Positions 1-64,000 of a stretch of DNA of 64,000 bases are shown here, piece after piece. Under the pieces are notes generated by a model, which was given only the letters and a program-made list of their open reading frames with translations, searched no databases and was not told where the DNA came from. How positions within the stretch are numbered: position 1 is the stretch's first letter; the number at the start of each line of letters is the position of its first letter. The position numbers and the translations under genes were made by a program. Where the stretch lies: assembly GCA_965206845.1 (NCBI GenBank), contig OZ242221.1, positions 1,024,001 to 1,088,000 on the forward strand, read 5' to 3'. The DNA comes from Cenarchaeum sp. (GTDB lineage Archaea > Thermoproteota > Nitrososphaeria > Nitrososphaerales > Nitrosopumilaceae).

Positions 1-2188
1 CGAGTTCTCATCCGAGGTGTCCGCCCTGGCAGACACAGTGCGGGGATATGTGAATGATTACGGCGCAGACAAGGTGGGTGTGCTGTACATCGGGTTCGGC
101 GAGGTGCTGCCGTTCATGCAGTCCGCATCGGGCCACGCAGTGCTTTACGACGTAAGGTGGTTTGGCAGCGATGCCAACACGAATGATTTGAACCTCGTGG
201 AGGATCCCGCCGGACTGCAATTTGTAACCGATACCAGGTATACCACCGTGCAGGTGGCGTCGGGCAAGAATGATCTCAGCAGGTATGTGGACAGCTCGCT
301 GCAGACAAGCATTGGACGGATACCGAGCACGTACGCAAGCTCCGCATACGACATGATGTGGATAGCGGGACTTGCGATAGAGAGAGAGCAGAGCGTGGAT
401 GTTGCGGCGCTGACCAAGGCAATACCTGAGATTGCCGCGGGATACAATGGAGCCTTGGGCTCCGCCCGACTCAACGACTTTGGCGACCTGGCCCAGACAA
501 ACTACGACATATGGGACATCAGGGACGGCGTATGGACGGTGGCGGGAACGTACTTTGCATCCTCAGATACCATCAAGCATGACGACGGCACTGGGCTGTC
601 CGGTGAGATACAGATAGGCTCAATCCTGCCGCTCACAGGCAGGCTCTCAAAGCACGGTGAGGAGAACTGGGCAGCCTCTGTTCTTGCCACTGTAGACTTT
701 AACAAGTACCTGGCAGACAACAATGCAAACTGGTCGCTTAGCGCCGTAGTTGAGGATTCGCAGACATCGCCCACGGTCGCACTTGAAAAGCTCCAGGTGC
801 TGCATGCCAAAAGCATAAAGATCGTGCTGGGACCCGAGACCAGCTCCAACCTTCAGAACATAAAGGGGTATGCGGACGCCAACGAGATACTGCTCTTCAG
901 CTGCTGCTCCACGTCCCCGCTTCTTGCCATATCCGGCGATACGATATTCAGGATGGCACCGGATGACACCAACCAGGGCACCGCACTGGGCAAGATCTTC
1001 ACGGATGCAGGAATGGAGGCAGTGGTGCCGGTATGGCGCGAGGACGCGTGGGGCGTGGGACTTGTAGGGTCCGTGCGTGACTCATTTACGTCCAAGGGCG
1101 GCACGGTAGCCGACGGGCTTGGATACAACCCCGAGGCCAGCGACTTTTCGGCCGAGACGTCGCTCCTGGCAGAGATAGTGCGGGAGTATGTGGGCGAGTA
1201 CGGCGCGGACAAGGTGGCCGTGATGTACATCGGGTTCGGCGAGGGCCTGCTGTTCATGCAGTCCGCATCGGACCAGGAGATACTCAGTGACGTGAGGTGG
1301 TTTGGCACCGACGCCAACACCCGGGATCCGACATTCGTCGACGATCCGATAGGGCTTGAATTTGTAAATGATATCAGGTATACCACCGTGCAGGTGGCAT
1401 CGGGCAAGAACGACATCAGCAAGCGCGTGGACGAGTCGCTGGTGGCGGAGCTTGGAAGGGTGCCAAGCACGTATGCGAGCTCCGCATACGACGCGGTATG
1501 GGTCGTCGGCCTTGCGATGGATAGGGAACAGAGCACAGATGTCGCACTGCTGAGCCAGGCGATTCCCGAGATTGCCGCAGAGCACACGGGCGCCCTGGGC
1601 TCCACGCGACTCAACGACTACGGCGACCTGGCCCAGACAAACTATGACGTCTGGGACATCAGGGACGGCGTATGGACACTGGCCGGGACGTACTTTTCGG
1701 CCACTGACACGATCATGCTTGATGATGGCACGGTAGACACGCCTGACGAAGTAGTGCCGGACATGCCTGACGAAGTAGTGCCGGACATGCCTGACGAAAC
1801 CACGCCCCCTGGCGGATGCCTGATTGCGACCGCCGCATACGGCAGTGAGCTTGCACCGCAGGTCCAGTTCCTGCGCGAGATCAGGGACAACACGCTGCTC
1901 TCGACTGACTCTGGGACATCATTCATGACGGGCTTCAACCAGTTCTACTACTCGTTCTCCCCCGCTGTTGCAGACCTTGAGCGCGAGAATGTCGTGTTCA
2001 GGGACGCCGTGAGGGTGGCGATAACGCCTGGACTGTACACGCTGAACATAATGACGCTTGCGGACCAGAACTCTGATGCCTCGGTCATCGCATTTGGCCT
2101 ACTCGCGATTGCCGCCATGGCGGGCATCTATGTGGCAGGACCCGTCCTGGCGATACGCACCATCCGCAAAAGAGTAAGGCACGCATAG
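1..2188 (+). CDS. Tandem ABC-type (branched-chain amino acid/LivJ-like, PBP1) substrate-binding protein with C-terminal CFI-box-CTERM anchor; 5'-truncated by window edge
   Basis: Open frame from window start; repeated PBP domain (IGSILPLTG, SSAYD motifs); C-terminal GGCLIATAAYGSELAPQVQFLREIRD motif plus TM helix. Confidence 0.85.
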   Translation, partial: EFSSEVSALADTVRGYVNDYGADKVGVLYIGFGEVLPFMQSASGHAVLYDVRWFGSDANTNDLNLVEDPAGLQFVTDTRYTTVQVASGKNDLSRYVDSSLQTSIGRIPSTYASSAYDMMWIAGLAIEREQSVDVAALTKAIPEIAAGYNGALGSARLNDFGDLAQTNYDIWDIRDGVWTVAGTYFASSDTIKHDDGTGLSGEIQIGSILPLTGRLSKHGEENWAASVLATVDFNKYLADNNANWSLSAVVEDSQTSPTVALEKLQVLHAKSIKIVLGPETSSNLQNIKGYADANEILLFSCCSTSPLLAISGDTIFRMAPDDTNQGTALGKIFTDAGMEAVVPVWREDAWGVGLVGSVRDSFTSKGGTVADGLGYNPEASDFSAETSLLAEIVREYVGEYGADKVAVMYIGFGEGLLFMQSASDQEILSDVRWFGTDANTRDPTFVDDPIGLEFVNDIRYTTVQVASGKNDISKRVDESLVAELGRVPSTYASSAYDAVWVVGLAMDREQSTDVALLSQAIPEIAAEHTGALGSTRLNDYGDLAQTNYDVWDIRDGVWTLAGTYFSATDTIMLDDGTVDTPDEVVPDMPDEVVPDMPDETTPPGGCLIATAAYGSELAPQVQFLREIRDNTLLSTDSGTSFMTGFNQFYYSFSPAVADLERENVVFRDAVRVAITPGLYTLNIMTLADQNSDASVIAFGLLAIAAMAGIYVAGPVLAIRTIRKRVRHA
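59..1710 (+). repeat. Intragenic domain duplication with exact 1140-nt period
   Basis: taccaccgtgcaggtggc at 241 and 1381; ggcgacctggcccagacaa at 482 and 1622; tacggcgc..gacaaggtg at 59 and 1199. Confidence 0.9.
1741..1798 (+). repeat. 24-bp tandem repeat (2.4 copies) encoding PDEVVPDM linker
   Basis: gcctgacgaagtagtgccggacat x2 plus partial copy. Confidence 0.9.
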
Positions 2189-2674
2189 TATCCCCCGTAT
2201 GTCGGCAGCAGATATTCTTTGGCGCTCCTCGGGCATGATTTTGCATGCCTTTGGACCTGTCGCATGATGCCGTCTGCTGCATCGGGCTGGATGTGAAGGC
2301 GCTCCGAAATGCCTGCCTGTGCGCAGGCGAATGGGGATGCGGCCCATGACAGATCACGTGCTGTCGCCGGATCCACCCCCTTGCATGCCGGCGCGGCACG
2401 AGGCCATCGGGATTGTCAGGATGCACGGCTGCCGGCCGCTTCAGTGCACGTTCATCTCGCAGGCCGCTTCCGGCCCCTTCGGGTTCGGATCGTACCTGTC
2501 CGGCAGGCTGCACACCCGACGTCGGGGGCACACGCCCACCAACACAGCAGCCCTAGTCGCCCCCACGCCCGGGGGTCTCTTGGGTCATGCGCCTTTAGGG
2601 GTCGCCTGCAGCGCATGCCGCGTGGCAAATGCTATCATGCTCTCTCATGGGGACTGGGATCTAGCTGGCATTGT

Positions 2675-3151
2675 TCAGTTGAACGGGGCATCTGCCATTA
2701 TGACGTCCTCGTTGTTGAGAACGACTGCGTATGCCGTACTGCCAGATTCCAGCTCTATTGTCTGAAGTCCCGCGACGGTGCCATAGAATAGCGCATAGCC
2801 CGTCTCGCCATGCCTTACCTGGTCGTCATACAGCAGATAGTACTCGTCATTGCCTGTATCGATCAGGTAGGCAAGACCGTCAAGCGGCAACTCCTCAATT
2901 CCCACTATCTGTCCTGTCCCCTTTACTACCTGGCCCACGTACGAGTCGTTGTTCTCAACCAGTTCAGCATGGCTCACATCCCTTAGCGCTATCATATCCA
3001 GCTCCTCGTTTGAGATGCCCATGCCCATCTGCTCTTCTATTTCGCTCACGACAGCATACAGGAGTGCTGCGCCGGCTGCCACTATTACCCCAATGATAAC
3101 TCCGATAATGATGACTACCTTTACTGCCGTATGCACTACTGCACTCAGCAT
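2675..3151 (-). CDS. Hypothetical membrane-anchored acidic protein (possible OB-fold-like)
   Basis: N-terminal hydrophobic helix then soluble acidic domain; start uncertain. Confidence 0.6.
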   Translation of the reverse strand: MLSAVVHTAVKVVIIIGVIIGVIVAAGAALLYAVVSEIEEQMGMGISNEELDMIALRDVSHAELVENNDSYVGQVVKGTGQIVGIEELPLDGLAYLIDTGNDEYYLLYDDQVRHGETGYALFYGTVAGLQTIELESGSTAYAVVLNNEDVIMADAPFN

Positions 3152-3312
3152 GCTCTTTCCATATGAAGGTAGTCTACTCTCCAGTAGCACAGATGCAGCC
3201 GCCGCAGGGGAACGGGATCCATGGCCCGCGCGAGGCCGAAACGGCGGATCCGCGTTTTGCGGGGAACTGCATGAGGTAGTTTTAATAAAAATAGGCTCCC
3301 CAATTCAACCAC

Positions 3313-4602
3313 ATGTCAGAGTTCAAGGGGTACACCGGACGATCTCTCGAGTTTCTCAGGTCCGAGAACCTTGCTGTCGGGGACCGGGTAAGGATCGCGG
3401 CCGGCCTGACCTATTCCGGGATCCTGATGCCCAGGTACGAGGGAGGCAGCGGCGGCATAATCGTGCTCAAGCTCCCGAGCGGCTACAACGTGGGGGTGGA
3501 CGTGGACGGAATCACCGGCGTCGAGAGGCTTGATCAGGAGCCCGAGGCGGAGCAGGGGGAGGATGTCCCCGCAGGGAACCCCGCGCTGCCGAAGATCCTT
3601 CTGCTCTCCACGGGCGGCACCATCGCCAGCAGGATAGACTACAGGACGGGGGCGGTGACCCCCACCGTCACGCCGGAGGATCTCAACGCCTCGGTGCCGG
3701 AGCTGGGCAAGATCGCCAACATCGAGACGGAGATACTGTTCTCCGAGTACTCGGAGAACCTGCAGCCGGAGCACTGGCAGGGCATCGCGCAGAGGCTGGA
3801 CCAGCTGTCCGGATCCGACTACCGGGGGATAATCGTCGCCCACGGAACGGACACCATGCACTACACCTCGGCCTTTCTCTCGTTTGCGCTCACCGGATAC
3901 CCGATCCCCATCGCCATGGTCGGCTCGCAGAGATCCTCCGACAGGCCGTCGTCTGATGCCGCCCTGAACCTCATCGGCGCCGCCAGGTTCCTGACCGAGT
4001 GCGGCACCCGGGGCGTCTTTGTCGTCATGCACCATGACGAAAGCGACACGGCGGTAGCGTGCCATCTGGGAACCAGGGTCAGGAAGATGCACACCAGCAG
4101 GCGTGGCGCCTTTCAGACCATAAACTCGGATCCCGCGTTTCTCATAACCGACGGGGAGATCAAGCGGAACATGGACGGCGGGTTCTTTGGCTCCGCCGGG
4201 TACAACCCGAGAACGGCAGTGGATGCGCGGGTCGCCCTGGTCAAGTACCATCCGGGGTACGACCCGGCACACCTGGACTACCTGGTAGAGTCTGGCACAA
4301 GGGCGGTCATCTTCGAGGGGACGGGCCTTGGCCATGTGGGACGGACCCTGTACGGTGCCGTGGAAAGGGCGGCCAGGAAAGGGGTATTTCTTGGAATGGC
4401 CTCGCAGTGCGTTGGCGGCAGAACCAGGATGACCGTCTACGAGAGCGGCCGGGATCTGACGGCCTTGGGCGTGACGCCGCTTGGCGACATGCTCTCCGAG
4501 GTGGCCCTGGTCAAGGCCATGTGGGCCCTGGGAAACTCGCAGGACCGTGACGGGTTCCTGAGACTGATGCTCTCCCGCGTGGCATCAGAGTCCTCCGACT
4601 AG
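3313..4602 (+). CDS. gatD: Glu-tRNA(Gln) amidotransferase subunit D
   Basis: Asparaginase motifs STGGTIAS, HGTDT, GSQRSSDRPSSD; adjacent to gatE. Confidence 0.95.
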   Translation: MSEFKGYTGRSLEFLRSENLAVGDRVRIAAGLTYSGILMPRYEGGSGGIIVLKLPSGYNVGVDVDGITGVERLDQEPEAEQGEDVPAGNPALPKILLLSTGGTIASRIDYRTGAVTPTVTPEDLNASVPELGKIANIETEILFSEYSENLQPEHWQGIAQRLDQLSGSDYRGIIVAHGTDTMHYTSAFLSFALTGYPIPIAMVGSQRSSDRPSSDAALNLIGAARFLTECGTRGVFVVMHHDESDTAVACHLGTRVRKMHTSRRGAFQTINSDPAFLITDGEIKRNMDGGFFGSAGYNPRTAVDARVALVKYHPGYDPAHLDYLVESGTRAVIFEGTGLGHVGRTLYGAVERAARKGVFLGMASQCVGGRTRMTVYESGRDLTALGVTPLGDMLSEVALVKAMWALGNSQDRDGFLRLMLSRVASESSD

Positions 4603-4627
4603 GTTTTAATGGTTCGGCAATCCAAGG

Positions 4628-6532
4628 GTGGTGTTGAGCATAGATCCCAGCGAGATAGGGCTCAAGGTGGGCCTGGAGATACACCAGCAGCTGGCAACGG
4701 GGCGGAAGCTATTCTGCGCCTGCGGCCAGGCCGAGTCTGACGAGTTCACCAGGAGGTTCACCCGGAGACTGCGGGCCTCAAAGAGCGAGACGGGCAGGTA
4801 CGATCCCGCAGCCATCTTTGAAAAAGCAAAGTCAAAGGTCATGGTGTACAGCGGCGCCTCCCAGAGCAGCTGCCCGGTGGAGGAGGACGAGGAACCGCCA
4901 CACGACCCGGACCCGGCCGCAAAGGAGACGGCCCTGCTGATCGCATCGGCGCTCGGCTCGAGGATCTTCAGGGAGATCTTTGTGATGCGCAAGATCGTCA
5001 TCGACGGATCCAACACCTCGGGATTCCAGAGGACCGCGCTGGTCTCACAGGGCGGCGTCCTCAAGGTGGGAGACAGGCGGGTAGGCGTCCAGTCGATCTG
5101 CCTCGAGGAGGATGCGGCCAGGCTGATCGGGGACAGCGGTGATGTCCGGGAGTACAGCCTGGATCGGCTTGGGGTGCCACTGGTGGAGATCGCCCTGGAG
5201 CCGGTGGAGTCGGGACCGCAGGAGACAAGGAAGATAGCGCTGGCCCTGGGAAAGCTGCTGCGAACCACCAAGAGGGTGGCCAGGGGGATCGGCACCATCA
5301 GGCAGGACGTCAACGTGTCCGTTCGTGGCGGGGGCGTAGTCGAGGTAAAGGGCGTCCAGCAGCTGGATCAGCTGGAGAAGGCGATAGCGTTTGAGGCCAA
5401 GAGGCAGCACGGCCTCACCAGAATAGCGCAGAGGCTGCAGGGAAGGGACGTCGTGCCCCGCGACGATGACATATTCTGCGTCTCCGATCTTCTACAGGAC
5501 TGCGGCTCGAAGACAATCCAGAAGAGCCTGCGGGACGGCTCTGTGATCCGGGCGATCCGGGTCAGAGACTTTGCGGGGCTCTTTGGCTACGAGCCGTACC
5601 CCGGAGTGAGGGTCGGCCTGGAGATAGCCCAAGTGGTGAGGGCCTTGGGCGTCGGCGGGGTGTTCCACTCCGACGAGCTGCCAGGCTACGGAATCGGCGA
5701 TGGCGACGTGGCGGCCATCAGGGGCAGGCTGCGGGTGTCTGACGGTGACGGGTTTCTCATCGTCGCGGCCGACCCGTCCAGGATCGACTCCGTGACGGAT
5801 GCCATAGTGAACAGGATCCGCCAGGCGCAGGAGGGCGTCCCTGCGGAGACCCGGCAGGTCACCCCCGGCGGGGAGACCATATTCTTGAGGCCGAGGCCGG
5901 GGGCGGCCAGAATGTACCCGGAGACCGACATTGCGCCGATACCGGTGACACCCCAGGAGCTGCGCAGGGCAGAGGCGGACGTGCCCAGGCCCTGGGACGA
6001 CCTGCTGGCCGGTCTTGTGGCAAGATACCACCTGAATCCGCAGCTGGCAGAGCAGGTTCTCGACTCCAGGTACCTGGAGATCTTCGAGGAGATAGCCGGG
6101 CGGGGCGCGGTGCCGCCAAACTTTGTCGCATCAACGCTCTGCTCCACGATCACCGGCCTGCAGAGGCGGGGGCTGGCAGCGGAGCTGGCATCCCAAGACA
6201 TCCGGGATGCCTTTGATCTCCTGTCATCGGGCAGGATCCCAAAGGAGTCAGTGGAGCTCATCTTTGAGAGCATAATGTCCGGCGCGTCCCGGACCGCGCA
6301 GGAGGCGGTCGGCCGGCTGGGAATCGGCGCCATGGATCCCCAGGAGCTGGAGGAGATCCTGATGGGAATCGCGAAGGACAACCGCGACATGATCCTCAGG
6401 CAGAAGGAGAGGGCAGCGGGCTTTCTCATGGGGGCGGCCATGAAGCGGCTGCGGGGAAAGGCCCCGGGAAGCGCGATAAACTCAAAACTGCAACAGATAA
6501 TACGAGAAATGACCAAAGAAAAAAGCGGATAG
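4628..6532 (+). CDS. gatE: Glu-tRNA(Gln) amidotransferase subunit E
   Basis: KVGLEIHQQL, IDGSNTSGFQRT, RPRPGAARMYPETD motifs. Confidence 0.95.
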   Translation: MVLSIDPSEIGLKVGLEIHQQLATGRKLFCACGQAESDEFTRRFTRRLRASKSETGRYDPAAIFEKAKSKVMVYSGASQSSCPVEEDEEPPHDPDPAAKETALLIASALGSRIFREIFVMRKIVIDGSNTSGFQRTALVSQGGVLKVGDRRVGVQSICLEEDAARLIGDSGDVREYSLDRLGVPLVEIALEPVESGPQETRKIALALGKLLRTTKRVARGIGTIRQDVNVSVRGGGVVEVKGVQQLDQLEKAIAFEAKRQHGLTRIAQRLQGRDVVPRDDDIFCVSDLLQDCGSKTIQKSLRDGSVIRAIRVRDFAGLFGYEPYPGVRVGLEIAQVVRALGVGGVFHSDELPGYGIGDGDVAAIRGRLRVSDGDGFLIVAADPSRIDSVTDAIVNRIRQAQEGVPAETRQVTPGGETIFLRPRPGAARMYPETDIAPIPVTPQELRRAEADVPRPWDDLLAGLVARYHLNPQLAEQVLDSRYLEIFEEIAGRGAVPPNFVASTLCSTITGLQRRGLAAELASQDIRDAFDLLSSGRIPKESVELIFESIMSGASRTAQEAVGRLGIGAMDPQELEEILMGIAKDNRDMILRQKERAAGFLMGAAMKRLRGKAPGSAINSKLQQIIREMTKEKSG

Positions 6533-6548
6533 GCTAAAAACGCCCCCT

Positions 6549-6821
6549 TTATTTTTCCTCTGTTTCTTCTACTTTCCGTCGGCCGGTGCCTCTTCCAGTG
6601 GAGATGTACTTGCCCTCTGCAGAAGGCCGTCCTTCTGTCTCTTTTATATCGCCGAACTTTATCTTGCGGGTACCTCGACCGGAACTCACATACACATCCG
6701 CGGCGGCCTCTTTGCGCTTCTTCATGACTTCTTTGTACTCGTCTCCAGTCCAGTTGTCGGCTTCTTTGTCGACTACTCTTCTAGATGTTCCCCTTCCTCC
6801 GGAACGAACTACTTTGTCCAT
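6549..6821 (-). CDS. Small basic hypothetical protein with three S(S/G/T)GRGT repeats
   Basis: 90-aa ORF, ATG ~25 nt downstream of TTTAAA TATA box. Confidence 0.7.
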   Translation of the reverse strand: MDKVVRSGGRGTSRRVVDKEADNWTGDEYKEVMKKRKEAAADVYVSSGRGTRKIKFGDIKETEGRPSAEGKYISTGRGTGRRKVEETEEK

Positions 6822-6966
6822 ATGAGACTGTACAACACACTATAGTTTAAAGTTATTTGTGCGGTGGTTCTTTTGCGCCATCGATGCCTGCCCGTTTTCC
6901 CTGTCTGGCTGTGCGAGGCAGCCCCCAGACATCAATATATTTAAGCACGGCATGCTATCTCTGCAC

Positions 6967-7086
6967 ATGGCCGGCATCTTTGACTTTATACCCGTCATCT
7001 CTGTAGTTCTGCTAGCTCTAGGTCTGATCGGTGTGATGGTGTATGAAAGGGCAAGATCGGGGCACACCGAGAGACAGTCTGCCTGA
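6967..7086 (+). CDS. Small single-pass membrane protein (39 aa)
   Basis: MAGIFDFIPVISVVLLALGLIGVMVYERARS...; ATG ~24 nt after TATATTTAA; overlaps helicase 5' end. Confidence 0.45.
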   Translation: MAGIFDFIPVISVVLLALGLIGVMVYERARSGHTERQSA

Positions 7087-9790
7087 CTCGCTGTCGGCCA
7101 AGTTCCGGTCTCTGGGATTTGACAGCCTGACAGAGATCCAGAGAAGGGCTGTGCCCGTAATCTACCAGAAGAAGGACTCGCTGGTGATTGCGCCCACCGG
7201 CTCTGGCAAGACCGAGTGCTCCGTGATTCCGATCTTTGAGAGGGTAGGGCGGTCAAAGAAGCCCGGCCGGATAAAGGTGCTCTACGTCACGCCGCTGCGG
7301 GCGCTGAACCGGGACGTCTTTCGGAGGATCATGCGGTACGCCCAGTCCGACGGGCTTTCGATCGAGATCCGCCACGGCGATACCACCAGGGCTGCCCGGC
7401 GGAGGATCACCCTGAACCCGCCGGACATCCTCATCACGACCCCCGAGACGCTGGTGATCCTGCTGACGCAAAAGGCGGCGCTAGAGGCGCTCTCCGAGCT
7501 GGAGTGGGTCGTCATAGACGAGGTGCACGAGCTCCTCTCAAGCGAGCGCGGCGCCCAGCTCTCCCTGAGCCTGGAGCGGCTGCAGCTCAACGCCCGCTCG
7601 GAGATGACCAGGGTCGGGCTGTCCGCCACCGTGGGGGATGCGCTCCGGGCATCCAAGTTTGTCGTGGGAACGAAGCGGCGGTGCCGCATCATCCGGGACA
7701 CGTCACTGCGCAGGTATGACGTGGAGATCCGGTACGTGGACGGCACCATATCAGATGTCGCCGAGGCCATCGTCGACTACGTGGAGGGGCTGAAGCTGGA
7801 CTCGCAGGTCCTGCTCTTCACCAACACCAGGGGCGAGGCAGAGTTTCTCGCCTCCATCCTGCGCGAAAAGTCAGACGTGGGCATCGAGCTGCACCACGGC
7901 TCCCTCTCAAGGGACGTGAGGGAGGAGACCGAGTCCGTGCTCCGCGAGGGCAAGCGGGGAATCGTGGTGTGCACGTCATCACTCGAGCTGGGACTTGACA
8001 TCGGATCCATCGAGTTTGTCATCCATTACGGCTCTCCCAGGCAGGTGTCTAAGATGGTCCAGAGGATCGGCCGAAGCAAGCACTCCCGCAGGTCATCGGC
8101 CCGGGGGCTTGTCATCACCAACAGCGCAGACGACGAGTTCGAGGCCAAGGCCATCCTCGAGAGAATCCGGGAGGGCTCGATGGAGGACCAGGTCATCCAC
8201 GACGGCTCTCTGGACGTCTTGGCGCACCACCTGGTGGGCCTGACGATGCAGTGCGGCGAGGTCGAGGTGGGCGAGGCGCTGGGGATCTTTGCCCGGGCGT
8301 ACCCCTTTCGCAACCTGACGCTGGAGGACGTGGTCTCGGTGCTGGAACTGCTGGACGCAAACTACCTGGTCTTCTTTGACCGCCAGAATGCGCGCTTCAG
8401 GAGGAAGGGCCGCGCGTTCCGGTACTACTTTGAGAACCTCTCCACCATCCCCGACATACTCAAGTTCCGGGTGTTTGACTCCGTCGGCAAGAGGATCATC
8501 GGCACCCTGGATCAGAGATTCGTCGGCGACCACGGCGAGTCGGGAAACGTGTTTGTGCTGCGGGGAACCCAGTGGCGGATCCTGAACGTGGACGAAAAGT
8601 CCCTGGCGGTAAACGTGGAGCCGTTCCGGGGCGGCTCGACCACCGTCCCGTACTGGGAAGGCGAGTCGATTCCCGTGGATCGCCATACCGCAAGAAAGGT
8701 GGGCGCGTTTCGGACCAGGGTCGGTCAGGATCCCGGCCTTGTGCAAAACTCCGTGGTGTCCAGGTTGCAGATTCCCAGGATACCCGACGAGCGCGTCATG
8801 GTGGCCGAGTCCTCCCGTCCCAAGGGAATCCTGGTGCTGCACGCATGCCTTGGAAGCAGGATAAACTCCACCATATCCACGCTGCTCTCGTCCATGCTCT
8901 CCTCGCTGCTTGGCGTCGTGGTGGAGGCAAGGGCCGACGCCTACCGGATATCGCTCTCCTCTGCTGCCAGGATAACTGAGGCGCTTCTCCGGGATGTTCT
9001 GTGCGACGAGTACGACCTGTACTCGGTGATATCTGCATCCCTTGCGGACACGCACAACGTGACCTGGCGGACTTGGTGCGTAGCAAAAAAGTTCGGGGTC
9101 GTGGGCAGGGAGGCCGTATACGACAGGAGGCAGGCCAGGTTCCTCTACCAGAGGTACCTGGGCACCCCGATGGTAAAAGAGGCGCTGCGGGAGCTCTACC
9201 ACGACAAGTACGACCTGCCCGGAACCGAGCAGGCCCTGGCAGACATCAGGGAGGGCAGGATCCAGCTTGCGTGGACGGAGGTGGACGACTTTTCGCAGCT
9301 GGCCGAGCCCATACTGGATCACACGGCCAAGTACTACTCGTCCCCGTCCAGCCTGGACCAGGGCATACTGGACCTGATAAAGAGCCGCCTGTCCAAGACC
9401 CGGCACCGGCTGGTCTGCTGCCGGTGCGGCAAGTGGGAGATGGCAGTGCAGACCTGCGACGTAAAGGGCGCCCTGGCGTGCCCCTATTGCAGGGGCAGGC
9501 AGATCACCGCCACGTTCTACTCCGACTATGACCTTCCGGGCATCATAAGAAGGAAACACGCGGGCAAGAGGCTCAGCGCGGAGGAGGCCCACAAGTTTGA
9601 CCGTGCCTGGAAGGTCTCCTCACTGGTGGAGAGCTTTGGCAGCACCGCAATCTTGGTGATGTCCGGGTACGGCGTCGGCGCGGACACCGCGGCCCGCATA
9701 CTCCGGGATATGGTGGACGAGGAGACCCTGTACCGGCAGATCTACCAGGCAGAGAGGCAGTATGTCATGACCAGGGGCTTTTGGGACTAG
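7043..9790 (+). CDS. lhr: Lhr-family ATP-dependent SF2 helicase with C-terminal Zn finger
   Basis: APTGSGKT, YVTPLRALNRD, DEVH, HHGSLS, SSLELGLDIG, QRIGRS; CxxC...CPYC. Confidence 0.9.
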   Translation: MKGQDRGTPRDSLPDSLSAKFRSLGFDSLTEIQRRAVPVIYQKKDSLVIAPTGSGKTECSVIPIFERVGRSKKPGRIKVLYVTPLRALNRDVFRRIMRYAQSDGLSIEIRHGDTTRAARRRITLNPPDILITTPETLVILLTQKAALEALSELEWVVIDEVHELLSSERGAQLSLSLERLQLNARSEMTRVGLSATVGDALRASKFVVGTKRRCRIIRDTSLRRYDVEIRYVDGTISDVAEAIVDYVEGLKLDSQVLLFTNTRGEAEFLASILREKSDVGIELHHGSLSRDVREETESVLREGKRGIVVCTSSLELGLDIGSIEFVIHYGSPRQVSKMVQRIGRSKHSRRSSARGLVITNSADDEFEAKAILERIREGSMEDQVIHDGSLDVLAHHLVGLTMQCGEVEVGEALGIFARAYPFRNLTLEDVVSVLELLDANYLVFFDRQNARFRRKGRAFRYYFENLSTIPDILKFRVFDSVGKRIIGTLDQRFVGDHGESGNVFVLRGTQWRILNVDEKSLAVNVEPFRGGSTTVPYWEGESIPVDRHTARKVGAFRTRVGQDPGLVQNSVVSRLQIPRIPDERVMVAESSRPKGILVLHACLGSRINSTISTLLSSMLSSLLGVVVEARADAYRISLSSAARITEALLRDVLCDEYDLYSVISASLADTHNVTWRTWCVAKKFGVVGREAVYDRRQARFLYQRYLGTPMVKEALRELYHDKYDLPGTEQALADIREGRIQLAWTEVDDFSQLAEPILDHTAKYYSSPSSLDQGILDLIKSRLSKTRHRLVCCRCGKWEMAVQTCDVKGALACPYCRGRQITATFYSDYDLPGIIRRKHAGKRLSAEEAHKFDRAWKVSSLVESFGSTAILVMSGYGVGADTAARILRDMVDEETLYRQIYQAERQYVMTRGFWD

Positions 9791-11211
9791 GCTTCCTTCT
9801 CTGTTATGGACGAGAACGGCGCAAGGACGAGCTCCGTCCTTCCGTCCAGCCCGGGCTTGGCGTTTGCTCCCGCGACAGACACGATCTGGCCCGCCTTCAG
9901 GCCGGCTATGGGTCCTGCCAGGTTGCGCCATCCCTTTACCCAGATCTGGCCCGTGTCGTCCTCCACAAACATCTCTCCCAGCTGGACCACATCCCCTCTC
10001 TTTGTGGATATGTCCCGGATCTCCGGGCTCTTCAGGATTATGGCCTCGATGCAGTATATCCCGCCGGGCCCGATGTCGCTCACCTTGGTGCGCAGGTCGG
10101 ATTTGGTGGGAATTTCGGGGTCGTCCTCCTTTTTGCTCACGTAGGACGAGTCGTTGAGGGTAATCGCGCTTCCAAATGACTTTGAGGGCATGCACGCCAG
10201 CACGTCGCCCTCCCCAAACCCCTCGGTCTGCCGTGAGGTGTCCTTCATGGTGTACATGTTCTTCTGCGCGTCGACCCCCAGAATCATGCAGTTTCCGGCC
10301 TCGTTCCTGTTTGATGATATGATCCTGACCCGAACCTCCTTGATCTCCTCGGAGCCGTCCATCTTGATCTCGGTGCCCTCGTTTCCATGGATCTCTAACT
10401 GTCCGTACCTTCCGCTCTTTGCCAGTACCCCAACCAGCTGGGCCTGGGCGTTGGGCGGAACCGACTGCGGTATGCTGGACTCGTCCTTTCCCCACAGAAT
10501 TACCTGAACCGATTCCCCGCTTGCCCCCTTGAGCCTCATCTTAAGCGCCTTTCTGGGCTGCCCCTGCGGGCCTGAAAACTCCATGACCGTCAGCAGGTCG
10601 ACCGTTCCCTTTACCACCAGGTCCTTCTGTCCGTCCGCCACCCCGCTGACATCCACCGCGATTGCCCCTATGTCCGGGATGTCGCTGCTCTCGTGCAGCC
10701 GCTCCACTGACGAGCTGGAGCCGATGTTGATCGCGACCGTGCCGTTCAGGTCCGTCTTTGTGTACGCCTTTGTTATTCTGATCAGATCGCCCGGCTTGAG
10801 GTCGTTGAGTCCGGGCATGTTTGCCTTCTCGTCCCATATCTTTACGCTGGCGGTGGCGTCGCCGTCGTAGACTGCCATGGTCCTTAGCAGCAGCGACGAG
10901 CCGTCCTTTTTCGTGAGGTGCCGCGTGGGCGCCAAGCTGAGCATCTTGACCTTCAGCGAGATCTCGTTTGCCCCGGCAAAGAGATCCTTCAGGCCCACCT
11001 CGGCCTCAACGGGCCCGCCCAGGGGTATCCCAAGATCCGAGGCCACCAGAAAGACGGCCCCCTGGTCGGTGAGGTATCCCGCGCCGATCTTCTCCTTCTT
11101 TTGCCTGATCCGCTCGTCAAGCTCAGCGCGGGACAGATCCGGCCGCTGGCTGAGCAGATTTTTTATGAGTGACTCCAGTTCTGACAATTGTGATAGCTTG
11201 CGCCGATGCAT
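9787..11211 (-). CDS. rpa: Multi-OB-fold single-stranded DNA-binding protein (RPA-like)
   Basis: GYLTDQGAVFLVASDLG N-terminus; repeated OB-fold motifs (D.TG.I....W); start uncertain. Confidence 0.8.
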   Translation of the reverse strand: MHRRKLSQLSELESLIKNLLSQRPDLSRAELDERIRQKKEKIGAGYLTDQGAVFLVASDLGIPLGGPVEAEVGLKDLFAGANEISLKVKMLSLAPTRHLTKKDGSSLLLRTMAVYDGDATASVKIWDEKANMPGLNDLKPGDLIRITKAYTKTDLNGTVAINIGSSSSVERLHESSDIPDIGAIAVDVSGVADGQKDLVVKGTVDLLTVMEFSGPQGQPRKALKMRLKGASGESVQVILWGKDESSIPQSVPPNAQAQLVGVLAKSGRYGQLEIHGNEGTEIKMDGSEEIKEVRVRIISSNRNEAGNCMILGVDAQKNMYTMKDTSRQTEGFGEGDVLACMPSKSFGSAITLNDSSYVSKKEDDPEIPTKSDLRTKVSDIGPGGIYCIEAIILKSPEIRDISTKRGDVVQLGEMFVEDDTGQIWVKGWRNLAGPIAGLKAGQIVSVAGANAKPGLDGRTELVLAPFSSITEKEA

Positions 11212-11243
11212 TAATAAAATTTCACTTTGTTCAATAAGGATCC

Positions 11244-12188
11244 ATGCCCTTGTCTATCACGGCAAAATCACTCTCAAAGTCCTACGGATCGATAGCTGCC
11301 GTGGACGGGATTGACCTGTCGGTAAAGCAGGGCCACATCTTCGGGTTTCTGGGGCCCAACGGCGCCGGCAAGTCCACCACCATCAAGATGCTGACCACGC
11401 TGATCGCCCCCTCCTCGGGCAGCCTGCATGTCCTGGGAATCGATGCGCAAGCGGATCCCATGGGGATCAGGCGGAGGATAGGCGTGGTGCTGCAGCAGCC
11501 CAGCTACGAACCGTCGCTGTCAGTGGAACGGTCCCTTGACGTCTACGGGATGATGTGGGACGTTCCCAAGAAGGTTCGCCAGAAGAGGGTACCAGAACTG
11601 CTGGCCGAGTTTGGCCTGCAGGATCTCAAAAGAAGAAACATGGACGATCTCTCCATCGGCCAGCAGCGGAGGGTCCAGGTCGCCAGGGAGTTTATGCATG
11701 ATATGGACCTGCTCTTTCTTGACGAGCCCACCGTGGGACTGGATCCGCATGCCCGCCGCGACCTGCTTGAGTACCTGAAGGCCAAGGCCAGGGCCGGCCT
11801 GACGATCCTGTACACGACCCACGTGCTATCCGAGGCCGAGTACATCTGCGACGAGATCGCCATCATAAACAGGGGCAAGATAGTCGCTCTCAGCACCCCC
11901 GCCGAGCTGAAGAAGAAGTTTGGCAAGCAGAAGACCATGGTGATCCACCTCTCATATCCGGAGACGCGCCTGCCCCGGTTGCTCCTAGACGTGGCTGGCT
12001 GCAGGGTCGACCTTAACTCGGGCACCGATGTCACAATCTCCTCTGGCGATCCCGAGGAGACGTTGCTCCAGATCCTGGATATCCTGCACACGCACGACAT
12101 CTCCCTAGAGGAGCTGTCCGTGGAGTCGACCAGCCTGGAGGACATATTCCTGAAGGTAATAGGAGAGCCTGATGCACCAGCTTGCTAG
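11244..12188 (+). CDS. ABC exporter ATP-binding subunit (DrrA-like)
   Basis: GPNGAGKST, LSIGQ, LFLDEPTVGLD. Confidence 0.9.
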   Translation: MPLSITAKSLSKSYGSIAAVDGIDLSVKQGHIFGFLGPNGAGKSTTIKMLTTLIAPSSGSLHVLGIDAQADPMGIRRRIGVVLQQPSYEPSLSVERSLDVYGMMWDVPKKVRQKRVPELLAEFGLQDLKRRNMDDLSIGQQRRVQVAREFMHDMDLLFLDEPTVGLDPHARRDLLEYLKAKARAGLTILYTTHVLSEAEYICDEIAIINRGKIVALSTPAELKKKFGKQKTMVIHLSYPETRLPRLLLDVAGCRVDLNSGTDVTISSGDPEETLLQILDILHTHDISLEELSVESTSLEDIFLKVIGEPDAPAC

Positions 12189-12933
12189 GCTCGTAGTCCG
12201 CAACCTCACGGTGTCCCTGAACCCGGGATTTCTGGTATGGCAGGTGATATTTCCCGTAATCTACATCTTTGTCGCGGGCTTTGCATACACGGCTCTCATA
12301 GACGACGTGCAGCTGGCAGGCATGTCGGTGGACTACCCGGCGTTTCTTGCCACGGGCATGATCGGCTTTACCATCATGAACAGCACCATGATCTCCGGCA
12401 TAATCATATGGAACGATCGCCGGAACGGGATGTTCGAGCAGATCCTGTCGGGGCCGTTCAACAGGACCCACTACATCCTCGGCAACGTGGTCACCATCGG
12501 AATCGTGGGGCTGGTGAGTGGGGGCCTCATACTGCTGGTGGGCCTGCCAGTCTTTTTCGAATCTGCCAGCTTTGACATTCTCACCTTCCCGCTGCTTGTC
12601 TTCTGCGCGGTCACCGGATCGCTGCTCTTTGGCTCCATCGCCTCGATCATCTCCACGCGCCTCAAGTCCAGCGAGGGGTTCAACGTGCTGCTCAATACGG
12701 TCTTTCTCTTCTTTGCGTTTGTAAGCACGGCGTTCTACCCTGCCGAGGGGGCCCCCGAACCGCTGGCCACCATATTCTACCTCAACCCGCTTACATACCT
12801 GGTGGATATAATCCGGGCCGGCATCTTCGGGATCATAACGGACACCACGTTGCTGGAGATGGCAGCCATATTGGTGGCCGCCCTGGCCCTCTTTGGCGTG
12901 GCCACCCGGCTTCTCACAAAACTCGACTTCTAG
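12172..12933 (+). CDS. ABC-2 type permease
   Basis: Six TM segments, FYP...LNPLTY motif, overlaps ATPase. Confidence 0.88.
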   Translation: MHQLARLVVRNLTVSLNPGFLVWQVIFPVIYIFVAGFAYTALIDDVQLAGMSVDYPAFLATGMIGFTIMNSTMISGIIIWNDRRNGMFEQILSGPFNRTHYILGNVVTIGIVGLVSGGLILLVGLPVFFESASFDILTFPLLVFCAVTGSLLFGSIASIISTRLKSSEGFNVLLNTVFLFFAFVSTAFYPAEGAPEPLATIFYLNPLTYLVDIIRAGIFGIITDTTLLEMAAILVAALALFGVATRLLTKLDF

Positions 12934-13001
12934 CGGGCCGGGAGCGCAGCCGACCTGCTCGGCTGGGATGCGTCCGCGGACTCCCCTGCCATAAGGGATG
13001 A

Positions 13002-13074
13002 TAGCCCGGCCCAGATTCGAACTGGGGTCGAGGGCTCCAAAGGCCCCCATGCTTAACCTCTACACTACCGGGCT
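13002..13074 (-). tRNA. tRNA-Gln(UUG)
   Basis: AGCCCGG acceptor stem, anticodon loop CTTTGGA, TTCGAAT T-loop. Confidence 0.95.
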
Positions 13075-13227
13075 TCTGAGCAAAAACACCGCTCTCCCTT
13101 AATGATATTTTCTATTTGGCCGCGCCCTCGGCACGGCCTGCGGCGCCCGTGCATTCCGCCCTGACCGATCAGGCGCGCAACCGGCCGGGATCCGGCGCCC
13201 CGTACGTCCGGGGGCCGCACCTCCTAA

Positions 13228-14151
13228 CTACTCCAGAGACAACAGGTCCATGGCCTGCTGCAGTGCGTCGAAGGGATCCTCCATCCGGGACACGATCCTC
13301 TCGGCCCGCCTCCTGTTTGATGTCCCCACCATCTCCCTTGCGGCGCAGGCTATGTCCCGGGGCCGGGTCTCGCGCCTTATCAGGCGTCTTCCTGTCAGGT
13401 ACTCCCCCACCGCATCCGGGGCCGTGCCATAGGAGATGACAGGCACCCCCAGAAGCGCCGCCCGGGCGACCATCTCCACATCCTCTGCGACAAATACCGA
13501 GGCTCCTTCGTATGGCGCCCAGGCAGTGTCCTGGCCGCCGGAGACCGTCAACATGTCGCGCGGGAACTCGTCTTGCAGCGCCTCGGTGGCGGCGGCGCCC
13601 TGCGGGGTTCCGGTGTCTGCCTGAACCACGACCGTCACTTCGTGTGGCGCCTTGGGGTCTGCCGCCTGCCGGGAGGCAAAGGCGGCGGCGATGCCACGGT
13701 ATGGGATCACGTCGGCTCCGCCGACCCCGTACCTAGTAAAGACCCCCTTGGGAATGATCCAGGGGATCAGCAGCTTTTGCACCAAGGGCACGACCATCCT
13801 CAGCGACCTCACCTCGCGCTCGCAAAACGAGACATGCCTCACCCCCAAGCCAAAGGCCATCCGGGCGGCCTCGACTGAGGCGCAGCTGACTGTCAGATCC
13901 GGCGCAAAGTCCCTCACAGTAGGAAACAGCGCCTTCATCCTCTCGGTGCTTGCCCGGAGCCACTCAAAGCGGTCCGTCCCGCCGCACCTGCCTGCGCTCT
14001 TCAGCCCGAGACTGCAGGCATCTCCCAGTGCGTCTATTCCGTCGTGCTCTGGTGATGTGCAGAGCACCTGGTGGTTTCTGCGCAGCCTGCCCGCTATGTG
14101 CTCAAAGAAGAGCAGCTGTCCGGGCGTCAGTATGTCGCACCATATCCTCAA
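13228..14151 (-). CDS. DUF354-family glycosyltransferase-like protein
   Basis: (M)RIWCDILTPGQLLFF N-terminus, AALLGVPVISY, MEDP C-terminus; TTG start inferred. Confidence 0.75.
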   Translation of the reverse strand: MRIWCDILTPGQLLFFEHIAGRLRRNHQVLCTSPEHDGIDALGDACSLGLKSAGRCGGTDRFEWLRASTERMKALFPTVRDFAPDLTVSCASVEAARMAFGLGVRHVSFCEREVRSLRMVVPLVQKLLIPWIIPKGVFTRYGVGGADVIPYRGIAAAFASRQAADPKAPHEVTVVVQADTGTPQGAAATEALQDEFPRDMLTVSGGQDTAWAPYEGASVFVAEDVEMVARAALLGVPVISYGTAPDAVGEYLTGRRLIRRETRPRDIACAAREMVGTSNRRRAERIVSRMEDPFDALQQAMDLLSLE

Positions 14152-14212
14152 GATGTCTCGGTAAAACCCGACACTCAATAAGTTTTTCTTAGTCGCGTTT
14201 GCTACATCTGTC

Positions 14213-15352
14213 ATGGCAGCAAAACACGTGGTGACCGTATACGGGCTCAGCACGGAGGGGTACGCCATGGCGCGCCAGATGGCAGCCGGAGGCGCCCGCG
14301 TCTACATCGTCGACGAGGCGACGTCATCGGCCATATCCCTCGAGTCTGAGATCGCCAGGACCTACCCCAACGTGCTGTCCCTGAGGGAGGACGAGCCGCT
14401 GCTGACAGTCGAGTCGACACAGGCGGCCATCTCAAAGTCCCAGTATCTCTTCTTTGCTCCCACGGTCAGAAAGACCGGCCAGGACATCAAGACCGAGATC
14501 CAGTCAAAGTTCAGGGATGCCATCACGCCCATGAAGAAGGGAGGCTCCGTGGTCAACCACCTGCCTGTCGGGTTTGGGGGCAGCGGCGAGGCCATCTCCC
14601 TGCTGGAGTACGTCACCGGGTTTGTGGTGGGCGAGTCCGTCTCGTACTACCACTATCCCATATCCGGCCAGAGGCGGCCAAATGTGATCGGCTCCTTTGA
14701 CGGGATGGAGGATGCCGTGCTGGCAGGACTGCTGGCAGACGACAGGCCGCAGAGGCCGTTTGTCAACCTCAACTCGTCAGAGTACCTTCACTCGATGGAC
14801 GTGCTCTCGCGGTTCTCAAGGACAAGCAGCACCATCGAGATCTGCAAGCTTGCCCGCGACAGCGCCACAATGGACTGCCTCCTGTCGACTGACCTGAAGG
14901 ACCTCTATCTTGACGATATGATAAGCGGGCTGTACGACCTGCGCTTTTTGGGGGCCTCCTTTGAGGGCGTGAGCACCATCATGTACCTTATCAACGGCGC
15001 CTCGAAGGGAATCGACGGGTACATCAAGCGCCTGGTGGATGTGGTAAAGGGCATACTCAAGAGGAACAACCTCAAGGCAAGCAGGGCCAAGCTGCTGCTG
15101 CTGTGGACCCTGGACCAGGACTGCATGATGGGCGACAAGATGGAGGTGCGCCAGAACCTTGCCTCCCGCCTGCGGGACTATGTCGGGGACATAAGCATGC
15201 AGAAGGCGGCCGACTTTGATCTGTTCCACAGCGACAAGACCACCATCGTGGTCTCCTGCACAAAGCCAGACTTTGAGAACGTCCTCAAGTACAGATCCGA
15301 GAGCAACCTGATACTTGTAAAGGCAAACCCGCTGTACGAGACCATACAATAA
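14213..15352 (+). CDS. Degenerate nucleotide-sugar dehydrogenase-like protein
   Basis: Rossmann-like N-terminus (VYGLSTEGY) lacking canonical GxGxxG; divergent from DUF354 gene. Confidence 0.55.
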   Translation: MAAKHVVTVYGLSTEGYAMARQMAAGGARVYIVDEATSSAISLESEIARTYPNVLSLREDEPLLTVESTQAAISKSQYLFFAPTVRKTGQDIKTEIQSKFRDAITPMKKGGSVVNHLPVGFGGSGEAISLLEYVTGFVVGESVSYYHYPISGQRRPNVIGSFDGMEDAVLAGLLADDRPQRPFVNLNSSEYLHSMDVLSRFSRTSSTIEICKLARDSATMDCLLSTDLKDLYLDDMISGLYDLRFLGASFEGVSTIMYLINGASKGIDGYIKRLVDVVKGILKRNNLKASRAKLLLLWTLDQDCMMGDKMEVRQNLASRLRDYVGDISMQKAADFDLFHSDKTTIVVSCTKPDFENVLKYRSESNLILVKANPLYETIQ

Positions 15353-15385
15353 AAATAAAATTAGCCCGGCGGCGCCCATGTAGTA

Positions 15386-15928
15386 TTGCCAGATGACATA
15401 CCCGACGAGGTTCCGGTGGAGATAAAAGGCACCCAGGAGACGGCTGCCGCAGAGCCCGATCCGGAGCCGCAGAATCCCGCGGCGCTCCTTGAGGAGGAGA
15501 GGCGCAGATCCGCACACTATGAGGACCAGTTCAAGAGGGCCTTGGCCGACTTCCAGAACTTGAGGCGCAAGATCCACGAGGACATCGAGAGCGAGGTCAG
15601 CCGCAGGTTTGACAGGTTCATGCTGGACCTGCTTGAGATCTTTGACGACTTTGAGAGGGCCCGGGACACATACAGGGAGAACCAAGCGGATACCTCGGGG
15701 CTTGACTCGATCATAAAGAACACCGGCGCGCTGCTCTCCAGGTACCGTGTCGTTCCCATACCTGCCGTTGGAATGCGGTTTGATCCAAACCTGCACGAGG
15801 CGGTATCCTTCTCTGATGATGCCGATGCCAAGGAGGATACGGTAACCAGGGAGCTCCGCAGGGGGTACACCTCCGGTGATAGGCTTATTAGACCGACGCT
15901 GGTAGAAATATCCAGAAAATCAGAATAA
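15386..15928 (+). CDS. grpE: Nucleotide exchange factor GrpE
   Basis: RALADFQNLRRK, FDPNLHEAV, GY...RLIRP. Confidence 0.95.
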   Translation: MPDDIPDEVPVEIKGTQETAAAEPDPEPQNPAALLEEERRRSAHYEDQFKRALADFQNLRRKIHEDIESEVSRRFDRFMLDLLEIFDDFERARDTYRENQADTSGLDSIIKNTGALLSRYRVVPIPAVGMRFDPNLHEAVSFSDDADAKEDTVTRELRRGYTSGDRLIRPTLVEISRKSE

Positions 15929-15940
15929 TGTGATGTTAAA

Positions 15941-17827
15941 ATGGCTAAAGTAATTGGAATTGATCTTGGAACAAGCAATTCTGCGGCTGCAGTGATGATG
16001 GGGGGCAAGCCCACCATAATCCCTGCCGCCGAGGGGGCCACCGTGGGCGGCAAGGCGTTCCCGTCAGTGGTCGCGTTTGCAAAGAACGGCGATCTCCTGG
16101 TCGGCGAGCCCGCAAGAAGGCAGGCCGTCACCAACCCCAACAACACGATAGTCGCGGCCAAGCGAAAGATGGGCACCGATCACACCTTTGCCGTGGGGGA
16201 CAAGAGCTACAAGCCCCAGCAGATATCGGCCTTTATCCTGCAGAAGATAAAAAAAGACGCCGAGGCCTTTACGGGGGATGCGGTGGCCAAGGCCGTAATC
16301 ACGGTTCCCGCCTACTTTGATGACAACCAGAGGCAGGCCACAAAGGATGCCGGAACCATTGCCGGGCTGGATGTGGTGAGGATCATCAACGAGCCCACCG
16401 CCGCCTCGCTGGCGTTTGGCCTGGACAAGGCAAAGCAGGACATGAAGATTCTCGTCTTTGACTTTGGGGGCGGCACCTTGGACGTCACCATAATGGACAT
16501 GGGCGGCGGGGTCTTTGAGGTGATGAGCACGTCGGGGGACACGCAGCTTGGAGGCACCGACATGGACAAGACCATCATCGATTACGTTGCGGACGAGTTC
16601 AGGAAGAAGGAGGGGGTCGACCTAACCTCTGACAGCACGGCGATGACCCGGATTCGGGAGGCCGCAGAGAGGGCAAAGATCGAGCTGTCGACTGTCATGG
16701 AGACCGACATCAACCTTCCGTTCATCTCGCATGATCCCTCTGCGGGGCCAAAGAACCTGGAGCAGCGCATGAGCCGCGCAAAGCTGGAGGAGCTGATACG
16801 GCCTATAGTGGAGAAGACGCGCATCTCAATCGAGAAGGCGCTGGAGGACGCCAAGCTGACGACCGCGGACATATCCAAGATCGTGCTGGTCGGCGGTCCC
16901 ACCAGGATGCCGCTGGTAAAAAAATTCGTGGGGTCGGTCGTGAGCCGGGAGCCCGAGTCCGGCGTGGATCCCATGGAGGCAGTGGCTCTGGGCGCCGCCA
17001 TACAGGCGGGAATCATTGCCGGTGACGTGGCAAGCGACATAGTGCTGCTGGACGTAACCCCGCTCACGCTGGGAATCGAGACACTGGGGGGAGTCCGGGA
17101 GCCACTCATTGAGAGAAACACGACGATTCCGACCTCCAAGGGCAAGGTCTTTACCACCGCGGCAGACAACCAGACCGCGGTCACGATACACGTGGTGCAG
17201 GGGGAGCGGCCGATGGCTGCTGACAACGTGTCCCTGGGCAGCTTCAACCTCACAGACATACCGCCGGCGCCGCGCGGGGTGCCGCAGATCGAGGTCAAGT
17301 TTGACATCGACGCAAACGGGATAATCAACGTCACGGCAAAGGATCTAGGCACCCAGAAGGAGGCGAAGATCACAATCGAGTCCAGCACCAAACTCTCCGA
17401 GGGCGAGATCGAGAAGCTCAGGGAGGACGCAGAAAAGTTCGCAGAGGAGGACAAGAAGAAGAAGAAGGGCATTGATCTCAAGAACGAGGCGGAGAGCTTC
17501 ATCTACACCACCGAGAAGCTGATCAACCACGACCTGAAGGACAAGATCTCACAGGAGCAGGGAATCAAGATCACCGACACCATCAAGGAGGTGCGGGACG
17601 TGCTGGGCAGGGATCCGGATGTCCTGCGGCCGAAGCTGGACGCGCTAAAGGCGGCGGTAAACGAGATAACCACGGAGCTGTACAAGAACGTGCAGGCCCA
17701 GGCACAGCAGGATGCAGGAGCGGCCCAGCAGGAACCACAAGACGGCCCATCGCCACAGGAACCGCAAGACGATTCGTCGCCGCAGCAGGAACCTCCAAAA
17801 GATGACGCAACCAAATCCAACATATAA
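15941..17827 (+). CDS. dnaK: Hsp70 chaperone DnaK
   Basis: [28 protein letters not shown]; Q/P-rich repetitive tail. Confidence 0.98.
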
Positions 17828-17855
17828 CCATCCTTTGGGCAATACGTGGTAGCAC

Positions 17856-18938
17856 ATGAGCGCAAAAAGAGACTATTACGAGGTTCTGGGGGTGTCAAAG
17901 TCATCCCCTACTGATGAGATCAAGTCGCAGTACAGGAAGATGGCCCTCAAGTTCCACCCCGACAGGAACAAGTCAGCCGATGCCGTCGAGCACTTCAAGG
18001 AGATATCTGAGGCATATGCGGTCCTCTCAGACCCCGGCAAGAAGAAGCTGTACGACCAGTACGGGCACGAGGGGGTGGACGGCAAGTACAGCAGGGAGGA
18101 CATCTTCCAGGGCGCCAGGGGGAACTTTAGCGACGTGTTCGGTGATATGTTTGGCCAGCGCGGGGGATCCGGCGGCATATTCGACTCGATCTTCGGCGGG
18201 GGTTTTGGCGGGTTTGAGCGGCAGAGGGGAGAGGACCTGCTCTGCCACGTGTCCGTGTCCCTGGCAGATGTCCTGCGCGGCAAGCGGATCACGGTCGGCC
18301 TGAAGACGAACATGCCGTGCGTCACCTGCAGCGGCTCGGGGTGCTACCCGGGCACATCCAAGAGACGCTGCGACACATGCAGGGGAAACGGCCAGGTGAG
18401 GGTACAGAGGAACATGGGCTTTACGGCCTTTGTGACCGTGCAGCCGTGCAGCAGGTGCCGGGGGGCCGGGCACACGATCGAGAGACCCTGCAAGGACTGC
18501 AGGGGAAACGGGGTAAAGAAGGGAACAAAGCAGGTGAGCTTTGATCTGCCCCAGGGGGTAGACAACGGCGAGTACACTCTGCAGGGCCAGGGCGGCGCGA
18601 TGCCCGGAGGTACAAGCGGCAACCTTACGGTCAGGGTCAGGGTGGAGCCGCACCCGCACTTCAAGAGGGACGGCCGCGACATCTTTTACGACGAGAAGGT
18701 CTCCATTGTGGACGCCACGCTCGGCAAAGAGGTGGCGGTTCCCACGCTGGACGGCAGGGAGAGGATCAAGATCAAGTCCGGCAGCCAGCCCAACACGATC
18801 ATCAAGCTGTCGGGAAAGGGCGTCAGGCACATAAACGCCCGGGGCCGGGGAGACCAGTACGTGCGGCTCGTGGTGGAGATCCCAACCAGGCTGTCCAAGA
18901 ACCAGAAGCGCCTGCTTGAAGAGTTTGAGGGCGCCTGA
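17856..18938 (+). CDS. dnaJ: Chaperone DnaJ
   Basis: J domain HPD, four CxxCxGxG repeats. Confidence 0.97.
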   Translation: MSAKRDYYEVLGVSKSSPTDEIKSQYRKMALKFHPDRNKSADAVEHFKEISEAYAVLSDPGKKKLYDQYGHEGVDGKYSREDIFQGARGNFSDVFGDMFGQRGGSGGIFDSIFGGGFGGFERQRGEDLLCHVSVSLADVLRGKRITVGLKTNMPCVTCSGSGCYPGTSKRRCDTCRGNGQVRVQRNMGFTAFVTVQPCSRCRGAGHTIERPCKDCRGNGVKKGTKQVSFDLPQGVDNGEYTLQGQGGAMPGGTSGNLTVRVRVEPHPHFKRDGRDIFYDEKVSIVDATLGKEVAVPTLDGRERIKIKSGSQPNTIIKLSGKGVRHINARGRGDQYVRLVVEIPTRLSKNQKRLLEEFEGA

Positions 18939-18941
18939 ATT

Positions 18942-19103
18942 CTACGCCTTGACTGTGCGCATCACCAGCACGTGGCCGTCCCTGATGTGGCGGGCATGGC
19001 TGGCCTGGGTGACCTCCCACAGCCTGCTGTCGGTGTAGTACTTGGCGTTGTATGTGCCAAGGGCCTTGCGACAGTTGCTACAGTAGATCTCCATGTACGG
19101 CAT
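18942..19103 (-). CDS. Small Zn-binding hypothetical protein
   Basis: MPYMEIYCSNCRK...H..H...GH. Confidence 0.6.
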   Translation of the reverse strand: MPYMEIYCSNCRKALGTYNAKYYTDSRLWEVTQASHARHIRDGHVLVMRTVKA

Positions 19104-19231
19104 TGTGTAAGTATCACGATCCCGTGCATCCAAAAAAAGCTTGTGCGCGCCGGACGGAGGACGTGTGAGTGGCGGGGCTTGCGGGCACCGAACCGGGGGT
19201 CGTTATGGCCCGGACTGCAATATGGCCAAGG

Positions 19232-19534
19232 TCATACCATCCTTACGCGGTATACCGGCCGCCCGGCCGATTCGTCCTTGTCATATATCATTATGTGAAC
19301 CGCCCCTGCGTTCTGCTCTTCCAGTAGCGGGGCATATGCCTTTTTGTCGCTCGTCAACATGTCGCAACCGTTGGCCTTGCAGAACGATGCCAGCACCGAG
19401 TCGGAACTGCTTGCGTCTGGGTTTGGAGTTTCCCCGACATAGCGAATCTCGGAATAGTTCTCCTTGATCCGTGACTCGTTCCTCAAGGCCCATCCCTTTA
19501 GCTGGTAGTCTATCAGTACGCTGCCGCCCATCAA
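19232..19534 (-). CDS. PIN-like (DUF5615/VapC45-type) domain protein
   Basis: VLID...SSDSVLASFC...LTSDK pattern typical of PIN-like folds. Confidence 0.55.
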   Translation of the reverse strand: MMGGSVLIDYQLKGWALRNESRIKENYSEIRYVGETPNPDASSSDSVLASFCKANGCDMLTSDKKAYAPLLEEQNAGAVHIMIYDKDESAGRPVYRVRMV

Positions 19535-19555
19535 GCTGCGTTGGTGCAGGCCGCT

Positions 19556-19800
19556 ATTAGGTGTTGTGCGGAATTGACGCCAGCTTGATGTAGATGCACT
19601 GTCCTGCCAGGATGGGTATGCACATCACGCCGTCTGCAATTCTGTAGGCCTGGCTTTCCAGAACGATCCTGTCACTCTGCGTATGGGCATCCGGGATTTG
19701 GCCCCTCCTCTCCTGCCATCCTTGACTGCCTTGGCATGGCCAGGCTCAGGGGCATGGAAGGCCTGTCCCACACACTCGGACTGCACGACAGGCCTGTTCG
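19556..19800 (-). pseudogene. Possible frameshifted relic of an archaeal IS605-type TnpB N-terminal region
   Basis: Frames give ...KSR/PYAE/DRIVLESQAYRIADGVMCIPILAGQCIYIKL, resembling archaeal TnpB WED segment; broken frame. Confidence 0.3.
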
Positions 19801-19864
19801 GTCTTTTCAGGTTGGCCCGTTGCGCATGAATTATCATATATAGTCTAAAACCCGTACAGGGTGC

Positions 19865-20038
19865 ATGGATGCAAGGTGCCCAGAATGCGAAAGGGTGGCG
19901 GTACTTGACGACGAGATCACGCGGGTCCGGTGCCCCCACTGCGGCTTTGAGTCAGACTATGACGCATACATCGAGACCATGAAGGAGCAGGCAGTCAACA
20001 TGGCGACAGACTACATCCCGGACAGATCCGGGCTATAG
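19865..20038 (+). CDS. Small zinc-ribbon protein (57 aa; not in ORF track)
   Basis: MDARCPECERVAVLDDEITRVRCPHCGFESDY...; TATA ~25 nt upstream. Confidence 0.75.
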   Translation: MDARCPECERVAVLDDEITRVRCPHCGFESDYDAYIETMKEQAVNMATDYIPDRSGL

Positions 20039-20168
20039 TCGCCCAAAGGCCGCCCGTCGCAGTCCGGCCGGTTCCAGGCCCGCACGCCCGCAGACCGGGT
20101 GCTCATGCGCCCTTGGACATATCCGACACAACCTAAAATTGATTAATGGCAACCGGTCATTCCATGGC

Positions 20169-20447
20169 ATGGACAAGCAGCGCACACACCTGTTCGTATC
20201 CGGCCGTGTCCAGGGCGTGTTCTTCAGGCAGGCGCTCAAGGTAGTGGCAAGAAAGAACAAGGTGTGCGGCTGGGTCCGCAACCTCCGGGACGGCCGGGTG
20301 GAGGCGGTCATCGAGGGCGACGGCATGAGCGTCAGCTATGTGGTGGAATGGTGCCACGCCGGCCCGGCACACGCCAACGTTGACGATCTGAATATTAAAA
20401 ACGAAGAGTACACCGGCGAGTACTCAAACTTTGAAGTGCTGTACTAG
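20169..20447 (+). CDS. acyP: Acylphosphatase
   Basis: VSGRVQGVFFR, GWVRNLRDGRVEA. Confidence 0.95.
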   Translation: MDKQRTHLFVSGRVQGVFFRQALKVVARKNKVCGWVRNLRDGRVEAVIEGDGMSVSYVVEWCHAGPAHANVDDLNIKNEEYTGEYSNFEVLY

Positions 20448-20554
20448 GGCGAGGCCGCCCCGCCGTACCTGTGCAAGATCTGCCACACCGGCACAAGAAA
20501 CCGGCCCGGACACACACCCGTGCCCGAACCGGAGCGCCTGATCCCGTACCGGTA

Positions 20555-20869
20555 CTAGCGAATAGACGAAAACGCCGTCCGGATGAGCTCCTTGGCATCC
20601 TCCAGCTGCTGACCGCTTCGGATCTCCACCGTCGCCGCCGGCTCCCTTCTGTCCCTCTGGATCTTGAGCAGTATCGAATCCACAGTGGGCTCTGCATCGG
20701 CAAACCACCTAAAGGAGATGGACTTGCCCCACACCACGCGGTGCATGCGCACATCCTCCGTCACCCGTCCCTCCAGGGACAGGCAGTACTCCCTCAGCGC
20801 GTCAAAGTGATCCCGCACGCCGTGTGGAATCTGCTGCCTAAAGTCTTCGTAGCTGCGCCCACCGTACAT
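20555..20869 (-). CDS. DUF5655-like hypothetical protein
   Basis: 104-aa ORF with TATA upstream; fold guess only. Confidence 0.55.
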   Translation of the reverse strand: MYGGRSYEDFRQQIPHGVRDHFDALREYCLSLEGRVTEDVRMHRVVWGKSISFRWFADAEPTVDSILLKIQRDRREPAATVEIRSGQQLEDAKELIRTAFSSIR

Positions 20870-20982
20870 TTTATCGCGCCTTTTGCGCCTGGCTATAAAA
20901 AACTACGCGCAGCCGCCCCAAATCATGGAGGATGGCAGCGTCTGACTCCCTCAGGCCAGGCCATCCCACACAGGAACAAAAA

Positions 20983-21298
20983 GGTAGTAGCCCCGCCGGC
21001 TCCGATCTGGACTGACGGCCCCATCTCCCGGCGTACAAGATCCGCCACGTTGACGGGGAAGCGTGGATGCTCCACCTTAGGGCTGCTCCCTCCCGGACCT
21101 CGCCCCTTTCGATGGTTCAGATTTAGAAGTTGTCCCTTCAGACAATCCCAATCCTGCAACCACCCGCCCCGGCGTGATTTCATCTCCGCACGCCAAGCGG
21201 GAACTGCCATTCCAGAGATTTACCCGACAGTTGCTGATCTCTGCATATAGCCGGTTTCAGAACGGGGCACGGCTGGCACCCCAATCCTCCCTACTACC
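20983..21298 (-). ncRNA. ffs: Archaeal SRP (7S) RNA
   Basis: Helix-8 motif GGTCCGGGAGGGAGCAGCC; terminal pairing GGTAGTAG/CTACTACC; 316 nt; followed by TTTTT. Confidence 0.9.
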
Positions 21299-21330
21299 GG
21301 TATCCCTAAAGGAGGCTGGCTATATTTGCA

Positions 21331-22242
21331 TTATCCCCTGCGGCCCTTCAGCCTCAGAACCATGCTGCACACAGAGCACGTGTCCCCGGTGCACCGGCTC
21401 CCGCAGCCGGGGCAGGTAACCTGCACCTTGCTGCCGGTGCCCCGTACCGCCTGCGCCACCTTCTGTGTGGACCTGTACATGTTGTTCTTGGCCCCGGCAT
21501 GCCCGTCCTCCAGGGCGTTGAGAAACCTCCGGATCTCGGTCCTTATGCCCTCGTTCATGTGCGGGCAGGGCTCCGTCTGGAAGGGGATGCCGTTGGTGAA
21601 CGCAAAGAACGCTATCTCGGCCTCGTGCAGCTCGTCAAAGGGCTTTATCCTCCTGATCCCGTCCGGGGTCGCGTCGGGATCCATCCACCCAATCCTGGTG
21701 ACATCCCCGGAGATCATGTTTATGAGAAACGTCTGCAGGCTGTCGTCCTTGTTGTGGGCCGTCGCAATCACGTCGGCGCCCAGTTCCTCTGCGGCGCGGT
21801 CAAGGGCCCTTCTTCTCAGGGTGCCGCATATGGAACACGAGGTGGTCTTGGTATCCCGCAGCGTGAGCGCCTCGTCCAGCGTCATGCCAAAGAGATCCCC
21901 GTACGAGTACACCCTGTACTGAACACCCAGCTCTGCGCAGTACCTCTCCACAATCCCCAGCGCCTCGTCCCGGTAGCCCGGTATGCCCTCGTCTATGGTG
22001 ACTGCCATAATCCGAAAGTTGTGGGTCTCTGCCATCCTTGAGAGCACGTACAGCAGCGCCAGCGAGTCCTTGCCGCCAGAGACTCCGACGCACACCAGCT
22101 GGCCGCTCCGTATCATGTTATACTTTGAGATGGTCCTTGCGGCCTTTCTCTGTATCGAGTCAGAGAAGCACCCCCCGCACAGGTTCTCTCCGGAGTACCT
22201 TCTCGAGTATGCCGCCTGGTTCTGGCACCTGTCACACTTCAT
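21331..22242 (-). CDS. tRNA 2-thiolation protein (TIGR00269/NcsA/TtuA family)
   Basis: SGGKDS PP-loop, CxxC motifs, ATAHNKDD. Confidence 0.88.
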   Translation of the reverse strand: MKCDRCQNQAAYSRRYSGENLCGGCFSDSIQRKAARTISKYNMIRSGQLVCVGVSGGKDSLALLYVLSRMAETHNFRIMAVTIDEGIPGYRDEALGIVERYCAELGVQYRVYSYGDLFGMTLDEALTLRDTKTTSCSICGTLRRRALDRAAEELGADVIATAHNKDDSLQTFLINMISGDVTRIGWMDPDATPDGIRRIKPFDELHEAEIAFFAFTNGIPFQTEPCPHMNEGIRTEIRRFLNALEDGHAGAKNNMYRSTQKVAQAVRGTGSKVQVTCPGCGSRCTGDTCSVCSMVLRLKGRRG

Positions 22243-22319
22243 GCCGTATCCAGGCAGCCGGCTTTAATTTACTTTGGCGAGTGTATCCAATCCGCCTCTG
22301 GCGCGTCACAGAGAAACCC

Positions 22320-22811
22320 TCACGCCGGGCTAGGCGCGGCCAGCCCTGCCGCGCTCCTCGACTCTGACTGCCTGCAGCAGTCGCCCATGGGGATGTCCAG
22401 GTCGTGGGGACACTTTCTTGGGTGGTTCAGCATGGTGCAGAGCGCGTCGGTAAACTGCTTGCTCATGTGGTGCTCGATCCCGCAGACCATCTCCTCGTCG
22501 ATGGCAAGCTTCATGGCGGAGCTCATCAGGACCTCCAGAAGCCTGCTGTTTCTCATCATGCCAGAGCCGATGCTCTCGCCATCGAGCGTCAGCTTGACGC
22601 CGGCCTTGTTGTAGTTTACCAGCTTCTGGCCGTTGAGCTTTTTGAGCATCTGCACCACGCTGGACTGCCTCACGTTGAGCATCTTGGCGATGGTGCTGAT
22701 CTTTACCGGGGTCTTGTTCTCCTTGAGGTGCCATATGGCCTTGAGGTACATCTCGACATGCTCTGCCTCTGCGGTGCCGACAAACAGAACCTCCTCGTCC
22801 AACTGATCCAT
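22320..22811 (-). CDS. DtxR/MntR-family metal-dependent regulator
   Basis: EMYLKAI HTH, CGIEH, CPH...IP. Confidence 0.9.
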   Translation of the reverse strand: MDQLDEEVLFVGTAEAEHVEMYLKAIWHLKENKTPVKISTIAKMLNVRQSSVVQMLKKLNGQKLVNYNKAGVKLTLDGESIGSGMMRNSRLLEVLMSSAMKLAIDEEMVCGIEHHMSKQFTDALCTMLNHPRKCPHDLDIPMGDCCRQSESRSAAGLAAPSPA

Positions 22812-22812
22812 G

Positions 22813-23580
22813 TCATATCTCCCTCGAGTCTTTTAATAAGTATTCAAAGTACTGCCGGGCAAACCCCGCCAGCCCCGCATGGTCAGCCCATATGGCAACG
22901 GTGTCCTTCAGGGAGCTGCTGCTGACCTCGGATCCCAGGAGTATCACCACGTATCGGCGATCCGATATGATGCCGCCGCCAAACAGGCCCTTCCTTACCT
23001 TGATCTGCGCAATGCGTGACCCGGCCTTGAGCGACTCCTCGTCCATCCGGTCCGACGTCAGGATGGTGATCTTCACGCCCCGGTCATAGAGCGCCCTGAG
23101 CTTCGGCAGCGCCTGTCTCACCAGGGCCTGCCCCGCCTCCGGGAGCGCGATCATCACCTCGCTCCGGCACGACTCGACCATCTCCAGCATCTTTGTGGCG
23201 ATGTTGACCGTCCCGGACAGGACCCAGATGTCGGGCCTCTCCCTGGTCCCGCTCTTCTCGTACAGGGGCATCAGCTCCCCCAGTATGACGCTCTGGCGCT
23301 CCGCAAACTCCGCCTCCATCTGTTGCTTGGCGGCCTCCATTATCATCGGGGGGGATCTGGCAAAGTAGTTGGTGGGCCGGGACTCGTCTGACTCGATCCA
23401 TCCCCTAGTCTTCATGGTGCCTAGCACCTCGTAGATCTTCGAGTAGGGCACGGCGGAGCTGCGGCTCAGGTTCAGGGCGTTCTGCTCCCCACGCTGCAGC
23501 AGTGACGTGAAGATCTTGATCTCATAGCCGGTCAGGCCGATCTTCTTGAGGGCCTCTCTGGTGCCGGGAGATATGCTCAC
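22813..23580 (-). CDS. TrmB-family transcriptional regulator
   Basis: GLTGYE...VPYSKIYEVL...GWI HTH. Confidence 0.9.
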   Translation of the reverse strand: MSISPGTREALKKIGLTGYEIKIFTSLLQRGEQNALNLSRSSAVPYSKIYEVLGTMKTRGWIESDESRPTNYFARSPPMIMEAAKQQMEAEFAERQSVILGELMPLYEKSGTRERPDIWVLSGTVNIATKMLEMVESCRSEVMIALPEAGQALVRQALPKLRALYDRGVKITILTSDRMDEESLKAGSRIAQIKVRKGLFGGGIISDRRYVVILLGSEVSSSSLKDTVAIWADHAGLAGFARQYFEYLLKDSREI

Positions 23581-23689
23581 GCCACCTCTCGGCCTGCCTG
23601 TCTATTTAACTATCGTTTGTTTTCCTACAAAACCACCGGTGTGTGGTCGGAAAGCGATTATATATGATTATTTTGATTGCTAAACAGTA

Positions 23690-25354
23690 ATGGCTCTAAT
23701 TCAGATTGCGAATCAATCTATAAAGAAGGTAGGCAAGAGATCTACCATCCGGTTTACCCAGAGCATATGCCCCGACTGTAACATGATCCTGGATGCAGAG
23801 GTCTTTGAGAGGGACGGCATGGTATACATGACAAAGACATGCCCCACCCACGGCGAGTGTGAGGAGCTGTACTTTGGCTCGTACGAGATGTACAACAAGT
23901 TCAGCACGTACTGGATGGATGGCAAGGGTGCCCACGCTCCCAACGTTATGATTGACAAGTGCTCGTGTCCCAACAACTGCGGACTCTGTTCAAACCACCT
24001 GTCCCACAGCGGACTGGCCAACATGATTGTTACCAATAGATGCGACCTTACCTGCTGGTACTGCTTCTTTTATGTGAAGAAGGGCCTGGAGGGGGCGTAC
24101 ATGTACGAACCGTCGCACGACCAGGTGCGCGCAATGATGAAGACCCTCAGGGCCGAGAGGCCGATACCGGGCAACTCGATGCAGATCACCGGCGGCGAGC
24201 CCATGCTCCGGGAGGACATCGACACCGTAATCAAGATAATGAAGGAGGAGGGTGTCGACCACATCCAGATGAACACCAACGGTATCAGGCACGCAATGGA
24301 TCCGGAGGCTGCCAGGGATGTAAGGCTTGCAGGGTGCAACAACCTCTATCTCAGCTTTGACGGCGTTACCGCCAGGACCAACCCGAAGAACCACTGGGAG
24401 ATTCCACATGCTCTTGACAGCTGCCGCAAGACCGGAACCACCGTGGTCTTTGTCCCCACAGTGATAAAGTCAATAAACGATCACGAGCTGGGCGGAATCA
24501 TCAGGTACGCACAGAAGAACATGGACATCGTTCACGCAGTCAACTTCCAGCCCGTGTCCCTCACAGGCAGAATGGGCAAGCAAGAGCGTGAAAAGTACAG
24601 AATCACCATACCAGACTGCATACAGAGAATCGAGGAGCAGACCAACGGCGAGGTCACCATAGACGACTGGTTCCCGGTTCCCAGCTGCATGCCACTGACA
24701 AACGTCATCGAGGCGTTCTCCAGCAAGCCAAAGTACGAACTCTCGATCCACTTTGCATGCGGCGCAGGCACGTACATCTTTGAGGATGCCGACACCAAGA
24801 AGTTTGTCCCACTTACCAAATTCTGCGACATCCAGGGAATGCTGGAGCTCTTTGAGGACAAGTCAGAGGAGATTCGCTCCGGCAAGAACAAGTACTTTAC
24901 AATGCTTGAGGTGGTGAGAAAACTGAAGAGTTTCGTGGACACCAAAAAACAGCCTGCCGGCCTTGACTTGGCAAAGATGTTTGGCAACATACTCATGAAG
25001 AGATCCTTTGACTCTGTGGGCTCTTGGCACGTAAAGGGCCTGTTCCTTGGCATGATGCACTTCCAGGACAAGTACAACGAGGACTTGGAGCGGCTGCAGA
25101 GATGCGACATACACTACCTCACACCGGATCTCAGAATCGTTCCGTTCTGTGCCTTCAACGTGATTCCAGAGTGGTACCGTGACAGAATCCAGAAAAAGTA
25201 CTCCATTACCGTGGAGGAATGGGAGGAGAGAGAGGGCGTAAAGCTGGAAGACGGCCTGTACAGGGGCCTTATGAGACGCGGTGCCGGCGACGAGCTAGCT
25301 GCAGGCTGTGCCAAAAGCCAGATGTTCCACGAGGCATCACAGTCACTGATGTAG
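23690..25354 (+). CDS. tes: Tetraether (GDGT) lipid synthase, radical SAM
   Basis: N-terminal SICPDC...CPTHG, CPNNCGLC, CDLTCWYC radical-SAM motif, MHFQD.YN.DLERLQRC.IHY...PFCAFN. Confidence 0.85.
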   Translation: MALIQIANQSIKKVGKRSTIRFTQSICPDCNMILDAEVFERDGMVYMTKTCPTHGECEELYFGSYEMYNKFSTYWMDGKGAHAPNVMIDKCSCPNNCGLCSNHLSHSGLANMIVTNRCDLTCWYCFFYVKKGLEGAYMYEPSHDQVRAMMKTLRAERPIPGNSMQITGGEPMLREDIDTVIKIMKEEGVDHIQMNTNGIRHAMDPEAARDVRLAGCNNLYLSFDGVTARTNPKNHWEIPHALDSCRKTGTTVVFVPTVIKSINDHELGGIIRYAQKNMDIVHAVNFQPVSLTGRMGKQEREKYRITIPDCIQRIEEQTNGEVTIDDWFPVPSCMPLTNVIEAFSSKPKYELSIHFACGAGTYIFEDADTKKFVPLTKFCDIQGMLELFEDKSEEIRSGKNKYFTMLEVVRKLKSFVDTKKQPAGLDLAKMFGNILMKRSFDSVGSWHVKGLFLGMMHFQDKYNEDLERLQRCDIHYLTPDLRIVPFCAFNVIPEWYRDRIQKKYSITVEEWEEREGVKLEDGLYRGLMRRGAGDELAAGCAKSQMFHEASQSLM

Positions 25355-25605
25355 ACCAGAACACTGCGTCTTCAGATTTTGATGGATCGGTTTGTGTTTG
25401 GGCGCCATCGGCCTGTGTACCCGGAAAGGATGCGGTTCCTGCGTCCTGTGCATGGATGTCCCCGCACTGGCACCCGTGCCATGCCGGTTTTGCGCTCTGG
25501 ACGAGGCAGCCCATTGGTTAGAGGGCTCACCAATGCGGGCCAAACGCCATAAAATTCATCCCGCCGGGCTCCGGGGAGCCGCCTGCTGGCCGATCCGTAA
25601 AAAAA

Positions 25606-25731
25606 GGGAATTATATACTTCGGTTACAGAACCGTTGCCTTTTTCTGGTGCTCTGTCGATCCCTCCCACTCGTGGCTCTTGCGTGATGTCTGTGGAGCGG
25701 ACTGGGCAGCCCTGTCATGGAATCCCGCGCC
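25606..25731 (-). repeat. Inverted copy of element right end / candidate second omegaRNA scaffold
   Basis: Reverse complement aligns to 27425-27551. Confidence 0.85.
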
Positions 25732-25840
25732 AGGCAGGCGACAAGGATGGCTATGACGGTATGGACAGTCTGCATGGTCTGCATACTAATGACAGTGTTG
25801 CCGCGGCGCTTTTATGCGGTGTGGCATATTGCATGCGGTA

Positions 25841-27715
25841 ATGAAATCAATCGATATGGTGGCAACGGCGCTGGTAACGGTACCGGCGCCAGAAGCGAAA
25901 GCGAAACCGGCAAGGGAGGACACGGTGATCCGCACAATAAAGGTGGACTTTGGCCAGTCCGTGGCGCTGTCAGAGCTCATATCGCGCCTCATTGTGCAGC
26001 AGCGGTGGGCATACAACGTGGCCGTAGAGGAGATGCTGAATGACCCGACAGTAAGCAAATTTGATCTCAACAACAAGCTCACCGCGTGGAGGCAGAAGCA
26101 CGACTGGCTTGACGGCAACGTCTCTGTGCAACGGGCCGGGCTTGCCCAGGGAAGGGATGCCGTGCTGAAGTTTCTGGAATCAAACACTACAAAGCGCGCC
26201 CGCAGGATCATGTGGAAAGACAAATCCAAGAAATATAGAGAAAATAAAACGGAAAAAAATGACAAGAGGCTCAGGGAAGACGGAGATGGCGCCGGCGCAA
26301 ACCTGTCCCTGACCCCATGGAGTGGCAGAAAGAACAGGTGGAGCCACGAAAGCGACCTGTACAGGGCAAGGGGCGACAGGCAGGCGCTGTGTGTGTTTGG
26401 AAAGCCCGTGCAAAAGGACAACAACAGGATCATGCTACCGGGCATCGGCACAGTAGGCGTGCACGGCGAGATGATGGAATGGGACATGCGATCCTTCCAG
26501 CTTGTGGAGACAACCAAAAGGATCACCAGGCGCACCAGGGACCGCGACCGGACATACCGCCTCCACGTCAATGTCCGCATCAGAAAGCCCCGACCGGTGG
26601 AGTGTGATATAGTCCGTGGTGTCGACATGGGGATTGTCCACAACGCGACAACTGTGGACCTTGACACAGGCTACACGGAGTTCCACGACATGCCCAAGGA
26701 CTGCAGGAGGTCAAAGAACGATGAGGTATCGCGGATGCAGGCGGAGCTCTCAAGGAAGCGTGGAGGCAGCGGCAACCGGCGCATCAGGCAGAATGGTAAA
26801 GGCGACTGTCCCGGCAATGCCAGCATCAACGGCGGCACCAATGGGGACGGGAACGGCAGTAACAGCAAGCCGGGCAAATCGGGCAAGCAATGCAAGACCG
26901 TCGGGCCGAACCGCATCAACAGAAAGGCCAAGCGCGACAGGCCAAGGAAGCCCAAATCACGAAGTTACAAGGATCTGCAAAGGAAGATACAAAAAAAGCG
27001 GGAAAAGGTCGCCAACCGCCAGACGAACTGGGAGCGCCACGCGTCAAAGAAGATAGCCGACGGCGCCGGCACGGTGGCCATCGAGGATCTGAATATCAAA
27101 AACATGACGGCCAGGGCCAAAGGCAGTGGAAGCTCCGCCAAGAACGGCCTCAACCGCGAGATGGCATACTCCAGGCCGGGGACGTTCCAAAGGCGGATCG
27201 AGGGCGCATGCGCGAACGCCGGCGTGAAGGTAATCTCCGTTTATCCGGGGGGCACGAGCACCACATGCTACATGTGCGGCCGCAGGGACAAAGGCTCCCG
27301 CGTGTCGCAGGCCGAGTTCATATGCACGAATCACAAATGCGAATGCCACATCAACGCGGACGTCAATGCCGCGTATAACATTGCCGCCAGGGCGGCGGCA
27401 GGGCGGCGGGGAACGTCGTCCAAAGGCGCGAGATTCCAGGCCGGGATTGCTCCCGGACGCTCCGCAAACAACACGCAAGAGCCACGCGTGGGAGGGATCG
27501 CCGGAGCGCCAGAAAAAGGCAACGGTTCTGTAACCGAAGTATATAATTCCCTAAATAGGCTTCAAAACAATAGATCAGCAAGGTGTCCATGGGAGAAGAC
27601 TATCCGGAGTATGGTGAGGAGATCGGGTCCGCAGAGGTGCCAGAGGCAGACCCCTACAATTCCGACGTATTTGCAGAACCGGGACAGGCTCGGCACGATC
27701 CGGATATGGATCTGA
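25841..27715 (+). CDS. tnpB: Large TnpB-like RNA-guided endonuclease (copy 1)
   Basis: RWAYN, RuvC-I RGVDMG, RuvC-II IEDL, CYMC..C...C Zn finger, RuvC-III NADVNAAYNI; reads through the TIR. Confidence 0.88.
   Translation: MKSIDMVATALVTVPAPEAKAKPAREDTVIRTIKVDFGQSVALSELISRLIVQQRWAYNVAVEEMLNDPTVSKFDLNNKLTAWRQKHDWLDGNVSVQRAGLAQGRDAVLKFLESNTTKRARRIMWKDKSKKYRENKTEKNDKRLREDGDGAGANLSLTPWSGRKNRWSHESDLYRARGDRQALCVFGKPVQKDNNRIMLPGIGTVGVHGEMMEWDMRSFQLVETTKRITRRTRDRDRTYRLHVNVRIRKPRPVECDIVRGVDMGIVHNATTVDLDTGYTEFHDMPKDCRRSKNDEVSRMQAELSRKRGGSGNRRIRQNGKGDCPGNASINGGTNGDGNGSNSKPGKSGKQCKTVGPNRINRKAKRDRPRKPKSRSYKDLQRKIQKKREKVANRQTNWERHASKKIADGAGTVAIEDLNIKNMTARAKGSGSSAKNGLNREMAYSRPGTFQRRIEGACANAGVKVISVYPGGTSTTCYMCGRRDKGSRVSQAEFICTNHKCECHINADVNAAYNIAARAAAGRRGTSSKGARFQAGIAPGRSANNTQEPRVGGIAGAPEKGNGSVTEVYNSLNRLQNNRSARCPWEKTIRSMVRRSGPQRCQRQTPTIPTYLQNRDRLGTIRIWI
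27390..27551 (+). ncRNA. Candidate omegaRNA scaffold (copy 1 right end)
   Basis: Conserved among three copies with covarying hairpins; location expected for TnpB guide RNAs; 5' boundary approximate. Confidence 0.6.
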
Positions 27716-28014
27716 TCGAGCAGCTGAACCCCGTAGAGACCAAGGAGGGTGAAAAGATCGGCAAGAGCCAGTGCAAAAAAATCTGCTATGGGTTCAGGGC
27801 CATCAAGCCGCCCCGGCGTGGGCGCTACTCGTCGGGCCAGGTAAGGTGCATGATCTGTGACATCTTCATAAGCCGGGAGGGGTGCGCCGACAAGAGCGGG
27901 AACACCGCAACCCCGGAGGCCATGGGGCTGTTCTGCAAGTGCTGCGGGTACAGGGTGCGTACCAAGCCCAGGGCAAGCATATACAAGCAAAAGTTCAACA
28001 GGGATATCCAATAG
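27589..28014 (+). CDS. Cys-rich zinc-finger hypothetical protein
   Basis: CKKIC, CMIC, CKCC...RTKPR. Confidence 0.75.
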   Translation: MGEDYPEYGEEIGSAEVPEADPYNSDVFAEPGQARHDPDMDLIEQLNPVETKEGEKIGKSQCKKICYGFRAIKPPRRGRYSSGQVRCMICDIFISREGCADKSGNTATPEAMGLFCKCCGYRVRTKPRASIYKQKFNRDIQ

Positions 28015-28083
28015 GGGGATACCCATTGCGGCAAAAAACCGCCGAACAAAAAACTTAACTTGAGACGGATCGTACCCTCTGAC

Positions 28084-28530
28084 GTGAAGCTGACCAGCCA
28101 GACGTTTCAAGACGGATCCGAGATTCCCAGGAGGTGCGGCTACAAGACAAAAAACGTCAGCCCCGCCCTGCATGTCAGCGACATCCCGCCGGGCACGAGA
28201 TCGCTTGCGCTGGTGATGGATGATCCTGACGCCATGAAGCCTGCAGGCAAGGTCTGGGTGCACTGGCTCGTGTGGGGCATAGGCCCGGCAGCCGCCGGGG
28301 TTGCCGAAGGCTCCGCCTTTGACGGCGCCGTGGAGGGGAAGACCGACTTTGGCAGTACGGGATACGGCGGACCGGCCCCACCGGACGGGAGGCACACATA
28401 CGTCTTCAAAATCTATGCGCTGGACGCCAGGCTGAGCCTTGCTGGCGGGGCCAGAAAGCCGGAGCTTGAGGGCGCCATCAAGGGACATGTCATCGGGCAG
28501 GCGGTCCTGAAGGGAACCTTTGCCCCCTGA
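28084..28530 (+). CDS. YbhB/YbcL (PEBP) family protein
   Basis: DDPDA, WVHW, GYGGPAPPDG.HTY.F..YALD. Confidence 0.92.
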   Translation: MKLTSQTFQDGSEIPRRCGYKTKNVSPALHVSDIPPGTRSLALVMDDPDAMKPAGKVWVHWLVWGIGPAAAGVAEGSAFDGAVEGKTDFGSTGYGGPAPPDGRHTYVFKIYALDARLSLAGGARKPELEGAIKGHVIGQAVLKGTFAP

Positions 28531-28712
28531 CTGCGATCCGCCGGGCTCTCGCTGCGCGCCCCCCGCACACGGCAGCCCCATGCCAAAAAACTCAATTAGG
28601 AACGTGGCGGGGTTAGGGCGCGGGCATTGATGAGCATATCCCTCTGATTGGTGATGTGGATCTTGAGTTCTGAGCCTGCTGATTTTTATGGCAGACCGCG
28701 CATGCGGCAGGT

Positions 28713-29132
28713 GTGAAATCGCTGACACGGTACCTCAGATACGAGACAAAGACCCGCAGGGAGTTCGTCAACATAACGCCGGAGGTCGAGGCACTGGTCA
28801 GGGAGAGCGGGATCCGGGAGGGGCTCTGCCTGGTCAACGCGATGCACATCACTGCCAGCGTCTTCATCAACGATGACGAGGGCGGGCTCCACCGCGATTA
28901 TGAGCAGTGGCTTGAGGGGCTCGCCCCGCACGAGCCCACAGACGCGTACCTGCACAACCGGACCGGCGAGGACAACGCGGACGCCCACCTGAAGCGGCAG
29001 GTCATGGGCAGGGAGGTCGTCGTGGCGGTTACGGGCGGCGCGCTGGACTTCGGCCCGTGGGAGCAGATCTTCTACGGTGAGTTTGACGGAAGGAGATCCA
29101 AGCGCGTGCTGGTGAAGATAATCGGCGAGTGA
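28713..29132 (+). CDS. YjbQ/UPF0047 family protein
   Basis: [25 protein letters not shown]. Confidence 0.92.
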
Positions 29133-29133
29133 C

Positions 29134-29298
29134 CTATCCAAAGTCCACGTCGCGCTTCTGGCTCTGCCCCTCGTTCTTCCTGGCTGCCGCGCGAAACTTG
29201 TCGCTGTGGTTTTGTGGCCCGTGGCCGCACTTTACGCAGGCAATGAGGTACCCGTTGGTGTTCTTCTGGTATGTCTCGCAACCGCAAAAGCAGGCCAT
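29134..29298 (-). CDS. Small Cys/His metal-binding protein (54 aa; not in ORF track)
   Basis: MACFCGCETYQKNTNGYLIACVKCGHGPQNH...; TATA-like GATATATC ~24 nt upstream. Confidence 0.65.
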   Translation of the reverse strand: MACFCGCETYQKNTNGYLIACVKCGHGPQNHSDKFRAAARKNEGQSQKRDVDFG

Positions 29299-29338
29299 GT
29301 GATCTGCTGGAGTGCCGGTTGATATATCTCTTGAGAAA

Positions 29339-29500
29339 GGGAATTATATACATGAGTGTACAGTACCCATGCCTTTTGCTGGCGCTCTTGCATTGCCTCC
29401 CACGCTTGGCTCTCGCGTGTTGTTTGCGGAACGCGCGGGAGCAATCCCGCGCTGGCTTCTCGCGCCTTCAGACGACGATCCCCGCCGCCCTGCCGCCAAG
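29339..29500 (-). ncRNA. Candidate omegaRNA scaffold (copy 2 right end)
   Basis: Hairpins GCGCGGGA-TTGC-TCCCGCGC and CATGGGT...ACTCATG abutting TIR; 5' boundary approximate. Confidence 0.6.
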
Positions 29501-31113
29501 GCTTTCGCCTTGGAAGCAATGTTATGCGCCGCGTTTATGTCGGCGTTGACGTCATTGTAACAGTTGTCATTGGTGCAGCGGAACCTGCCCTGCGATGTGC
29601 GGGATTCCTTGTCCTTGCGCCCACAAGCGCTGCATGTTATGCTGGTGCCCTTGGGGTCCACCATAATTACAGTCACTCCGGCGTTCGCGCACGCCTGCCC
29701 GATCTGCTTTTGGAACGTTCCGGGCCGGGAATAGGCCATCTCCCTGTTTAGCCCCGTCTTGGCGGATCTTCCCTTGCCTTTGACCTTGGCGGTCATGTTG
29801 TTTAGGTTGAGATCCTCCATGGCCACGGTTCTGGCGCCATCGGCTATCTTCTTTGACGCGTGCCTTTCCCAGTTGGTCTGGCGGTTGGCTATCTTCTCGC
29901 GCTTCTTGCGGATCTTCCTTTGGAGTTCCTTATAGCTGCGGGACTTTGGCTTCCTTGTCTTGTTTTTGTTGTGGCCTCTGGTGTTGTTGGTGTTGCTGCT
30001 GCTGCCGCTTCTCGTGTTGTTGGTGCTGCTGCTGCCGCCGCTGCCGTTGGTGCCGTTCCCGAAGTCCGCGTCCTTGCTCCCGCCACCAGAGTCTTCATTG
30101 GTGTCCTGCCTGATCCTGCGGTTGCCCCTCCCGCCGCGCTTCTGAGAGAGCTCGGAGTACATCCTGGACAGGTCGTCGTCCTTGGAGCGCCTGCAGTCCT
30201 TTGGGAGGTCGTGAAATTTATGATGGCCGGTGCCGAGGTCTGCCGTGGCGGCGCCGTGGACTATGCCCATGTCCACGCCCCTTACGACCGCGGATTCAGA
30301 CGGCTCCGGGGCCTTGGTTTCGACCTGGATGTGGAGGCGGTACGTCCTGTTATGGTTCTCCGTGCGCTTCGTGGCCCTCTTCGTCGTCTCCACCAATTGG
30401 AATGATCGCATGTCCAATTTCTCCACGTCGCCGCGCACTCTCACGGTGCCGATTCCCGGTAGCATCACCATGTTGTCGCCTTTGTATACTGGCTTCTCAA
30501 ACACCGAGAGTGACCGCTGCTCCCCTTTCCTCTTGAACAGGTCATTGGTGTGGCTCCATTCGTTCCTCTTGTTGCTCCACTTGTTTGACGGCAGGTTTGA
30601 CGCGGTGTAGATGTCGATGTCCGGTATCCCCTCCTTTTCCCGGTCCCGTCTGGCCAGGTGTTTCCACAGGGACTTGTTGCTGCGCTTTTTCCCGTTGGAT
30701 GCCATGAACTTCTTTACGGCGTCCATGCCCAGCAGGAGGCCGGCCCTCTGCACCATGCAGCTGCAGGCCTCATTGCGTCCGGCGGCCCGCGCCTCCTTGT
30801 CATGGACGAGCCACGCCTTTGAGTTTCTCCATTTCGTTAGCATGTTGTTGAGGTCAAACTTGGTTGTCCTCGGGTCTTTCAGCTTCCCGCGCACGGCCAT
30901 GTTGAAGGCCCACCTCTGCTGGTCCATGTGGCGGGATATGAGATCCGACAGCTCCGCCGACTGGTCAAAGTCCACCTTTATGTTGCGGACCATTATGCCT
31001 TCCATTGAGCGTTTTGACCACTTTTTTGGAGCCGGCTCGGTCGCGGCAGCGGTTGCATCTGCTACCGCCGGCTCCGTTGCTGTTATTGCCGTTGCCGTCA
31101 TGATGGGTTTCAT
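29344..31113 (-). CDS. tnpB: Large TnpB-like RNA-guided endonuclease (copy 2)
   Basis: RGVDMG / MEDL / CSAC..C...C / NADINAAHNI; stop codon TAA lies inside the TIR. Confidence 0.9.
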   Translation of the reverse strand: MKPIMTATAITATEPAVADATAAATEPAPKKWSKRSMEGIMVRNIKVDFDQSAELSDLISRHMDQQRWAFNMAVRGKLKDPRTTKFDLNNMLTKWRNSKAWLVHDKEARAAGRNEACSCMVQRAGLLLGMDAVKKFMASNGKKRSNKSLWKHLARRDREKEGIPDIDIYTASNLPSNKWSNKRNEWSHTNDLFKRKGEQRSLSVFEKPVYKGDNMVMLPGIGTVRVRGDVEKLDMRSFQLVETTKRATKRTENHNRTYRLHIQVETKAPEPSESAVVRGVDMGIVHGAATADLGTGHHKFHDLPKDCRRSKDDDLSRMYSELSQKRGGRGNRRIRQDTNEDSGGGSKDADFGNGTNGSGGSSSTNNTRSGSSSNTNNTRGHNKNKTRKPKSRSYKELQRKIRKKREKIANRQTNWERHASKKIADGARTVAMEDLNLNNMTAKVKGKGRSAKTGLNREMAYSRPGTFQKQIGQACANAGVTVIMVDPKGTSITCSACGRKDKESRTSQGRFRCTNDNCYNDVNADINAAHNIASKAKALAAGRRGSSSEGARSQRGIAPARSANNTREPSVGGNARAPAKGMGTVHSCI

Positions 31114-31137
31114 TACCGCATGCAAATGCCAAATATG

Positions 31138-31145
31138 TATAAAAA
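31138..31145 (-). promoter_or_regulatory. TATA box of tnpB copy 2
   Basis: TTTTTATA 24 nt upstream of ATG; equivalent boxes in copies 1 and 3. Confidence 0.6.
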
Positions 31146-31518
31146 CACCGTGGCAATACCATGCAGACCATGCGGACCGTCCGTGCCGTCACGGCCATCA
31201 GGGAGTGGCAGGTTGCAGGCGCCCAGATGGGAGTGGATACTGTGTGGAGAGACCCGAACAAAAACCCTATCCGAGGGCAGCGTATGGCCATGTTTGCCGT
31301 ATATGATTCCCCGCGCCAGGGACGGAAAAACATGAACGGGACAACCCTGCCGGCCATACTAGAGGGGCATTCCGATCTCTTTGACAACAGAAACAGGACA
31401 TATCGCTTGGATCAACAGGCACTGCGGTTTGCATGCAGACGTTCACTCAACTATATAATCCCCTTGAGAAACGGCCCGCCCGCCACAAGTTCATATCCTG
31501 CGTCGGCGTACCCGATCC

Positions 31519-31740
31519 ATGGACTGGCTTATGGGAGGCATTGCAATCATTCTGCTCGTGGTGGGCCTGGTGGGCCAGGCGTTTGAGATGCGAAGGATCA
31601 GGATATCGACAACCCAGGAGGGAGAGCTGGGCTCCCCCAACATATTTACGGATCGGCGCAATTTCAAGTGGTATGCGCTGATAGGCACGGGAGTCATACT
31701 CTGGTATGTGGCAGAGCAGATCCCGCCCATCTCTATATAG
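31519..31740 (+). CDS. Small two-TM membrane protein
   Basis: 73 aa with two hydrophobic helices. Confidence 0.7.
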   Translation: MDWLMGGIAIILLVVGLVGQAFEMRRIRISTTQEGELGSPNIFTDRRNFKWYALIGTGVILWYVAEQIPPISI

Positions 31741-31945
31741 ATCACATCTATATATCGGACACGCGCATGTATGACAGAGCGTGTTTTGGGTAACGCCGAT
31801 CCGATTCTAGACGATGGATCAAGAACAAACCCTAGTATTGGCATCGTGGGTTGCAAAACCCCGACGCCACTTTATACTTTGCAGGCGCGCACTCCAGAAT
31901 GCCGCATGGCACGATGAACCCCATCATGCAGTGGACGGTGCCGCT

Positions 31946-33358
31946 TCAGACAAACCTTGCGACGTCTCTCTCCTGATGGATCGATCTTATCGCAGTATCG
32001 ACGTTGTCCTCCGAGTCCTCGATGACTATGATTATGCGCGATGTCTCCTCCTGCGCGTCCATGTTCAGTATGTTCAGCCCGGCCTCGCCGACCCGGGCGC
32101 TTGCCCTGGATGCCACCTGCTGGACGCGCCACATCTCGTCGCCGATCAGCGTAACGACGCCGCGGTTGTACGTGATGGCCGCAAGCGGATCAAAGCTTCT
32201 GATGTACTTCTCGCTCCACCGGACATAGTCCGCATCCAGAAACAGGAACCTTGAGAACTCTATCTCGTCCCTGACGAAGGGCGACAGCGTGACATACTCG
32301 CCGTAGCGCCTGTCCTGCTTGAGGGAGCTCTGTAGCCTCTGCGACGCGTTCCTCTCGATTCTTACTATCGCGCAGTTCCTCTTTCCGGTGACGATCTTCA
32401 GCGGGTGGCCGTTCCGGCTGTCGGTCTTGCGCTTTATGACGGTGGTTCTTTCGGGGTTCTTCATGTCCGTGATTGTGATGGGAATGTCCACGCCGTTCTC
32501 CAGGATCTCCTTGATTGCGATGGGATCAAGGATCTTCATGCCGAACATTCCCGCCAGCCGGGCCTCGTTGTACGACAGCTGGTGAACGGTCCCAAGCCCG
32601 TCCTGCACCGTCTTTGGGTCTGCAGACGCAACCGAGCTGTCCTTCTCAAAGTCGATCCGGGTGTTGTACTTGCCGTGGAACAGGATGCCGATGTCTGCGG
32701 CGGTCCGGTCAGAGCCCCCCCTCTCATACGTGGTGACCGTCCCGCCGGCAGTCCTTCCGATGAATCCGCCGATGGACACCACCTCGTTCTCGCTCACAAG
32801 CCTCTCCATGCCTTGCATTCTGCTGACAGACTGGGAGTACAGAAAATTGGTAAACTCGATGTTGTCGTCGGTGATGATGGGCCACATGTCCAGGTCCACC
32901 GCCTCGGCGCCGATTCCCCGGCCCTTGATTATGTATGCCATGATGTGCGACATGAGGATCTCCCCGGAGTATGCCAGCGCCAGGGAGCGGATCTCGCCGG
33001 CAAATCCCTGCCCGGCTGCCTTCAGGAGGCACTGCCTCGCCTTGCCCAGATACGAGTCGACCATGCCGCGGCATTCCGCCTCATACTTCTGGCCTACCAT
33101 CTCGAGAATCTTGTCGTACGCCCCCCGGACCGTTCCCATCTCGGGCTCCCGGCCAGACCCCGCGTTGCGGCCCATCTCCAGAACCACGTCGGTAAGCGAG
33201 CGGGGCCGGCCATCGTATACGGTCAGCGGGGCGGAGAAGACGGCCACGACCTTGGAGTCCCTTCTCATCTCCTCGATTCGCTGGAGTACGATGGGTATGG
33301 ACAGGCCGTCAGGCCCTATCGCGCTGCCCCCGAACTTTGCCACAACCAGATTGTTCAC
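31946..33358 (-). CDS. lysC: Aspartate kinase
   Basis: VAKFGGS, RGGSDRTA, ADPK, LSYNEA; C-terminal ACT. Confidence 0.9.
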   Translation of the reverse strand: MNNLVVAKFGGSAIGPDGLSIPIVLQRIEEMRRDSKVVAVFSAPLTVYDGRPRSLTDVVLEMGRNAGSGREPEMGTVRGAYDKILEMVGQKYEAECRGMVDSYLGKARQCLLKAAGQGFAGEIRSLALAYSGEILMSHIMAYIIKGRGIGAEAVDLDMWPIITDDNIEFTNFLYSQSVSRMQGMERLVSENEVVSIGGFIGRTAGGTVTTYERGGSDRTAADIGILFHGKYNTRIDFEKDSSVASADPKTVQDGLGTVHQLSYNEARLAGMFGMKILDPIAIKEILENGVDIPITITDMKNPERTTVIKRKTDSRNGHPLKIVTGKRNCAIVRIERNASQRLQSSLKQDRRYGEYVTLSPFVRDEIEFSRFLFLDADYVRWSEKYIRSFDPLAAITYNRGVVTLIGDEMWRVQQVASRASARVGEAGLNILNMDAQEETSRIIIVIEDSEDNVDTAIRSIHQERDVARFV

Positions 33359-33388
33359 TGCAGTATATCCTGCAAACCTGTCAGTCTA

Positions 33389-34414
33389 TTAATTATTGGT
33401 TTTCTGCGCCAGCACCCCGGAGATGATTCCCGCTGCCGCCGCGGCGCCGTCTGATGCCGCGGGTTCCCTCCCCTGGGACAGCTTCTGCGGCACCAGGGAC
33501 TCCAGCCTGTATACATCATCTGGGGAGAAGCCCATCTCCCTTGCGTTGTCCTCCTGCTCGAAGTGGTTCCTTATGGGAATGAAGATTCCCGGGGTTCCGT
33601 AGACCCTTGCCTCGTCGATGGTGGACTTGCCGGCCAGGGATATGACGACATCGGCGGCACAGATCACCTCGTGCATGTCACTTACAAACCCCATGCACCT
33701 GGCGCTGTCGTACTCTGCCTCCATCGCTGGGCCGGACACCACCACCGCGTCCAGGCCCAGCCTTGCGACATCCCGCACCGCCCTCTCTATCAGGAACCTG
33801 CCCGCATCGGTTCCACCGGCGCTGATCAGTACGGTCTGTCCCGTAAAGCCAAACTTTGCCCGCAGCTGGCTCCTAGTCTGCCCGGTCTCCCGGACTATGG
33901 GCCCGACGCGGCTGATGTTTCCTTGGCCGGCCCCGTCCTCTGGCAGGATCACCGCGTCGCACCTTGATATCATATTCTGCATGGAGCGGTTCATCCTCCT
34001 CTCGAGTATGGCTGCCAGGCCCCGGGTGAAGTCAGTCTCCAGTATGTCTGTTATCAGCACCGTGGGAATGCCCATCTCCTGGCCCACCACCAGCGCGGCA
34101 AAGTCCTCGTCGCTCACTATGACGCGGGGGCGCTCCTCTGCGATTATCTTCCGCGCGATCCGCTTGCAGTCCTTGTAGTACCTGTAGTACCTCCACAGCC
34201 ACCTCAGCGGTCTCTTCAGCGAGCCATCCTGCACCGCAAAGTTTGGCGGATGGTACGCGTCGCGCACGTCAAGCCCGTACCGCTCAAACAGCCGGGCCGC
34301 CCCAGAACCCGTGACAAACCCCACCGCCGGCCCCTTGAGGCGCCTTGCCACCGCATAGTCCCGCGTGGCGTGGCCCAGTCCGATGGGGCTTGTAAAGAAC
34401 AGGATGTCCCTCAT
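33389..34414 (-). CDS. GT28/MurG-like glycosyltransferase
   Basis: GLGHATR, AGKSTIDEA, HFEQEDNA. Confidence 0.85.
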   Translation of the reverse strand: MRDILFFTSPIGLGHATRDYAVARRLKGPAVGFVTGSGAARLFERYGLDVRDAYHPPNFAVQDGSLKRPLRWLWRYYRYYKDCKRIARKIIAEERPRVIVSDEDFAALVVGQEMGIPTVLITDILETDFTRGLAAILERRMNRSMQNMISRCDAVILPEDGAGQGNISRVGPIVRETGQTRSQLRAKFGFTGQTVLISAGGTDAGRFLIERAVRDVARLGLDAVVVSGPAMEAEYDSARCMGFVSDMHEVICAADVVISLAGKSTIDEARVYGTPGIFIPIRNHFEQEDNAREMGFSPDDVYRLESLVPQKLSQGREPAASDGAAAAAGIISGVLAQKTNN

Positions 34415-34753
34415 GCCGGTGTGCGGCGCTTTTTTAATTTCTACTTTTCGGTGGGACGCGAGACCGGATCGGCAGCGCGGGAATGTGGGGGGCTGGCATG
34501 CTTCATGCATACCGGCACGACGCAAAGGGGAACCCGACCTCTATTGGGAGACGGAACGCATCCTGCAGGCACAGGCCCGGTCTGCGCCGGGCCAAAACGC
34601 GCACCCCACCATGGCATATGCTCAGGTCGGCAGTCTGTCTAGACACAAAAACACACGACACTATGCAAAACCATGCCTAGCATCGAGCGGAACCTGAGTA
34701 TGTGCCCACCCTGGCATGCAAAGTTTAAATGGATTTTACCAAGGTTGTTTGCT

Positions 34754-34828
34754 GGGCCCATAGTCCAGCTCGGTTATGACGTCGCCTTTACACGGCGAAG
34801 ATCCAGGGTTCGAATCCCTGTGGGCCCA
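34754..34828 (+). tRNA. tRNA-Val(UAC)
   Basis: GGGCCCA/TGGGCCC stem, anticodon loop TTTACAC, TTCGAAT. Confidence 0.95.
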
Positions 34829-34858
34829 TTTATCGTGGCGTGCGCAGCCCACACTGCG

Positions 34859-35395
34859 CTAAAAGTCGATCCCGCGCCTCGCCTTGATGCCTGACCTGAA
34901 TGGGTGCTTGATCTCCCTCATCTCCGTGACGAGATCCGCCAGCTCCAGCACTTCTGGCGCCGCATGGTTCCCAGTGAGAACCAGGTTCAGCCTGCGCGGC
35001 CTGTTCCTGATGAGCCCTGCCACGTCGCCTGCCTCCACCAGCCCCAGCTTCACCGCGTAGTTTATCTCGTCCAGTATCACCACATCGTACGCGTCTGACT
35101 GGATCTTCGCGCGGCTCAGCTTCAGCGCCTCGCCTGCGATCTCCTCATGCGCCTTCCGGGGGCTGGTGTCGTCAATTATGCCCACAAAGCCCCTGCCCGC
35201 GGCTATCAGCTCAAAGCCGGGCTCCAGCCTCTTTGACGAGTCCATCTCGCCGTAGTGCCAGGATCCCTTTATGAACTGGATCATGCACACCCTGTGGCCG
35301 TATCCCGTGGCCCTGAGCGCAAGTCCCAGCGCCGCCGTCGTCTTTCCCTTACCGCCTCCGGTGTAGACTATCACCAGTCCCTCTTCGGGCATCAT
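34859..35395 (-). CDS. cobO: Cob(I)yrinic acid a,c-diamide adenosyltransferase (BtuR/CobO)
   Basis: YTGGGKGKTTAALG, ILDEI, ADLVTEM..IKHPF. Confidence 0.93.
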   Translation of the reverse strand: MMPEEGLVIVYTGGGKGKTTAALGLALRATGYGHRVCMIQFIKGSWHYGEMDSSKRLEPGFELIAAGRGFVGIIDDTSPRKAHEEIAGEALKLSRAKIQSDAYDVVILDEINYAVKLGLVEAGDVAGLIRNRPRRLNLVLTGNHAAPEVLELADLVTEMREIKHPFRSGIKARRGIDF

Positions 35396-35475
35396 GGTGT
35401 GTGGGTGCGCTCCCGCTAAAAAGATTGGCAGTCCAACAAGTCGGTTTAAATTAAAATCCGACCAACCAAGACGGG

Positions 35476-36828
35476 TTGAGGATCCCAAGGGTCGTGATCG
35501 CCGGCGCCGCAAGCGGCGTGGGCAAGACCTCCATCACTTGCGCCGTCATACACGGCCTGATGAGCCGCGGCTACTCGGTGCAGCCCTTCAAGGCGGGCCC
35601 CGACTACATCGACCCGACGTTTCTCTCCGCCGTGTCCGGCAATGCGGCGGGGAACCTGGATCCCTGGCTGATGGGGGGCGGCGAGCTGAAGAGGAGCTTT
35701 GTCGCAAACTCGACGTCTGATATCTCTGTCATCGAGGGCGTCATGGGATACTATGACGGCTTTGCCGGGGACTCGAACTTTGCCAGCACGTTTGATGTGG
35801 CGACAAGGCTCAGGTGCCCGTCCATCCTGGTGCTTGATGCGGCCAGGGTGGCCCGCTCCGTTGCGGCAGTCGCCGCCGGCTTTGCAGGATTCCACAAGGA
35901 CTCTCGGATCTCGGGGATAATCCTGAACAGGATAGGGAGCAGAAAGCACGAGCTCCTGTGCAGGGCGGCGCTGGCGCCGCTGAAGATACCCGTGGTGGGC
36001 GTCATACCCCGCAGCGAGTCCGCAAGGCTCGAGTCCCGGCACCTGGGGCTGGTTCCCGCCGTGGAGCGAGAGACTCAGGCAGCGGCAATCCGGGATATTG
36101 CAAGGACGTTCTCCGATTACCTGGACTTTGAGGGGATAGTCGCGATATGCCGCAGTGCCGGGCCGCTGAAGGGCGTGGAGCCACCAAGGGCCGCAGACAG
36201 GCGCGCCGTACTGGGCGTGGCGCTTGACAGCTCGTTTAACTTCTACTACCGGGAGAACCTTGACGCCCTGCGGCGCTGCGGGGCGGAGATCAGGTTCTTC
36301 AGCCCCCTCGCAGACGCAGAGGCTCCACCCTGCGACGGCCTCTACATCGGGGGAGGGTTTCCGGAGATCCTGGGGCCGCAGCTTGCAGGGAACCGCAGCA
36401 TGGCCGCATCCATAAGGAAGGCCGCAGAGGACCACACCCCGGTGTATGCCGAGTGCGGCGGCCTGATGTACCTTACAAGGTCGATCGTGTATGGCCAGGA
36501 GAGGCACCCCATGGTGGGCCTCCTTGATGCAGACACCAGGATGACCAGGCAGATGACGCTGAACTACACCCGGGGCCGGACCATGCACGACAGCATAGTG
36601 TCCGGCCCGGGCAGGGTGGTGCGCGCACACGAGTTCCACTACTCCCGGCTCGAGTCAGTCCCGTCCGACGCCAGGTTTGCCTACCGGCTGTCTGTCGGCG
36701 AGGGGATAGCGCAGGGCCGCGACGGGTTGCTCGTGTACGACACCCTGGCCTCCTACTGCCACCTGTACCTTGCGGGCGAGCGGGCGGGAAATCTGGTGGA
36801 CTCCTGCGTCAGGCACTCAAGGGGGTGA
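35476..36828 (+). CDS. cbiA: Cobyrinate a,c-diamide synthase
   Basis: SGVGKT, FKAGPDYID, SRHLGL, YAECGGLMYL, HEFHYS. Confidence 0.93.
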   Translation: MRIPRVVIAGAASGVGKTSITCAVIHGLMSRGYSVQPFKAGPDYIDPTFLSAVSGNAAGNLDPWLMGGGELKRSFVANSTSDISVIEGVMGYYDGFAGDSNFASTFDVATRLRCPSILVLDAARVARSVAAVAAGFAGFHKDSRISGIILNRIGSRKHELLCRAALAPLKIPVVGVIPRSESARLESRHLGLVPAVERETQAAAIRDIARTFSDYLDFEGIVAICRSAGPLKGVEPPRAADRRAVLGVALDSSFNFYYRENLDALRRCGAEIRFFSPLADAEAPPCDGLYIGGGFPEILGPQLAGNRSMAASIRKAAEDHTPVYAECGGLMYLTRSIVYGQERHPMVGLLDADTRMTRQMTLNYTRGRTMHDSIVSGPGRVVRAHEFHYSRLESVPSDARFAYRLSVGEGIAQGRDGLLVYDTLASYCHLYLAGERAGNLVDSCVRHSRG

Positions 36829-37452
36829 CTCCCTTGCCAGCCGCAGCAGGGCGTTTAGCATTGCCGCGGCGGACGGGCTTCCACCCTTCCTTCCGATGTT
36901 GGTGATGTACTCGGTGTCGGTCCCCGCAAGCTCCGCCTTTGACTCGGCAGCAGAGATGAACCCCACCGGTATGCCTATGACCAGGGCGGGCCTTGCGATG
37001 CCCTCACGGATCATCCGGATCACCTCCAGGAGAGCCGTGGGGGCGTTGCCGATGACTACTATGCCTCTATCCATGTCGTCTCTTGCCGCGCGCATGGATG
37101 CCTGCGAGCGCGTCACGTCCTGCTGCGCCGCAACCCTTGCCACCTCGGGATCGGAGATCCTGCAGATGACCTGGATGCCAAAGTCCCGCAGGGCCTGCCG
37201 GTTGAGCAGCCCGACCACGCCGTCCACGTCGGCTATGACGCGGCAGCCACTCCTTATGGCCCCGATGCCGCTTGCCACCGCGCCGTCTGAGAAGAGTATG
37301 GCGTTGCTTCCCGCAAAGTCAAAGTCCGCGGTCGAGTGAATCACCCGCCTTACGACCGGCCACTCCATCCTGCCGTACCCGTGCGCGCCTATCTCGTCCT
37401 CGATCACGCGCATGCTGGCGTCCTCAATCGACTGGCCTTTTCTTGTTTGCAT
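36817..37452 (-). CDS. cbiC: Precorrin-8X methylmutase
   Basis: RRVIHSTAD, IGNAPTAL, PVGF, GRKGGS. Confidence 0.93.
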   Translation of the reverse strand: MQTRKGQSIEDASMRVIEDEIGAHGYGRMEWPVVRRVIHSTADFDFAGSNAILFSDGAVASGIGAIRSGCRVIADVDGVVGLLNRQALRDFGIQVICRISDPEVARVAAQQDVTRSQASMRAARDDMDRGIVVIGNAPTALLEVIRMIREGIARPALVIGIPVGFISAAESKAELAGTDTEYITNIGRKGGSPSAAAMLNALLRLARESPP

Positions 37453-38188
37453 TCTCCACCTCCATGGCTCTCTCCAGAACCAGGTCCACCATCATGGCAT
37501 CCGCGCCGATGTGCTTTGTGATGAGGACCTTTGCCAGTCCGGCCTTCTCCAGCGCGGGGTTCAGGTCCTCGTAGATGTCCCTCTTTACGTGGGCCCCCTC
37601 GTGCAGAAAGTAGAAGACGACCACCAGGACCCTGGGCCAGTCCTTCCTGCAGGCCTCTATGCCCTGCGCTATGTCGGGCTTCTCCATCTCCAAAAAGCAG
37701 TAGCTGACGTTCCTGTAACGTGGCCGGAGCCCGCCGGCCACATACTCGATTGCCATCCGGGCGTTGGGATCCTTGCTTCCGTGGCCGACTATCAGCACGT
37801 CCACCTCACCCTCCGGCGTGCCGTCCCCGTCCAGCGCGGCGGCAATCCTGCGGTTCACCAGGTCTATCATGGTCTTGTGCATGCTCATGGGCCTTGTCAC
37901 CAGGAACTTGGCTCTGGTTGAGGACTGGAGCCTCATCACGTCTGTCACCGCCGCCTTGACCTTCCTGCCGGGGTACAGAAAGTACGGCACGATGGTAAGC
38001 TGGTCAAGGCTGTCCTTGAGGGATTTTGCCACCCCCTCCTTGATGAACGGCGGAAGCACCTCCAGAAAGCAGTAGCCGCAGTACTGGTACCCGCCACCCT
38101 GTCTTACCCTGGCGGATATGTCGTCCAGCTCGTCCCGGACCTCCTGCTCCCGGCTTCCCCTGTCGATGATCAGCAGGCCGCGCTTCAA
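37424..38188 (-). CDS. cbiX: Sirohydrochlorin cobaltochelatase
   Basis: Two CbiX domains, VGHGS, G.HV..DI. Confidence 0.88.
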   Translation of the reverse strand: MKRGLLIIDRGSREQEVRDELDDISARVRQGGGYQYCGYCFLEVLPPFIKEGVAKSLKDSLDQLTIVPYFLYPGRKVKAAVTDVMRLQSSTRAKFLVTRPMSMHKTMIDLVNRRIAAALDGDGTPEGEVDVLIVGHGSKDPNARMAIEYVAGGLRPRYRNVSYCFLEMEKPDIAQGIEACRKDWPRVLVVVFYFLHEGAHVKRDIYEDLNPALEKAGLAKVLITKHIGADAMMVDLVLERAMEVENANKKRPVD

Positions 38189-39243
38189 TGCTCAATCCTC
38201 GCCACTGCCACAGTAAGATCCGGGGGAAACTTTTGCTTCTCTACCACCAGGCCGCCGCCCGAGGCCAGGATTGCCGCGGCCTCCGACACACTGGGGGTTC
38301 CCTCAAAGGCGCTCACCACCCTTGACGGGTTTGGGGTGCTGACTTGGGCCAGATCCTCGCGGTCGATATACTCTATGGGTATGCCGCTCTCTTGGCCGAA
38401 CTGCACCAGGCCCTGCACGTCCTCGGGCTTTCTTATCGAGGCGATCCTGGCAACCGATCCGGGATGTAGCCCGAACCTACCAAGCGACTCTTGGATCCCG
38501 GCCCTGATCTTCTCCTTGCTGGTATCGCCGTGCAGTCCCACTCCCACAACCAGTGTCTTTGGTCTATATATTACAGAGTTCTCCGGGACGGACGCTAGTG
38601 CCACGTCCGATATTATGAGGTGGCCCATGGAGCCGGATCCCGCCAGCTCCTCCATGTCGGAGTACCGGGTGATGTTCTCCGGAAGCGGGCCGCTCCACCA
38701 GTTCCTCTCGCCTGCCTCTTGGAGCAGTCCGATCTTCTCTGCGTTTACCATCATCGCGCTGACCCGGGTTACCGTCGAGTCGTCCTCTATCTCCCAGCCA
38801 AACTCCCTTCCAACCATGTCCACTGCCACCGTCCGGTTTACGTCGGCCGCCGTGGTTATCACCGCAGTCGCGCCCAGCCTGCCTGCCAGGTCCACCGTCA
38901 GCCTGTTGGCCCCGCCTATGTGTCCGGAGAGCACGCTGATCACAAAGTTTGCCCCGTCGTCGATTACGATCACCGCGGGATCCGTCTTCTTGCTCTTCAT
39001 GTGCGGGGTGATCAGCCTGATCACCGCCCCCAGCGAGAAGAGGCACACCAAGGCGCCGCCTGCCTCAAACAGGCTGCCTATCTTGGCCGATGTCGGCTCC
39101 TGATACCACTCTATGCCGGCATCCCCGGTGTCCAGCTTTGCGGGGGCGTAGATCCTGCAGCCCGGAGTGCCCTTCAGCCTAGAGGCGATCTTTACGCCGT
39201 TCTTTGTTATGGCGATGACGGATATGCGATCCACAGGAGACAT
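38185..39243 (-). CDS. cbiG: Cobalt-precorrin-5A hydrolase
   Basis: K.TDPAV, LSGHIGGAN, VITTA.D, SVSEAAA. Confidence 0.92.
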   Translation of the reverse strand: MSPVDRISVIAITKNGVKIASRLKGTPGCRIYAPAKLDTGDAGIEWYQEPTSAKIGSLFEAGGALVCLFSLGAVIRLITPHMKSKKTDPAVIVIDDGANFVISVLSGHIGGANRLTVDLAGRLGATAVITTAADVNRTVAVDMVGREFGWEIEDDSTVTRVSAMMVNAEKIGLLQEAGERNWWSGPLPENITRYSDMEELAGSGSMGHLIISDVALASVPENSVIYRPKTLVVGVGLHGDTSKEKIRAGIQESLGRFGLHPGSVARIASIRKPEDVQGLVQFGQESGIPIEYIDREDLAQVSTPNPSRVVSAFEGTPSVSEAAAILASGGGLVVEKQKFPPDLTVAVARIEH

Positions 39244-39265
39244 CCGGGCGCAGCAATAAAATATC

Positions 39266-40339
39266 TTACTCTGATGCGTGCCTTGAGAGCAGGCTGCCGT
39301 CAAAGTCAAACAGCATTGCGGTCACGGCCACCTTCTGCTCTGCGTGCCCCCTCATGTGCAGGCACACCCGCGAGGTGACCGCATCAAAGAACCCCTCGAC
39401 GTGGTTCTCCTTTACCATCTCCAGCACGTGCCTTGCGGTGTTTGCCTTTCGTATCTTCTGCACCACGGCCTCCCCGGCGCCGGCCTCCCCGGCAAGCCCC
39501 GCCAGAAAGCCCACGTCCACCTTGGATCCCTTGACATGTGTCTGCCTTATGCCCTTGGCCATCTTAGCCAGCTTTCCGATGAACCCCACCACCGTCACGT
39601 CGGCGATGCCCTTTTTGGCGCACTGCTGGATCGAGTACCCCGCAAAGTCACCCATCTGCACAAAGCAGTGGTCCGGAAGATCCACGATCTTTCTGGCAAA
39701 GTCCTCGCTCCGTCCCCCGGTGGTCAGGACGACACTCGTGTCCCCCATGGCCAGGGCCACGTCCAGACTCTGCCTGATCGAGGCGGCATAGGATGCCGTG
39801 GAGAAGGGGACCACGATGCCACTGGTTCCAAGGATCGAGATCCCGCCAAGTATGCCCAGCCGCGGGTTGTCCGTCTTGGGTGCCAGCTCCCTTCCCGCGG
39901 GAACCGAGACGACGACCCGGATGCCCCTTGCAGAGAGGAGATCCCCGCCCACCCTTGCGAGGTTCTCGCGGATCATCCTTTTGGGAACTGGGTTTATCGC
40001 TGGCCGGCCGATCTCAAGCCCCAGCCCGGGCTTTGTGACCGTGCCGACCCCGTCCCCTCCGTCGATCTCTATCCCAGTCGAGCCGGTAAGCGTCACGTCC
40101 ACCACGATCTCGGCCCCGTGCGTGACGTCGGGATCGTCCCCGCCGTCCTTGATTACGGAGCACCGGGCCCAGTCGTCCCCGAACCGGCAGCTGTGCAGCG
40201 TGATGCTGGCGGTGTCGCCCTTGGGAAGGGACACGTCTACGCTGCCCGTTCCCTTCTGGCTGATTATGGCGGCAAGTCCCGCTGCGGCCCCTGCTGCGGC
40301 GCAGGTGCCGGTTGAAAAGCCGGTCCGAAGTTTGTTCAC
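39266..40339 (-). CDS. cbiD: Cobalt-precorrin-5B C1-methyltransferase
   Basis: LRTGFSTGTCA, KDGGDDPDVTHG, GGISILGT. Confidence 0.95.
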   Translation of the reverse strand: MNKLRTGFSTGTCAAAGAAAGLAAIISQKGTGSVDVSLPKGDTASITLHSCRFGDDWARCSVIKDGGDDPDVTHGAEIVVDVTLTGSTGIEIDGGDGVGTVTKPGLGLEIGRPAINPVPKRMIRENLARVGGDLLSARGIRVVVSVPAGRELAPKTDNPRLGILGGISILGTSGIVVPFSTASYAASIRQSLDVALAMGDTSVVLTTGGRSEDFARKIVDLPDHCFVQMGDFAGYSIQQCAKKGIADVTVVGFIGKLAKMAKGIRQTHVKGSKVDVGFLAGLAGEAGAGEAVVQKIRKANTARHVLEMVKENHVEGFFDAVTSRVCLHMRGHAEQKVAVTAMLFDFDGSLLSRHASE

Positions 40340-40439
40340 ACCTGCACTGTTCCCCTAATCTATTAATTCTTGTTTGTGTGGGGAATTGTGGTATATAGTT
40401 CCCATACGTTTAAAATTCTTGGAGCCCCCCCGGCATCGT

Positions 40440-41276
40440 GTGGAACCAGGGCCTGTGGCGGTAACGGGGGCAAACGGCTTTGTCGCAAGAAACCTGCGGC
40501 GGCTTTTGGATGCCAGGCGGATCCCCGCCGTCGCCGTTGCCAGGCGGGACTTTGTGGCATACCGGCACGAGACCAAGGTCGTCTCCCCGGGCTATGCAGA
40601 GGACGACATACTGCCGGAGCTCCGCCGCTGCTCAGGCCTGGTTCACCTGGTGGGCATCGGGCGGCAGGCTGCGGGCTCCACTTACACCTCGGCAAACGTC
40701 GACCTCACGGGGAGGGTGATCCGGATGTGCAAAGAGGCCGGCACGGGCAGACTGGTGTACTGCAGCGGCCTCGGGGTCTCTGATGATGCGACCACCGACT
40801 ACTTTATCTCCAAGCTCCATGCCGAGCGGGAGATTGCCGGCTCGGGGCTGGACTATGCCATCTTCCGGCCCTCCTACATAATGGGGACAGACGACCCGCT
40901 CACAAGAAACATCCGAAGACAGGCCAGCGCAGGCTCCGTCATCGTCCCCGGCTCCGGCGGGTTTCCCGTCCAGCCCGTATCGGTGGACGACGCATGCCGG
41001 GTTCTGCTGATGTCCGTTGCCGACGGGAGGTTCTCCCGGCGCACCCTGGATCTGGTGGGCCCGCGCACCATGACCTTTGAGGAGCTAGTCCGCCGTATTG
41101 TGTGCGGCAGGGCGCCCGTCAAGAGGATGGATCTTGAGCGTGCGTACCTTGAGGCGATTCGCAACCCCCGGTTCCCCTACGGCATAGACGACCTGAACAT
41201 CCTGGTGGGCAGGTACGAGGGGGACTTTGGGGAGCTCGCCGGGCTGGCCGGCTTTGACTTTACGGCGGTGCCCTAG
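40440..41276 (+). CDS. NAD-dependent epimerase/dehydratase (atypical SDR)
   Basis: [20 protein letters not shown]. Confidence 0.85.
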
Positions 41277-42439
41277 AGTCCGGCTGCCTGTCTCAGGGTG
41301 TCGGCCCTGTCGGTGCTCTCCCATCTAAAGCCCGCATCGCTTCTTCCAAAGTGTCCGTAGGATGCCGTCCTCTGGTAGATGGGCTTCTTGAGATCCAGGT
41401 GCGCTATGATGGCCGAGGGCCGCATGTCAAAGTGCTTCCTTACTATCCCCTCGATATCCTCCTCGGGAATCTTGCCGGTGTCAAAGGTGTTCACCATGAG
41501 CGACACGGGATCGGCGACGCCGATTGCGTATGCCACCTGGATCTCACACCGGTCCGCCATCCCTGCCGCAACTATGTTCTTTGCGATATACCTGCACATG
41601 TAGCAGGCGGATCTGTCCACCTTGGAGGGATCCTTTCCGGAGAATGCCCCGCCGCCGTGCCTTCCAAAGCCGCCGTACGTGTCGACGATTATCTTCCGGC
41701 CCGTGAGCCCCGAGTCCCCGTGTGGGCCGCCTATCACGAACTTGCCCGTGGGGTTGATGTGTATCTTGATCCGATCGTTCCAGTGGCTGCCAAGCACCGG
41801 CCTGATCACCTTCTCGATTATCTGCTCCCTTATCTCCTCGTTGTCCACCTCCGGCGCGTGCTGCGTTGAGACTATCACCGCCTCCACCCGGGAGGGCTTG
41901 CCGTCCTCGTACCTTACGGAGACCTGAGACTTGCCGTCGGGCCTAACCCACTTGAGCTGGCCGGACTTTCTCACCTCCGCCAGCCTCCCTGTAAGCTTGT
42001 GCGCCAGCAGAATGGGCAGCGGCATCAGCTCCTCAGTCTCGTTTGATGCAAATCCGAACATCAGCCCCTGGTCGCCGGCGCCCTGCTCCCTCGCGTGGGT
42101 TGCGGTCACCCCTTGGCTGATGTCCGGGCTCTGCGCGTGAATCTTGAGTGTTATCTTGCACGAGTCAGCGTCAAAGAGCATGGCGGGATCGCTGTATCCT
42201 ATCTCCCGTATGACCTTCCTCACCAGGGCGTCCTGGTCCCCGACCTCAAAGGATGCCTTTGATGTCACCTCGCCCATTACGGCGACAAAGTCCGTGGTTA
42301 TTGCGGTCTCCACGGCCACCCGCGAGTCCGGATCCTGCCTCAGGTACTCGTCTAGGAACGCGTCGGATATCTGGTCGCATATCTTGTCCGGATGCCCCTC
42401 TGTGACAGATTCGGAGGTAAACAGAAAGCTCTTGGTCAT
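41273..42439 (-). CDS. metK: S-adenosylmethionine synthetase, bacterial/eukaryotic type
   Basis: [28 protein letters not shown]. Confidence 0.96.
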
Positions 42440-42456
42440 GGCAAGCACCAGAAAAA

Positions 42457-42699
42457 CTAGAGATCGTCTTTCAGCTTGATAAACAGTACGTTGTTTCCGC
42501 GGACTAAGACCCTGCCGTAGTTTGCGACGGTCTTGTTGCCCTGCTGCTCCTTGGCGTCTGTCATGATTAGGTTCATGTAGGAGTCAACGTTGTCTATCTT
42601 GCCCCTGTACTCCACCTCGTTCTTGAGCCTGACGGTGACTATCTTGTTTGTGCTCTTTTGAAGGGTTGTTAATGGCCTTTGAGCGGCTGACTGCGACAT
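42457..42699 (-). CDS. Sm-like archaeal protein (SmAP/Lsm)
   Basis: D.YMNL, VRGNNV. Confidence 0.9.
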
Positions 42700-42764
42700 C
42701 GTATCTTCACTTGACAGTCAGCGATTTTTTCTAAGATAAAAAGCCTTGCCTCTGCGTGCGGCGC

Positions 42765-43823
42765 TGTATTGTAACAAAACTATGTCCTCCCCAGATCAGA
42801 CGCACTCTGCGCGAATTTATTAGGTTACACTATCCAAGACGCCTGATGCCGGTCAAGCTGGATGACGACAAAATCAAGTACGTCATTCGCGAGAAGGAGA
42901 AAGGGACCCTCAACGCCACAATAGCTGAAAGCATGAAGATCAGCTCACGACATGTGCGACGCCTTTGGGCCAAGTACAGGAGTACCGGCTCGTTGCCGAC
43001 GATCAGCAGTGGAGGCCGACCTGCCACCAAGACAATATCTGATGAGGAAGTCGAGATGGTGCTGGCCGAGTGCAGGAGAGGCTGTTCGGGGGTGGGACGG
43101 GTCACCAAGGCATTGGCGGACAAAAACATAAGCGGCCGCACCGTATACAACATAATGAAAAAACATGGGCTGGTGGAGTCGTGCCCCGCAAAGGCAAAAA
43201 AACGCAAATGGGTGAGATTTGAGCGGCAGTACTCTAACGCCATGTGGCATACGGACTGGCATGTCATGAAGGACTTCCGCGTGAGGGATCTGAACCTGAT
43301 CACGTACCTGGACGATGCCTCGCGATGCGTCACCGGATACGGCGTGTTCAAAGAAGCAACCGGCCTGAATGCTGTGGAGGTGCTCAGGCAGGCAATTCTG
43401 GCGTTTGGCACCCCGGCATCCATCCTGTCGGACAACGGATCCTGCTTTGTGGGCGTGCGAAGCGGCACGCCGAAGGGAACATGGACGCCTACTATCTTTG
43501 AGAGCGAGCTTCTGGATCGCGGCATACAGCTGATAAACTCAAGGCCGTACCATCCCCAGACCAACGGTAAGCTGGAGAGGTTCCACAGGACACTGGAGAC
43601 CGAGGTGGGGCGGCACGACAGTTTGGACGACTTCGTCACGTACTACAACGAGAGGCGGCTGCATTGGTCGCTTGACATAGACAACCACCAGACGCCGCTC
43701 AAGGCGTTCCATGATAAGGCGACGTATGAAACTATAAGAGTAGACAATCCAAACTGGATGGAGGTTGACATCCATGGATGACCGGCGGACAAAGGGGGGA
43801 GGACATAGTTTTGTTACAATACA
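42765..43823 (+). mobile_element. IS481-family insertion sequence
   Basis: Perfect 28-bp TIRs TGTATTGTAACAAAACTATGTCCTCCCC; flanking direct repeat (T/C)CTGCGTGCGGCGC. Confidence 0.93.
42846..43781 (+). CDS. IS481-family DDE transposase (rve integrase core)
   Basis: WHTD, DDASR, ILSDNG, PQTNGKLERFHRT, YN..R.H. Confidence 0.92.
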   Translation: MPVKLDDDKIKYVIREKEKGTLNATIAESMKISSRHVRRLWAKYRSTGSLPTISSGGRPATKTISDEEVEMVLAECRRGCSGVGRVTKALADKNISGRTVYNIMKKHGLVESCPAKAKKRKWVRFERQYSNAMWHTDWHVMKDFRVRDLNLITYLDDASRCVTGYGVFKEATGLNAVEVLRQAILAFGTPASILSDNGSCFVGVRSGTPKGTWTPTIFESELLDRGIQLINSRPYHPQTNGKLERFHRTLETEVGRHDSLDDFVTYYNERRLHWSLDIDNHQTPLKAFHDKATYETIRVDNPNWMEVDIHG

Positions 43824-43990
43824 CCTGCGTGCGGCGCCCGCCCGAGCCTCCATCCGGGCCGGGCGCAGCATGCGGTCTCGCGCGGGGCCTCCTGATGCAG
43901 ATCCGGTGCACGCAGGCACGGAGCCCGCGCCGGGACGGCTCCGCAAACAAAAGGTTATAACCCGTTCGCAGCTCTCTGAAAAGGGTTTCA

Positions 43991-45418
43991 TTGGAGTTTA
44001 GAGAAGGGCTAACATTTGACGACGTCCTGCTTGTGCCCAAACGCTCTGACATCACAAGCCGGATACAGACAGACCTGAACACCAGGCTGTCGCGAAACCT
44101 GTCACTGAACATTCCACTCATATCTGCAAACATGGACACAGTCACCGAGTCGGGCATGGCCGTTGCCATGGCCAGGTACGGCGGAATAGGGATCATTCAC
44201 CGGTTCCTGACCGTAAAGGAGCAGGTGGACGAGGTGCTGAAGGTAAAGCGCTCGGGCAGCATCATGATCGAGAACCCGTACACCGTGGGGCCCGACCAGA
44301 CCGTCGGCAGCGCCATCGACTATGCCCGCGACAGGGACGTGTCGGGTCTGCTGGTGGTCTCCGGCGGGCGCCTGATCGGCATCATGACGGAGCGGGACAC
44401 CGCCTTTGAGCTTAACAGGTCCAGCCTGGTTCGCGACGTGATGACAAAGGATGTCGTCACGGCGGATCCCGGAATTGCCATGAAGGACGCAAAGCAGATC
44501 CTCTACCAGAACAGGATCGAGAAGCTGCCGCTGGTGGACGCGTCTGGCCGCGTCAGGGGGCTGATAACAAGCAAGGACATCAGGAATACCGAGGACTATC
44601 CGCATGCGTCAAAGGACAAGAAGGGCAGGCCGCTGGTGGGCGCCGCCGTGGGGGTGAAGGGCGACTTTATGGAGAGGACCGAGGCCCTGCTGGATGCGGG
44701 AGCCGACACGATAGTGGTGGACATCGCCCACGGCCACAGCGAAAATGCCATCAGGGCCGTCGGGCACATCAAGAAGGGATTTCCCGACTGCGAGCTTATC
44801 GCGGGCAACGTCGCCACCGCCGGCGGTGCGGAGGACCTGATCGGGGCCGGAGTGGATGCCGTGAAGGTGGGCGTGGGCTCCGGCTCAATCTGCATCACCC
44901 GGGTGATCACCGGCTCCGGCGTGCCCCAGCTAACGGCCGTTATGGACTGCGCCAAGGTGGGAAGGGACCACGACATCCCGATAATATCTGACGGCGGCAC
45001 CAGGACGTCCGGCGACGCCACAAAGGCCCTGGCCGCCGGCGCATCCACGGTAATGATGGGAAGCATACTTGGCGGCACCGACGAGACGCCAGGCACGGTA
45101 CTCACAAAGAACGGAAAGCAGTTCAAGGTGTACCGCGGCATGGCATCGCTGGCGGCATCTCTGGGGCGCAAGACAAAGGAGGGCGACGTATCCCCGGACG
45201 ATGACCTCAACGACTACGTGGCAGAGGGGGTAGAGGCCATGGTCTCCTACAGGGGTTCGGTAAAGGACATCCTGCGGCAGATGACTGGCGGAATCCGCTC
45301 GGGGCTCAGCTACTGCGGCGCGCACAGCATACGGCAGATGCAGCAGAACGCCGAGTTCGTCAAGATATCCCGTGCCGGCTTTGCCGAGAGCCAGCCGCAC
45401 GACGTCTCCGTGATGTGA
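43991..45418 (+). CDS. guaB: IMP dehydrogenase
   Basis: LTFDDVLL, GSGSICITR, YRGM; CBS pair. Confidence 0.96.
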   Translation: MEFREGLTFDDVLLVPKRSDITSRIQTDLNTRLSRNLSLNIPLISANMDTVTESGMAVAMARYGGIGIIHRFLTVKEQVDEVLKVKRSGSIMIENPYTVGPDQTVGSAIDYARDRDVSGLLVVSGGRLIGIMTERDTAFELNRSSLVRDVMTKDVVTADPGIAMKDAKQILYQNRIEKLPLVDASGRVRGLITSKDIRNTEDYPHASKDKKGRPLVGAAVGVKGDFMERTEALLDAGADTIVVDIAHGHSENAIRAVGHIKKGFPDCELIAGNVATAGGAEDLIGAGVDAVKVGVGSGSICITRVITGSGVPQLTAVMDCAKVGRDHDIPIISDGGTRTSGDATKALAAGASTVMMGSILGGTDETPGTVLTKNGKQFKVYRGMASLAASLGRKTKEGDVSPDDDLNDYVAEGVEAMVSYRGSVKDILRQMTGGIRSGLSYCGAHSIRQMQQNAEFVKISRAGFAESQPHDVSVM

Positions 45419-45463
45419 CCCTCACCCGCTAGTCTTTTATTTGCGTTCACGCATGCGCCCACT

Positions 45464-45925
45464 GTGCTGACTAAGCGGACCATCATCGGAAATATCGTGG
45501 GCGGCACAATCACCGCGCTGGGAGTCATATCCTTGGTGCTGGCTCTGGGGATTCAGGAATCGCAGCTGGACGAGGCCGTCGTCCCGGGAGCCTCGACGGT
45601 GTACCAGTTTGACGCGCCAGGCGGGACGCAAGGATCCATGGCGGTCGTGGGGAACTCGTTTGACGTATCGCTTCGGGATCCCGGCGGGGATGAGACCCTG
45701 ACGGCATACAAGGGTCAGGCCAGCATAGACTGGACGCTCTCGCAGGACGGCACCAGCAGAGTCGAGGTCCAGAATACGGGCTCTGACGATCTCCGCATAA
45801 CGGGAACGATCCGGTACACAACCGACCCGATCCTCTACACGTACCACATAATGGTGATCGTGGCGGGAATAGTGATAATCGGGTTCAGCGCCGGATTCAG
45901 CATGAGGCGGCCAAAGGGCTTTTAG
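45464..45925 (+). CDS. Hypothetical two-TM membrane protein
   Basis: N- and C-terminal TM helices around beta-rich domain. Confidence 0.7.
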   Translation: MLTKRTIIGNIVGGTITALGVISLVLALGIQESQLDEAVVPGASTVYQFDAPGGTQGSMAVVGNSFDVSLRDPGGDETLTAYKGQASIDWTLSQDGTSRVEVQNTGSDDLRITGTIRYTTDPILYTYHIMVIVAGIVIIGFSAGFSMRRPKGF

Positions 45926-46734
45926 CCGCGCCCTGCAGCCGGGTACGTGCCCAGCGCCTTGACGAATGTGACGTCATCGCTGATCTGCTCCAGCATCTCT
46001 TGGACCGTATCAGCACTGCCCCCCTCAAAGTCCATAAAAAAGTTGTACTCCCAGCGCGTGTCCTTCTTGGGGCGGGACTCGATCTTCGTCATGTTGACCC
46101 CGTATGCGAGGAACTTGTCCAGTATGTGGTACAGCGCCCCCGGCTCGTGCCTGAGTGAGAATATGATCGATGTCTTGCGGGCGTCTTCTGCCTCGCAGCG
46201 CTCGCGGGCCAGAATCAGAAACCGGGTAAAGTTGTCGGGATTGTCCGCTATGCCGTCCCGTATTACCGGAAGCGCGTACGCCTCCGAGGCGCTCCTGCTG
46301 GCAATGCAGGCCACGTTCCTGCTGTTCATCTCCCTTACGATCTTGACGCTTCCCGCGGTGTCGTACGCCGGGACGACCCTCATCTTGCGCTGCAGCAAGA
46401 AACCCCTGCACTGGCCCAGGGCCTGCGGATGCGAGTACACCGTATCCACCTCATCCAGGTCCCCAGACCCGATCAGGCAGTGCTCTATCCTGTGGTAGAT
46501 CTCGCCGGTCACCTTCAGCGGCGTCAGGTAAAGCAGATCGTAGCTCTCGCCGACGCTTCCCTCGATCGAGTTCTCCACGGGCAGTATCACGAAGTCGGTC
46601 CTGGCAGATACCGTGTGCTCGAGCGCCTCTGCAAATGACGGCAGCGGCACGGTCTCGATATCCTGATCAAAGAATGCGCGCGCCGCGTCCTCGCTGTAGG
46701 CGCCCCGTTCTCCCGGAAAGGAAACCCTGATCAT
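45922..46734 (-). CDS. pheA: Prephenate dehydratase
   Basis: PVENSIEG, SHPQALGQC, N.TRF, TKIESRP. Confidence 0.95.
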   Translation of the reverse strand: MIRVSFPGERGAYSEDAARAFFDQDIETVPLPSFAEALEHTVSARTDFVILPVENSIEGSVGESYDLLYLTPLKVTGEIYHRIEHCLIGSGDLDEVDTVYSHPQALGQCRGFLLQRKMRVVPAYDTAGSVKIVREMNSRNVACIASRSASEAYALPVIRDGIADNPDNFTRFLILARERCEAEDARKTSIIFSLRHEPGALYHILDKFLAYGVNMTKIESRPKKDTRWEYNFFMDFEGGSADTVQEMLEQISDDVTFVKALGTYPAAGRG

Positions 46735-47285
46735 TTTTTGCCCAGTTGCACAAATGCGGAGCTCTCAAAGTCCGACGAGATCTTTCTCTCGTCGATCCAT
46801 CCGCACTCCTTGCACTTGATGGCATCCCGGTACCGGATTACCCTGTCGCCGCACTTCCTGCACCGCGTGTGGATCACGCCCAGGTGCGGCTCGCTGAACG
46901 TGGCATGGGTTGCGCCGTTGAGCCGGCGTATGATCTTCAGCACCATGATGTCGTTTACGAACGCGATGCCCTTCCTGCGGAAGCTCCTGGTGGAGCAGAC
47001 GCACTCGACGCCTGAGGTTATCGGCTCTCCGTTGATGTACTTGATTGTTACTGCGATCATCGAGGACATCACCGCTGCCACGATCCCTATTATGGTGTCG
47101 CCCGCCTCTGGAACGGGAACGAGCTTGGGGTTGCTTACGCTTGCCACGCGCCCCTTTCTGTCGATGTCCGTCCTTCCGATTACCGCCGCCCTGACCTTGT
47201 CGCCGTCATCGAAGGTGTTTATTCCTGCCTCAAACTCCTCGATTGTGGCTATCTGATCCCCGGGAAAGGTCATGGCCTCTGACAT
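46731..47285 (-). CDS. csl4: Exosome RNA-binding subunit Csl4
   Basis: PGD..A..EEF..G, S1 domain, LGVI...CRKC..C..C...E.RKIS. Confidence 0.88.
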   Translation of the reverse strand: MSEAMTFPGDQIATIEEFEAGINTFDDGDKVRAAVIGRTDIDRKGRVASVSNPKLVPVPEAGDTIIGIVAAVMSSMIAVTIKYINGEPITSGVECVCSTRSFRRKGIAFVNDIMVLKIIRRLNGATHATFSEPHLGVIHTRCRKCGDRVIRYRDAIKCKECGWIDERKISSDFESSAFVQLGKK

Positions 47286-47398
47286 ACCACAGAGTTTGCG
47301 CCTTTGATTATAATTGTTTTTAACGCATGGGAGAAAAATCCGGCGCCCCCAGGCACGCGGTGGGAATCGATATTAACCGAGCGCGCCCATCACGGGTT

Positions 47399-48466
47399 AT
47401 GAGGGGGCTGGTGTACGAGCGATATGCCAGGGATGACGACTTTGGTGACATCCTGCAGGTAAGGGATCTGCCGGATCCCGTGCCGGGGCCCCATGAGATC
47501 ATACTGCGGGTGGAGTCTGCGGCGCTGAACCACGACGACATCTGGGGCATGAGGGGGAGGCCCGTGCCGGTTCCGCTGCCGCACATATCCGGAACGGACG
47601 CCGCTGGCACGGTCGTTGCCGCAGGCGACCAGGTGAGGGGTATCGCAGAAGGCGACCGGGTGGTCTCTCACGGGAACCTGTCCTGCCGCGTCTGCCGGGC
47701 GTGTACCTCGGGCCGCGAGTACGACTGCCCAAGGCGCACCATCTGGGGCTTTCAGACGGGCCCGCTGTGGGGCGGCTTTTGCGAGCTGACACACCTGCCC
47801 GAGGTAAACGTGGTGAGGATCCCCGACGGGGTGTCCTTTGACGAGGCGGCTGCCGCCTCGATGACCATGATGACCGCGTGGCACATGCTGGTGGGAAGGG
47901 CAAGGGTCACGCCGGGCCAGACGGTGCTGGTTATGGGCGGCGGTTCCGGCATGGGCACCTTTGGAATCCAGATTGCCAAGCTGTACGGGTGCAACGTGAT
48001 CGCCACCGCGGCGCCAGACAAGCTGGGGAGGTGCCTGGAGATGGGCGCCGACTTTGTGGTGGACCACAGGAGGGACGGCTGGCACAGGGAGGTGCGAAGG
48101 ATCGCAGGCGAGATTGCCGCAGACCGGCAGGCCACGGTGGATGTGATATTTGAGCACATCGGGGGCTCCCACTGGGGCAAGGAGCTTGCGCTCCTGGGAT
48201 ACGGCGGCACCCTGGTGACCACCGGCGCCACCACCGGGTACGACGTGAGGACAGACCTCCGTCACGTGTTCTTCAAGGGGACAAACATCCTGGGCTCCAC
48301 CCAGGGAACCAGGGCGGAGCTGGAGCAGGGGCTGTACTGGATGTCCCGCCAGAAGATCAGATCTATAATCGACTCGACGTACCCGCTGAAGCAGGCGGCC
48401 CGGGCGCACGCAAGGATGGCTGCCGGCTCGCTCTTTGGAAAGATCCTGCTCAAACCGCAGCTCTAG
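47399..48466 (+). CDS. Zn-binding medium-chain dehydrogenase/reductase
   Basis: ALNHDD, PHISGTDAAG, CRVCRAC..G...C, GATTG. Confidence 0.85.
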   Translation: MRGLVYERYARDDDFGDILQVRDLPDPVPGPHEIILRVESAALNHDDIWGMRGRPVPVPLPHISGTDAAGTVVAAGDQVRGIAEGDRVVSHGNLSCRVCRACTSGREYDCPRRTIWGFQTGPLWGGFCELTHLPEVNVVRIPDGVSFDEAAAASMTMMTAWHMLVGRARVTPGQTVLVMGGGSGMGTFGIQIAKLYGCNVIATAAPDKLGRCLEMGADFVVDHRRDGWHREVRRIAGEIAADRQATVDVIFEHIGGSHWGKELALLGYGGTLVTTGATTGYDVRTDLRHVFFKGTNILGSTQGTRAELEQGLYWMSRQKIRSIIDSTYPLKQAARAHARMAAGSLFGKILLKPQL

Positions 48467-48467
48467 G

Positions 48468-49463
48468 CTAGAGCCAGTGGGGGATCTGCAGGAACCCCTC
48501 GATGCTCTCCTTTCTTAGCACCTTGAGCAGCGCGTGCCCCTGCGGCGTCGAGAGGACAGGCTTGTCAAACTGGTTGTCCGTGGATATCCTGGGGCATGCC
48601 ACCTGGATGAACGCGTCGATCCCCTTGAGGTTGCGCAGCCTGTCGTTGGTGATGTCGGTGAGCGCGAAGAGCTGGACACGCTTGCCCTCCTTCTCCAGCT
48701 CCCGCCTGAGCTTGAGCGCCGCGGTCTTTGATATCTGGCCCTCCTTCAGGCCCACGATGATGCCAAAGCTGTGCGCGTCGGCCGCCTTGTATATGGACAG
48801 GATGGCCTTCCTCTGCAGCTTTGCGGCAAAGTCCGAGACCTCCCTCACCTCGTTAAAGTAGGGATCCAGCACATACGTCGGAAGGTTCGTTGCCAGCGCG
48901 GCCCCGGCGGCATGAAAGTTGCTCTGCCCCAGAAAGACGTTGGCATCGGCCACGTCCCTCTTCTCCATGGCAGGATAAAACTCGCACCCAAAGATCTGGC
49001 CGTCGTTTAGCTGCCCCTTGCCCTCGCCGATCTCGGTCCTCACCCCGCCCCGCTCCAGCGTCTCCCTCACGTTGTCAATCTCGTGCAGGTGCTGGCTGTC
49101 GGTAAGCAGCGAGACGATCCTGCCCCTGAGCAGCTCGGCGCACTTGGCTGCCACCGCGTCAAACTTTATGTCGTCGTAGGCGTTGATCATGACCACGTTC
49201 CCCTCAAACTCCTCCACGTTGACGGTGTGGCCCACGTTGAAGAGCACCTCTGCTGCCAGCGTGCGGGCGCCGCCGGAGTTGAGGTCACAGGTGCCCCAGG
49301 TGGCATCGGCAATCACATAGGCCGGGATTCCAAACCGCCGCATTACGCTCTCTGCGGCATCCTGAACCTGCGGCAGAATGCCGTCGGGCCCGTTGAGCGC
49401 CACAGACACCGGCCTGCGCTCCTGAATCACGGCAAAGATCCTCTCTAGGTCTACTACAATCAA
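48468..49463 (-). CDS. dph2: Diphthamide biosynthesis protein Dph2
   Basis: WGTCD, GQIFGC, ACPRI. Confidence 0.92.
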   Translation of the reverse strand: MIVVDLERIFAVIQERRPVSVALNGPDGILPQVQDAAESVMRRFGIPAYVIADATWGTCDLNSGGARTLAAEVLFNVGHTVNVEEFEGNVVMINAYDDIKFDAVAAKCAELLRGRIVSLLTDSQHLHEIDNVRETLERGGVRTEIGEGKGQLNDGQIFGCEFYPAMEKRDVADANVFLGQSNFHAAGAALATNLPTYVLDPYFNEVREVSDFAAKLQRKAILSIYKAADAHSFGIIVGLKEGQISKTAALKLRRELEKEGKRVQLFALTDITNDRLRNLKGIDAFIQVACPRISTDNQFDKPVLSTPQGHALLKVLRKESIEGFLQIPHWL

Positions 49464-49604
49464 TTTAGATGTGTGCTGTGTGCGGTTTTAATTTAAACCC
49501 ACCCGTGCCATGACGCCGTCCGCACCTCCCGGGGCGCCTTTGTGCCCGGAACCGCGGACGCTCACAAGGCAACCCAAAAATGTGCCTGGCACGTTGCGTT
49601 ACCG

Positions 49605-50924
49605 ATGGGACACACCACGCTGCAGATCGGACTGGACGACACAGACTCTGTCCGGGGGATGTGTACCACGTTTCTTGCGTATGCTATGGTGGGCATGCTG
49701 AGGGACCAGGGGGCCCGGTTTCTTGACTATCCTCGCTTGGTCCGGCTCAATCCCAACATCCCCTGGAAGACCAGGGGAAATGGGGCCGTTGCGCTAAAGG
49801 TCAGGACCGATGATGCCCCCAGGCTCAAGGAGATGGCCCTGGATATGATGGAGAGTCACGCAGACACGGCAAACGGGGCAAATCCAGGCCTCGTCTTCCT
49901 CGAGGGGGACGACATGCCGGGGGAGATGAGCCGGTTTGGCAGCCTGGCCCTGTGGCGGCTGATAAGAAGGCAGGATGCCAGGAGGCTTGTCCGGCGGTGC
50001 GGCCTCGAGTCGCACCACCTGGGCAACGGCCAGGGGCTTGTGGGCGCCATCGCAGCCCTGGGGTACCGCTTTGGGGACAACACCATGGAGATGCTAAGCT
50101 ACAGGAGGGGCGACAGGTTTGGAACTAGGCGCGACATATCCGCCCCCAGCGTCAGGCGGATGCAGGAGGAGGTGCCGTCCACCTTTGGCAGCTATGATGT
50201 CCGCCGGGACAGGGTTCTGATCACGCCGGGCGGGCCTGACCCCGTATTCTACGGAATCCGCGGCGAGGATCCAAAGTCCCTGCTGCGCGCATCGGAGATG
50301 ATCAAGGCAGGCGAGCCGCTGGCAGGATACCTTCTCTTCCGATCAAACCAGGGCACCGGGGATCACCTGCAGAACCGCCTTGATGCCCGTGACCTGAGGC
50401 CGTATGACTCGGGTGTCATATCGGGCACGGTGGCGGCAAAGCCCGTGACTGGCCGCGGCGGCAACGTGTTCCTTGATGTCGTCTCCGGCGGCAGGAACGT
50501 CTGCTGCGCGGTATACCGTGAGACCGGAATCGCCACAACGGCAGGGGAGCTGATTGCGGGGGACGGCATCCAGGTGGGCGGCGGCATCCGGCGGGCGGCG
50601 CCGGGCCGCCCCAGAACCCTGAATGTGGAGTTCATCAGGGTCCTGAGGCTGGCGCGGGGCACGGTCTGGACCAATCCGGCGTGCCCGCAGTGCAAAAAGA
50701 GGATGAAGTCAAGGGGGCAGAACCAGGGGTACCGGTGCCAGATATGCAAGATGCAGAGCCCTGTCAGGGTGTCCCGGCCGGTGCCACGGGACATCCGGCG
50801 GGACCTCTACATCCCGGCCGTGGGCGCCCACAGGCACCTGACAAGGCCGAGGCAGAGGCTGGGCCGGATCAACAACGCCGCGTTTGACGACGAGCTTCCG
50901 TGGTTTGTGGTGTATCGTAAATAG
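49605..50924 (+). CDS. tiaS: tRNA(Ile2) agmatinylcytidine synthase
   Basis: IGLDDTDS..GMCTT, PRLVRLNPNIPWKTRGNG, SNQGTGDH, HLTRP. Confidence 0.93.
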   Translation: MGHTTLQIGLDDTDSVRGMCTTFLAYAMVGMLRDQGARFLDYPRLVRLNPNIPWKTRGNGAVALKVRTDDAPRLKEMALDMMESHADTANGANPGLVFLEGDDMPGEMSRFGSLALWRLIRRQDARRLVRRCGLESHHLGNGQGLVGAIAALGYRFGDNTMEMLSYRRGDRFGTRRDISAPSVRRMQEEVPSTFGSYDVRRDRVLITPGGPDPVFYGIRGEDPKSLLRASEMIKAGEPLAGYLLFRSNQGTGDHLQNRLDARDLRPYDSGVISGTVAAKPVTGRGGNVFLDVVSGGRNVCCAVYRETGIATTAGELIAGDGIQVGGGIRRAAPGRPRTLNVEFIRVLRLARGTVWTNPACPQCKKRMKSRGQNQGYRCQICKMQSPVRVSRPVPRDIRRDLYIPAVGAHRHLTRPRQRLGRINNAAFDDELPWFVVYRK

Positions 50925-51028
50925 CGGGGAGTAGATTTGAACTACTGATTTGCGGGTATCTCATCACTGATTATGAGCCCGCCGGGATGACTTTGTCCCA
51001 GATTCAAGTCTGACTTCCCCACCCCGCT
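50922..51028 (-). tRNA. Initiator tRNA-Met(CAU) with 14-nt anticodon-loop intron and an enlarged D-loop (probable second intron)
   Basis: A1:U72 (AGCGGGG/CCCCGCT), GCGGG-CTCATA[ATCAGTGATGAGAT]A-CCCGC, TTCAAAT; 28-nt D-loop. Confidence 0.88.
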
Positions 51029-51724
51029 GATACACAAAACAAAAAGGCCGTATATACGCTTTATCCAACGAATGGCCCTGTCCAAAAGGGAGGAGTTAGG
51101 CCTCCAGCTCTGCCGGCCCGGCTGCCACCGGAACCGTCAAAGCCGGAGACCCAGCTTCTCCTTTCTGTACAGGGCCGCCAGCATCACGTACAATATAGAT
51201 CTGTCCGTATTGTCCAAATATTGTCTAAGCCGATACGCCTGGGATGGTTTGGTTTGGGAATTATATAGTTAAGTGAACTGCCGGCGCCGCCACACGGCCG
51301 TGGCCTCCCGTCCCGGCCGATCATGCGGTTCGGCAGACCGGTCTTCCCGGTTCCAGACCGGCCGGCGGCTGTCCGGGTTTTTTGACGCCGACCTGCATCC
51401 CGGGGCAGGCAGGAGCCCCGGAAAGCTACGGCTTTGTTGCGCCTTTCATATAGGCAAATGCCGGATCCATACTTGGGATGCAGTCTCAGACCGATCCGGC
51501 ATTGTAAGACGAGAATTGCATTCAAAAGCGGCCAAAACCCGTCCTTTTCGGGCTTTTTGTTCCGAGAGCCGTTCATGCGCGATGCCGGCCCGGCGCCAGT
51601 GAAGGCCTGAAACGCGCCGGCAGGCGCAGCGGAAATGACGGACGTGACAGTGCGGACGGTCCGCACGGCCGGAGCGGCACCGCCATATCTCCTTTTTATA
51701 TTCGGCAGGTATTTGCATGCGGTA

Positions 51725-53413
51725 ATGAAACCCATCATGGCAACCGCAATTGCGACAACGGTAGCGGCAACAGCAACGGCAACCGAGCCGGCACCAAAAA
51801 AGTGGTCAAAGCGCTCAATAGATGGCACCATGATGCGCACCATAAAGGTGGACTTTGATCAGTCGGCCGAGATGTCGGATCTCATATCGCGCCACATGGA
51901 CCAGCAGAGGTGGGCGTTCAACATGGCCGTCAAGGAGAAGCTGAAAGACCCCAGGACGACAAAGTTTGACCTCAACAACATGCTCACAGGATGGAGAAAC
52001 GGAAAGAAGTGGATGAATGGCGGCTTCCTTGCGCAGAGGGCCGGCCTCCTGCTGGGCTTGGACGCGGTAAAGAAGTTTATGGACTCCAACGGCAAAAAGC
52101 GCCGCAACAAGTCATTATGGAAATACCTGGCCAGGCGCCACAGGGAAAGGGAGGGCATCAATGACATCGACATCAACACAGCGCCCAACCTGCCGTCCAA
52201 CAGGTGGAGCAACAAGAGGAACAAATGGACCCACACCAATGACCTGTTCAAGAGGAAGGGGGAGCAGCTGTCCCTCTCGGTGTTCGCGAAGCCGGTGCAT
52301 AAGGGCAACAACATGGTGATGCTCCCCGACATAGGCACCGTAAAAGTGCACGGCGACGTGGAGGGGCTCGACATGCGATCCTTTCAGCTGGTGGAGACGA
52401 CGAAGAGGACCACGAAGCGCACCGAAAGCCACAACAGGACGTACAGACTCCACATCCAGATCAGGACAAAGGCGCCGGAGCCCGCGGAATCCGACACCAT
52501 ACGCGGCATCGACATGGGAATCGTCCACGGCGCCGCCACCGTCGACCTAGATACCGGCCGCCACGCGTTTCATGACCTCCCAAAGGACTGCAGGAGGGCC
52601 AAGGACGACGACCTGTCCAGGATGTACTCCGAGCTCTCACGGAAGCGCGGCGGGAGGGGCAACCGCAGGATCAGGCAGGACACCAAGGAGGGCGCGGACT
52701 GCGGGAACGGAGCCAACGATAAAGATAACGGTAACGGCGGCGGCAACACGAGCGGCAGCATCGGCAATAACAACACGCACGGCCACAAAAAAAACAAGCC
52801 GAGGAAACCAAAGTCAAGAAGCTACAAGGAACTCCAAAGGAAGATCAGGAAAAAGAGGGAAAAGCTTGCCAACCGCCAGACGAACTGGGAAAGGCACGCG
52901 TCAAAGAAGATAGCCGATGGCGCTGGCACAGTGGTCATGGAGGACTTGGACCTCGTGAACATGACTGCAAGGGCCAAGGGAAAGGGCAGCTCCGCCAAGA
53001 CCGGGCTCAACCGCGAGATGGCCTATTCCCGGCCCGGCACGTTCCAGCGCCAGATCGGGCAGGCGTGCGCGAACGCCGGGGTGACCGTCATAATGGTGGA
53101 TCCCAAGGGCACGAGCATCACATGCCACCAGTGCGGCCGCGAGGACGGGAACTCCCGCGTGTCGCAGGGCAGATTCAAATGCGCCAATGACAACTGTTAC
53201 AATGACGTCAACGCGGACATCAATGCCGCGTATAATATTGCCTCCAAGGCGAAAGCCGTGGCGGCAGGGCGGCGGGGATCGTCGTCTGAAGGCGCGAGAA
53301 GCCAGCGCGGGATTGCTCCCGCGCGTTCCGCAAACAGCACGCGAGAGCCAAGCGTGGGAGGCAATGCAAGAGCGCCAGCAAAAGACATGGGTGCTGTACA
53401 CTCATGTATATAA
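51725..53413 (+). CDS. tnpB: Large TnpB-like RNA-guided endonuclease (copy 3)
   Basis: RGIDMG / MEDL / CHQC..C...C / NADINAAYNI; TTTTTATA 24 nt upstream; stop in TIR. Confidence 0.9.
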   Translation: MKPIMATAIATTVAATATATEPAPKKWSKRSIDGTMMRTIKVDFDQSAEMSDLISRHMDQQRWAFNMAVKEKLKDPRTTKFDLNNMLTGWRNGKKWMNGGFLAQRAGLLLGLDAVKKFMDSNGKKRRNKSLWKYLARRHREREGINDIDINTAPNLPSNRWSNKRNKWTHTNDLFKRKGEQLSLSVFAKPVHKGNNMVMLPDIGTVKVHGDVEGLDMRSFQLVETTKRTTKRTESHNRTYRLHIQIRTKAPEPAESDTIRGIDMGIVHGAATVDLDTGRHAFHDLPKDCRRAKDDDLSRMYSELSRKRGGRGNRRIRQDTKEGADCGNGANDKDNGNGGGNTSGSIGNNNTHGHKKNKPRKPKSRSYKELQRKIRKKREKLANRQTNWERHASKKIADGAGTVVMEDLDLVNMTARAKGKGSSAKTGLNREMAYSRPGTFQRQIGQACANAGVTVIMVDPKGTSITCHQCGREDGNSRVSQGRFKCANDNCYNDVNADINAAYNIASKAKAVAAGRRGSSSEGARSQRGIAPARSANSTREPSVGGNARAPAKDMGAVHSCI

Positions 53414-53418
53414 TTCCC
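53258..53418 (+). ncRNA. Candidate omegaRNA scaffold (copy 3 right end)
   Basis: Near-identical to copy 2 tail; terminal hairpin ACATGGGTG-CTGTA-CACTCATGT; 5' boundary approximate. Confidence 0.6.
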
Positions 53419-53616
53419 TAGCAAAACGGGTCAAGTCCGAGGGCAGAGCGCCGTGGCGCATCCCACCGGCCATTCCTTTGGGTCGTGCAGTGCAGCAGGA
53501 TTCGCATGATGTGGCTCTGTCCGCTGCTGCCGTCCTTCCGGGATGTCCCTGCGGTTCTGTGGGGCGTCTGGTGAGGGTGCGCGCGCCAGACCGCCTGCAT
53601 GTCATGCCGGAATGGC

Positions 53617-55140
53617 CTACTGCGGCTCGATGGTGGCAGGCGGCTTGCTTGAGATCGTGTATGTCACCCAGGTCACGTCCTCGATCTCGTTGGTGATCCT
53701 GTTGCTGATCCTCTCAAGGGTCTCATGGGAGAGCCGCGTCCAGTCGGCGGTCATGGCGTCGACCGAGTTGACTACCCGGACCATCACTATGCTTCCGTAC
53801 CTCCTCTCGTCGCCGACCACCCCCACCGCCCTGTCGTCTCCCACGGCGGCGTACGCCTGCCACACGTCATCATAGACGCCTGCCTCCAGGAGCACATCCT
53901 CCACTATCCTGCTGGCGGTCCTTGCCACCCGGAGCTTTGCCGGGGTCACCTCCCCGATGATCCGCACCGCCAGGCCGGGGCCGGGGAACGGGTGCCTCCT
54001 GACTATCCTGTCAGGCACGCCCAGGATCCTTGCAACCTCCCTCACCTCGTCCTTGTAGAGGTTCCTCAGCGGCTCCAGCACCTTAAGATCCAGCCAGTCG
54101 GGCAGCCCGCCCACGTTGTGGTGCGATTTTATCACCGCCGCGGGGCCCTTTGACACCCCGCTCTCGATCACGTCCGGGTACAGCGTTCCCTGGGCCAGCC
54201 AGGAGAACGGCCCGTTCCTCTCTGCAAACTCCGAGAAGACTCTGACAAACTCCTCTCCCACCGCCTTACGCTTGGCCTCGGGGTCTGCAACCCCCCTCAG
54301 TCCCTCGAGAAACCTCTCGGCGGCGGAGACCGCCGTAAAGTTCACGTGAAAGTTATCCCGGAAGATCGCCTCGATCTCGTCCCCCTCGTCCTGCCGGAGC
54401 AGCCCGTTGTCGATGAAGACCCCATGCAGTCGATCCCCGATCGCCCTGTGAATCAGCAGCGCGGCGACAGTCGAGTCTATCCCGCCGCTTACCCCGCACA
54501 GGACGCGGCCCTGGATCCCCGATATCTCGCCCACCGCGCGATCCACAAACGCCTCCATGGTCCAGTCCTGCCGGGCCCCGCATATCTTCAACACAAAATT
54601 CTTCAGGATCTCCGTGCCCTTCTGTGTGTGGACCACCTCCGGATGGAACTGTATCCCATAGACTGGCCTGTCGGTGCCTGCGATTGCGGCGGCCCTTGCG
54701 TTGCTTGTGTGGCCTATGATCTGAAATCCCGGGGGGATCTGCTCGGCCTCGTCGCCGTGGCTCATCCATGCCCGGACAGACCGGCCGATGCCGCCCAGCA
54801 GGCTCCCGTCGTCATCCACCGTGAGCAGCGACGAGCCGTACTCCCGGTTTGCCCTCTTTACCCTGCCTCCAAACCTGTCCACTATGACCTGGTGCCCGTA
54901 GCATATTCCAAGGACCGGAAGCCCCAGGTCAAATATCCCTGCCGCGGGGACGGGCGCATCGGCGCTGTAGACGCTGGACGGGCCTCCCGAGAGTATTATC
55001 CCCCTGGGGTTGCGCCCCTCCAGCTCCCCTAGCGTGATGTCGTAGGGGACCAGCTCAGCATACACCGAGAATTCCCGGATCCTTCTGCATATGAGGTGGC
55101 TGTACTGCGAGCCAAAGTCCAGGACCACTATTCTGTCCAT
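53617..55140 (-). CDS. guaA: GMP synthase (glutamine-hydrolysing, fused)
   Basis: LDFGSQY, GICYG, QFHPEV, SGGIDS, IKSHHNVGG, KPPATIE. Confidence 0.96.
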   Translation of the reverse strand: MDRIVVLDFGSQYSHLICRRIREFSVYAELVPYDITLGELEGRNPRGIILSGGPSSVYSADAPVPAAGIFDLGLPVLGICYGHQVIVDRFGGRVKRANREYGSSLLTVDDDGSLLGGIGRSVRAWMSHGDEAEQIPPGFQIIGHTSNARAAAIAGTDRPVYGIQFHPEVVHTQKGTEILKNFVLKICGARQDWTMEAFVDRAVGEISGIQGRVLCGVSGGIDSTVAALLIHRAIGDRLHGVFIDNGLLRQDEGDEIEAIFRDNFHVNFTAVSAAERFLEGLRGVADPEAKRKAVGEEFVRVFSEFAERNGPFSWLAQGTLYPDVIESGVSKGPAAVIKSHHNVGGLPDWLDLKVLEPLRNLYKDEVREVARILGVPDRIVRRHPFPGPGLAVRIIGEVTPAKLRVARTASRIVEDVLLEAGVYDDVWQAYAAVGDDRAVGVVGDERRYGSIVMVRVVNSVDAMTADWTRLSHETLERISNRITNEIEDVTWVTYTISSKPPATIEPQ

Positions 55141-55144
55141 GCGA

Positions 55145-55735
55145 TCACTCGATCTTTTCCAGCATGCGCGAGAGTGTCCAGCCGATGGAGCTCCTGATCT
55201 CCTTGGCCCGGTCCTTGGTGCGGTAGTTTCTGACTATGATCCGGCGGAGCTCGCCGCCGTCCTGCTCAAGCAGGCACTCGATCGCCGCGCCCTCCGCGGC
55301 CTGCTCGTCCTTTCTCTTCATGTCGCCTATGATCCTGTCCAGGAAGAATGTCTTCAGGGGCGGGATGTCGGCCTTGAGGCCCAGTCCGCCCTCCAAGGTG
55401 ATGGCTATCTCGTCTGCTGCGGTGTCAAATCTGGCAAGCCTCTTGCCGCCCCGATCTCTTCTGATGAACTCCCGGTCCGACCCGGGCGCCGGTTCCTTTG
55501 GCGGCCGCGTCCCGGCAGTGTCAGAGCCCCCCGGGGCCGGATCCGGCCCGGCTGGCGTGGGCGCCGGCACCTTTAGCGATGATGCTCTGGTGTAGCTGGA
55601 ACTCTTCAGGATCAGATCCAGAACGTGGATGTGTCTTCTGGCATACTCAAGCCTCTCCTCGAGCTTCTCGGCCTCCAGCGTGATGCGCTCCCGAAGCTCC
55701 AGCACGTCCTTCATCTCCTCATCGGGATACTGCAT
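55145..55735 (-). CDS. Hypothetical protein (coiled-coil N-terminus)
   Basis: 196-aa ORF directly upstream of guaA with TATA upstream. Confidence 0.7.
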   Translation of the reverse strand: MQYPDEEMKDVLELRERITLEAEKLEERLEYARRHIHVLDLILKSSSYTRASSLKVPAPTPAGPDPAPGGSDTAGTRPPKEPAPGSDREFIRRDRGGKRLARFDTAADEIAITLEGGLGLKADIPPLKTFFLDRIIGDMKRKDEQAAEGAAIECLLEQDGGELRRIIVRNYRTKDRAKEIRSSIGWTLSRMLEKIE

Positions 55736-55767
55736 GGTGTTACTGTATGTAATTCCCTATTAAAACG

Positions 55768-56496
55768 CTAAAGGACGCTCCGGATCTCCCCGTAGCCGAT
55801 CTTCCTGATTCCCGGCAGGGCCCTTGACGTGGTGCAGATCTCGGCTCTGGACTGCGACGCAAGCCACACCAGAAGATCCTGCGCCGTTCGCATCTTTCTC
55901 AGCTTGACTGGCCTGTCGCGCCTGCGGGTGAACGAGTACCGGCCGATCCTGTCCCCAAAGTCCATGCCCAGCAGGATGATCCTCCTTGCCCCAAAGTGCT
56001 CCGCAAGAAACACGGCCCTGTCCCCGTCGGTAAACCCGCCAAAGTTGTGTATCTTGCCTTGCTCTGTTGCCTGGGTGGTCCCGATACACCTTGTTAGGTT
56101 CTTGACAAAACCCAGCCTGTCGATGTTGTCGCCGTGGGCGTGGACCACGAATATGGTGTCCCTGTCTGCCACCCTCAGGGCCTCCAGGTCACCGTCAAGG
56201 TCAGTCACCACCACGTCTGCCCCGATGCCGTTGCCCGTCAGGGCGGCCAGCACCCCGTCGGCCGCAATCCTGGGGATGTCCAGGAACTCCTTCAGGGGCG
56301 CCATGGCACGGTGCAGTGACGGGCCGGCCCCTACCACAAACACTACCCTGTCCTCTATTGCGTCTGCCAGCAGCCGTACCGGCGTGTGTGTCCCGATGGC
56401 CGCATCAAGTACGCGCGCCGCCCTGACGTCCTGTCCCTCATCATACCCGAACTCCCTTAGGATCTTCAGATACTTGCTGCGCCAACCCGGTACCAT
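55768..56496 (-). CDS. mptE: 6-hydroxymethyl-7,8-dihydropterin pyrophosphokinase (MptE family)
   Basis: GAGPSL, VTDLDG, HAHGDN, NFGGFTDGDRA. Confidence 0.88.
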   Translation of the reverse strand: MVPGWRSKYLKILREFGYDEGQDVRAARVLDAAIGTHTPVRLLADAIEDRVVFVVGAGPSLHRAMAPLKEFLDIPRIAADGVLAALTGNGIGADVVVTDLDGDLEALRVADRDTIFVVHAHGDNIDRLGFVKNLTRCIGTTQATEQGKIHNFGGFTDGDRAVFLAEHFGARRIILLGMDFGDRIGRYSFTRRRDRPVKLRKMRTAQDLLVWLASQSRAEICTTSRALPGIRKIGYGEIRSVL

Positions 56497-56530
56497 ACAA
56501 CTCAAATTGGTTTACCTTCCCATAAACTGT

Positions 56531-57379
56531 ATGCACACCCTGGGTGGAGTGCGAATCGGCGGCACCGCGCCGGTGCGCATAATGGGCATCCTCAATGTCA
56601 GCCCCGAGTCGTTCATGAAGAGCTCCGTGAGCTCCGCGGCCGGATCGATTGCCGCAGCGGCGGTGCGCATGGAGGATGAGGGGGCCGACTTCATCGATGT
56701 CGGCGGCATGTCGACTGCGCCATGCGCCGGGATCGCGATATCCCAGGACGAGGAGGTACGCAGGGTGACGCAGGCCATCAGGACAGTCCAGGACGTCTCC
56801 TCACTTCCAATATCCGTGGACACGCCGAGATCCGCGGTGGCAGAGGAGGCCCTGGATGCGGGAGCCGTGATCCTCAACGACATCACGGGCCTGCAGTACG
56901 ACTGGGGCATGGCAGACGTGATAGAGAGATACCTGCCCTCGCTCATCCTGTGCGCCCACAGCCCTCTGCCGCTGCGGGGGAACCCGGTGTCCCATGCGCG
57001 GCTCCTCCTGCGGGGCAGCGTGGATGCGGCAGAGGAGGCGGGCGCGGATCCGCGCACCATATCCGTGGATCCTGCCATCGGGTTCTTCCGCAGGCGGCGC
57101 GGGAGGTTCTTTACCCGGACCGATCTGGACTGGGTGCGCAGGGACATCCTTGTGCTTCAGAACCTGCAGGGGATCAAGCAGGATCTTCCCGTCACGGTGT
57201 CGGTCTCAAACAAGTCGTTCATAGGCAGGCTGATGGGGGCGCCGGATCCCGCAGACCGCCTCCCGGGATCCCTGGCGTTTGAGGCGATGTCGGTTCTGAT
57301 GGGCGCCGACGTGGTGCGGACCCACAATGTTGCCCAGACCCGGGAGGCGGTGCGCACCGCAGAGCGGATGCGCCGCTAG
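56531..57379 (+). CDS. folP: Dihydropteroate synthase
   Basis: IMGILNVSPESF, DVGGMST, SVDT, DPAIGF, SNKSFIG, RTHNV. Confidence 0.92.
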   Translation: MHTLGGVRIGGTAPVRIMGILNVSPESFMKSSVSSAAGSIAAAAVRMEDEGADFIDVGGMSTAPCAGIAISQDEEVRRVTQAIRTVQDVSSLPISVDTPRSAVAEEALDAGAVILNDITGLQYDWGMADVIERYLPSLILCAHSPLPLRGNPVSHARLLLRGSVDAAEEAGADPRTISVDPAIGFFRRRRGRFFTRTDLDWVRRDILVLQNLQGIKQDLPVTVSVSNKSFIGRLMGAPDPADRLPGSLAFEAMSVLMGADVVRTHNVAQTREAVRTAERMRR

Positions 57380-57469
57380 GAGCGCGCCCTGCGGGGGAGG
57401 CACCCGCGCCCCGGCGAGTGCGCCGGGACTGGCCGGGGAGCCCCAGCACGCCGGATCCCTGCAGCACAC

Positions 57470-58312
57470 TCAGATCGCAAACCTGCACACCTCGATCCAT
57501 CCGCTCTCCCTTGTCTTGAAGATCGCATTGCCTGATGTCCTGTCCTTCTCCATCCTCATCATGTCGTAGTGCTGCACAAGCGCGCCGCCGAGACTCTCTA
57601 CGCGCGCCGTTATCTCCCTGACGTCATACCTGGTGATGTAGATTAGGCCGGAATCGGCGGCAATCAGGTCAAACGGATACTGTGCTATGTGGTTCCTCTC
57701 CTTTGCGATCGCCTCCGACGGAACCAGGTACTCCATGATGACCTGGTTTGTGTTGGTTCCGGTTCTGAACCTGCCGATCACGTCCCAGAGAATGTAAGGT
57801 GGCAGGTAGTAGGATATTCCCTCAAATATGACAGTCGAGGGCTCGTCGGGGCGCCATCCCTGCTCGACTAGACCCGGTATGATCGTATCCGTACTGTACA
57901 TGTTTGTCGTGATGCACCGGATATGATCCGCGATGGAGGGATCCATGGATCGCATCAGGCTGCTCTTCTCGTCCATGTTCTTGATGTCGATCTCAAAAAC
58001 CCTGCACCGGCCCTGTCGCGCATGTATCTCCAGCGAGAGCGCGTCAAACCCGGCTCCGAATATCACGACCTGCTCGATCCCGCCCTCCGCCGCGGCCAGG
58101 CGCTCCAGTCCGAGTATGCACGACTTTCTGTTCTTTACGATCTGGTCGTAGTGTGTCCAGTATCTGGCAAGCTTTACGTGGAGCCACCTGCCCGAGTCCA
58201 GGTTCAGCATGCCAAGAAACCTCCTTGCAAGGGGACTTGTGTGCACCCGGCCTTCTGCCAGCAGGATTACCGCCGCGGAGGTGGATGAGATGTTCTCTGC
58301 CTTCAACTGCAA
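57470..58312 (-). CDS. Class I SAM-dependent methyltransferase (leucine-carboxyl-methyltransferase-like)
   Basis: QVVIFGAGFDAL, FEID, IFEGISYYL; start uncertain (TTG). Confidence 0.75.
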   Translation of the reverse strand: MQLKAENISSTSAAVILLAEGRVHTSPLARRFLGMLNLDSGRWLHVKLARYWTHYDQIVKNRKSCILGLERLAAAEGGIEQVVIFGAGFDALSLEIHARQGRCRVFEIDIKNMDEKSSLMRSMDPSIADHIRCITTNMYSTDTIIPGLVEQGWRPDEPSTVIFEGISYYLPPYILWDVIGRFRTGTNTNQVIMEYLVPSEAIAKERNHIAQYPFDLIAADSGLIYITRYDVREITARVESLGGALVQHYDMMRMEKDRTSGNAIFKTRESGWIEVCRFAI

Positions 58313-58591
58313 CCAGTTGTTGCTGGTATCTACGGCTCTTTCTAGTTTGCCATGCGATCCGGCGGCCCTGCCACGATCCGGCAGTGCAGGGGCGGATCCC
58401 TTCGCATCCGGCGGATGCCGATCCCAGGCTACTGGGGGGCTCCTGTCCCTGCAGGGGATCGCGCCTCCCCCCATCAGGGGGCGGAGGATCGTGCGTCTCA
58501 GGTGGCTGCTGCGCCCGGTCCGGTGTGGCAGGAGGCCTCGAGTCCCGCATCCATCCCACAATTTAAATAATAAATTGCATTGGTGCATATC

Positions 58592-58807
58592 ATGTTACAG
58601 CCAAGAGGGGCGACCGTATCAAAGTTCTCCGTTCCCGTGCCTGCAATCCTGGTGCTGGCGATAGTCTTTGTTGTCGGCCTGTTTCTTGTGGGGTTCGATC
58701 AGGGCCACGCACTCAGCATAATTCAGGGCCCTGACGCCTTTGAAGAGAACTTACTGCACGAACTGTTCCACGACACGCGACACGCTGCAGGTTTCCCCTG
58801 TCACTAG
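58592..58807 (+). CDS. cbtB: Cobalt transporter subunit CbtB
   Basis: TM helix plus HELFHDTRHAAGFPCH. Confidence 0.9.
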   Translation: MLQPRGATVSKFSVPVPAILVLAIVFVVGLFLVGFDQGHALSIIQGPDAFEENLLHELFHDTRHAAGFPCH

Positions 58808-58813
58808 CAGACC

Positions 58814-59539
58814 ATGAGATCAACCATTTTTATCATTATTGTGCTACTGTCGGGCGCCGCTGCTGGCGCCATTCACGGCACGGTAAACCTGGCGATAGTC
58901 GAGCCGTACCTGGATCGGGCCACAAGCATAGAGAACCAGAACCTCTTTGCCGCAGACGAGGCGGACGACACGTTGGAGTTCTGGGTCGAGTACGACTCGT
59001 ACAGGTACTGGCAGAAGGGCGGCCAGGTTCTGGCCAGCGTCATCCTGGGCACCTCCACCGGCGCCCTGTTTGGCATAGTCTACGCCCTCTCCAGGAAGTC
59101 CATTCCCGGGGATCACGACATCCGAAAGGCGCTGGTCTTGGCGGGTGTCATGTGGCTGGCGGTGTTTCTGATACCGTTCCTCAAGTACCCCGCAAACCCG
59201 CCCACGGTGGGTGACGGTGACACCGTGGTGCTGCGCGGGGCCCTGTACTTGGCGTTTATAGCAATCTCCGGGCTCTCGGCTCTGGGCTTTTGCATGCTCT
59301 CAAGGAGGCTGCGGGGTTCCCGCAAGCTGCTGGCCGCTGCGGGGTACGGCATCCTTGTGGGCGCCGTGTTTGTCGCAATGCCAGACAATCCAGACGAGAC
59401 GACGGCCCCTGCCGATCTGGTGGACGGCTTTCGCATAATGTCTGTGGTGGCAGTCTCCAGCTACTGGCTTGTCCTGCCGCTGATTCTGGGCTCGCTCTGG
59501 AACAAGCTCCGGCCGGACAGGCCGCTCGCCACCACGTAG
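58814..59539 (+). CDS. cbtA: Cobalt transporter subunit CbtA
   Basis: PFLKYPANPPTVG; multiple TMs; follows cbtB. Confidence 0.88.
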   Translation: MRSTIFIIIVLLSGAAAGAIHGTVNLAIVEPYLDRATSIENQNLFAADEADDTLEFWVEYDSYRYWQKGGQVLASVILGTSTGALFGIVYALSRKSIPGDHDIRKALVLAGVMWLAVFLIPFLKYPANPPTVGDGDTVVLRGALYLAFIAISGLSALGFCMLSRRLRGSRKLLAAAGYGILVGAVFVAMPDNPDETTAPADLVDGFRIMSVVAVSSYWLVLPLILGSLWNKLRPDRPLATT

Positions 59540-59597
59540 CCCGGGTGCGGCCGCATCTCCGAAAGTAATTAAATGATCTGCGGGCATCCTGTCGGTA

Positions 59598-60692
59598 TTG
59601 GATAAAAGGCTGCGAATCATGGGCATTGCGGCAGCAGTTGCCGCATCGGCGCTGATCCTCAGCTCGCCCTCGGAGACCATCCCGCTGCCGCGACCCACCG
59701 ACCCGGAGCCCGAGGGCAGGCCGGTGGAGATCCTGGCTACCAACCTGGACAAGCCCAGGGGCATAGCGGCCTCCGGCGACAGGGTCTTTGTCACGGAGAA
59801 GGACGGGAGGATTCGCGTCGTGGAGGGCGGCGCCCTGCTGGAGCGGCCCCTTGCCACCCTGAGAACCGCAGACGTCTTCGGCGGCGGGCTGCTGGGGATT
59901 GCCACGCATCCGGACTTTGAGGAGAACCACCTCCTGTACGTCTACTTTACCTATGTGGAGGGCGGCGAGCTCCAGAACAGGATCATGAGGATAACCGAGT
60001 CAGAGAACAGGCTGGTGTCTGCTGAGACCATACTGGACGGGATTCCTGGATCACCCTTCGCCAACGGCGGGTTCCTGAAGTTTGGCCCCGACGGCAAGCT
60101 CTACGCCGGTACCGGCTCCGTCTCTGACTCCTTGCACCTGTCACAGGACGCCGACTCCCTGGCGGGGAAGATACTGAGAATAAACGACGACGGCACGATA
60201 CCAGACGACAACCCGGTTCCCGGCTCCGCAGTGTATGCGTTGGGGTTCCGGGATCCCCAAGGACTGGCTTGGAACGAGTCCGGGGATCTGATCGTGGCAG
60301 ACTTGGGGCCGACCAAGAACGACGAGATAAACGTCGTGCAAAAGGCAGGCAACTTTGGCTGGCCGGACCAGGAGTGCCAGGGGAACCCGGAGTTTGTGGA
60401 CTCGGCCATATGCTATGATCCCGCAATCGAGCCGGGGGGCATAGTGCTCTACTCCGGCGACAGGCTGCCGCTGGAGGGCAGGCTTATAGTGGCGTCCCTG
60501 AGGGCGGTCAACCTCTTCGAGCTGGACATGGAGGAGGGCCTGGGCTCCCAGAAGAGCATCCTCAGCGGACTGGGAAGGGTGCGCGATGTATATGAGGACG
60601 GCGACGGAAATCTCTACGTGATAACGTCAAACACCGACGGAAAGGGCTTTCCGGGCCAGGACGACGACATGCTCCTGAGGATAGTGCGATGA
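59598..60692 (+). CDS. PQQ-dependent glucose/sorbosone dehydrogenase family
   Basis: GGLLGIA.HPDF, FGPDGKLY, GKILRIN.DG.IP.DNP, G.RDPQGL. Confidence 0.88.
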   Translation: MDKRLRIMGIAAAVAASALILSSPSETIPLPRPTDPEPEGRPVEILATNLDKPRGIAASGDRVFVTEKDGRIRVVEGGALLERPLATLRTADVFGGGLLGIATHPDFEENHLLYVYFTYVEGGELQNRIMRITESENRLVSAETILDGIPGSPFANGGFLKFGPDGKLYAGTGSVSDSLHLSQDADSLAGKILRINDDGTIPDDNPVPGSAVYALGFRDPQGLAWNESGDLIVADLGPTKNDEINVVQKAGNFGWPDQECQGNPEFVDSAICYDPAIEPGGIVLYSGDRLPLEGRLIVASLRAVNLFELDMEEGLGSQKSILSGLGRVRDVYEDGDGNLYVITSNTDGKGFPGQDDDMLLRIVR

Positions 60693-61945
60693 GCCGGGAC
60701 TCGGCGATCCCGGGATTCTTTAGGAAGAGCCACCGGGAGCGCCTGAAGATACTGGGCGATTTTGCCGGCCTGTCCGATGACGAGATGGATATCCTGGCCC
60801 AGTCCACCGGGGGGATCGGGTTTGAGCAGGCAGACAAGATGATCGAGAACGCAATCGGGACCTTCTCGCTTCCCGTGGGGGTGGCCACAAACTTCCGGAT
60901 CAACGGCAGGGACCACCTGGTTCCCATGGTGATCGAGGAGCCGTCGGTGGTGGCAGCGGCCTCAAAGGGTGCCAAGACCGCCAGGGTTCGCGGCGGGTTT
61001 GCCGCCGAGGCCGACGGATCCTACAGCACGGGGCAGATCCAGGTCCTGGGCGCCGGGGAGGGCTCGGCTGCCAGGCTCGCCGAGTCCGAGCCGGACATCC
61101 TCAGGGCGGCAAACGCCAAGAGCTCCACCCTCTCAAGGCTTGGGAAGGGCGCCCGGAGCGTCTCCTGCAGGGAGATACGGACCGACTCCAAGGACATGCT
61201 CATAGTCGAGCTGCTCATAGACGTGGGCGACGCCATGGGCGCAAACGTGACCAACTCGATGTGCGAGGCAGCGGCCCCGCTGGTGGAGGAGGCCACCGGC
61301 GGCACGGCCCTCCTGAAGATACTCTCAAACTACTCCACCCGCAGGATGGTCCGGGCATCTGCGGTCTTTGACCGGGAGGCGGTCGGGGGGCCGCAGGTGG
61401 TCGACGACATAATCGACGCCTACCAGTTTGCCCGGCACGACGTGCACAGGGCAGTCACCCACAACAAGGGGGTGATGAACGGCATCGTGGCGGTGGCAGC
61501 CGCCACGGGACAAGACGGCAGGGCCATCGAGGCGGCCGCCCACGCGTACGCCGCCCGGGACGGAACCTACAGGTCCCTCACCGAGTGGTCCAGAGACGGG
61601 GACGGAAACCTGGTGGGAAGGCTGGAGGTTCCCATGGCCGTGGGCACGGTGGGCGGAATAGTCAACGTCCACCCCCTAGCCAGAATCTGCAGCAAGATCC
61701 TGGGCGCAAGATCTGCAGGCGAGCTTGGCTGCATAATCGCCGCGACGGGACTGGCCCAGAACTACAGCGCCATCCGGGCCCTTGCCACCGAGGGAATCCA
61801 GAAGGGCCACATGAGGCTGCACGCAAGAAACCTGGCGTCCGCCGCGGGAGCCGCCCCCGGCAGCATAGACGGGATCGTCGACAGGATGGTCTCCGAGGGC
61901 AACATCTCGCTTAGCAGGGCAAGGGATCTTGCAAACCGGGAGTAG
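60689..61945 (+). CDS. hmgA: HMG-CoA reductase, class II
   Basis: EEPSVVAA, DAMGAN, THNKG.MNG, EGIQKGHM.LHA. Confidence 0.93.
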   Translation: MSRDSAIPGFFRKSHRERLKILGDFAGLSDDEMDILAQSTGGIGFEQADKMIENAIGTFSLPVGVATNFRINGRDHLVPMVIEEPSVVAAASKGAKTARVRGGFAAEADGSYSTGQIQVLGAGEGSAARLAESEPDILRAANAKSSTLSRLGKGARSVSCREIRTDSKDMLIVELLIDVGDAMGANVTNSMCEAAAPLVEEATGGTALLKILSNYSTRRMVRASAVFDREAVGGPQVVDDIIDAYQFARHDVHRAVTHNKGVMNGIVAVAAATGQDGRAIEAAAHAYAARDGTYRSLTEWSRDGDGNLVGRLEVPMAVGTVGGIVNVHPLARICSKILGARSAGELGCIIAATGLAQNYSAIRALATEGIQKGHMRLHARNLASAAGAAPGSIDGIVDRMVSEGNISLSRARDLANRE

Positions 61946-61954
61946 CCTGGGCGC

Positions 61955-63457
61955 CTACTCCCTTCTGGCCGCGACGGCCCTGAGCTCTGCGATCACCTGC
62001 CTGACCAGGTGCCTCGTCTTGTGGTCGGCGGCGTATGTTATCGCAAAGTAGACCCCGGCGCACAGCGCAAGCTGCAACACCATCTGCAGGACATGCTCGA
62101 ATATGTTCTCCGGGTACGTTATGACGTGGTCAGCGGTCACATAGTATACCGCCATAAACGCCAGCGTTGATGCGGCATACACAAGAATTCGCCTCTTTGG
62201 CAGCGGGATCCTTATCGTCCGCCTGACCAGGATCCAGAGGTATGCCACAAACGGAACGGACACCACCGCCGGCAGCAGGGACCAGATCGTTACCAACTGT
62301 ATCTCGGCGGCGCCGCCCAGCAGCAGCAGGATCACGACCAGGATGGCTATGTACAGCGAGTTGTTGATTATGAGCAGGGTGGGCACCATGAAGAGCCTGC
62401 TGCGCAGCATCTTCCTGAATCCTGGATTCTGCTCCACGTCGACCTTCTCAAGGCCCGTCAGTATGTCGTTGGCAGTGGAGATCAGCGCCGTGGTGAACCT
62501 GTAGAACGTCAGGAATATGACGGCCAGGTACGCCTCCTGGTACGCCGAGTTCAGGATAAAGAGCGCTGGCTTGGCAAAGACGATTGCGATGCCTGTCAGC
62601 GGAAGCAGGAAGAAGAACTGCTTGGTCAGGTTCTCTGCGATGTACTTGTGGTTCTTTGAGGCCAGCAGCTTCGGGTACACCGCCTGGGAGACCATCTTTG
62701 CATGCGCCGGGATCTCCGAGATGACCATGGCCGCGGCAAAGTACGCCACCCCCACGACCGAGCCCGTGATCAGCGGAAATATGACTATGCCCGAGCTCCA
62801 GATGTTGCCCCCCAGCCTGCTGTAGATGGGTATCCACGACAGCCTTATCCAGCGGTACAGGAATGCGGGGTTGAACCTCTTGACCAGCCTCTTCCTTGCA
62901 AAGATCATCTGTATGATGATCTGGCCGATATACGCCAGGACGACGGTGACGATCGTCCCGTCTATCCCGAGGTCCAGGAGGTATACCAGAACCAGTCCCA
63001 GGGGAATCTTGGTGCCCTCAAAGGCCAGTATGCTGTAGCTCACCTTGTGGGGCTGGTAGCCAAGGTTGATTGCCTGGAGGGCCCCGTTCACAAAGCTGGC
63101 CGGAATGAGAAGCATGGACAGGACCATTGAAAAGTAAAACTCGGGGGCCACCCCGGAGTAGACGGTTACCAGCGCAAAGTACAGCGGCAGAACCCCCAGC
63201 GAGAGCATCCCGCTGGATATCACGGACGTCTTTGCCACTGCCTCGTCCCTGGCAACCTGCCGCAACGTCCAGTACGAGACTGCAGACTGGGATATTGCGA
63301 CGTAGGACAGCATGGTTCCAAGGATGCTCCAGATGGCAAACTCCTCCGGCTCCAGCTGCCGGGTGACGATTATGACAAAGATGGCTCCCGTGACAACGCC
63401 TATCAGCGACACCGCAAACGCGATCAAGCCGGAATAGGTCACGCGTATGTTGTCCAT
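61955..63457 (-). CDS. Polysaccharide flippase-like (MOP/Wzx) membrane protein
   Basis: ~12-14 TM segments, TRQL.PEEF..W N-terminal pattern. Confidence 0.75.
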   Translation of the reverse strand: MDNIRVTYSGLIAFAVSLIGVVTGAIFVIIVTRQLEPEEFAIWSILGTMLSYVAISQSAVSYWTLRQVARDEAVAKTSVISSGMLSLGVLPLYFALVTVYSGVAPEFYFSMVLSMLLIPASFVNGALQAINLGYQPHKVSYSILAFEGTKIPLGLVLVYLLDLGIDGTIVTVVLAYIGQIIIQMIFARKRLVKRFNPAFLYRWIRLSWIPIYSRLGGNIWSSGIVIFPLITGSVVGVAYFAAAMVISEIPAHAKMVSQAVYPKLLASKNHKYIAENLTKQFFFLLPLTGIAIVFAKPALFILNSAYQEAYLAVIFLTFYRFTTALISTANDILTGLEKVDVEQNPGFRKMLRSRLFMVPTLLIINNSLYIAILVVILLLLGGAAEIQLVTIWSLLPAVVSVPFVAYLWILVRRTIRIPLPKRRILVYAASTLAFMAVYYVTADHVITYPENIFEHVLQMVLQLALCAGVYFAITYAADHKTRHLVRQVIAELRAVAARRE

Positions 63458-63830
63458 AAGAAACCAACAGGTCTGAAGTTAATAGTTATTGTGAGCGGCT
63501 GGCGCCCGGCTCTCCTCCGAAGTCCGGTAGCCGGCCGGCACGCTCTGGGCTCGGCGCATGCCACGCTCCCGTGCTGGACCCCGTCCCCAGAGAGTTGCGG
63601 CATCCGCCGCCCGGCCCGTGCCCGTCCTGTCGCGGATTCTGATACCGGCAGGAGATATTGCACCATGTTTGGGCATTTCTGTGATAAATTGCGGCCGGCG
63701 GCCGGCATTCTCGAGAAGTCCCAAGAAAAATGAAATTAATATTAAATTTTCTCGAACAAAAAATTAAGCATTGCTTAATTTGATCTTAGGATTTTTTATC
63801 AATGCCTTAACCGGTATCATGATTAGTAGA

Positions 63831-64000
63831 ATGTCCAGGATACACTTGCAGTGCAGGGAGTGCAGAAGAGAGTACGAGCCCACCTTCCGGTACGTGTGCG
63901 AGGAGTGCTTTGGCCCACTTGACGTGGCGTATGACCCCGTCTCTGTGACGCCGGACACCTTTGCGGGCAGGGAGCAGACCTACTGGAGGTACTTTGAGCT
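63831..64000 (+). CDS. thrC: Threonine synthase, 5' part (truncated by window)
   Basis: MSRIHLQCRECRREY...CEECFGPLDVAYD...YWRYFEL. Confidence 0.75.
   Translation, partial: MSRIHLQCRECRREYEPTFRYVCEECFGPLDVAYDPVSVTPDTFAGREQTYWRYFE

What the first reader, a model, noticed from the sequence alone, without database searches (positions are those of the whole stretch)
25606..27551. Copy 1 has two outward-facing copies of the putative guide-RNA scaffold (126-bp inverted repeat)
Seen: 25606-25731 is the reverse complement of 27425-27551 (first 43 bp perfect, then diverged). The left end is therefore a right end in inverted orientation, replacing the left end used in copies 2 and 3. The diverged part can still fold a hairpin at the same place (GACAGGG-CTG-CCCAGTC vs CCGGGA-TTGC-TCCCGG). 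Inference: one TnpB could be loaded with two guides, one from each flank (right TAAATAGGCTTCAAAACAAT; left TTTTTTTACGGATCGGCCAG), targeting both strands of an empty site. Caveat: the left guide starts with oligo-U, which may terminate archaeal transcription.
Basis: partly seen in the sequence, partly recalled or inferred. Interest (0 to 1): 0.8.

Follow-up and report, generated by a model that had tools for sequence, protein, structure and literature searches.

The report
Decaying inverted guide-RNA scaffold in transposon end
The 126-bp inverted repeat is real, but it is an over-long terminal inverted repeat of a cut-and-paste-type transposon that carries the RNA-guided nuclease gene tnpB, and in this copy the extra left-hand guide-RNA scaffold is decaying rather than serving as a second guide.

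Summary
The repeat exists as described: 43 bp are perfect, 95 nt match at 93% and 128 nt at 87%.

- **What the element is.** It is not an IS200/IS605-type element. All 15 full copies in this 1.65-Mb archaeal genome start with the inverted right-end tip GGGAATTATATA. 10 of 15 have perfect 8-bp target-site duplications.
- **Likely transposase.** A related genome holds elements with the same tip and 8-bp duplications that encode an IS1595-family DDE transposase. The copies here are therefore TnpB cargo in non-autonomous IS1595-type shells, a kind already reported.
- **Copy 1's left arm.** Copy 1 extends its terminal repeat over most of the guide-RNA scaffold, but the inner part decays. 11 of 69 positions invariant in 16 true right ends are changed, four extra pairs are broken, and it scores 86 bits against 166-183. 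Its would-be guide starts with T7. No RNA contig covered it, which is uninformative.
- **Recurrence.** The architecture recurs in this genome. One other full element has an intact left scaffold (134 bits, 2 of 69 changed), and a 369-bp derivative has two outward scaffolds.

The dual-guide idea is improbable for copy 1 and remains open for the other element.

The parts
25598..25605 (.). Left flank octamer TAAAAAAA, a degenerate target-site duplication (5 of 8 match the right octamer). The base before it (25597) is G, as in all 15 copies.
25606..25648 (+). Left terminal inverted repeat, 43 nt identical to the inverted right tip. It starts with the family tip GGGAATTATATAC and contains the terminal hairpin.
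25606..25731 (-). Left arm: an outward-facing, degenerate inverted copy of the omega-RNA scaffold. It scores 85.8 bits with model R1 and lacks the 5' stem that lies inside the tnpB coding region in true right ends.
25732..25840 (+). Left-end internal region, shared with other copies and most similar to the element at genome 1188043-1189924. It contains the conserved box GCGCTTTTATGCGG (25806-25819), inferred to be an archaeal TATA box about 25-30 nt upstream of the conserved ATGAAA at 25841.
   Evidence: promoter role is inference
25841..27715 (+). tnpB open frame. It matches Pfam Cas12f1-like_TNB and OrfB_IS605, and the RuvC D/E/D motifs GVDMG, AIEDL and NADVNAA are present. The start codon is uncertain: ATG 25841, ATG 25856 or GTG 25925. 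The frame runs past the element end, whereas most copies stop at a TAA inside the tip.
27402..27551 (+). Right-end omega-RNA scaffold, 167.2 bits with R1. The structure has 35 pairs, 8 of them with compensatory changes across the 16 copies.
27509..27551 (+). Right terminal inverted repeat, ending in GTATATAATTCCC.
27552..27571 (+). Flank that the right-end guide would copy (TAAATAGGCTTCAAAACAAT). Its first 8 nt correspond to the degenerate duplication. One RNA-library contig spans 27493-27667.
29339..31463 (-). Copy 2: same family, short TIR of about 25 nt, perfect 8-bp duplication TTTCTCAA.
51256..53418 (+). Copy 3: same family, left tip GGGAATTATATAG, no matching duplication (1 of 8).

Best explanation
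Copy 1 (25606-27551) is an old, non-autonomous IS1595-type transposon. It has terminal inverted repeats and an 8-bp target duplication, and its only cargo is tnpB with its omega-RNA. In this family the last ~13-45 nt of the omega-RNA scaffold double as the right terminal inverted repeat. Every left end must therefore carry the inverted tip of the scaffold. In one sub-lineage the left repeat was extended to include almost the whole scaffold. The likely cause is an inverted duplication or a gene conversion from a right end. That sub-lineage includes copy 1, the element at genome 1188043-1189924, the 369-bp derivative at 1178387-1178755 and, in eroded form, five further left ends. In copy 1 only the outer 43 bp, presumed to be the transposase-binding repeat, are kept identical to the right end. 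The inner ~83 bp drift neutrally. Copy 1 therefore most likely makes one guide RNA, from its right end, and its left arm is a decaying relic rather than a second guide scaffold. Shown: the repeat, TIRs and duplications in all copies, the IS1595 partner with the same tip, the covariation-supported scaffold, and the decay of the copy-1 arm. Inferred: the origin by duplication or conversion, the transposase binding site, trans-mobilisation, and the lack of a left RNA.
For: The family has TIRs and TSDs. 15 of 15 full copies have the left tip GGGAATTATATA(C/G). The 8-bp duplication is perfect in 10 of 15 copies, matches 7/8 in two, 6/8 in one, 5/8 in copy 1 and 1/8 in copy 3. Related genomes hold 1426-1574-bp tnpB-only elements with the same tip and perfect 8-bp duplications; 10 distinct elements were found in the 34 loci scanned. 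There is no Y1 TnpA and no serine recombinase in this complete genome. Two elements of 2690 and 2837 bp in genome G099 share the 13-nt tip and have perfect 8-bp duplications. Both hold a homologous transposase ORF of 319-320 aa; the one scanned (2690-bp element) matches DDE_Tnp_IS1595 at E 2.9e-40. This genome has one intact IS1595-type ORF and one broken one that ends in the family tip. The copy-1 arm is decaying: 85.8 bits against 166-183, 11 of 69 invariant columns changed, 7 of 29 pairs broken, 18 differences from its own right end of which 11 lie on invariant columns (9.7 expected at random), and MFE -29.5 against -41.4 kcal/mol. The left flank starts with T7. There is a gradient of left-end similarity to the scaffold: two long arms (128-130 nt), five intermediate (CM 22.7-45.2 bits) and the rest short. 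The left-end internal regions of copy 1 and the 1188k element are closest relatives and lose right-end homology at the same point.
Against: The second full element has a left scaffold as good as a true right end (134.3 bits, 2 of 69 invariant columns changed, 1 of 29 pairs broken). Its differences from the nearest right ends avoid invariant columns (P=0.019). That fits either constraint or a very recent conversion. In copy 1's arm the diverged hairpin shows two compensated pairs (C-G to A-U, A-U to G-C) beside one broken pair. Both long-arm elements have C just after the right duplication, which would give a G before the left guide's target, like the G seen before right-guide targets. With only 2 of 2 cases against a 7/25 background, this is weak. 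No strand-specific RNA data were available, so absence of a left RNA is not shown. The two long arms are only 67% alike, so a single origin requires later conversions.
Confidence: 0.7

Rival explanations
1. Dual-guide element. The left arm is transcribed outward on the minus strand and gives a second omega-RNA whose guide copies the left flank. TnpB could then cut the empty site on either strand.
For: The architecture recurs: 2 of 15 full elements plus one 369-bp derivative. The 1188k left arm keeps all stems P2-P5 and 67 of 69 invariant positions, and its flank has no T-run. The base before right-guide targets is G in 24 of 25 elements, against 7 of 25 on the other side. Both long-arm elements have that G on the left-guide side as well.
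Against: The copy-1 arm is degraded and its guide would start with seven U, a likely archaeal terminator (established knowledge, not tested here). The arms lack the 5' stem, which shows covariation in true right ends (pair 7-13 has 9 of 16 sequences changed on both sides). No promoter for the minus strand was identified. No outward-facing pairs were seen among 9, 15 and 7 scaffold hits in genomes G064, G099 and G226. Most long or intermediate arms are decaying, which argues against sustained selection.
Confidence: 0.07
2. The long left arm works at the DNA or antisense level. It could provide extra transposase or TnpB-RNP binding sites, or an inward transcript complementary to the omega-RNA that damps TnpB activity.
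For: The tip contains a TATA-like TTATATA, and the inverted arm is complementary to the scaffold over 128 nt. The outer 43-59 nt are kept identical to the element's own right end in both long-arm elements.
Against: The inverted arm has a T5 run about 35-40 nt from the tip that would stop inward transcripts. The conserved TATA-like box for tnpB lies downstream of the arm, so the arm is probably not in the tnpB mRNA (inference). The inner part of the copy-1 arm drifts neutrally. Related active-looking elements manage with 13-35-nt repeats.
Confidence: 0.1
3. Composite or nested origin. The left arm is the solo right-end remnant of a second, oppositely oriented element into or beside which copy 1 landed. 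The transposase then used that tip as the new left end.
For: Solo and degenerate scaffolds and nested tips exist in the genome, at 1307663-1307807, 1583621-1583763, 1577663-1577810 and 1008018/1008048. The 1188k left arm is closest to the right ends of other elements (91% to e871k/e748k) rather than to its own (84%).
Against: Copy 1's arm is closest to its own right end (86% against at most 77% to any other). Both long-arm elements lose homology at the same scaffold position and share a sister left-end internal region. That fits one ancestral event plus later conversion better than two independent nestings. No tnpB remnant of a second element adjoins the arm.
Confidence: 0.1
4. Assembly artefact, such as a chimeric join in a repeat.
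For: Repeats fragment short-read assemblies; the contigs of run X3 are fragmented here.
Against: A contig of another study's run spans 25671-25793 with 0 differences. All 30 bins have depth in that run, and contigs diverge at 25603/25604, the predicted element boundary. The same architecture is present at a second locus.
Confidence: 0.01

Closest known systems
DDE-transposase-associated TnpB branches (DDE-1 to DDE-6) of Altae-Tran et al. 2023, PNAS, PMC10691335 (section 9 read in full; other passages by term search)
   Same: tnpB sits inside transposons with inverted terminal repeats. The tnpB 3' end lies close to a transposon end. Solo tnpB copies have ends like those of transposase-bearing elements and are proposed to be mobilised in trans.
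   Different: The text I could read names only IS630 for branch DDE-6. Whether an IS1595-type branch is among the six is in supplements I could not open. An inverted repeat extended over the whole omega-RNA scaffold, giving two outward-facing scaffolds, is not mentioned in the passages read.
IS1595-family insertion sequences (Pfam DDE_Tnp_IS1595 / ISXO2-like; the 8-bp duplication as a family trait is recalled from ISfinder, not from a call)
   Same: The 13-nt tip and 8-bp duplications match those of two IS1595-transposase elements in genome G099.
   Different: The copies here carry no transposase. Their cargo is tnpB with its guide-RNA scaffold, and the scaffold overlaps the right repeat.
IS200/IS605 family, IS1341-type tnpB-only elements
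   Same: They have a TnpB nuclease with a RuvC triad, and a structured RNA overlapping the tnpB 3' end that abuts the flank it uses as guide.
   Different: IS605-type elements lack inverted terminal repeats and target duplications (stated in PMC3119063 and PMC6188088, passages and abstract). Here both are present, and no Y1 TnpA exists in the genome.
Fanzor elements in eukaryotic TIR transposons (PMC10530073, passages read)
   Same: The guide RNA overlaps the right terminal inverted repeat of a TIR transposon.
   Different: Those are eukaryotic or viral, and no second outward-facing scaffold at the left end is described in the passages read.
Long-TIR / foldback derivatives and MITEs of cut-and-paste transposons (general knowledge, recalled)
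   Same: They show extension of terminal repeats by copying one end onto the other, and short internally deleted derivatives such as the 369-bp element.
   Different: Here the duplicated end encodes a guide-RNA scaffold, so the duplication could in principle create a second guide.

Membership tests
IS200/IS605 (IS1341-type tnpB-only element) | No terminal inverted repeats; asymmetric subterminal hairpins | tested here: not met
   15 of 15 copies have inverted tips of 12-130 nt.
IS200/IS605 (IS1341-type tnpB-only element) | No target-site duplication; insertion 3' of a fixed 4-6-nt motif | tested here: not met
   Perfect 8-bp duplications of varied sequence in 10 of 15 copies and in 10 related elements.
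IS200/IS605 (IS1341-type tnpB-only element) | Y1 HUH transposase TnpA available (in cis or trans) | tested here: not met
   PF01797 gave 0 matches in this 99.99%-complete genome, while the control genomes gave matches. PF00239 (IS607-type) also gave 0.
IS1595-family transposon (non-autonomous derivative) | Terminal inverted repeats shared with elements encoding a DDE_Tnp_IS1595 transposase | tested here: met
   G099 elements of 2690 and 2837 bp share the tip GGGAATTATATAC. The transposase ORF of the 2690-bp element matched PF12762 at E 2.9e-40; the 2837-bp element holds a homologous 320-aa ORF that was not scanned. A broken IS1595 ORF in this genome ends in the same tip.
IS1595-family transposon (non-autonomous derivative) | 8-bp target-site duplication | tested here: met
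IS1595-family transposon (non-autonomous derivative) | Mobilisation by the IS1595 transposase | not testable with these tools
   Needs a transposition assay. No two copies in this genome exceed 86% identity in the core, so there is no sign of recent movement here.
TnpB / omega-RNA (OMEGA) system | TnpB with intact RuvC D-E-D triad and zinc finger | tested here: met
   Pfam PF07282 and PF01385 match. The sequence aligns to solved Cas12f/TnpB chains across NADVNAA. D234, E387 and D479 are invariant in 10 sequences.
TnpB / omega-RNA (OMEGA) system | Conserved structured RNA overlapping the tnpB 3' end and ending at the element boundary | tested here: met
   16 right ends with 88% mean column identity and 35 pairs, 8 with compensatory changes. 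No Rfam family matches.
TnpB / omega-RNA (OMEGA) system | The RNA is expressed and guides cleavage next to a TAM | tested here: inconclusive
   One RNA-library contig spans the right boundary (27493-27667), but contigs cannot show strand or ends. G at -1 in 24 of 25 elements is TAM-like. No biochemical test was possible.
Dual-guide (two omega-RNAs per element) architecture - hypothetical, no known family | Left scaffold structurally intact | tested here: not met
   Copy 1 scores 85.8 bits, with 11 of 69 invariant positions changed. The feature is met only in the element at genome 1188043-1189924 (134.3 bits, 2 of 69).
Dual-guide (two omega-RNAs per element) architecture - hypothetical, no known family | Left scaffold transcribed outward with a usable guide | not testable with these tools
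   No strand-specific reads were available. The copy-1 flank begins with T7.

The most novel reading that the evidence does not exclude
In this archaeal lineage, some IS1595-borne tnpB elements have become symmetric. Both ends would carry a working omega-RNA scaffold, as at genome 1188043-1189924. One TnpB would then be programmed with two guides that read the two flanks and overlap on the 8-bp duplication. That would double the chance that a TAM (G at -1) lies next to the empty site. It would answer the TAM problem that a DDE transposase, unlike TnpA, does not solve. Copy 1 would be a decayed descendant of such an element.
Probability: 0.12. Interest if true: 0.75.

Novelty: new variant of a known kind. 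Interest (0 to 1): 0.4.

Why it matters
TnpB is the ancestor of Cas12, and how it serves transposons other than IS605/IS607 is little studied. This genome gives a clean natural series. There are 15 tnpB-only elements in IS1595-type shells, the guide-RNA scaffold doubles as the transposase's terminal repeat, and each guide begins with the element's own target duplication. A strong, orientation-specific G before the duplication (24 of 25) suggests that TnpB targeting has shaped which insertions persist. The long inverted repeat shows that such symmetric ends can duplicate a whole guide scaffold. If the intact example is expressed, it would be the first two-guide TnpB element. If it is not, the series documents how such duplications arise and decay. 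For copy 1 itself the answer is ordinary: a relic.

Tried and rejected
- **RNA evidence.** Three RNA or RNA-like runs gave contigs only over parts of tnpB and one across the right tip. None covered 25474-25821. This is uninformative, because the data are contigs with no strand information.
- **Rfam.** There is no family for the scaffold; the only matches in the window were one SRP RNA and two tRNAs.
- **Survey of other genomes for double scaffolds.** Model R1 matched only 5 of 101 family genomes and 3 of 151 order genomes, this genome included. No outward-facing pairs were found among the 9, 15 and 7 hits in G064, G099 and G226.
- **Junction pattern in genome contigs.** It gave 4 chance hits in bacteria.
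- **Scaffold pattern in viral contigs.** It gave 0 hits.
- **TnpB alignment against metagenome contigs.** The 80 loci were all distant (26-63% identity over their best segments, mostly the C-terminal part), and none had an R1 match.
- **Empty-site search in the one same-genus genome.** The two flanks lie on different contigs, so it gave no information.
- **Promoter for the omega-RNA inside tnpB.** The only A/T-rich box is the A-(H/Y)-N-I-A codons, with variable spacing to the scaffold, so it is not convincing.
- **Single-sequence folding z-scores.** They were weak for all scaffolds (-0.66 to -1.72), so only the 12 kcal/mol loss in the copy-1 arm is used.
- **Unique compensated pair in the 1188k arm.** I first took AACGC/GCGTT as proof of selection. 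I rejected this because the e755k right end has the same pair.
- **Literature.** Searches found no description of two outward-facing omega-RNA scaffolds or of IS1595-tnpB elements. The supplements of PMC10691335, which may list the DDE families, were closed.
Full report
**Observation.** The inverted repeat is real.
- The repeat finder gives arms 25605-25699 and 27458-27552, 95 nt at 93% complementarity.
- BLAST extends the match to 128 nt at 86.7% (25605-25731 against 27552-27425).
- The outer 43 nt are identical.
- The 34-nt tip occurs exactly twice in the window, against none in 100 shuffles.
- The quoted flanks are correct.
- A contig from a run of another study bridges the inner junction (25671-25793, no differences). 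Contigs there also diverge at 25603/25604, the predicted element boundary, so this is not an assembly artefact.

**What the element is.** The window lies in a complete 1.65-Mb archaeal genome with 57% G+C.
- The ORF between the arms is a TnpB. It matches Pfam Cas12f1-like_TNB and OrfB_IS605 and has the motifs GVDMG, AIEDL and NADVNAA. The D, E and D residues are invariant in 10 aligned relatives.
- The genome holds 15 full or near-full copies plus fragments. The 128-nt right end gives 23 BLAST matches.
- The copies are old and diverse, with 66-86% identity in the tnpB core.

**It is not an IS200/IS605-type element.**
- All 15 copies begin with GGGAATTATATA(C/G), the inverse of the right tip GTATATAATTCCC.
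- 10 of 15 are flanked by perfect 8-bp direct repeats of varied, A/T-rich sequence. Two more match 7/8 and one 6/8. Copy 1 matches 5/8 and copy 3 matches 1/8.
- The genome has no Y1 TnpA and no serine recombinase.
- In a sister genus, related tnpB-only elements of 1426-1574 bp share the tip and have perfect 8-bp duplications. Ten distinct elements were found in the 34 loci scanned.

**The likely transposase.** In genome G099, two larger elements (2690 and 2837 bp) have the same 13-nt tip and perfect 8-bp duplications.
- Both hold a homologous transposase ORF of 319-320 aa; the 319-aa ORF of the 2690-bp element matches DDE_Tnp_IS1595 at E 2.9e-40. They also carry methylase-type cargo; the 454-aa ORF of the 2837-bp element matches N6_N4_Mtase and HNH.
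- This genome has one intact IS1595-type transposase ORF without clear tips (genome 27542-28444). It also has a broken one that ends in the family tip.
- The copies are therefore tnpB cargo in non-autonomous IS1595-type shells, presumably moved in trans.
- Altae-Tran et al. 2023 (PMC10691335, section 9 read) report DDE-associated TnpB branches with inverted terminal repeats and solo TnpBs mobilised in trans.

**The guide-RNA scaffold.**
- The 150 nt ending at the right tip are the most conserved part of the elements, with 88% mean column identity and 84 invariant columns among 16 right ends.
- RNAalifold gives 35 pairs, 8 of them with compensatory changes.
- In most copies the tnpB frame runs through the whole scaffold and stops at the TAA inside the tip.
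- The end of the scaffold is thus also the transposase's terminal repeat, and the guide begins with the element's own 8-bp duplication. The guide therefore matches an empty site over its full length, but an occupied site over only 8 nt. This is inference from the anatomy.

**The left arm of copy 1.** A covariance model built from the 16 right ends scores them at 166-183 bits. The copy-1 left arm scores 85.8 bits.
- From the column where the arms begin, 11 of 69 positions invariant in all right ends are changed. True right ends show 0-3 changed in leave-one-out tests.
- 7 of 29 pairs are broken, 3 of them shared with copy 1's own right end.
- Of its 18 differences from its own right end, 11 fall on invariant columns, against 9.7 expected by chance. 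The inner part is therefore drifting neutrally.
- Its predicted folding energy is -29.5 kcal/mol against -41.4 for its own right end.
- It lacks the 5' stem, which shows covariation in true right ends.
Two other stems each have a broken pair.
- The flank that would serve as guide starts with T7.
- RNA-library contigs did not cover the arm, which proves nothing.

**Recurrence.** The architecture is not unique.
- The element at genome 1188043-1189924 has a 130-nt inverted right end at its left end. It has a perfect duplication CGTAACCG and an open tnpB frame of 564 aa.
- That arm scores 134.3 bits, keeps stems P2-P5, and has 2 of 69 invariant positions changed and 1 of 29 pairs broken. Its differences from the nearest right ends avoid invariant columns (P=0.019).
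- A 369-bp element at 1178387-1178755 has outward scaffolds at both ends, scoring 134 and 54 bits, and looks like an internally deleted derivative.
- Five further left ends are homologous to the inverted scaffold over about 50-80 nt (22.7-45.2 bits). The remaining left ends share only about 12-30 nt.
- None of the 31 scaffold hits in three other genomes form outward pairs.

**History.**
- The left-end internal regions of copy 1 and the 1188k element are each other's closest relatives. They lose right-end homology at the same point. In the tnpB tree both belong to one well-supported clade with e1332k, e770k and e129k, though they are not sisters.
- The arms themselves are only 67% alike. Copy 1's arm is closest to its own right end (86%; outer 55/58, inner 55/70). 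The 1188k arm is closest to the right ends of e871k and e748k (91%), while its outer 59 nt match its own right end 58/59.
- The simplest account is one ancestral extension of the left repeat, followed by gene conversion from right ends, especially of the outer part, and decay in between. This is inference.

**Mechanism and odds.**
- I put about 0.7 on copy 1 being a one-guide element with a relic left arm.
- I put about 0.07 on a working second guide in copy 1.
- I put about 0.1 on a DNA-level or antisense role.
- I put about 0.1 on a nested or composite origin, which would not change the functional reading.
- For the family as a whole, I put about 0.12 on a working two-guide form, with the 1188k element as the example.

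**Side observation bearing on function.** The base just before the left duplication is G in 24 of 25 elements. The equivalent base on the other strand is G in 7 of 25 (binomial P 1.5e-12; Fisher P 8e-7). A symmetric DDE transposase should not produce such an orientation-specific bias. It looks like a TAM requirement of TnpB acting on which insertions persist. Both long-arm elements happen to have the G on both sides, but 2 of 2 is weak.

**Literature.** I read passages of PMC3119063, section 9 plus other passages of PMC10691335, and passages of PMC10530073. The other papers were seen only as search listings. None describes two outward-facing scaffolds. Closed supplements of PMC10691335 may bear on whether IS1595-type tnpB elements are already catalogued.

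Noticed in passing
left flanks of all 15 elements in the genome (e.g. window 25597, 31472, 51247) and 10 elements in G064/G099: The base immediately 5' of the left target duplication is G in 24 of 25 elements. The equivalent base on the opposite strand is G in 7 of 25. This orientation-specific, TAM-like bias is unexpected for a DDE transposase alone.
   Followed up: partly
window 26246-26252 (A7 run in copy-1 tnpB): Contigs of all three RNA or RNA-like runs (two studies) carry one extra A after 26252, which would shift the tnpB frame. The high-depth contig of run X3 agrees with the window. This could be a strain difference, a homopolymer error or transcript slippage.
   Followed up: no
genome G000:C1:1178387-1178755 (outside the window): A 369-bp MITE-like element made of two outward-facing scaffolds (134 and 54 bits) with a remnant of the tnpB 3' end and no clear duplication.
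   Followed up: partly
genome G000:C1:755089-755238 and 872566-872715: Right-end scaffolds score as well as the others (169.5 and 174.1 bits) although their tnpB is truncated or broken. Scaffolds may therefore be maintained independently of their own tnpB, by trans use or by conversion.
   Followed up: no
genome G000:C1:27542-28444 and 1466759-1467226: There is one intact IS1595-type transposase ORF (313 aa open, 60% identical to G099's) without recognisable family tips. There is also one broken copy (2 TAA stops) that ends in the family tip.
   Followed up: partly
genome G000:C1:938659-939364 and 1008018-1008060: A 706-bp element with matching 20-nt tips holds a tnpB fragment and unrelated sequence. 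Elsewhere two left tips are nested 30 nt apart.
   Followed up: no
window 27552-27715: In copy 1, and in 3 other copies, a 1-nt indel in the terminal hairpin removes the usual TAA stop inside the tip. The tnpB frame then reads out of the element into flanking DNA.
   Followed up: partly
window 40403, 55757 and 31311: Isolated right-tip-like 12-mers with one mismatch and no adjacent scaffold. They are probably chance matches or very old remnants.
   Followed up: no
G099:C1:1770047-1772736 and 1043578-1046414: IS1595-type elements carrying N6/N4 DNA methylase-type cargo as well as the transposase; the methylase ORF scanned (2837-bp element) also has an HNH domain. The same shell is therefore used for different cargos.
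   Followed up: partly

What the first reader, a model, noticed from the sequence alone, without database searches (positions are those of the whole stretch)
29331..31471. TnpB nuclease packaged in a TIR/TSD (DDE-type) transposon instead of IS200/605 ends: type example of a three-copy family
Seen: the 2125-bp element is bounded by 23-bp imperfect TIRs (GGGAATTATATACATGAGTGTAC / GGGGATTATATAGTTGAGTGAAC) and flanked by a perfect 8-bp duplication TTGAGAAA. Its only convincing gene is a ~590-aa TnpB with RuvC D/E/D residues and Zn finger intact. The same ends bound copies at 25606-27551 and 51256-53418. Established: TnpB normally rides in IS200/IS605 (Y1) or IS607 (serine) elements, which have no TIRs and make no TSD. 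An 8-bp TSD with ends ggnnatTAT matches my recollection of the IS1595 family ISNwi1 subgroup (needs verifying). Inference: a non-autonomous DDE-type element has captured an RNA-guided nuclease and is mobilised in trans, a prokaryotic parallel to Fanzor capture by eukaryotic TIR transposons. Casposon-type ends (GGGGATATA...) are a weaker alternative because their TSDs are usually longer.
Basis: partly seen in the sequence, partly recalled or inferred. Interest (0 to 1): 0.92.

Follow-up and report, generated by a model that had tools for sequence, protein, structure and literature searches.

The report
TnpB cargo in IS1595-type transposon
A sponge-associated ammonia-oxidising archaeon carries many copies of a cut-and-paste-style transposon whose only cargo is an RNA-guided nuclease (TnpB) and its guide-RNA scaffold, a rare but already reported arrangement, here with an unusually clear record of empty and filled sites.

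Summary
The element at 29339-31463 has imperfect inverted ends and a perfect 8-bp duplication. Contigs from other samples carry the same site empty, joined exactly at those ends.

The complete 1.65-Mb genome holds 16 paired elements, 10 of them with perfect 8-bp duplications. A 99%-identical strain has a further copy where this genome has the empty site.

The cargo is an intact TnpB. Next to it lies a ~160-nt structured RNA region with compensatory base changes that ends 11 nt from the right terminus.

The genome has no Y1 TnpA, serine recombinase or Cas1. The same GGGAATTA... termini lie 53-65 nt upstream of IS1595-family transposase genes in this genome and its relatives. I therefore read it as a non-autonomous IS1595-type element moved in trans.

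DDE-associated TnpBs with inverted ends and solo copies were already described in 2023 (PMC10691335). This scan had already reached the same reading for another copy in this genome.

One point looks new: the base just 5' of the duplication on the tnpB-upstream side is G in 17 of 20 elements, with no mirror bias. That looks like a TAM.

The parts
29331..29338 (.). Target-site duplication, left copy (TTGAGAAA)
   Evidence: Read directly; present once in empty alleles.
29339..29361 (+). Terminal inverted repeat at the tnpB 3' side ('right end' in tnpB sense)
   Evidence: The tnpB stop codon lies inside it.
29339..29513 (-). Omega-RNA-like structured region: 7 helices, the last ending 11 nt from the terminus. 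It overlaps the last ~55 codons of the open frame.
   Evidence: Alignment A2 of 15 copies: 95.9% of cells paired against 36-54% when partners are slid; 46 double-change cells against 2-7. Covariance model R1 finds the motif ending at the right terminus in other genera. No Rfam family.
29344..31113 (-). tnpB, 589 aa from the ATG of MKPIM (the listed open frame starts at a TTG at 31125)
   Evidence: [quoted passage not shown] The RuvC-I motif is invariant in alignment A1.
31134..31145 (-). A/T-rich TATA-box-like stretch about 21-32 nt upstream of the ATG (inferred promoter)
   Evidence: Read. The archaeal TATA consensus is recalled, not tested.
31441..31463 (-). Terminal inverted repeat at the tnpB 5' side ('left end')
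31464..31471 (.). Target-site duplication, right copy (TTGAGAAA)
31472..31472 (-). G (on the tnpB strand) immediately 5' of the duplication: candidate TAM position
   Evidence: G in 17 of 20 oriented elements; mirror position C in 5 of 20.
25606..27551 (+). Copy 1: 1946 bp, 95-nt inverted ends, tnpB frame from about 25841 that runs on through the right end, flanks agree at only 5 of 8
27377..27551 (+). Omega-RNA-like region of copy 1
   Evidence: Row 'copy1' of alignment A2.
51256..53418 (+). Copy 3: 2163 bp, intact tnpB (about 51725-53413), no duplication (1 of 8)
53244..53418 (+). Omega-RNA-like region of copy 3
   Evidence: Row 'copy3' of alignment A2.

Best explanation
The element is a non-autonomous transposon with the ends and the 8-bp target duplication of the IS1595 family of DDE transposons. 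Its cargo is a complete OMEGA module: an apparently active TnpB nuclease plus its guide-RNA scaffold.

Shown here:
- Copies are bounded by GGGAATTATATA... inverted repeats.
- Insertion duplicates 8 bp of A/T-rich target.
- Filled and empty alleles coexist in natural populations.
- IS1595-family transposase genes in the same archaeal family sit behind the same termini.
- A conserved structured RNA on the tnpB sense strand ends 11 nt from the right terminus.

Inferred:
- An IS1595-family transposase supplied in trans binds the shared termini and moves the element.
- Transcription through the right end adds flank sequence to the scaffold as a guide, so the first 8 guide bases are the duplicated target.
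- The TnpB-RNA complex then recognises the unoccupied allele (G, then the 8-bp target, then the right flank) and cuts it. Repair from an occupied copy restores or spreads the element.
- The occupied junctions escape: the right one has C where the G is needed, and the left one matches only 8 bases.
For: Ends and duplications:
- 48 hits to the terminal 12-mer in the genome form 16 pairs. 10 have a perfect 8-bp duplication and 2 more have 7 of 8.
- Empty alleles exist for copy 2 and for a 4167-bp copy in a 99%-identical strain.
- Duplicated sequences are 69% A+T in a 57% G+C genome. IS1595-family ISApl4 makes A/T-rich 8-bp repeats (PMC12561309, abstract and passages).

Transposase link:
- The genome has one intact IS1595-family gene (PF12762 117 bits; NF033547 160 bits). 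It has a 16-of-23 end match 53 nt upstream.
- A decayed second copy lies 52-63 nt behind an exact solo terminus.
- In 8 loci from 3 genomes the terminus lies 53-65 nt upstream of the transposase start.
- Two IS1595 insertion sequences in G080 have both ends starting GGGAATTA.
- One G018 element holds a decayed IS1595 gene and a tnpB 3' part between such ends.

Other mobilisers:
- No Y1 TnpA, resolvase-type serine recombinase or Cas1 in the genome.
- A nested IS66 element has its own different ends and its own duplication.

Cargo:
- TnpB motifs are intact.
- RNA covariation. Invariant G-U pairs point to the sense strand.
- The RNA model matches 18 places in 33 loci of other genera. Where a TIR was mapped, the full-length matches end at the right terminus.
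- The same ends and 8-bp duplications surround TnpBs only 35-44% identical in other genera.

TAM-like bias:
- G at -1 in 17 of 20 elements (13 of 13 in the close clade). Binomial p = 2.4e-7.
- Mirror position C in 5 of 20. Fisher p = 3.3e-4.
Against: - No TnpB element here contains a transposase, and mobilisation in trans was not tested.
- The one intact IS1595 gene in this genome has a diverged end (16 of 23) and no second end was found.
- For the transposase-bearing copies in G018 I could not find convincing second ends or duplications.
- Copies within this genome are only 59-83% identical at protein level, so there was no recent burst. About 7 of 16 copies keep an uninterrupted frame.
- 3 of 7 elements from other genera lack the G. 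A one-base TAM would be unusually short.
- No RNA ends were seen. The RNA-library data are contigs and cannot show a transcript.
- A DDE excision already leaves a break, so the benefit of TnpB is less obvious than in IS200/IS605. The review PMC13565253 makes this point.
Confidence: 0.78

Rival explanations
1. The orientation-specific G is not a TAM. It reflects an intrinsically asymmetric target preference of the transposase, or another orientation-dependent selection. In that case TnpB here is a passenger with no role in the element's retention.
For: 3 of 7 elements from other genera lack the G. The first base of the duplication is T in 13 of 20 and the last is A in 9 of 20, a weak mirror-symmetric preference that the transposase could impose. 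The own-genome IS1595 pseudogene end and the L094 end also have G at that place.
Against: Elements with perfectly symmetric ends of 23-30 nt still have the G only on the tnpB-upstream side. The mirror position shows no C enrichment, 5 of 20. 0 of 6 transposase-bearing copies in G018/G016 have G at the transposase-proximal side (counted by eye).
Confidence: 0.3
2. The elements are moved by a DDE transposase other than IS1595 that makes 8-bp duplications (for example IS66-type), and the resemblance to IS1595 ends is coincidental.
For: IS66-family genes are present, and one lies inside a TnpB element in L046. The single intact IS1595 gene in this genome has diverged ends.
Against: The IS66 element has its own ends (GTAAC...) and its own 8-bp duplication inside the TnpB element's left end, so it is a nested insertion. 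The GGGAATTA termini lie at a fixed 53-65 nt from IS1595 gene starts in 8 loci of 3 genomes and on both sides of two IS1595 elements. In this genome every terminus pair encloses tnpB or a fragment of it.
Confidence: 0.07
3. It is an IS200/IS605 (IS1341-type) or IS607 element, or a casposon, whose ends only look like inverted repeats.
For: TnpB is normally found in IS200/IS605 and IS607 elements (PMC4810608 and PMC13565253, passages read).
Against: 8-bp duplications and empty sites with a single copy of the target. No Y1 TnpA, serine recombinase or Cas1 in the complete genome. No shared 4-5-nt target motif next to the left end.
Confidence: 0.02
4. TnpB itself is the transposase, so the element is autonomous.
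For: Every copy carries only tnpB. Older annotation called it a transposase.
Against: TnpB is an RNA-guided RuvC nuclease not required for transposition (established knowledge; PMC13565253 passage). Staggered 8-bp duplications and short inverted ends are the signature of DDE transposases. The same ends occur around IS1595 transposase genes without tnpB.
Confidence: 0.03

Closest known systems
DDE-transposase-associated TnpB branches (DDE-1 to DDE-6) of Altae-Tran et al. 2023, PNAS (PMC10691335; passages read, supplement not seen)
   Same: TnpB in a transposon with inverted terminal repeats. The tnpB 3' end lies within 250 bp of a transposon end. Solo TnpBs carry ends like those of transposase-bearing relatives and are inferred to move in trans.
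   Different: The text I could read names only IS630 for DDE-6. The 2026 review names ISL2, IS630 and IS1031 (PMC13565253). IS1595 is not named in either. Here no intact element with both genes was found, and the evidence includes empty alleles and an orientation-specific flank base.
IS1595 family insertion sequences (for example ISApl4, PMC12561309; the ISNwi1 subgroup and its members with passenger genes are recalled from ISfinder and Siguier et al. 2009, not seen)
   Same: Short inverted ends, A/T-rich 8-bp duplications, and a transposase with an N-terminal zinc ribbon and a DDE domain (PF12760, PF12762, NF033547). The recalled ISNwi1 end consensus fits GGGAATTAT.
   Different: The window elements carry no transposase. 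Their cargo is an RNA-guided nuclease and its RNA. In some copies the left end is a 24-95-nt inverted copy of the right end.
Fanzor nucleases in eukaryotic TIR transposons (PMC10530073; search listing and abstract only)
   Same: A TnpB-family nuclease carried by transposons that have inverted ends and make duplications, so part of the duplication adjoins the TAM or guide.
   Different: Archaeal host, typical prokaryotic TnpB motifs. No link to the Fanzor clades was tested.
IS1341-type solo TnpB elements of IS200/IS605
   Same: tnpB is the only gene, and the guide-RNA scaffold overlaps the 3' end of the gene and reaches the right end.
   Different: Those have no inverted ends and no duplication, insert next to a 4-5-nt motif, and depend on a Y1 TnpA. 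All four were tested here and not met.

Membership tests
IS1595-family-derived non-autonomous transposon | Termini shared with elements that encode an IS1595-family transposase | tested here: met
   GGGAATTATATA-type terminus 53-65 nt upstream of IS1595 genes in 8 loci of 3 genomes. Both ends start GGGAATTA in L094 and L092.
IS1595-family-derived non-autonomous transposon | 8-bp target-site duplication, A/T-rich | tested here: met
   10 of 16 pairs perfect, 2 more with 7 of 8. Single copy in empty alleles. 69% A+T. Family property from PMC12561309.
IS1595-family-derived non-autonomous transposon | IS1595 DDE transposase available in the genome | tested here: met
   One intact 309-aa gene at G000:C1:27524-28453 (PF12762 117 bits, NF033547 160 bits). 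Its own end is diverged (16 of 23).
IS1595-family-derived non-autonomous transposon | Actual mobilisation by that transposase | not testable with these tools
   Needs a transposition assay.
IS1595 family, ISNwi1 subgroup | Subgroup end consensus and transposase phylogeny | not testable with these tools
   The consensus is recalled. No held paper gives it. No ISfinder access.
TnpB / OMEGA system | RuvC D-E-D residues and zinc finger | tested here: met
   Invariant GVDMG, EDLN, CxxC..CxxC and NADxNAA motifs in alignment A1. RuvC-II, the finger and RuvC-III align to solved chains 9j09_A and 9nzq_A. NF040570 110 bits.
TnpB / OMEGA system | Structured guide-RNA scaffold at the tnpB 3' end reaching the transposon end | tested here: met
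   (covariation, sense-strand G-U pairs, ends at the terminus). This is in silico only; no transcript was seen.
TnpB / OMEGA system | Guide from the flank and a TAM next to the target | tested here: inconclusive
   G 5' of the duplication in 17 of 20 elements against a mirror C in 5 of 20 fits a TAM. No cleavage or RNA-end data.
IS200/IS605 (IS1341 group) | No inverted ends, no duplication, Y1 TnpA partner, insertion next to a 4-5-nt motif | tested here: not met
   Inverted ends and duplications. PF01797 absent. No shared motif beyond one base.
IS607 | Serine recombinase TnpA, no inverted ends, no duplication | tested here: not met
   PF00239 absent. Ends and duplications as above.
Casposon | Cas1-family integrase (casposase) | tested here: not met
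   PF01867 absent from the complete genome.
DDE-1 to DDE-6 TnpB branches (PMC10691335) | Placement of this protein in one of those tree branches | not testable with these tools
   The tree and tables are in the supplement, which could not be opened.

The most novel reading that the evidence does not exclude
The strict, orientation-specific G next to the duplication is the TAM of this TnpB, and the first 8 bases of its guide are the target-site duplication itself. If so, the nuclease is programmed against the unoccupied allele of a DDE/TIR transposon. Only insertions that land beside a TAM in the right orientation would persist. This would be a population-genomic signature that RNA-guided homing works outside IS200/IS605/IS607. 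The filled and empty alleles needed to test it are already in public sponge metagenomes.
Probability: 0.4. Interest if true: 0.75.

Novelty: new member of a known kind. Interest (0 to 1): 0.5.

Why it matters
Why a TnpB would help a DDE transposon is an open point. The 2026 review notes that DDE excision already leaves a break and that such associations are rare in prokaryotes (PMC13565253).

This family offers a clean natural case:
- many independent insertions with exact boundaries;
- empty and filled alleles in the same species-level population;
- a conserved guide-RNA scaffold that abuts the end;
- a one-sided flank bias that a TAM would explain.

It also supplies a compact archaeal TnpB-RNA pair with a predicted scaffold and a predicted minimal TAM for testing. 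It adds IS1595 to the transposase families seen with TnpB, unless the unseen supplement of PMC10691335 already lists it.

Tried and rejected
- **Wider sequence scans.** The genome-contig scan with alignment A1 gave one locus only. The JGI metagenome scan gave none. Wider sampling therefore rests on the genome search: 9 of 401 family genomes at E <= 1e-20.
- **Second ends of transposase-bearing copies in G018/G302.** Best local inverted matches scored 18-24 and looked like chance, except L094.
- **Ends of the intact own-genome IS1595 gene.** Only one end was found.
- **Why copies 1 and 3 lack duplications.** I looked by eye through the end list for partner flanks that an inversion between copies would leave, and found none. 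This is unexplained.
- **Rfam.** No family over the elements at E <= 1.
- **RNA evidence.** In two RNA-library runs of one study, contigs cover 29370-29556 at word depths of 940 and 346. The tnpB body has 0-147. These are contigs, the region is repeated about 16 times, DNA may be present in the libraries, and the tool says depth cannot rank parts. I draw nothing from it.
- **IS66 as mobiliser.** Rejected.
- **Casposon, IS200/IS605, IS607.** Rejected.
- **Literature.** TnpB + IS1595 found 9 papers, none relevant by title or abstract. ISNwi1 found 2 papers, both irrelevant. TnpB + Nitrosopumil + transposon + sponge found nothing relevant in the 12 listed. The supplement list of PMC10691335 could not be opened, so whether its DDE branches include IS1595 stays open.
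- **11.65-kb segment in G016.** It is bounded by these ends but proved to hold housekeeping genes. I do not count it as one element.
Full report
**1. The observation**

The stretch 29331-31471 reads, on the + strand: TTGAGAAA, a terminal repeat starting GGGAATTATATA, about 2.1 kb, the inverted repeat, then TTGAGAAA again. The terminal 12-mer, allowing one mismatch, occurs 9 times in the window against 0.08 expected by shuffling. Copy 1 has inverted ends of 95 nt at 93%.

All three copies hold a long open frame that matches the Cas12f1-like TNB domain and OrfB_IS605. For copy 2, NCBIfam guided_TnpB scores above its cut-off. Only copy 2 of the three has a duplication.

**2. The family in the genome**

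The window lies in a complete single-contig genome of 1.65 Mb and 57% G+C. The 12-mer has 48 hits there, and 32 of them form 16 pairs 0.7-2.6 kb apart. The flanking 8 bases compare as follows:

| Identity of the two flanking 8-mers | Pairs (of 16) |
|---|---|
| 8 of 8 | 10 |
| 7 of 8 | 2 |
| 6 of 8 | 1 |
| 5 of 8 | 1 |
| 3 of 8 or fewer | 2 |

A search with the protein finds 27 matching stretches, all at these places. About 7 copies have an uninterrupted frame and the others are split or carry stops. Copies are 59-83% identical as proteins, so this is an old, diversified family and not a recent burst.

**3. Empty sites**

A contig from a 99%-identical strain carries a 4167-bp copy with the duplication TAACGTAG. 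The record labels this contig as a Dehalococcoidia MAG. In this genome the same place has TAACGTAG once and no element.

For copy 2 itself I laid four public runs on 29000-31800:
- Two runs have a contig that joins 29329 to 31463, skipping 2133 bases (the element plus one duplication). The joint can slide by 9.
- A third run joins 29338 to 31474 with six letters between, on flanks without a single difference.
- The fourth run shows no joint.

**4. What moves it**

The genome has no Y1 TnpA, no resolvase-type serine recombinase and no Cas1, and the control genomes do ring for each family. That excludes IS200/IS605, IS607 and casposon mobilisation from within this genome.

It has one intact IS1595-family transposase gene (PF12762, PF12760, NF033547). 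Fifty-three nt upstream of its start lies a sequence matching the element's end at 16 of 23 positions, and no second end was found. A decayed second IS1595 gene lies just inside an exact solo terminus.

In relatives G018 and G016 the same terminus sits 53-65 nt upstream of IS1595 gene starts. Together with the two own-genome loci that makes 8 loci in 3 genomes. In the complete genome G080, two IS1595 elements have both ends starting GGGAATTA. One 1.46-kb element in G018 holds a decayed IS1595 gene followed by the 3' part of a tnpB between such ends.

An IS66-family gene inside the strain's 4.2-kb copy is a nested insertion with its own different ends and its own 8-bp duplication.

An IS1595-family element described in print makes A/T-rich 8-bp repeats (PMC12561309). 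The duplications here are 69% A+T. The match to the ISNwi1 subgroup end consensus is recalled and could not be checked.

**5. The cargo**

The catalytic motifs of TnpB are invariant among six full copies. The RuvC-II, zinc-finger and RuvC-III parts align to solved TnpB/Cas12f chains.

The last 175 nt before the right terminus were aligned for 15 copies. RNAalifold predicts seven helices, and 11 of 42 pairs have compensatory changes. On the named structure, 95.9% of cells pair against 36-54% when partners are slid. There are 46 double-change cells against 2-7 in the slid controls. Several invariant G-U pairs mean the fold exists only on the tnpB sense strand. The last helix ends 11 nt from the terminus.

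A covariance model built from these copies gives 18 matches in 33 loci from other genera. In the loci where I had mapped a TIR, the full-length matches end at the right terminus. On that alignment 31 of 42 pairs show compensatory change, though the alignment is fitted to the model. No Rfam family matches. This is what a guide-RNA scaffold of TnpB looks like, but no transcript was seen.

**6. Spread**

- The 90%-identity collection holds 134 clusters at E <= 1e-10, and the 120 listed are at least 53% identical to the query.
- The 50%-identity library holds only one full-length representative above 50% identity, then 440-520-aa relatives at 30-47%.
- In the family-wide genome search, 9 of 401 genomes in 3 of 27 genera match at E <= 1e-20.
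- Among 17 loci from those genomes, 6 show terminus pairs around a 450-470-aa TnpB. The duplication is 8 of 8 in three, 7 of 8 in two and offset in one.

The link between this TnpB lineage and these ends is therefore old and spans genera.

**7. A one-sided flank bias**

I oriented every element by tnpB and kept those with a duplication of at least 7 of 8. That left 20 unique elements out of 36 candidate pairs, the rest being duplicates.

| Position (tnpB sense) | Count | Test |
|---|---|---|
| Base just 5' of the left duplication is G | 17 of 20 (13 of 13 in the close clade) | Binomial p = 2.4e-7 at a G frequency of 0.285 |
| Mirror position after the right duplication is C | 5 of 20 | Fisher p = 3.3e-4 against the row above |
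| Base before the G is A | 1 of 20 | none |
| First duplicated base | T in 13 of 20, never G | none |

Three further copies in this genome with poor duplications, left out of that count, also have the G. Elements with perfectly symmetric ends of 23-30 nt show the bias too, so the ends themselves cannot tell the two sides apart.

The only oriented functional part is the nuclease-RNA module. If the guide starts at the terminus, the empty allele presents G, then the duplicated 8 bases, then the right flank. That is a TAM-plus-target arrangement. The occupied right junction has C at that place.

I regard this as the best reading (about 0.4-0.5), but 3 of 7 elements from other genera lack the G and a one-base TAM is unusual.

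**8. Comparison with what is known**

IS200/IS605 and IS607 have neither inverted ends nor duplications (PMC4810608, PMC13565253; passages).

Altae-Tran et al. 2023 reported six TnpB branches linked to DDE transposases. All have inverted terminal repeats, the tnpB 3' end lies near an end, and solo TnpBs have matching ends and are inferred to move in trans (PMC10691335, passages). The 2026 review names ISL2, IS630 and IS1031 as the DDE partners and discusses why such links are rare.

IS1595 is named in neither text, and the supplement could not be opened. My searches for TnpB with IS1595 found nothing relevant.

I tested it independently here.

**9. Verdict**

It belongs to a kind described in 2023, so the novelty claimed (0.92) is too high.

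What this locus adds:
- a probable new partner family (IS1595);
- direct empty-site proof;
- a conserved scaffold that ends at the terminus;
- the one-sided G.

Interest is moderate. It would be higher if the TAM reading is borne out.

Noticed in passing
L046:1836-3822 (contig of a 99%-identical strain): An IS66-family element (443-aa transposase) is nested in the left end of a TnpB element, with its own GTAAC... ends and its own 8-bp duplication. The same copy also holds a 145-bp repeat present at about 20 places in this genome and a 230-bp repeat present at about 5 places, the latter splitting tnpB.
   Followed up: partly
L046 (record title): The contig is labelled as a Dehalococcoidia MAG, but its flanks are 99% identical to this archaeal genome over 5.4 kb. 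It is probably a mis-binned contig.
   Followed up: partly
L069 (G016:C133:176-11827): An 11.65-kb segment is bounded by inverted GGGGATTATATA ends and a 7-bp direct repeat. It has a truncated IS1595 gene at one end and housekeeping genes inside (thermosome, sodium:solute symporter, arginase-family). It may be a composite transposon or the product of an inversion.
   Followed up: partly
L018 (G018:C69:1314-2771): A 1.46-kb element between IS1595-type ends holds a decayed IS1595 transposase gene followed directly by the 3' part of a tnpB and its RNA region. It could be a remnant of an element with both genes, or a recombinant.
   Followed up: partly
window 31300-31311 (- strand): A second terminus-like 12-mer (one mismatch) lies 152 nt inside the left end of copy 2. 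This suggests a tandem or replaced left end.
   Followed up: no
window 55746-55757 (- strand): A solo terminus-like 12-mer (one mismatch) with no partner or tnpB nearby; probably a remnant.
   Followed up: no
window 28623-28676 (+): Weak match to archaeal C/D-box small RNA models (32.9 bits, below the gathering score of 45), between copies 1 and 2.
   Followed up: no
window 25606-27551 and 51256-53418: Copies 1 and 3 have good ends but no duplication (5 of 8 and 1 of 8). No partner flanks that would indicate an inversion between copies were found.
   Followed up: partly
G080:C1:1710543-1710860 (in L112): A 318-bp element with the same termini and flanks agreeing at 6 of 8. It is a miniature derivative without tnpB.
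   Followed up: no
G000:C1:26.1-27.5 kb (L001:1060-1320): Downstream of the intact IS1595 gene lies a cluster of short direct and inverted repeats (24-28 nt, 81-89%) of unknown meaning.
   Followed up: no

Follow-up and report, generated by a model that had tools for sequence, protein, structure and literature searches.

The last 158 nt of a small archaeal transposon, overlapping the 3' end of its tnpB gene, probably encode an omegaRNA scaffold that serves the TnpB of the same element; the chance that this reading is right is put at roughly three in four. What is seen is most likely an omegaRNA of TnpB in an unusual cut-and-paste shell, the kind of system itself being already known. The window, meaning the whole stretch of DNA analysed (positions 1-64,000, thus 64,000 nucleotides), contains three such elements, here called copies 1, 2 and 3, whose features are collected in Table 1.

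Table 1. Positions in the window of the TnpB elements, their ends and the parts of the candidate omegaRNA (TIR, terminal inverted repeat; TSD, target-site duplication; R1, covariance model of the right end)
Feature	Positions	Strand	Remarks
Copy 3, whole TIR-bounded TnpB element	51256-53418	+	2163 bp; from TIR pair and family alignment
Copy 3 left TIR, GGGAATTATATA	51256-51267	+	G at 51247, 9 bases before the TIR
Copy 3 tnpB	51833-53413	+	526 aa from ATG at 51833; stop TAA 53411-53413 inside right TIR
Copy 3 candidate omegaRNA scaffold	53261-53418	+	158 nt; RNAalifold, pair counts, R1 192.4 bits
Helix 1 (hairpin A)	53267-53274 / 53280-53287	+	
Helix 2, long-range closing stem	53291-53295 / 53372-53376	+	
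Helix 3	53307-53312 / 53317-53322	+	core of hairpin B (53305-53312 / 53317-53324)
Helix 4	53326-53329 / 53357-53360	+	first part of two-part hairpin
Helix 5	53338-53342 / 53352-53356	+	second part of two-part hairpin
A-rich linker	53377-53384	+	
Helix 6, terminal hairpin	53385-53393 / 53399-53407	+	
Copy 3 right TIR, TATATAATTCCC	53407-53418	+	unpaired scaffold 3' end; first T paired in helix 6
Copy 3 presumed guide template	53419-53438	+	flanking DNA; by analogy with TnpB omegaRNAs
Copy 1, whole element	25606-27551	+	1946 bp
Copy 1 left end, inverted partial second scaffold	25606-25759	-	reads outward; 95-nt inverted repeat, 93% complementary; R1 86.6 bits
Copy 1 scaffold	27395-27551	+	R1 178.4 bits; genome 1051395-1051551
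Copy 2, whole element	29339-31463	-	2125 bp; tnpB at 29344-31125
Copy 2 scaffold	29339-29496	-	R1 190.3 bits
Copy 2 right TSD, TTTCTCAA	29331-29338	-	same as first 8 bases of presumed guide
Copy 2 left TSD with preceding base, TTTCTCAA	31464-31472	-	TSD 31471-31464; G at 31472 before it

This non-autonomous cut-and-paste transposon has 12-bp inverted ends of the IS1595 type and usually 8-bp TSDs, and the sole gene of copy 3 encodes an intact TnpB. This protein matches Pfam Cas12f1-like_TNB (3.3e-15) and, over profile positions 5-389 of 389, the NCBIfam model NF040570 guided_TnpB, with 115.8 bits at a cut-off of 100. Its nearest natural solved relative is ISDra2 TnpB (PDB 8bf8, E 3.2e-22), the AI-designed nuclease 9yyg scoring higher. 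The RuvC D-E-D triad (D227, E370, D462) and the zinc-finger cysteines C431, C434, C450 and C455 are invariant in the protein alignment, A5. The TIR 12-mer occurs nine times in the window at no more than one mismatch, against 0.07 expected; the own genome holds 15 full copies with TIR pairs, and relatives have been identified in nine of the 151 genomes searched from the same archaeal family. A perfect 8-bp TSD flanks 10 of the 15 copies, and three more agree at 6-7 of the 8 bases. The preliminary description had reported TSDs for copies 2 and 3: that of copy 2 is clean, and the only clean one in the window, while the supposed duplication of copy 3 is not repeated at its left junction (1 of 8 bases alike); that of copy 1 is poor (5 of 8). 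Sequence sharing among the copies stops at 53418, the outer edge of the TIR, and the flanks beyond are unrelated. In contigs of two sequencing runs the right flank of copy 3 is joined, from 53420 on, to other DNA; the 16-base contig-end word of this partner has no exact match in the own genome, and its two matches at 2 mismatches are unrelated. Copy 1 bears at its left end a second, inverted and partial scaffold, detected by R1 on the minus strand at genome positions 1049606-1049759.

In a MAFFT alignment (A3) of the 15 full-length copies of the own genome, 37 pairs in six helices were identified, with 97.6% of cells paired against 36-52% in slid controls. Both sides have changed at eight of the pairs, and the covariation score of 0.247, compared with 0.128 in shuffled alignments, was reached by none of 500 shuffles. 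An alignment of 40 sequences from five genomes, which was fitted to the covariance model and leans towards the structure, has both-side changes at 29 of the 37 pairs, again with 0 of 500 shuffles reaching it on all five measures; one pair of the closing stem is GC in 19 sequences and CG in 16. From its 5' end the scaffold is made up of hairpin A, a closing stem that encloses two hairpins, the A-rich linker, the terminal hairpin and 11 unpaired TIR bases; nine other subfamilies have the same order of parts in single-sequence folds, and R1 has 19 matches in the own genome. RNAalifold on the family's right ends was a check that the preliminary description had proposed, and its six helices with compensatory changes bear out the claim of covariation, though not the number of three helices, helices 2, 4 and 5 being additional. 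The three hairpins first described do lie in copy 3 where they had been placed, with TATATAATTCCC directly after them, and the differences between copies that had been listed for them are present in a three-way alignment.

The structure is assigned to the tnpB strand because helix 1 contains two G-U pairs, invariant in 15 of 15 copies, and others occur in helices 4 and 6, all of which would turn into A-C if the opposite strand were read; the fold energies agree, with -66.7 kcal/mol on the plus strand (z -2.54, 3 of 200 shuffles as good) and -55.0 kcal/mol on the minus strand (z -0.76, 42 of 200). Codon periodicity disappears over the scaffold: in the body of tnpB the variable columns divide by codon position as 66, 51 and 121 of 152, whereas in the last 146 nt they number 22 of 49, 23 of 49 and 20 of 48, and this loss of periodicity points to constraint on the RNA rather than on the protein. 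The 3' arm of helix 6 is the inner half of the TIR, which is thus used twice, and the structure stops exactly at the outer TIR edge. Both the overlap with the 3' tail of an intact tnpB and the doubling of the TIR as scaffold 3' end, as originally proposed, have been recovered; overall, what had been observed is confirmed and proves stronger than first described, and its interpretation is partly supported, the omegaRNA reading being supported and a guide that starts with the first TSD base being only presumed. In Rfam 15 no family matches the right end of copy 3 at the gathering threshold; mgtC_leader, which appears on the other strand when E up to 10 is allowed, is a chance-level match. Inspection by eye for a pseudoknot gave no covarying partner, either for the UUGC loop in hairpin B or for the conserved A(A/G)CCAA loop. 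In JGI metagenome contigs a protein-pattern scan gave no relative, while a DNA pattern for hairpin A gave at least 121 stretches; among the 80 loci listed, none matched R1 beyond the seeded 19 bases.

An omegaRNA of this kind would be cut from, or transcribed together with, the tnpB message and would continue into the flank, its guide being copied from the 8-bp duplication and the flanking DNA that follows. In complex with this RNA, TnpB would recognise and cut a site that is empty or from which the element has been precisely excised (upstream flank, one TSD, right flank), and such cutting would help the element to be restored or to spread through recombination; the element itself would be mobilised in trans by a DDE transposase of the IS1595 family. 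Positions 53201-53384 are covered by contigs of three metatranscriptome runs, all belonging to a single study, though these contigs carry no ends, strand or level. Word depth over this segment is 346-940, as against 5-8 for neighbouring guaA and 4-107 for pieces of tnpB, figures that are contig-based and cannot rank parts of the gene; since the right end is a multi-copy repeat (the 19 model matches), they are treated as a hint only. One contig, from a run whose RNA nature is a guess, continues for 19 bases beyond the TIR, into flanking DNA of a different copy. Counting against the omegaRNA reading, the spacer of 11 unpaired TIR bases that separates helix 6 from the guide is longer than is known from characterised omegaRNAs.

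Target sites were compared in 27 insertions from seven genomes whose TSDs agree at 6 or more of 8 bases. A G stands directly ahead of the left TSD in 25 of them and an A in the remaining two; at the mirror position C is found in only 7 of 26, and of 13 transposase-proximal ends examined in IS1595 relatives 2 carry the equivalent G. Within the TSD, position 1 is T in 19 of 27 and positions 3 and 4 are A or T in 24 and 22, while positions 5 to 8 vary. The full guide match at the right junction follows directly on the TIR, ...TTCCC. This difference, G before the left TSD as against C at the right junction, makes the G at -1 a candidate for the target-adjacent motif (TAM) of the TnpB family, consisting of one base only. 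The G has two exceptions in the 27, and it could instead reflect the target preference of some transposase. A further reading, possible but judged well short of even odds, would make the G both TAM and a mark of survivorship: the transposase would choose AT-rich 8-mers and ignore this base, the guide would start with the TSD, and only those insertions would persist or spread whose empty or precisely excised site (G, TSD and right flank) their own TnpB-omegaRNA can re-cut. The preliminary description had seen a problem of self-discrimination, the TSD being present at the left junction as well. Those 8 bases are indeed common to both, but the difficulty is weaker than it had seemed, the left junction continuing into the TIR and empty sites being preceded by G in the 25 of 27 cases above; self-targeting is not forced, because the left junction shares only these 8 bases with the presumed guide, and the filled site would escape at the right junction through the ...CCC that stands there in place of G.

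The register of the guide might be different. In a Fanzor-like arrangement the 3' TSD would belong wholly or partly to the scaffold and would not read the target, a TAM such as G-T-N-W-W would consist of, or lie within, the 5' TSD together with the G, and the start of the guide would fall inside or after the TSD. In the solved Fanzor structures, as treated in a 2026 review (PMC13565253), the TAM takes in the 5' TSD while the scaffold holds the 3' TSD, and the positions kept in the targets studied here do straddle the TSD edge (G at -1, T at 1, A/T at 3 and 4). A TAM must, however, abut the heteroduplex, and with TSD positions 5-8 variable a guide beginning after the whole TSD would have no fixed TAM adjoining it; the catalytic Glu (E370), moreover, precedes the zinc finger (C431) by 61 residues, which is the canonical TnpB position and differs from the rearranged one given for Fanzors in the same review (PMC13565253). 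This register is accordingly held to be unlikely, though it is the strongest of the alternatives.

The same 12-bp TIR, with 8-bp TSDs, is carried by elements of a sister genus that bear an IS1595 transposase. In one of these, L238 (2046 bp), GGGAATTATATA...TATATAATTCCC enclose a transposase of 319 aa; L232 and L237 (2131 bp), like L238, have perfect 8/8 TSDs, and L077, L079 and others have an identical left TIR. The IS1595-family transposase model NF033547 scores 174.5 bits for L077 and 160.2 bits for L061. The ISNwi1 group of ISfinder has ends of the form ggnnatTAT and includes variants with passenger genes. A point against the main reading is that only a single IS1595 transposase gene is present in the own genome; its sole recognisable end, GGGGCTTATATC, resembles the present TIR without being the same, and a search for a second end gave none. 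The Y1 (HUH) TnpA was sought in the own genome (99.99% complete) with PF01797, which gave 0 matches there and was positive in 6 of 14 control genomes. Searches by title or abstract found no literature on TnpB in an IS1595-type element, and none on TnpB in insertion sequences of Thaumarchaeota; among the papers listed for ammonia-oxidising archaea, none dealt with TnpB.

These relatives bear on the idea that the structure acts at the DNA level, as transposase binding sites or hairpins with no guide-RNA role. The extended TIR that they have in common with the TnpB elements (...ACTNNTGTATATAATTCCC) includes the 3' arm of the terminal hairpin, and this hairpin is also present at the left end in about 6 of the 15 copies. 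In addition, all eight R1 matches in one genome, G139, lack a TnpB-length frame running into them, so that the right end can be kept in the absence of the gene, as would be expected of a transposition signal, which also counts against the omegaRNA reading. Yet five of the six helices lie in the TIR-free part, at the right end only, and most left ends are without even the terminal hairpin; TIRs and TSDs point to a double-strand DDE mechanism, for which a multi-helix fold of 150 nt is needless; and strand specificity is evident both from the invariant G-U pairs and from the fold energy, while the closing stem covaries. A function in the DNA alone is thus very improbable.

The tnpB frame ends variably, in line with a constraint that is not on the protein: its stop lies in the TIR in nine of the 15 copies and four frames run out of the element, and that of copy 1 (25814-27715) crosses the right end and continues 164 nt into the flank. 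As the frame is open through the scaffold in most copies, a translated tail may be made, a point against the omegaRNA reading. As improbable as a function in the DNA alone is that the fold is a structured 3' end of the tnpB mRNA -- a stabiliser, terminator or translational regulator with no guide, TnpB being inert or domesticated -- as its place at the end of an open frame with the stop codon in the TIR would allow, for most copies have kept both the zinc finger and the catalytic residues intact, the elements have been mobile recently enough to have perfect TSDs, the position and size fit known TnpB omegaRNAs, and the terminal hairpin is followed by UAUAUAAUUCCC rather than a U-run.

The omegaRNA reading places the family close to the TnpB-omegaRNA systems of IS200/IS605 elements (ISDra2; PDB 8bf8/8exa/8h1j), with which it shares a full-length TnpB with RuvC D-E-D and zinc finger and a structured RNA that overlaps the 3' end of the gene and stops at the right transposon end, with variable flank behind. 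Those elements, according to the review (PMC13565253), have neither TIRs nor TSDs and insert beside a fixed word of 4-5 nt, whereas the present element has 12-bp TIRs and varied 8-bp TSDs in a genome without Y1 TnpA; its scaffold ends in the TIR itself, and the flank opens with the 8 bases of the target duplication. DDE-associated TnpBs with inverted repeats, and solo TnpBs with the same ends, were described by Altae-Tran et al. 2023 in PNAS (PMC10691335), tnpB having its 3' end no more than 250 bp from the edge of the transposon. The present elements resemble their branches DDE-1 to DDE-6 in having TnpB inside inverted terminal repeats, with ends the same as those of transposase-bearing elements (PMC10691335), and the IS1595-type family may be one of these branches. 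The section of that paper concerned with them gives no RNA structure or TAM; as DDE partner its main text names IS630 alone, IS1595 figuring in one supplement only in a list of profiles (PMC10691335), and the 2026 review names ISL2, IS630 and IS1031 (PMC13565253). There is also a likeness to Fanzors in eukaryotic TIR/TSD transposons, which in the review's description are nucleases carried as cargo by TSD-making cut-and-paste elements, with a guide RNA that runs through the transposon end into non-conserved flank (PMC13565253); the present family differs from them in its prokaryotic host, the canonical position of the RuvC-II Glu and a variable 8-bp TSD in place of a short fixed TAM-like word. 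With IS1595 insertion sequences it shares the 8-bp TSDs and the same 12-bp TIR, and it differs in carrying TnpB and no transposase. The Haloquadratum elements of PMC3119063, considered as a comparison, are there of IS605 type, without TIRs or TSDs, and are not relevant.

What service OMEGA nucleases render to DDE cut-and-paste transposons with variable TSDs is treated as an open point in the review (PMC13565253). If the survivorship reading of the G were true, the family would offer natural evidence for restorative OMEGA homing of a DDE transposon, with variable TSDs and a one-base TAM, and if the TAM is truly a single base, its members would be nucleases of about 450-530 aa with an unusually wide targeting range. 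Should the G fail as a TAM, what is left would still be an omegaRNA of the ordinary sort, well documented, for a TnpB in a DDE shell. In either event it is a compact test case, with many recently mobile copies, clean junctions, a 158-nt scaffold backed by covariation, transposase-bearing partners and a concrete hypothesis for the TAM.

The stretch in which the preliminary description had placed a candidate omegaRNA makes up the right end of an element that is present in several copies. The sequence TATATAATTCCC and its complement occur at nine sites in the window at no more than one mismatch (0.07 expected), and inverted ends of this type, 12 bp long (TIRs), bound three elements, copies 1 to 3. 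The host genome is archaeal and complete, at 1.65 Mb in one contig, with an archaeal SRP RNA found within the window. A 220-base right-end query found 21 places in it, and pairing of inverted ends gave 15 full-length elements of 1.83-2.64 kb plus one 706-bp miniature, which has the same TIR (GGGAATTATATT), carries no long frame and has no recognised 8-bp target duplication (TSD). There are also three solitary TIR-like words with one mismatch each, one of them in the left portion of copy 2, 150 bases in from the outer boundary on that side, and the other two without a partner end.

Positions of the elements and of related features (window positions unless marked as genome positions, which lie outside the window)
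Feature	Position	Strand	Remarks
Copy 1	25606-27551	+	bounded by TATATAATTCCC-type inverted ends
Copy 2	29339-31463	-	bounded by TATATAATTCCC-type inverted ends
Copy 3	51256-53418	+	bounded by TATATAATTCCC-type inverted ends
Candidate scaffold of copy 3	53261-53418	+	
TnpB insertion, copy 3	52690-52800		same place in copies 1 and 2
RuvC-III motif codons, copy 3	53231-53238		TATAATAT
Left-end partial scaffold duplicate, copy 1	25606-25759	-	inverted; 86.6 bits
Element with left-end scaffold duplicate	genome 1188043-1189924		
Left-end partial scaffold duplicate of that element	genome 1189769-1189924	+	inverted; 132.6 bits
Miniature element	genome 938659-939364		
TIR-like word within copy 2	31300-31311		
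TIR-like words without partner	40392-40403; 55746-55757		
Direct repeat	1-300; 1141-1440		300 bases, 77% alike
L061, only IS1595-family transposase gene of the genome	genome 27527-28465	-	309 aa, NF033547 160.2 bits
L238, transposase-bearing element			2046 bp, identical TIR, perfect TSDs
L232 and L237, transposase-bearing elements			2131 bp, identical TIR, perfect TSDs

Every full element contains a single long frame, on the strand ending at the right end. Its product matches Pfam Cas12f1-like_TNB and OrfB_IS605 and, over the whole profile, NCBIfam guided_TnpB (115.8 bits; cut-off 100). In an alignment with relatives 31-34% identical, the Asp, Glu and Asp of RuvC are kept, as are all four cysteines of the zinc finger. 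As in a canonical TnpB, the catalytic Glu precedes the zinc finger, here by 61 residues. Among natural proteins of solved structure the nearest is ISDra2 TnpB (E 3.2e-22); a higher score goes to an AI-designed nuclease. Among the 15 copies, nine frames end at a TAA within the TIR and one ends 14 nt short of the right end; four stay open to the end of the element, and in one copy the gene is broken further up. In copy 1 the frame extends into the flank by 164 nt. Between RuvC-I and RuvC-II the TnpBs of this genome have about 70 inserted residues, low in complexity, rich in Gly, Asn and Ser and followed by a Lys/Arg-rich stretch; relatives in another genus are without them.

It is established for TnpB that omegaRNAs can overlap the 3' end of its gene and have a guide derived from the flanking DNA. 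The candidate scaffold here is the last 158 nt of copy 3, with 37 pairs in six helices. The three hairpins of the preliminary description are present, and the differences that it quoted between copies were borne out in a three-copy comparison; RNAalifold on all 15 copies predicts more than these. The predicted order is hairpin A (helix 1), a long-range stem of five pairs closing a junction that encloses hairpin B (helix 3) and another hairpin in two parts, then an A-rich linker, the terminal hairpin (helix 6) and eleven unpaired TIR bases. A MAFFT alignment of the 15 copies, fitted to no structure, has 553 cells, of which 97.6% pair. Both-sided changes are seen there in 8 of the 37 pairs, among them three of the five in helix 5 and the pair that closes hairpin A, which is GC in seven copies, CG in six and AU in two. 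The covariation score of this alignment was reached by none of 500 shuffles, and sliding the partners by 1-3 columns, as a control, lowered pairing to 36-52%.

A covariance model of the scaffold (model R1), built from the copies of this genome, gives full-length matches beyond this genome, within the same family. Both-sided changes are seen in 29/37 pairs over 40 matches from five genomes, with no shuffle reaching any of five measures, in an alignment that was fitted to the model and so leans towards it. When other subfamilies are folded independently as single sequences, the parts come in the same order, with a middle that varies in length and sequence. Matches were found in 9 of the 151 genomes searched in the family and in 3 of its 27 genera (the window's own genus, one genus with 1/9 genomes and another with 7/9), and in 3/151 genomes of an order-wide sample. 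A protein-pattern scan of species-representative genomes gave 15 loci, which belong to just three records, each under the title 'MAG: Nitrosopumilus sp.', and pattern scans of metagenome contigs gave no further relatives among the matches listed. In one genome, G139, all eight scaffold matches (L024, L027, L030, L033, L036, L039, L042, L044) have no TnpB-length frame running into them, and at L024 and L039 a left-end-like word lies just 367-398 bases upstream; these loci may be miniature elements of little beyond ends and scaffold. Model R1 also matches inverted partial scaffold duplicates at the left ends of copy 1 and of one element outside the window, both of which thus hold outward-facing scaffold sequence at both ends.

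The constraint on the right end is on RNA, not on DNA or protein. Hairpin A has two invariant G-U pairs, with further G-U pairs in helices 4 and 6, all of which would become A-C if read on the other strand; the fold energy is 2.5 sd better than that of its own shuffles on the + strand, a margin that the - strand does not reach. In the body of tnpB, variable columns by codon position number 66, 51 and 121 of 152, the third being highest, and in the last 146 nt they are all alike (22/49, 23/49, 20/48); the reading frame at the very end of the element is not kept between copies. The terminal hairpin is found at 15/15 right ends and is not merely a by-product of the TIR, since left ends have it only in copies with long inverted repeats. 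Its 3' arm is the inner TIR, common to transposase-bearing relatives, and the same bases therefore serve transposon end and RNA.

RNA was compared in four runs as assembled contigs only, which cannot rank parts of the gene or show ends. Positions 53201-53384 are covered at at least 95% likeness by contigs of three metatranscriptome runs of one study, at a word depth far above that of a neighbouring single-copy gene in a region that is itself multi-copy; as a sign of scaffold RNA this is a hint only. The RuvC-III motif codons lie about 25 bases upstream of the first scaffold base, and it is only a thought that TATAATAT might also serve as an archaeal TATA box from which the scaffold would be transcribed on its own. 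The RNA contigs start upstream of it.

Perfect 8-bp direct repeats of varied sequence lie outside the TIRs in 10/15 copies, and three more match at 6-7 of 8; copy 1 matches at 5 of 8 and copy 3 at 1 of 8. Contigs of two runs from related populations (X5, X6) carry the right-hand flank of copy 3, starting at 53420, fused to unrelated sequence, which a word search did not find in the own genome. These joins and the missing TSD suggest either a rearrangement at the site of copy 3 or the loss of its left partner. By the definitions in PMC13565253, TIRs and TSDs exclude the IS200/IS605 and IS607 mechanisms, and no Y1 transposase is found in this genome (99.99% complete). Its single IS1595-family transposase gene has one TIR-like end, GGGGCTTATATC (GGGGCTTATATCGCTGAGTACAC), with no recognisable partner end in the genome. 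Such transposases are numerous in a sister genus, where several elements have the identical 12-bp TIR and perfect 8-bp TSDs. In the IS1595-type elements there (L247, L252, L249, L253 and others) homology is limited to the transposase half and the TIRs; the other half, about a kilobase, differs between elements, which suggests exchangeable cargo modules in a shared shell. Given the shared TIRs and 8-bp TSDs and the lack of Y1, the most fitting reading of the TnpB elements is that of non-autonomous shells of IS1595 type, which carry TnpB as cargo and would be mobilised in trans.

The copies resemble one another up to the outer TIR base and no further, as expected if the flank supplies the guide, and a guide starting at the first flank base would begin with the TSD, as the preliminary description inferred. 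The self-discrimination problem raised there, that the TSD is also present at the left junction, would then be less troubling than feared, the left match being eight TSD bases and then TIR. At the right junction, where the presumed guide matches in full, the bases before the match are ...TTCCC. For 27 insertions with a recognisable TSD, from seven genomes, the reconstructed empty site has G before it in 25 cases and A in the other 2 (binomial p about 1.5e-11, taking G at a frequency of 0.30). Beyond the right TSD, C stands at the mirror position in just 7/26, and at the equivalent position of 13 transposase-proximal ends of IS1595 relatives G is found in 2. Within the TSD, position 1 is T in 19/27, and A or T stands at position 3 in 24/27 and at position 4 in 22/27. 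A TAM would leave just such an orientation-specific base beside the presumed target, and the G at -1 makes a testable TAM candidate. The main rival is the register described for Fanzors in PMC13565253, in which the 5' TSD belongs to the TAM and the 3' TSD to the scaffold; it fits poorly here, where the TSD is 8 bp long and its last four positions vary. The G could also be the preference of some transposase and not a TAM.

TnpB as part of DDE transposons is a kind of element already reported: Altae-Tran et al. 2023 (PMC10691335) describe TnpB inside DDE transposons with inverted repeats, along with solo TnpBs that share those ends, the gene ending at most 250 bp from the transposon end. The DDE family named for TnpB in its main text is IS630, and the review PMC13565253 names ISL2, IS630 and IS1031; in one PMC10691335 supplement, IS1595 appears only within a list of profiles. 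A literature search for 'TnpB' with 'IS1595' found no paper on such an element by title or abstract. What is added here is a scaffold supported by covariation, a TIR that is used twice, an IS1595-type shell with autonomous partners and, in the G at -1, a TAM candidate that can be tested.
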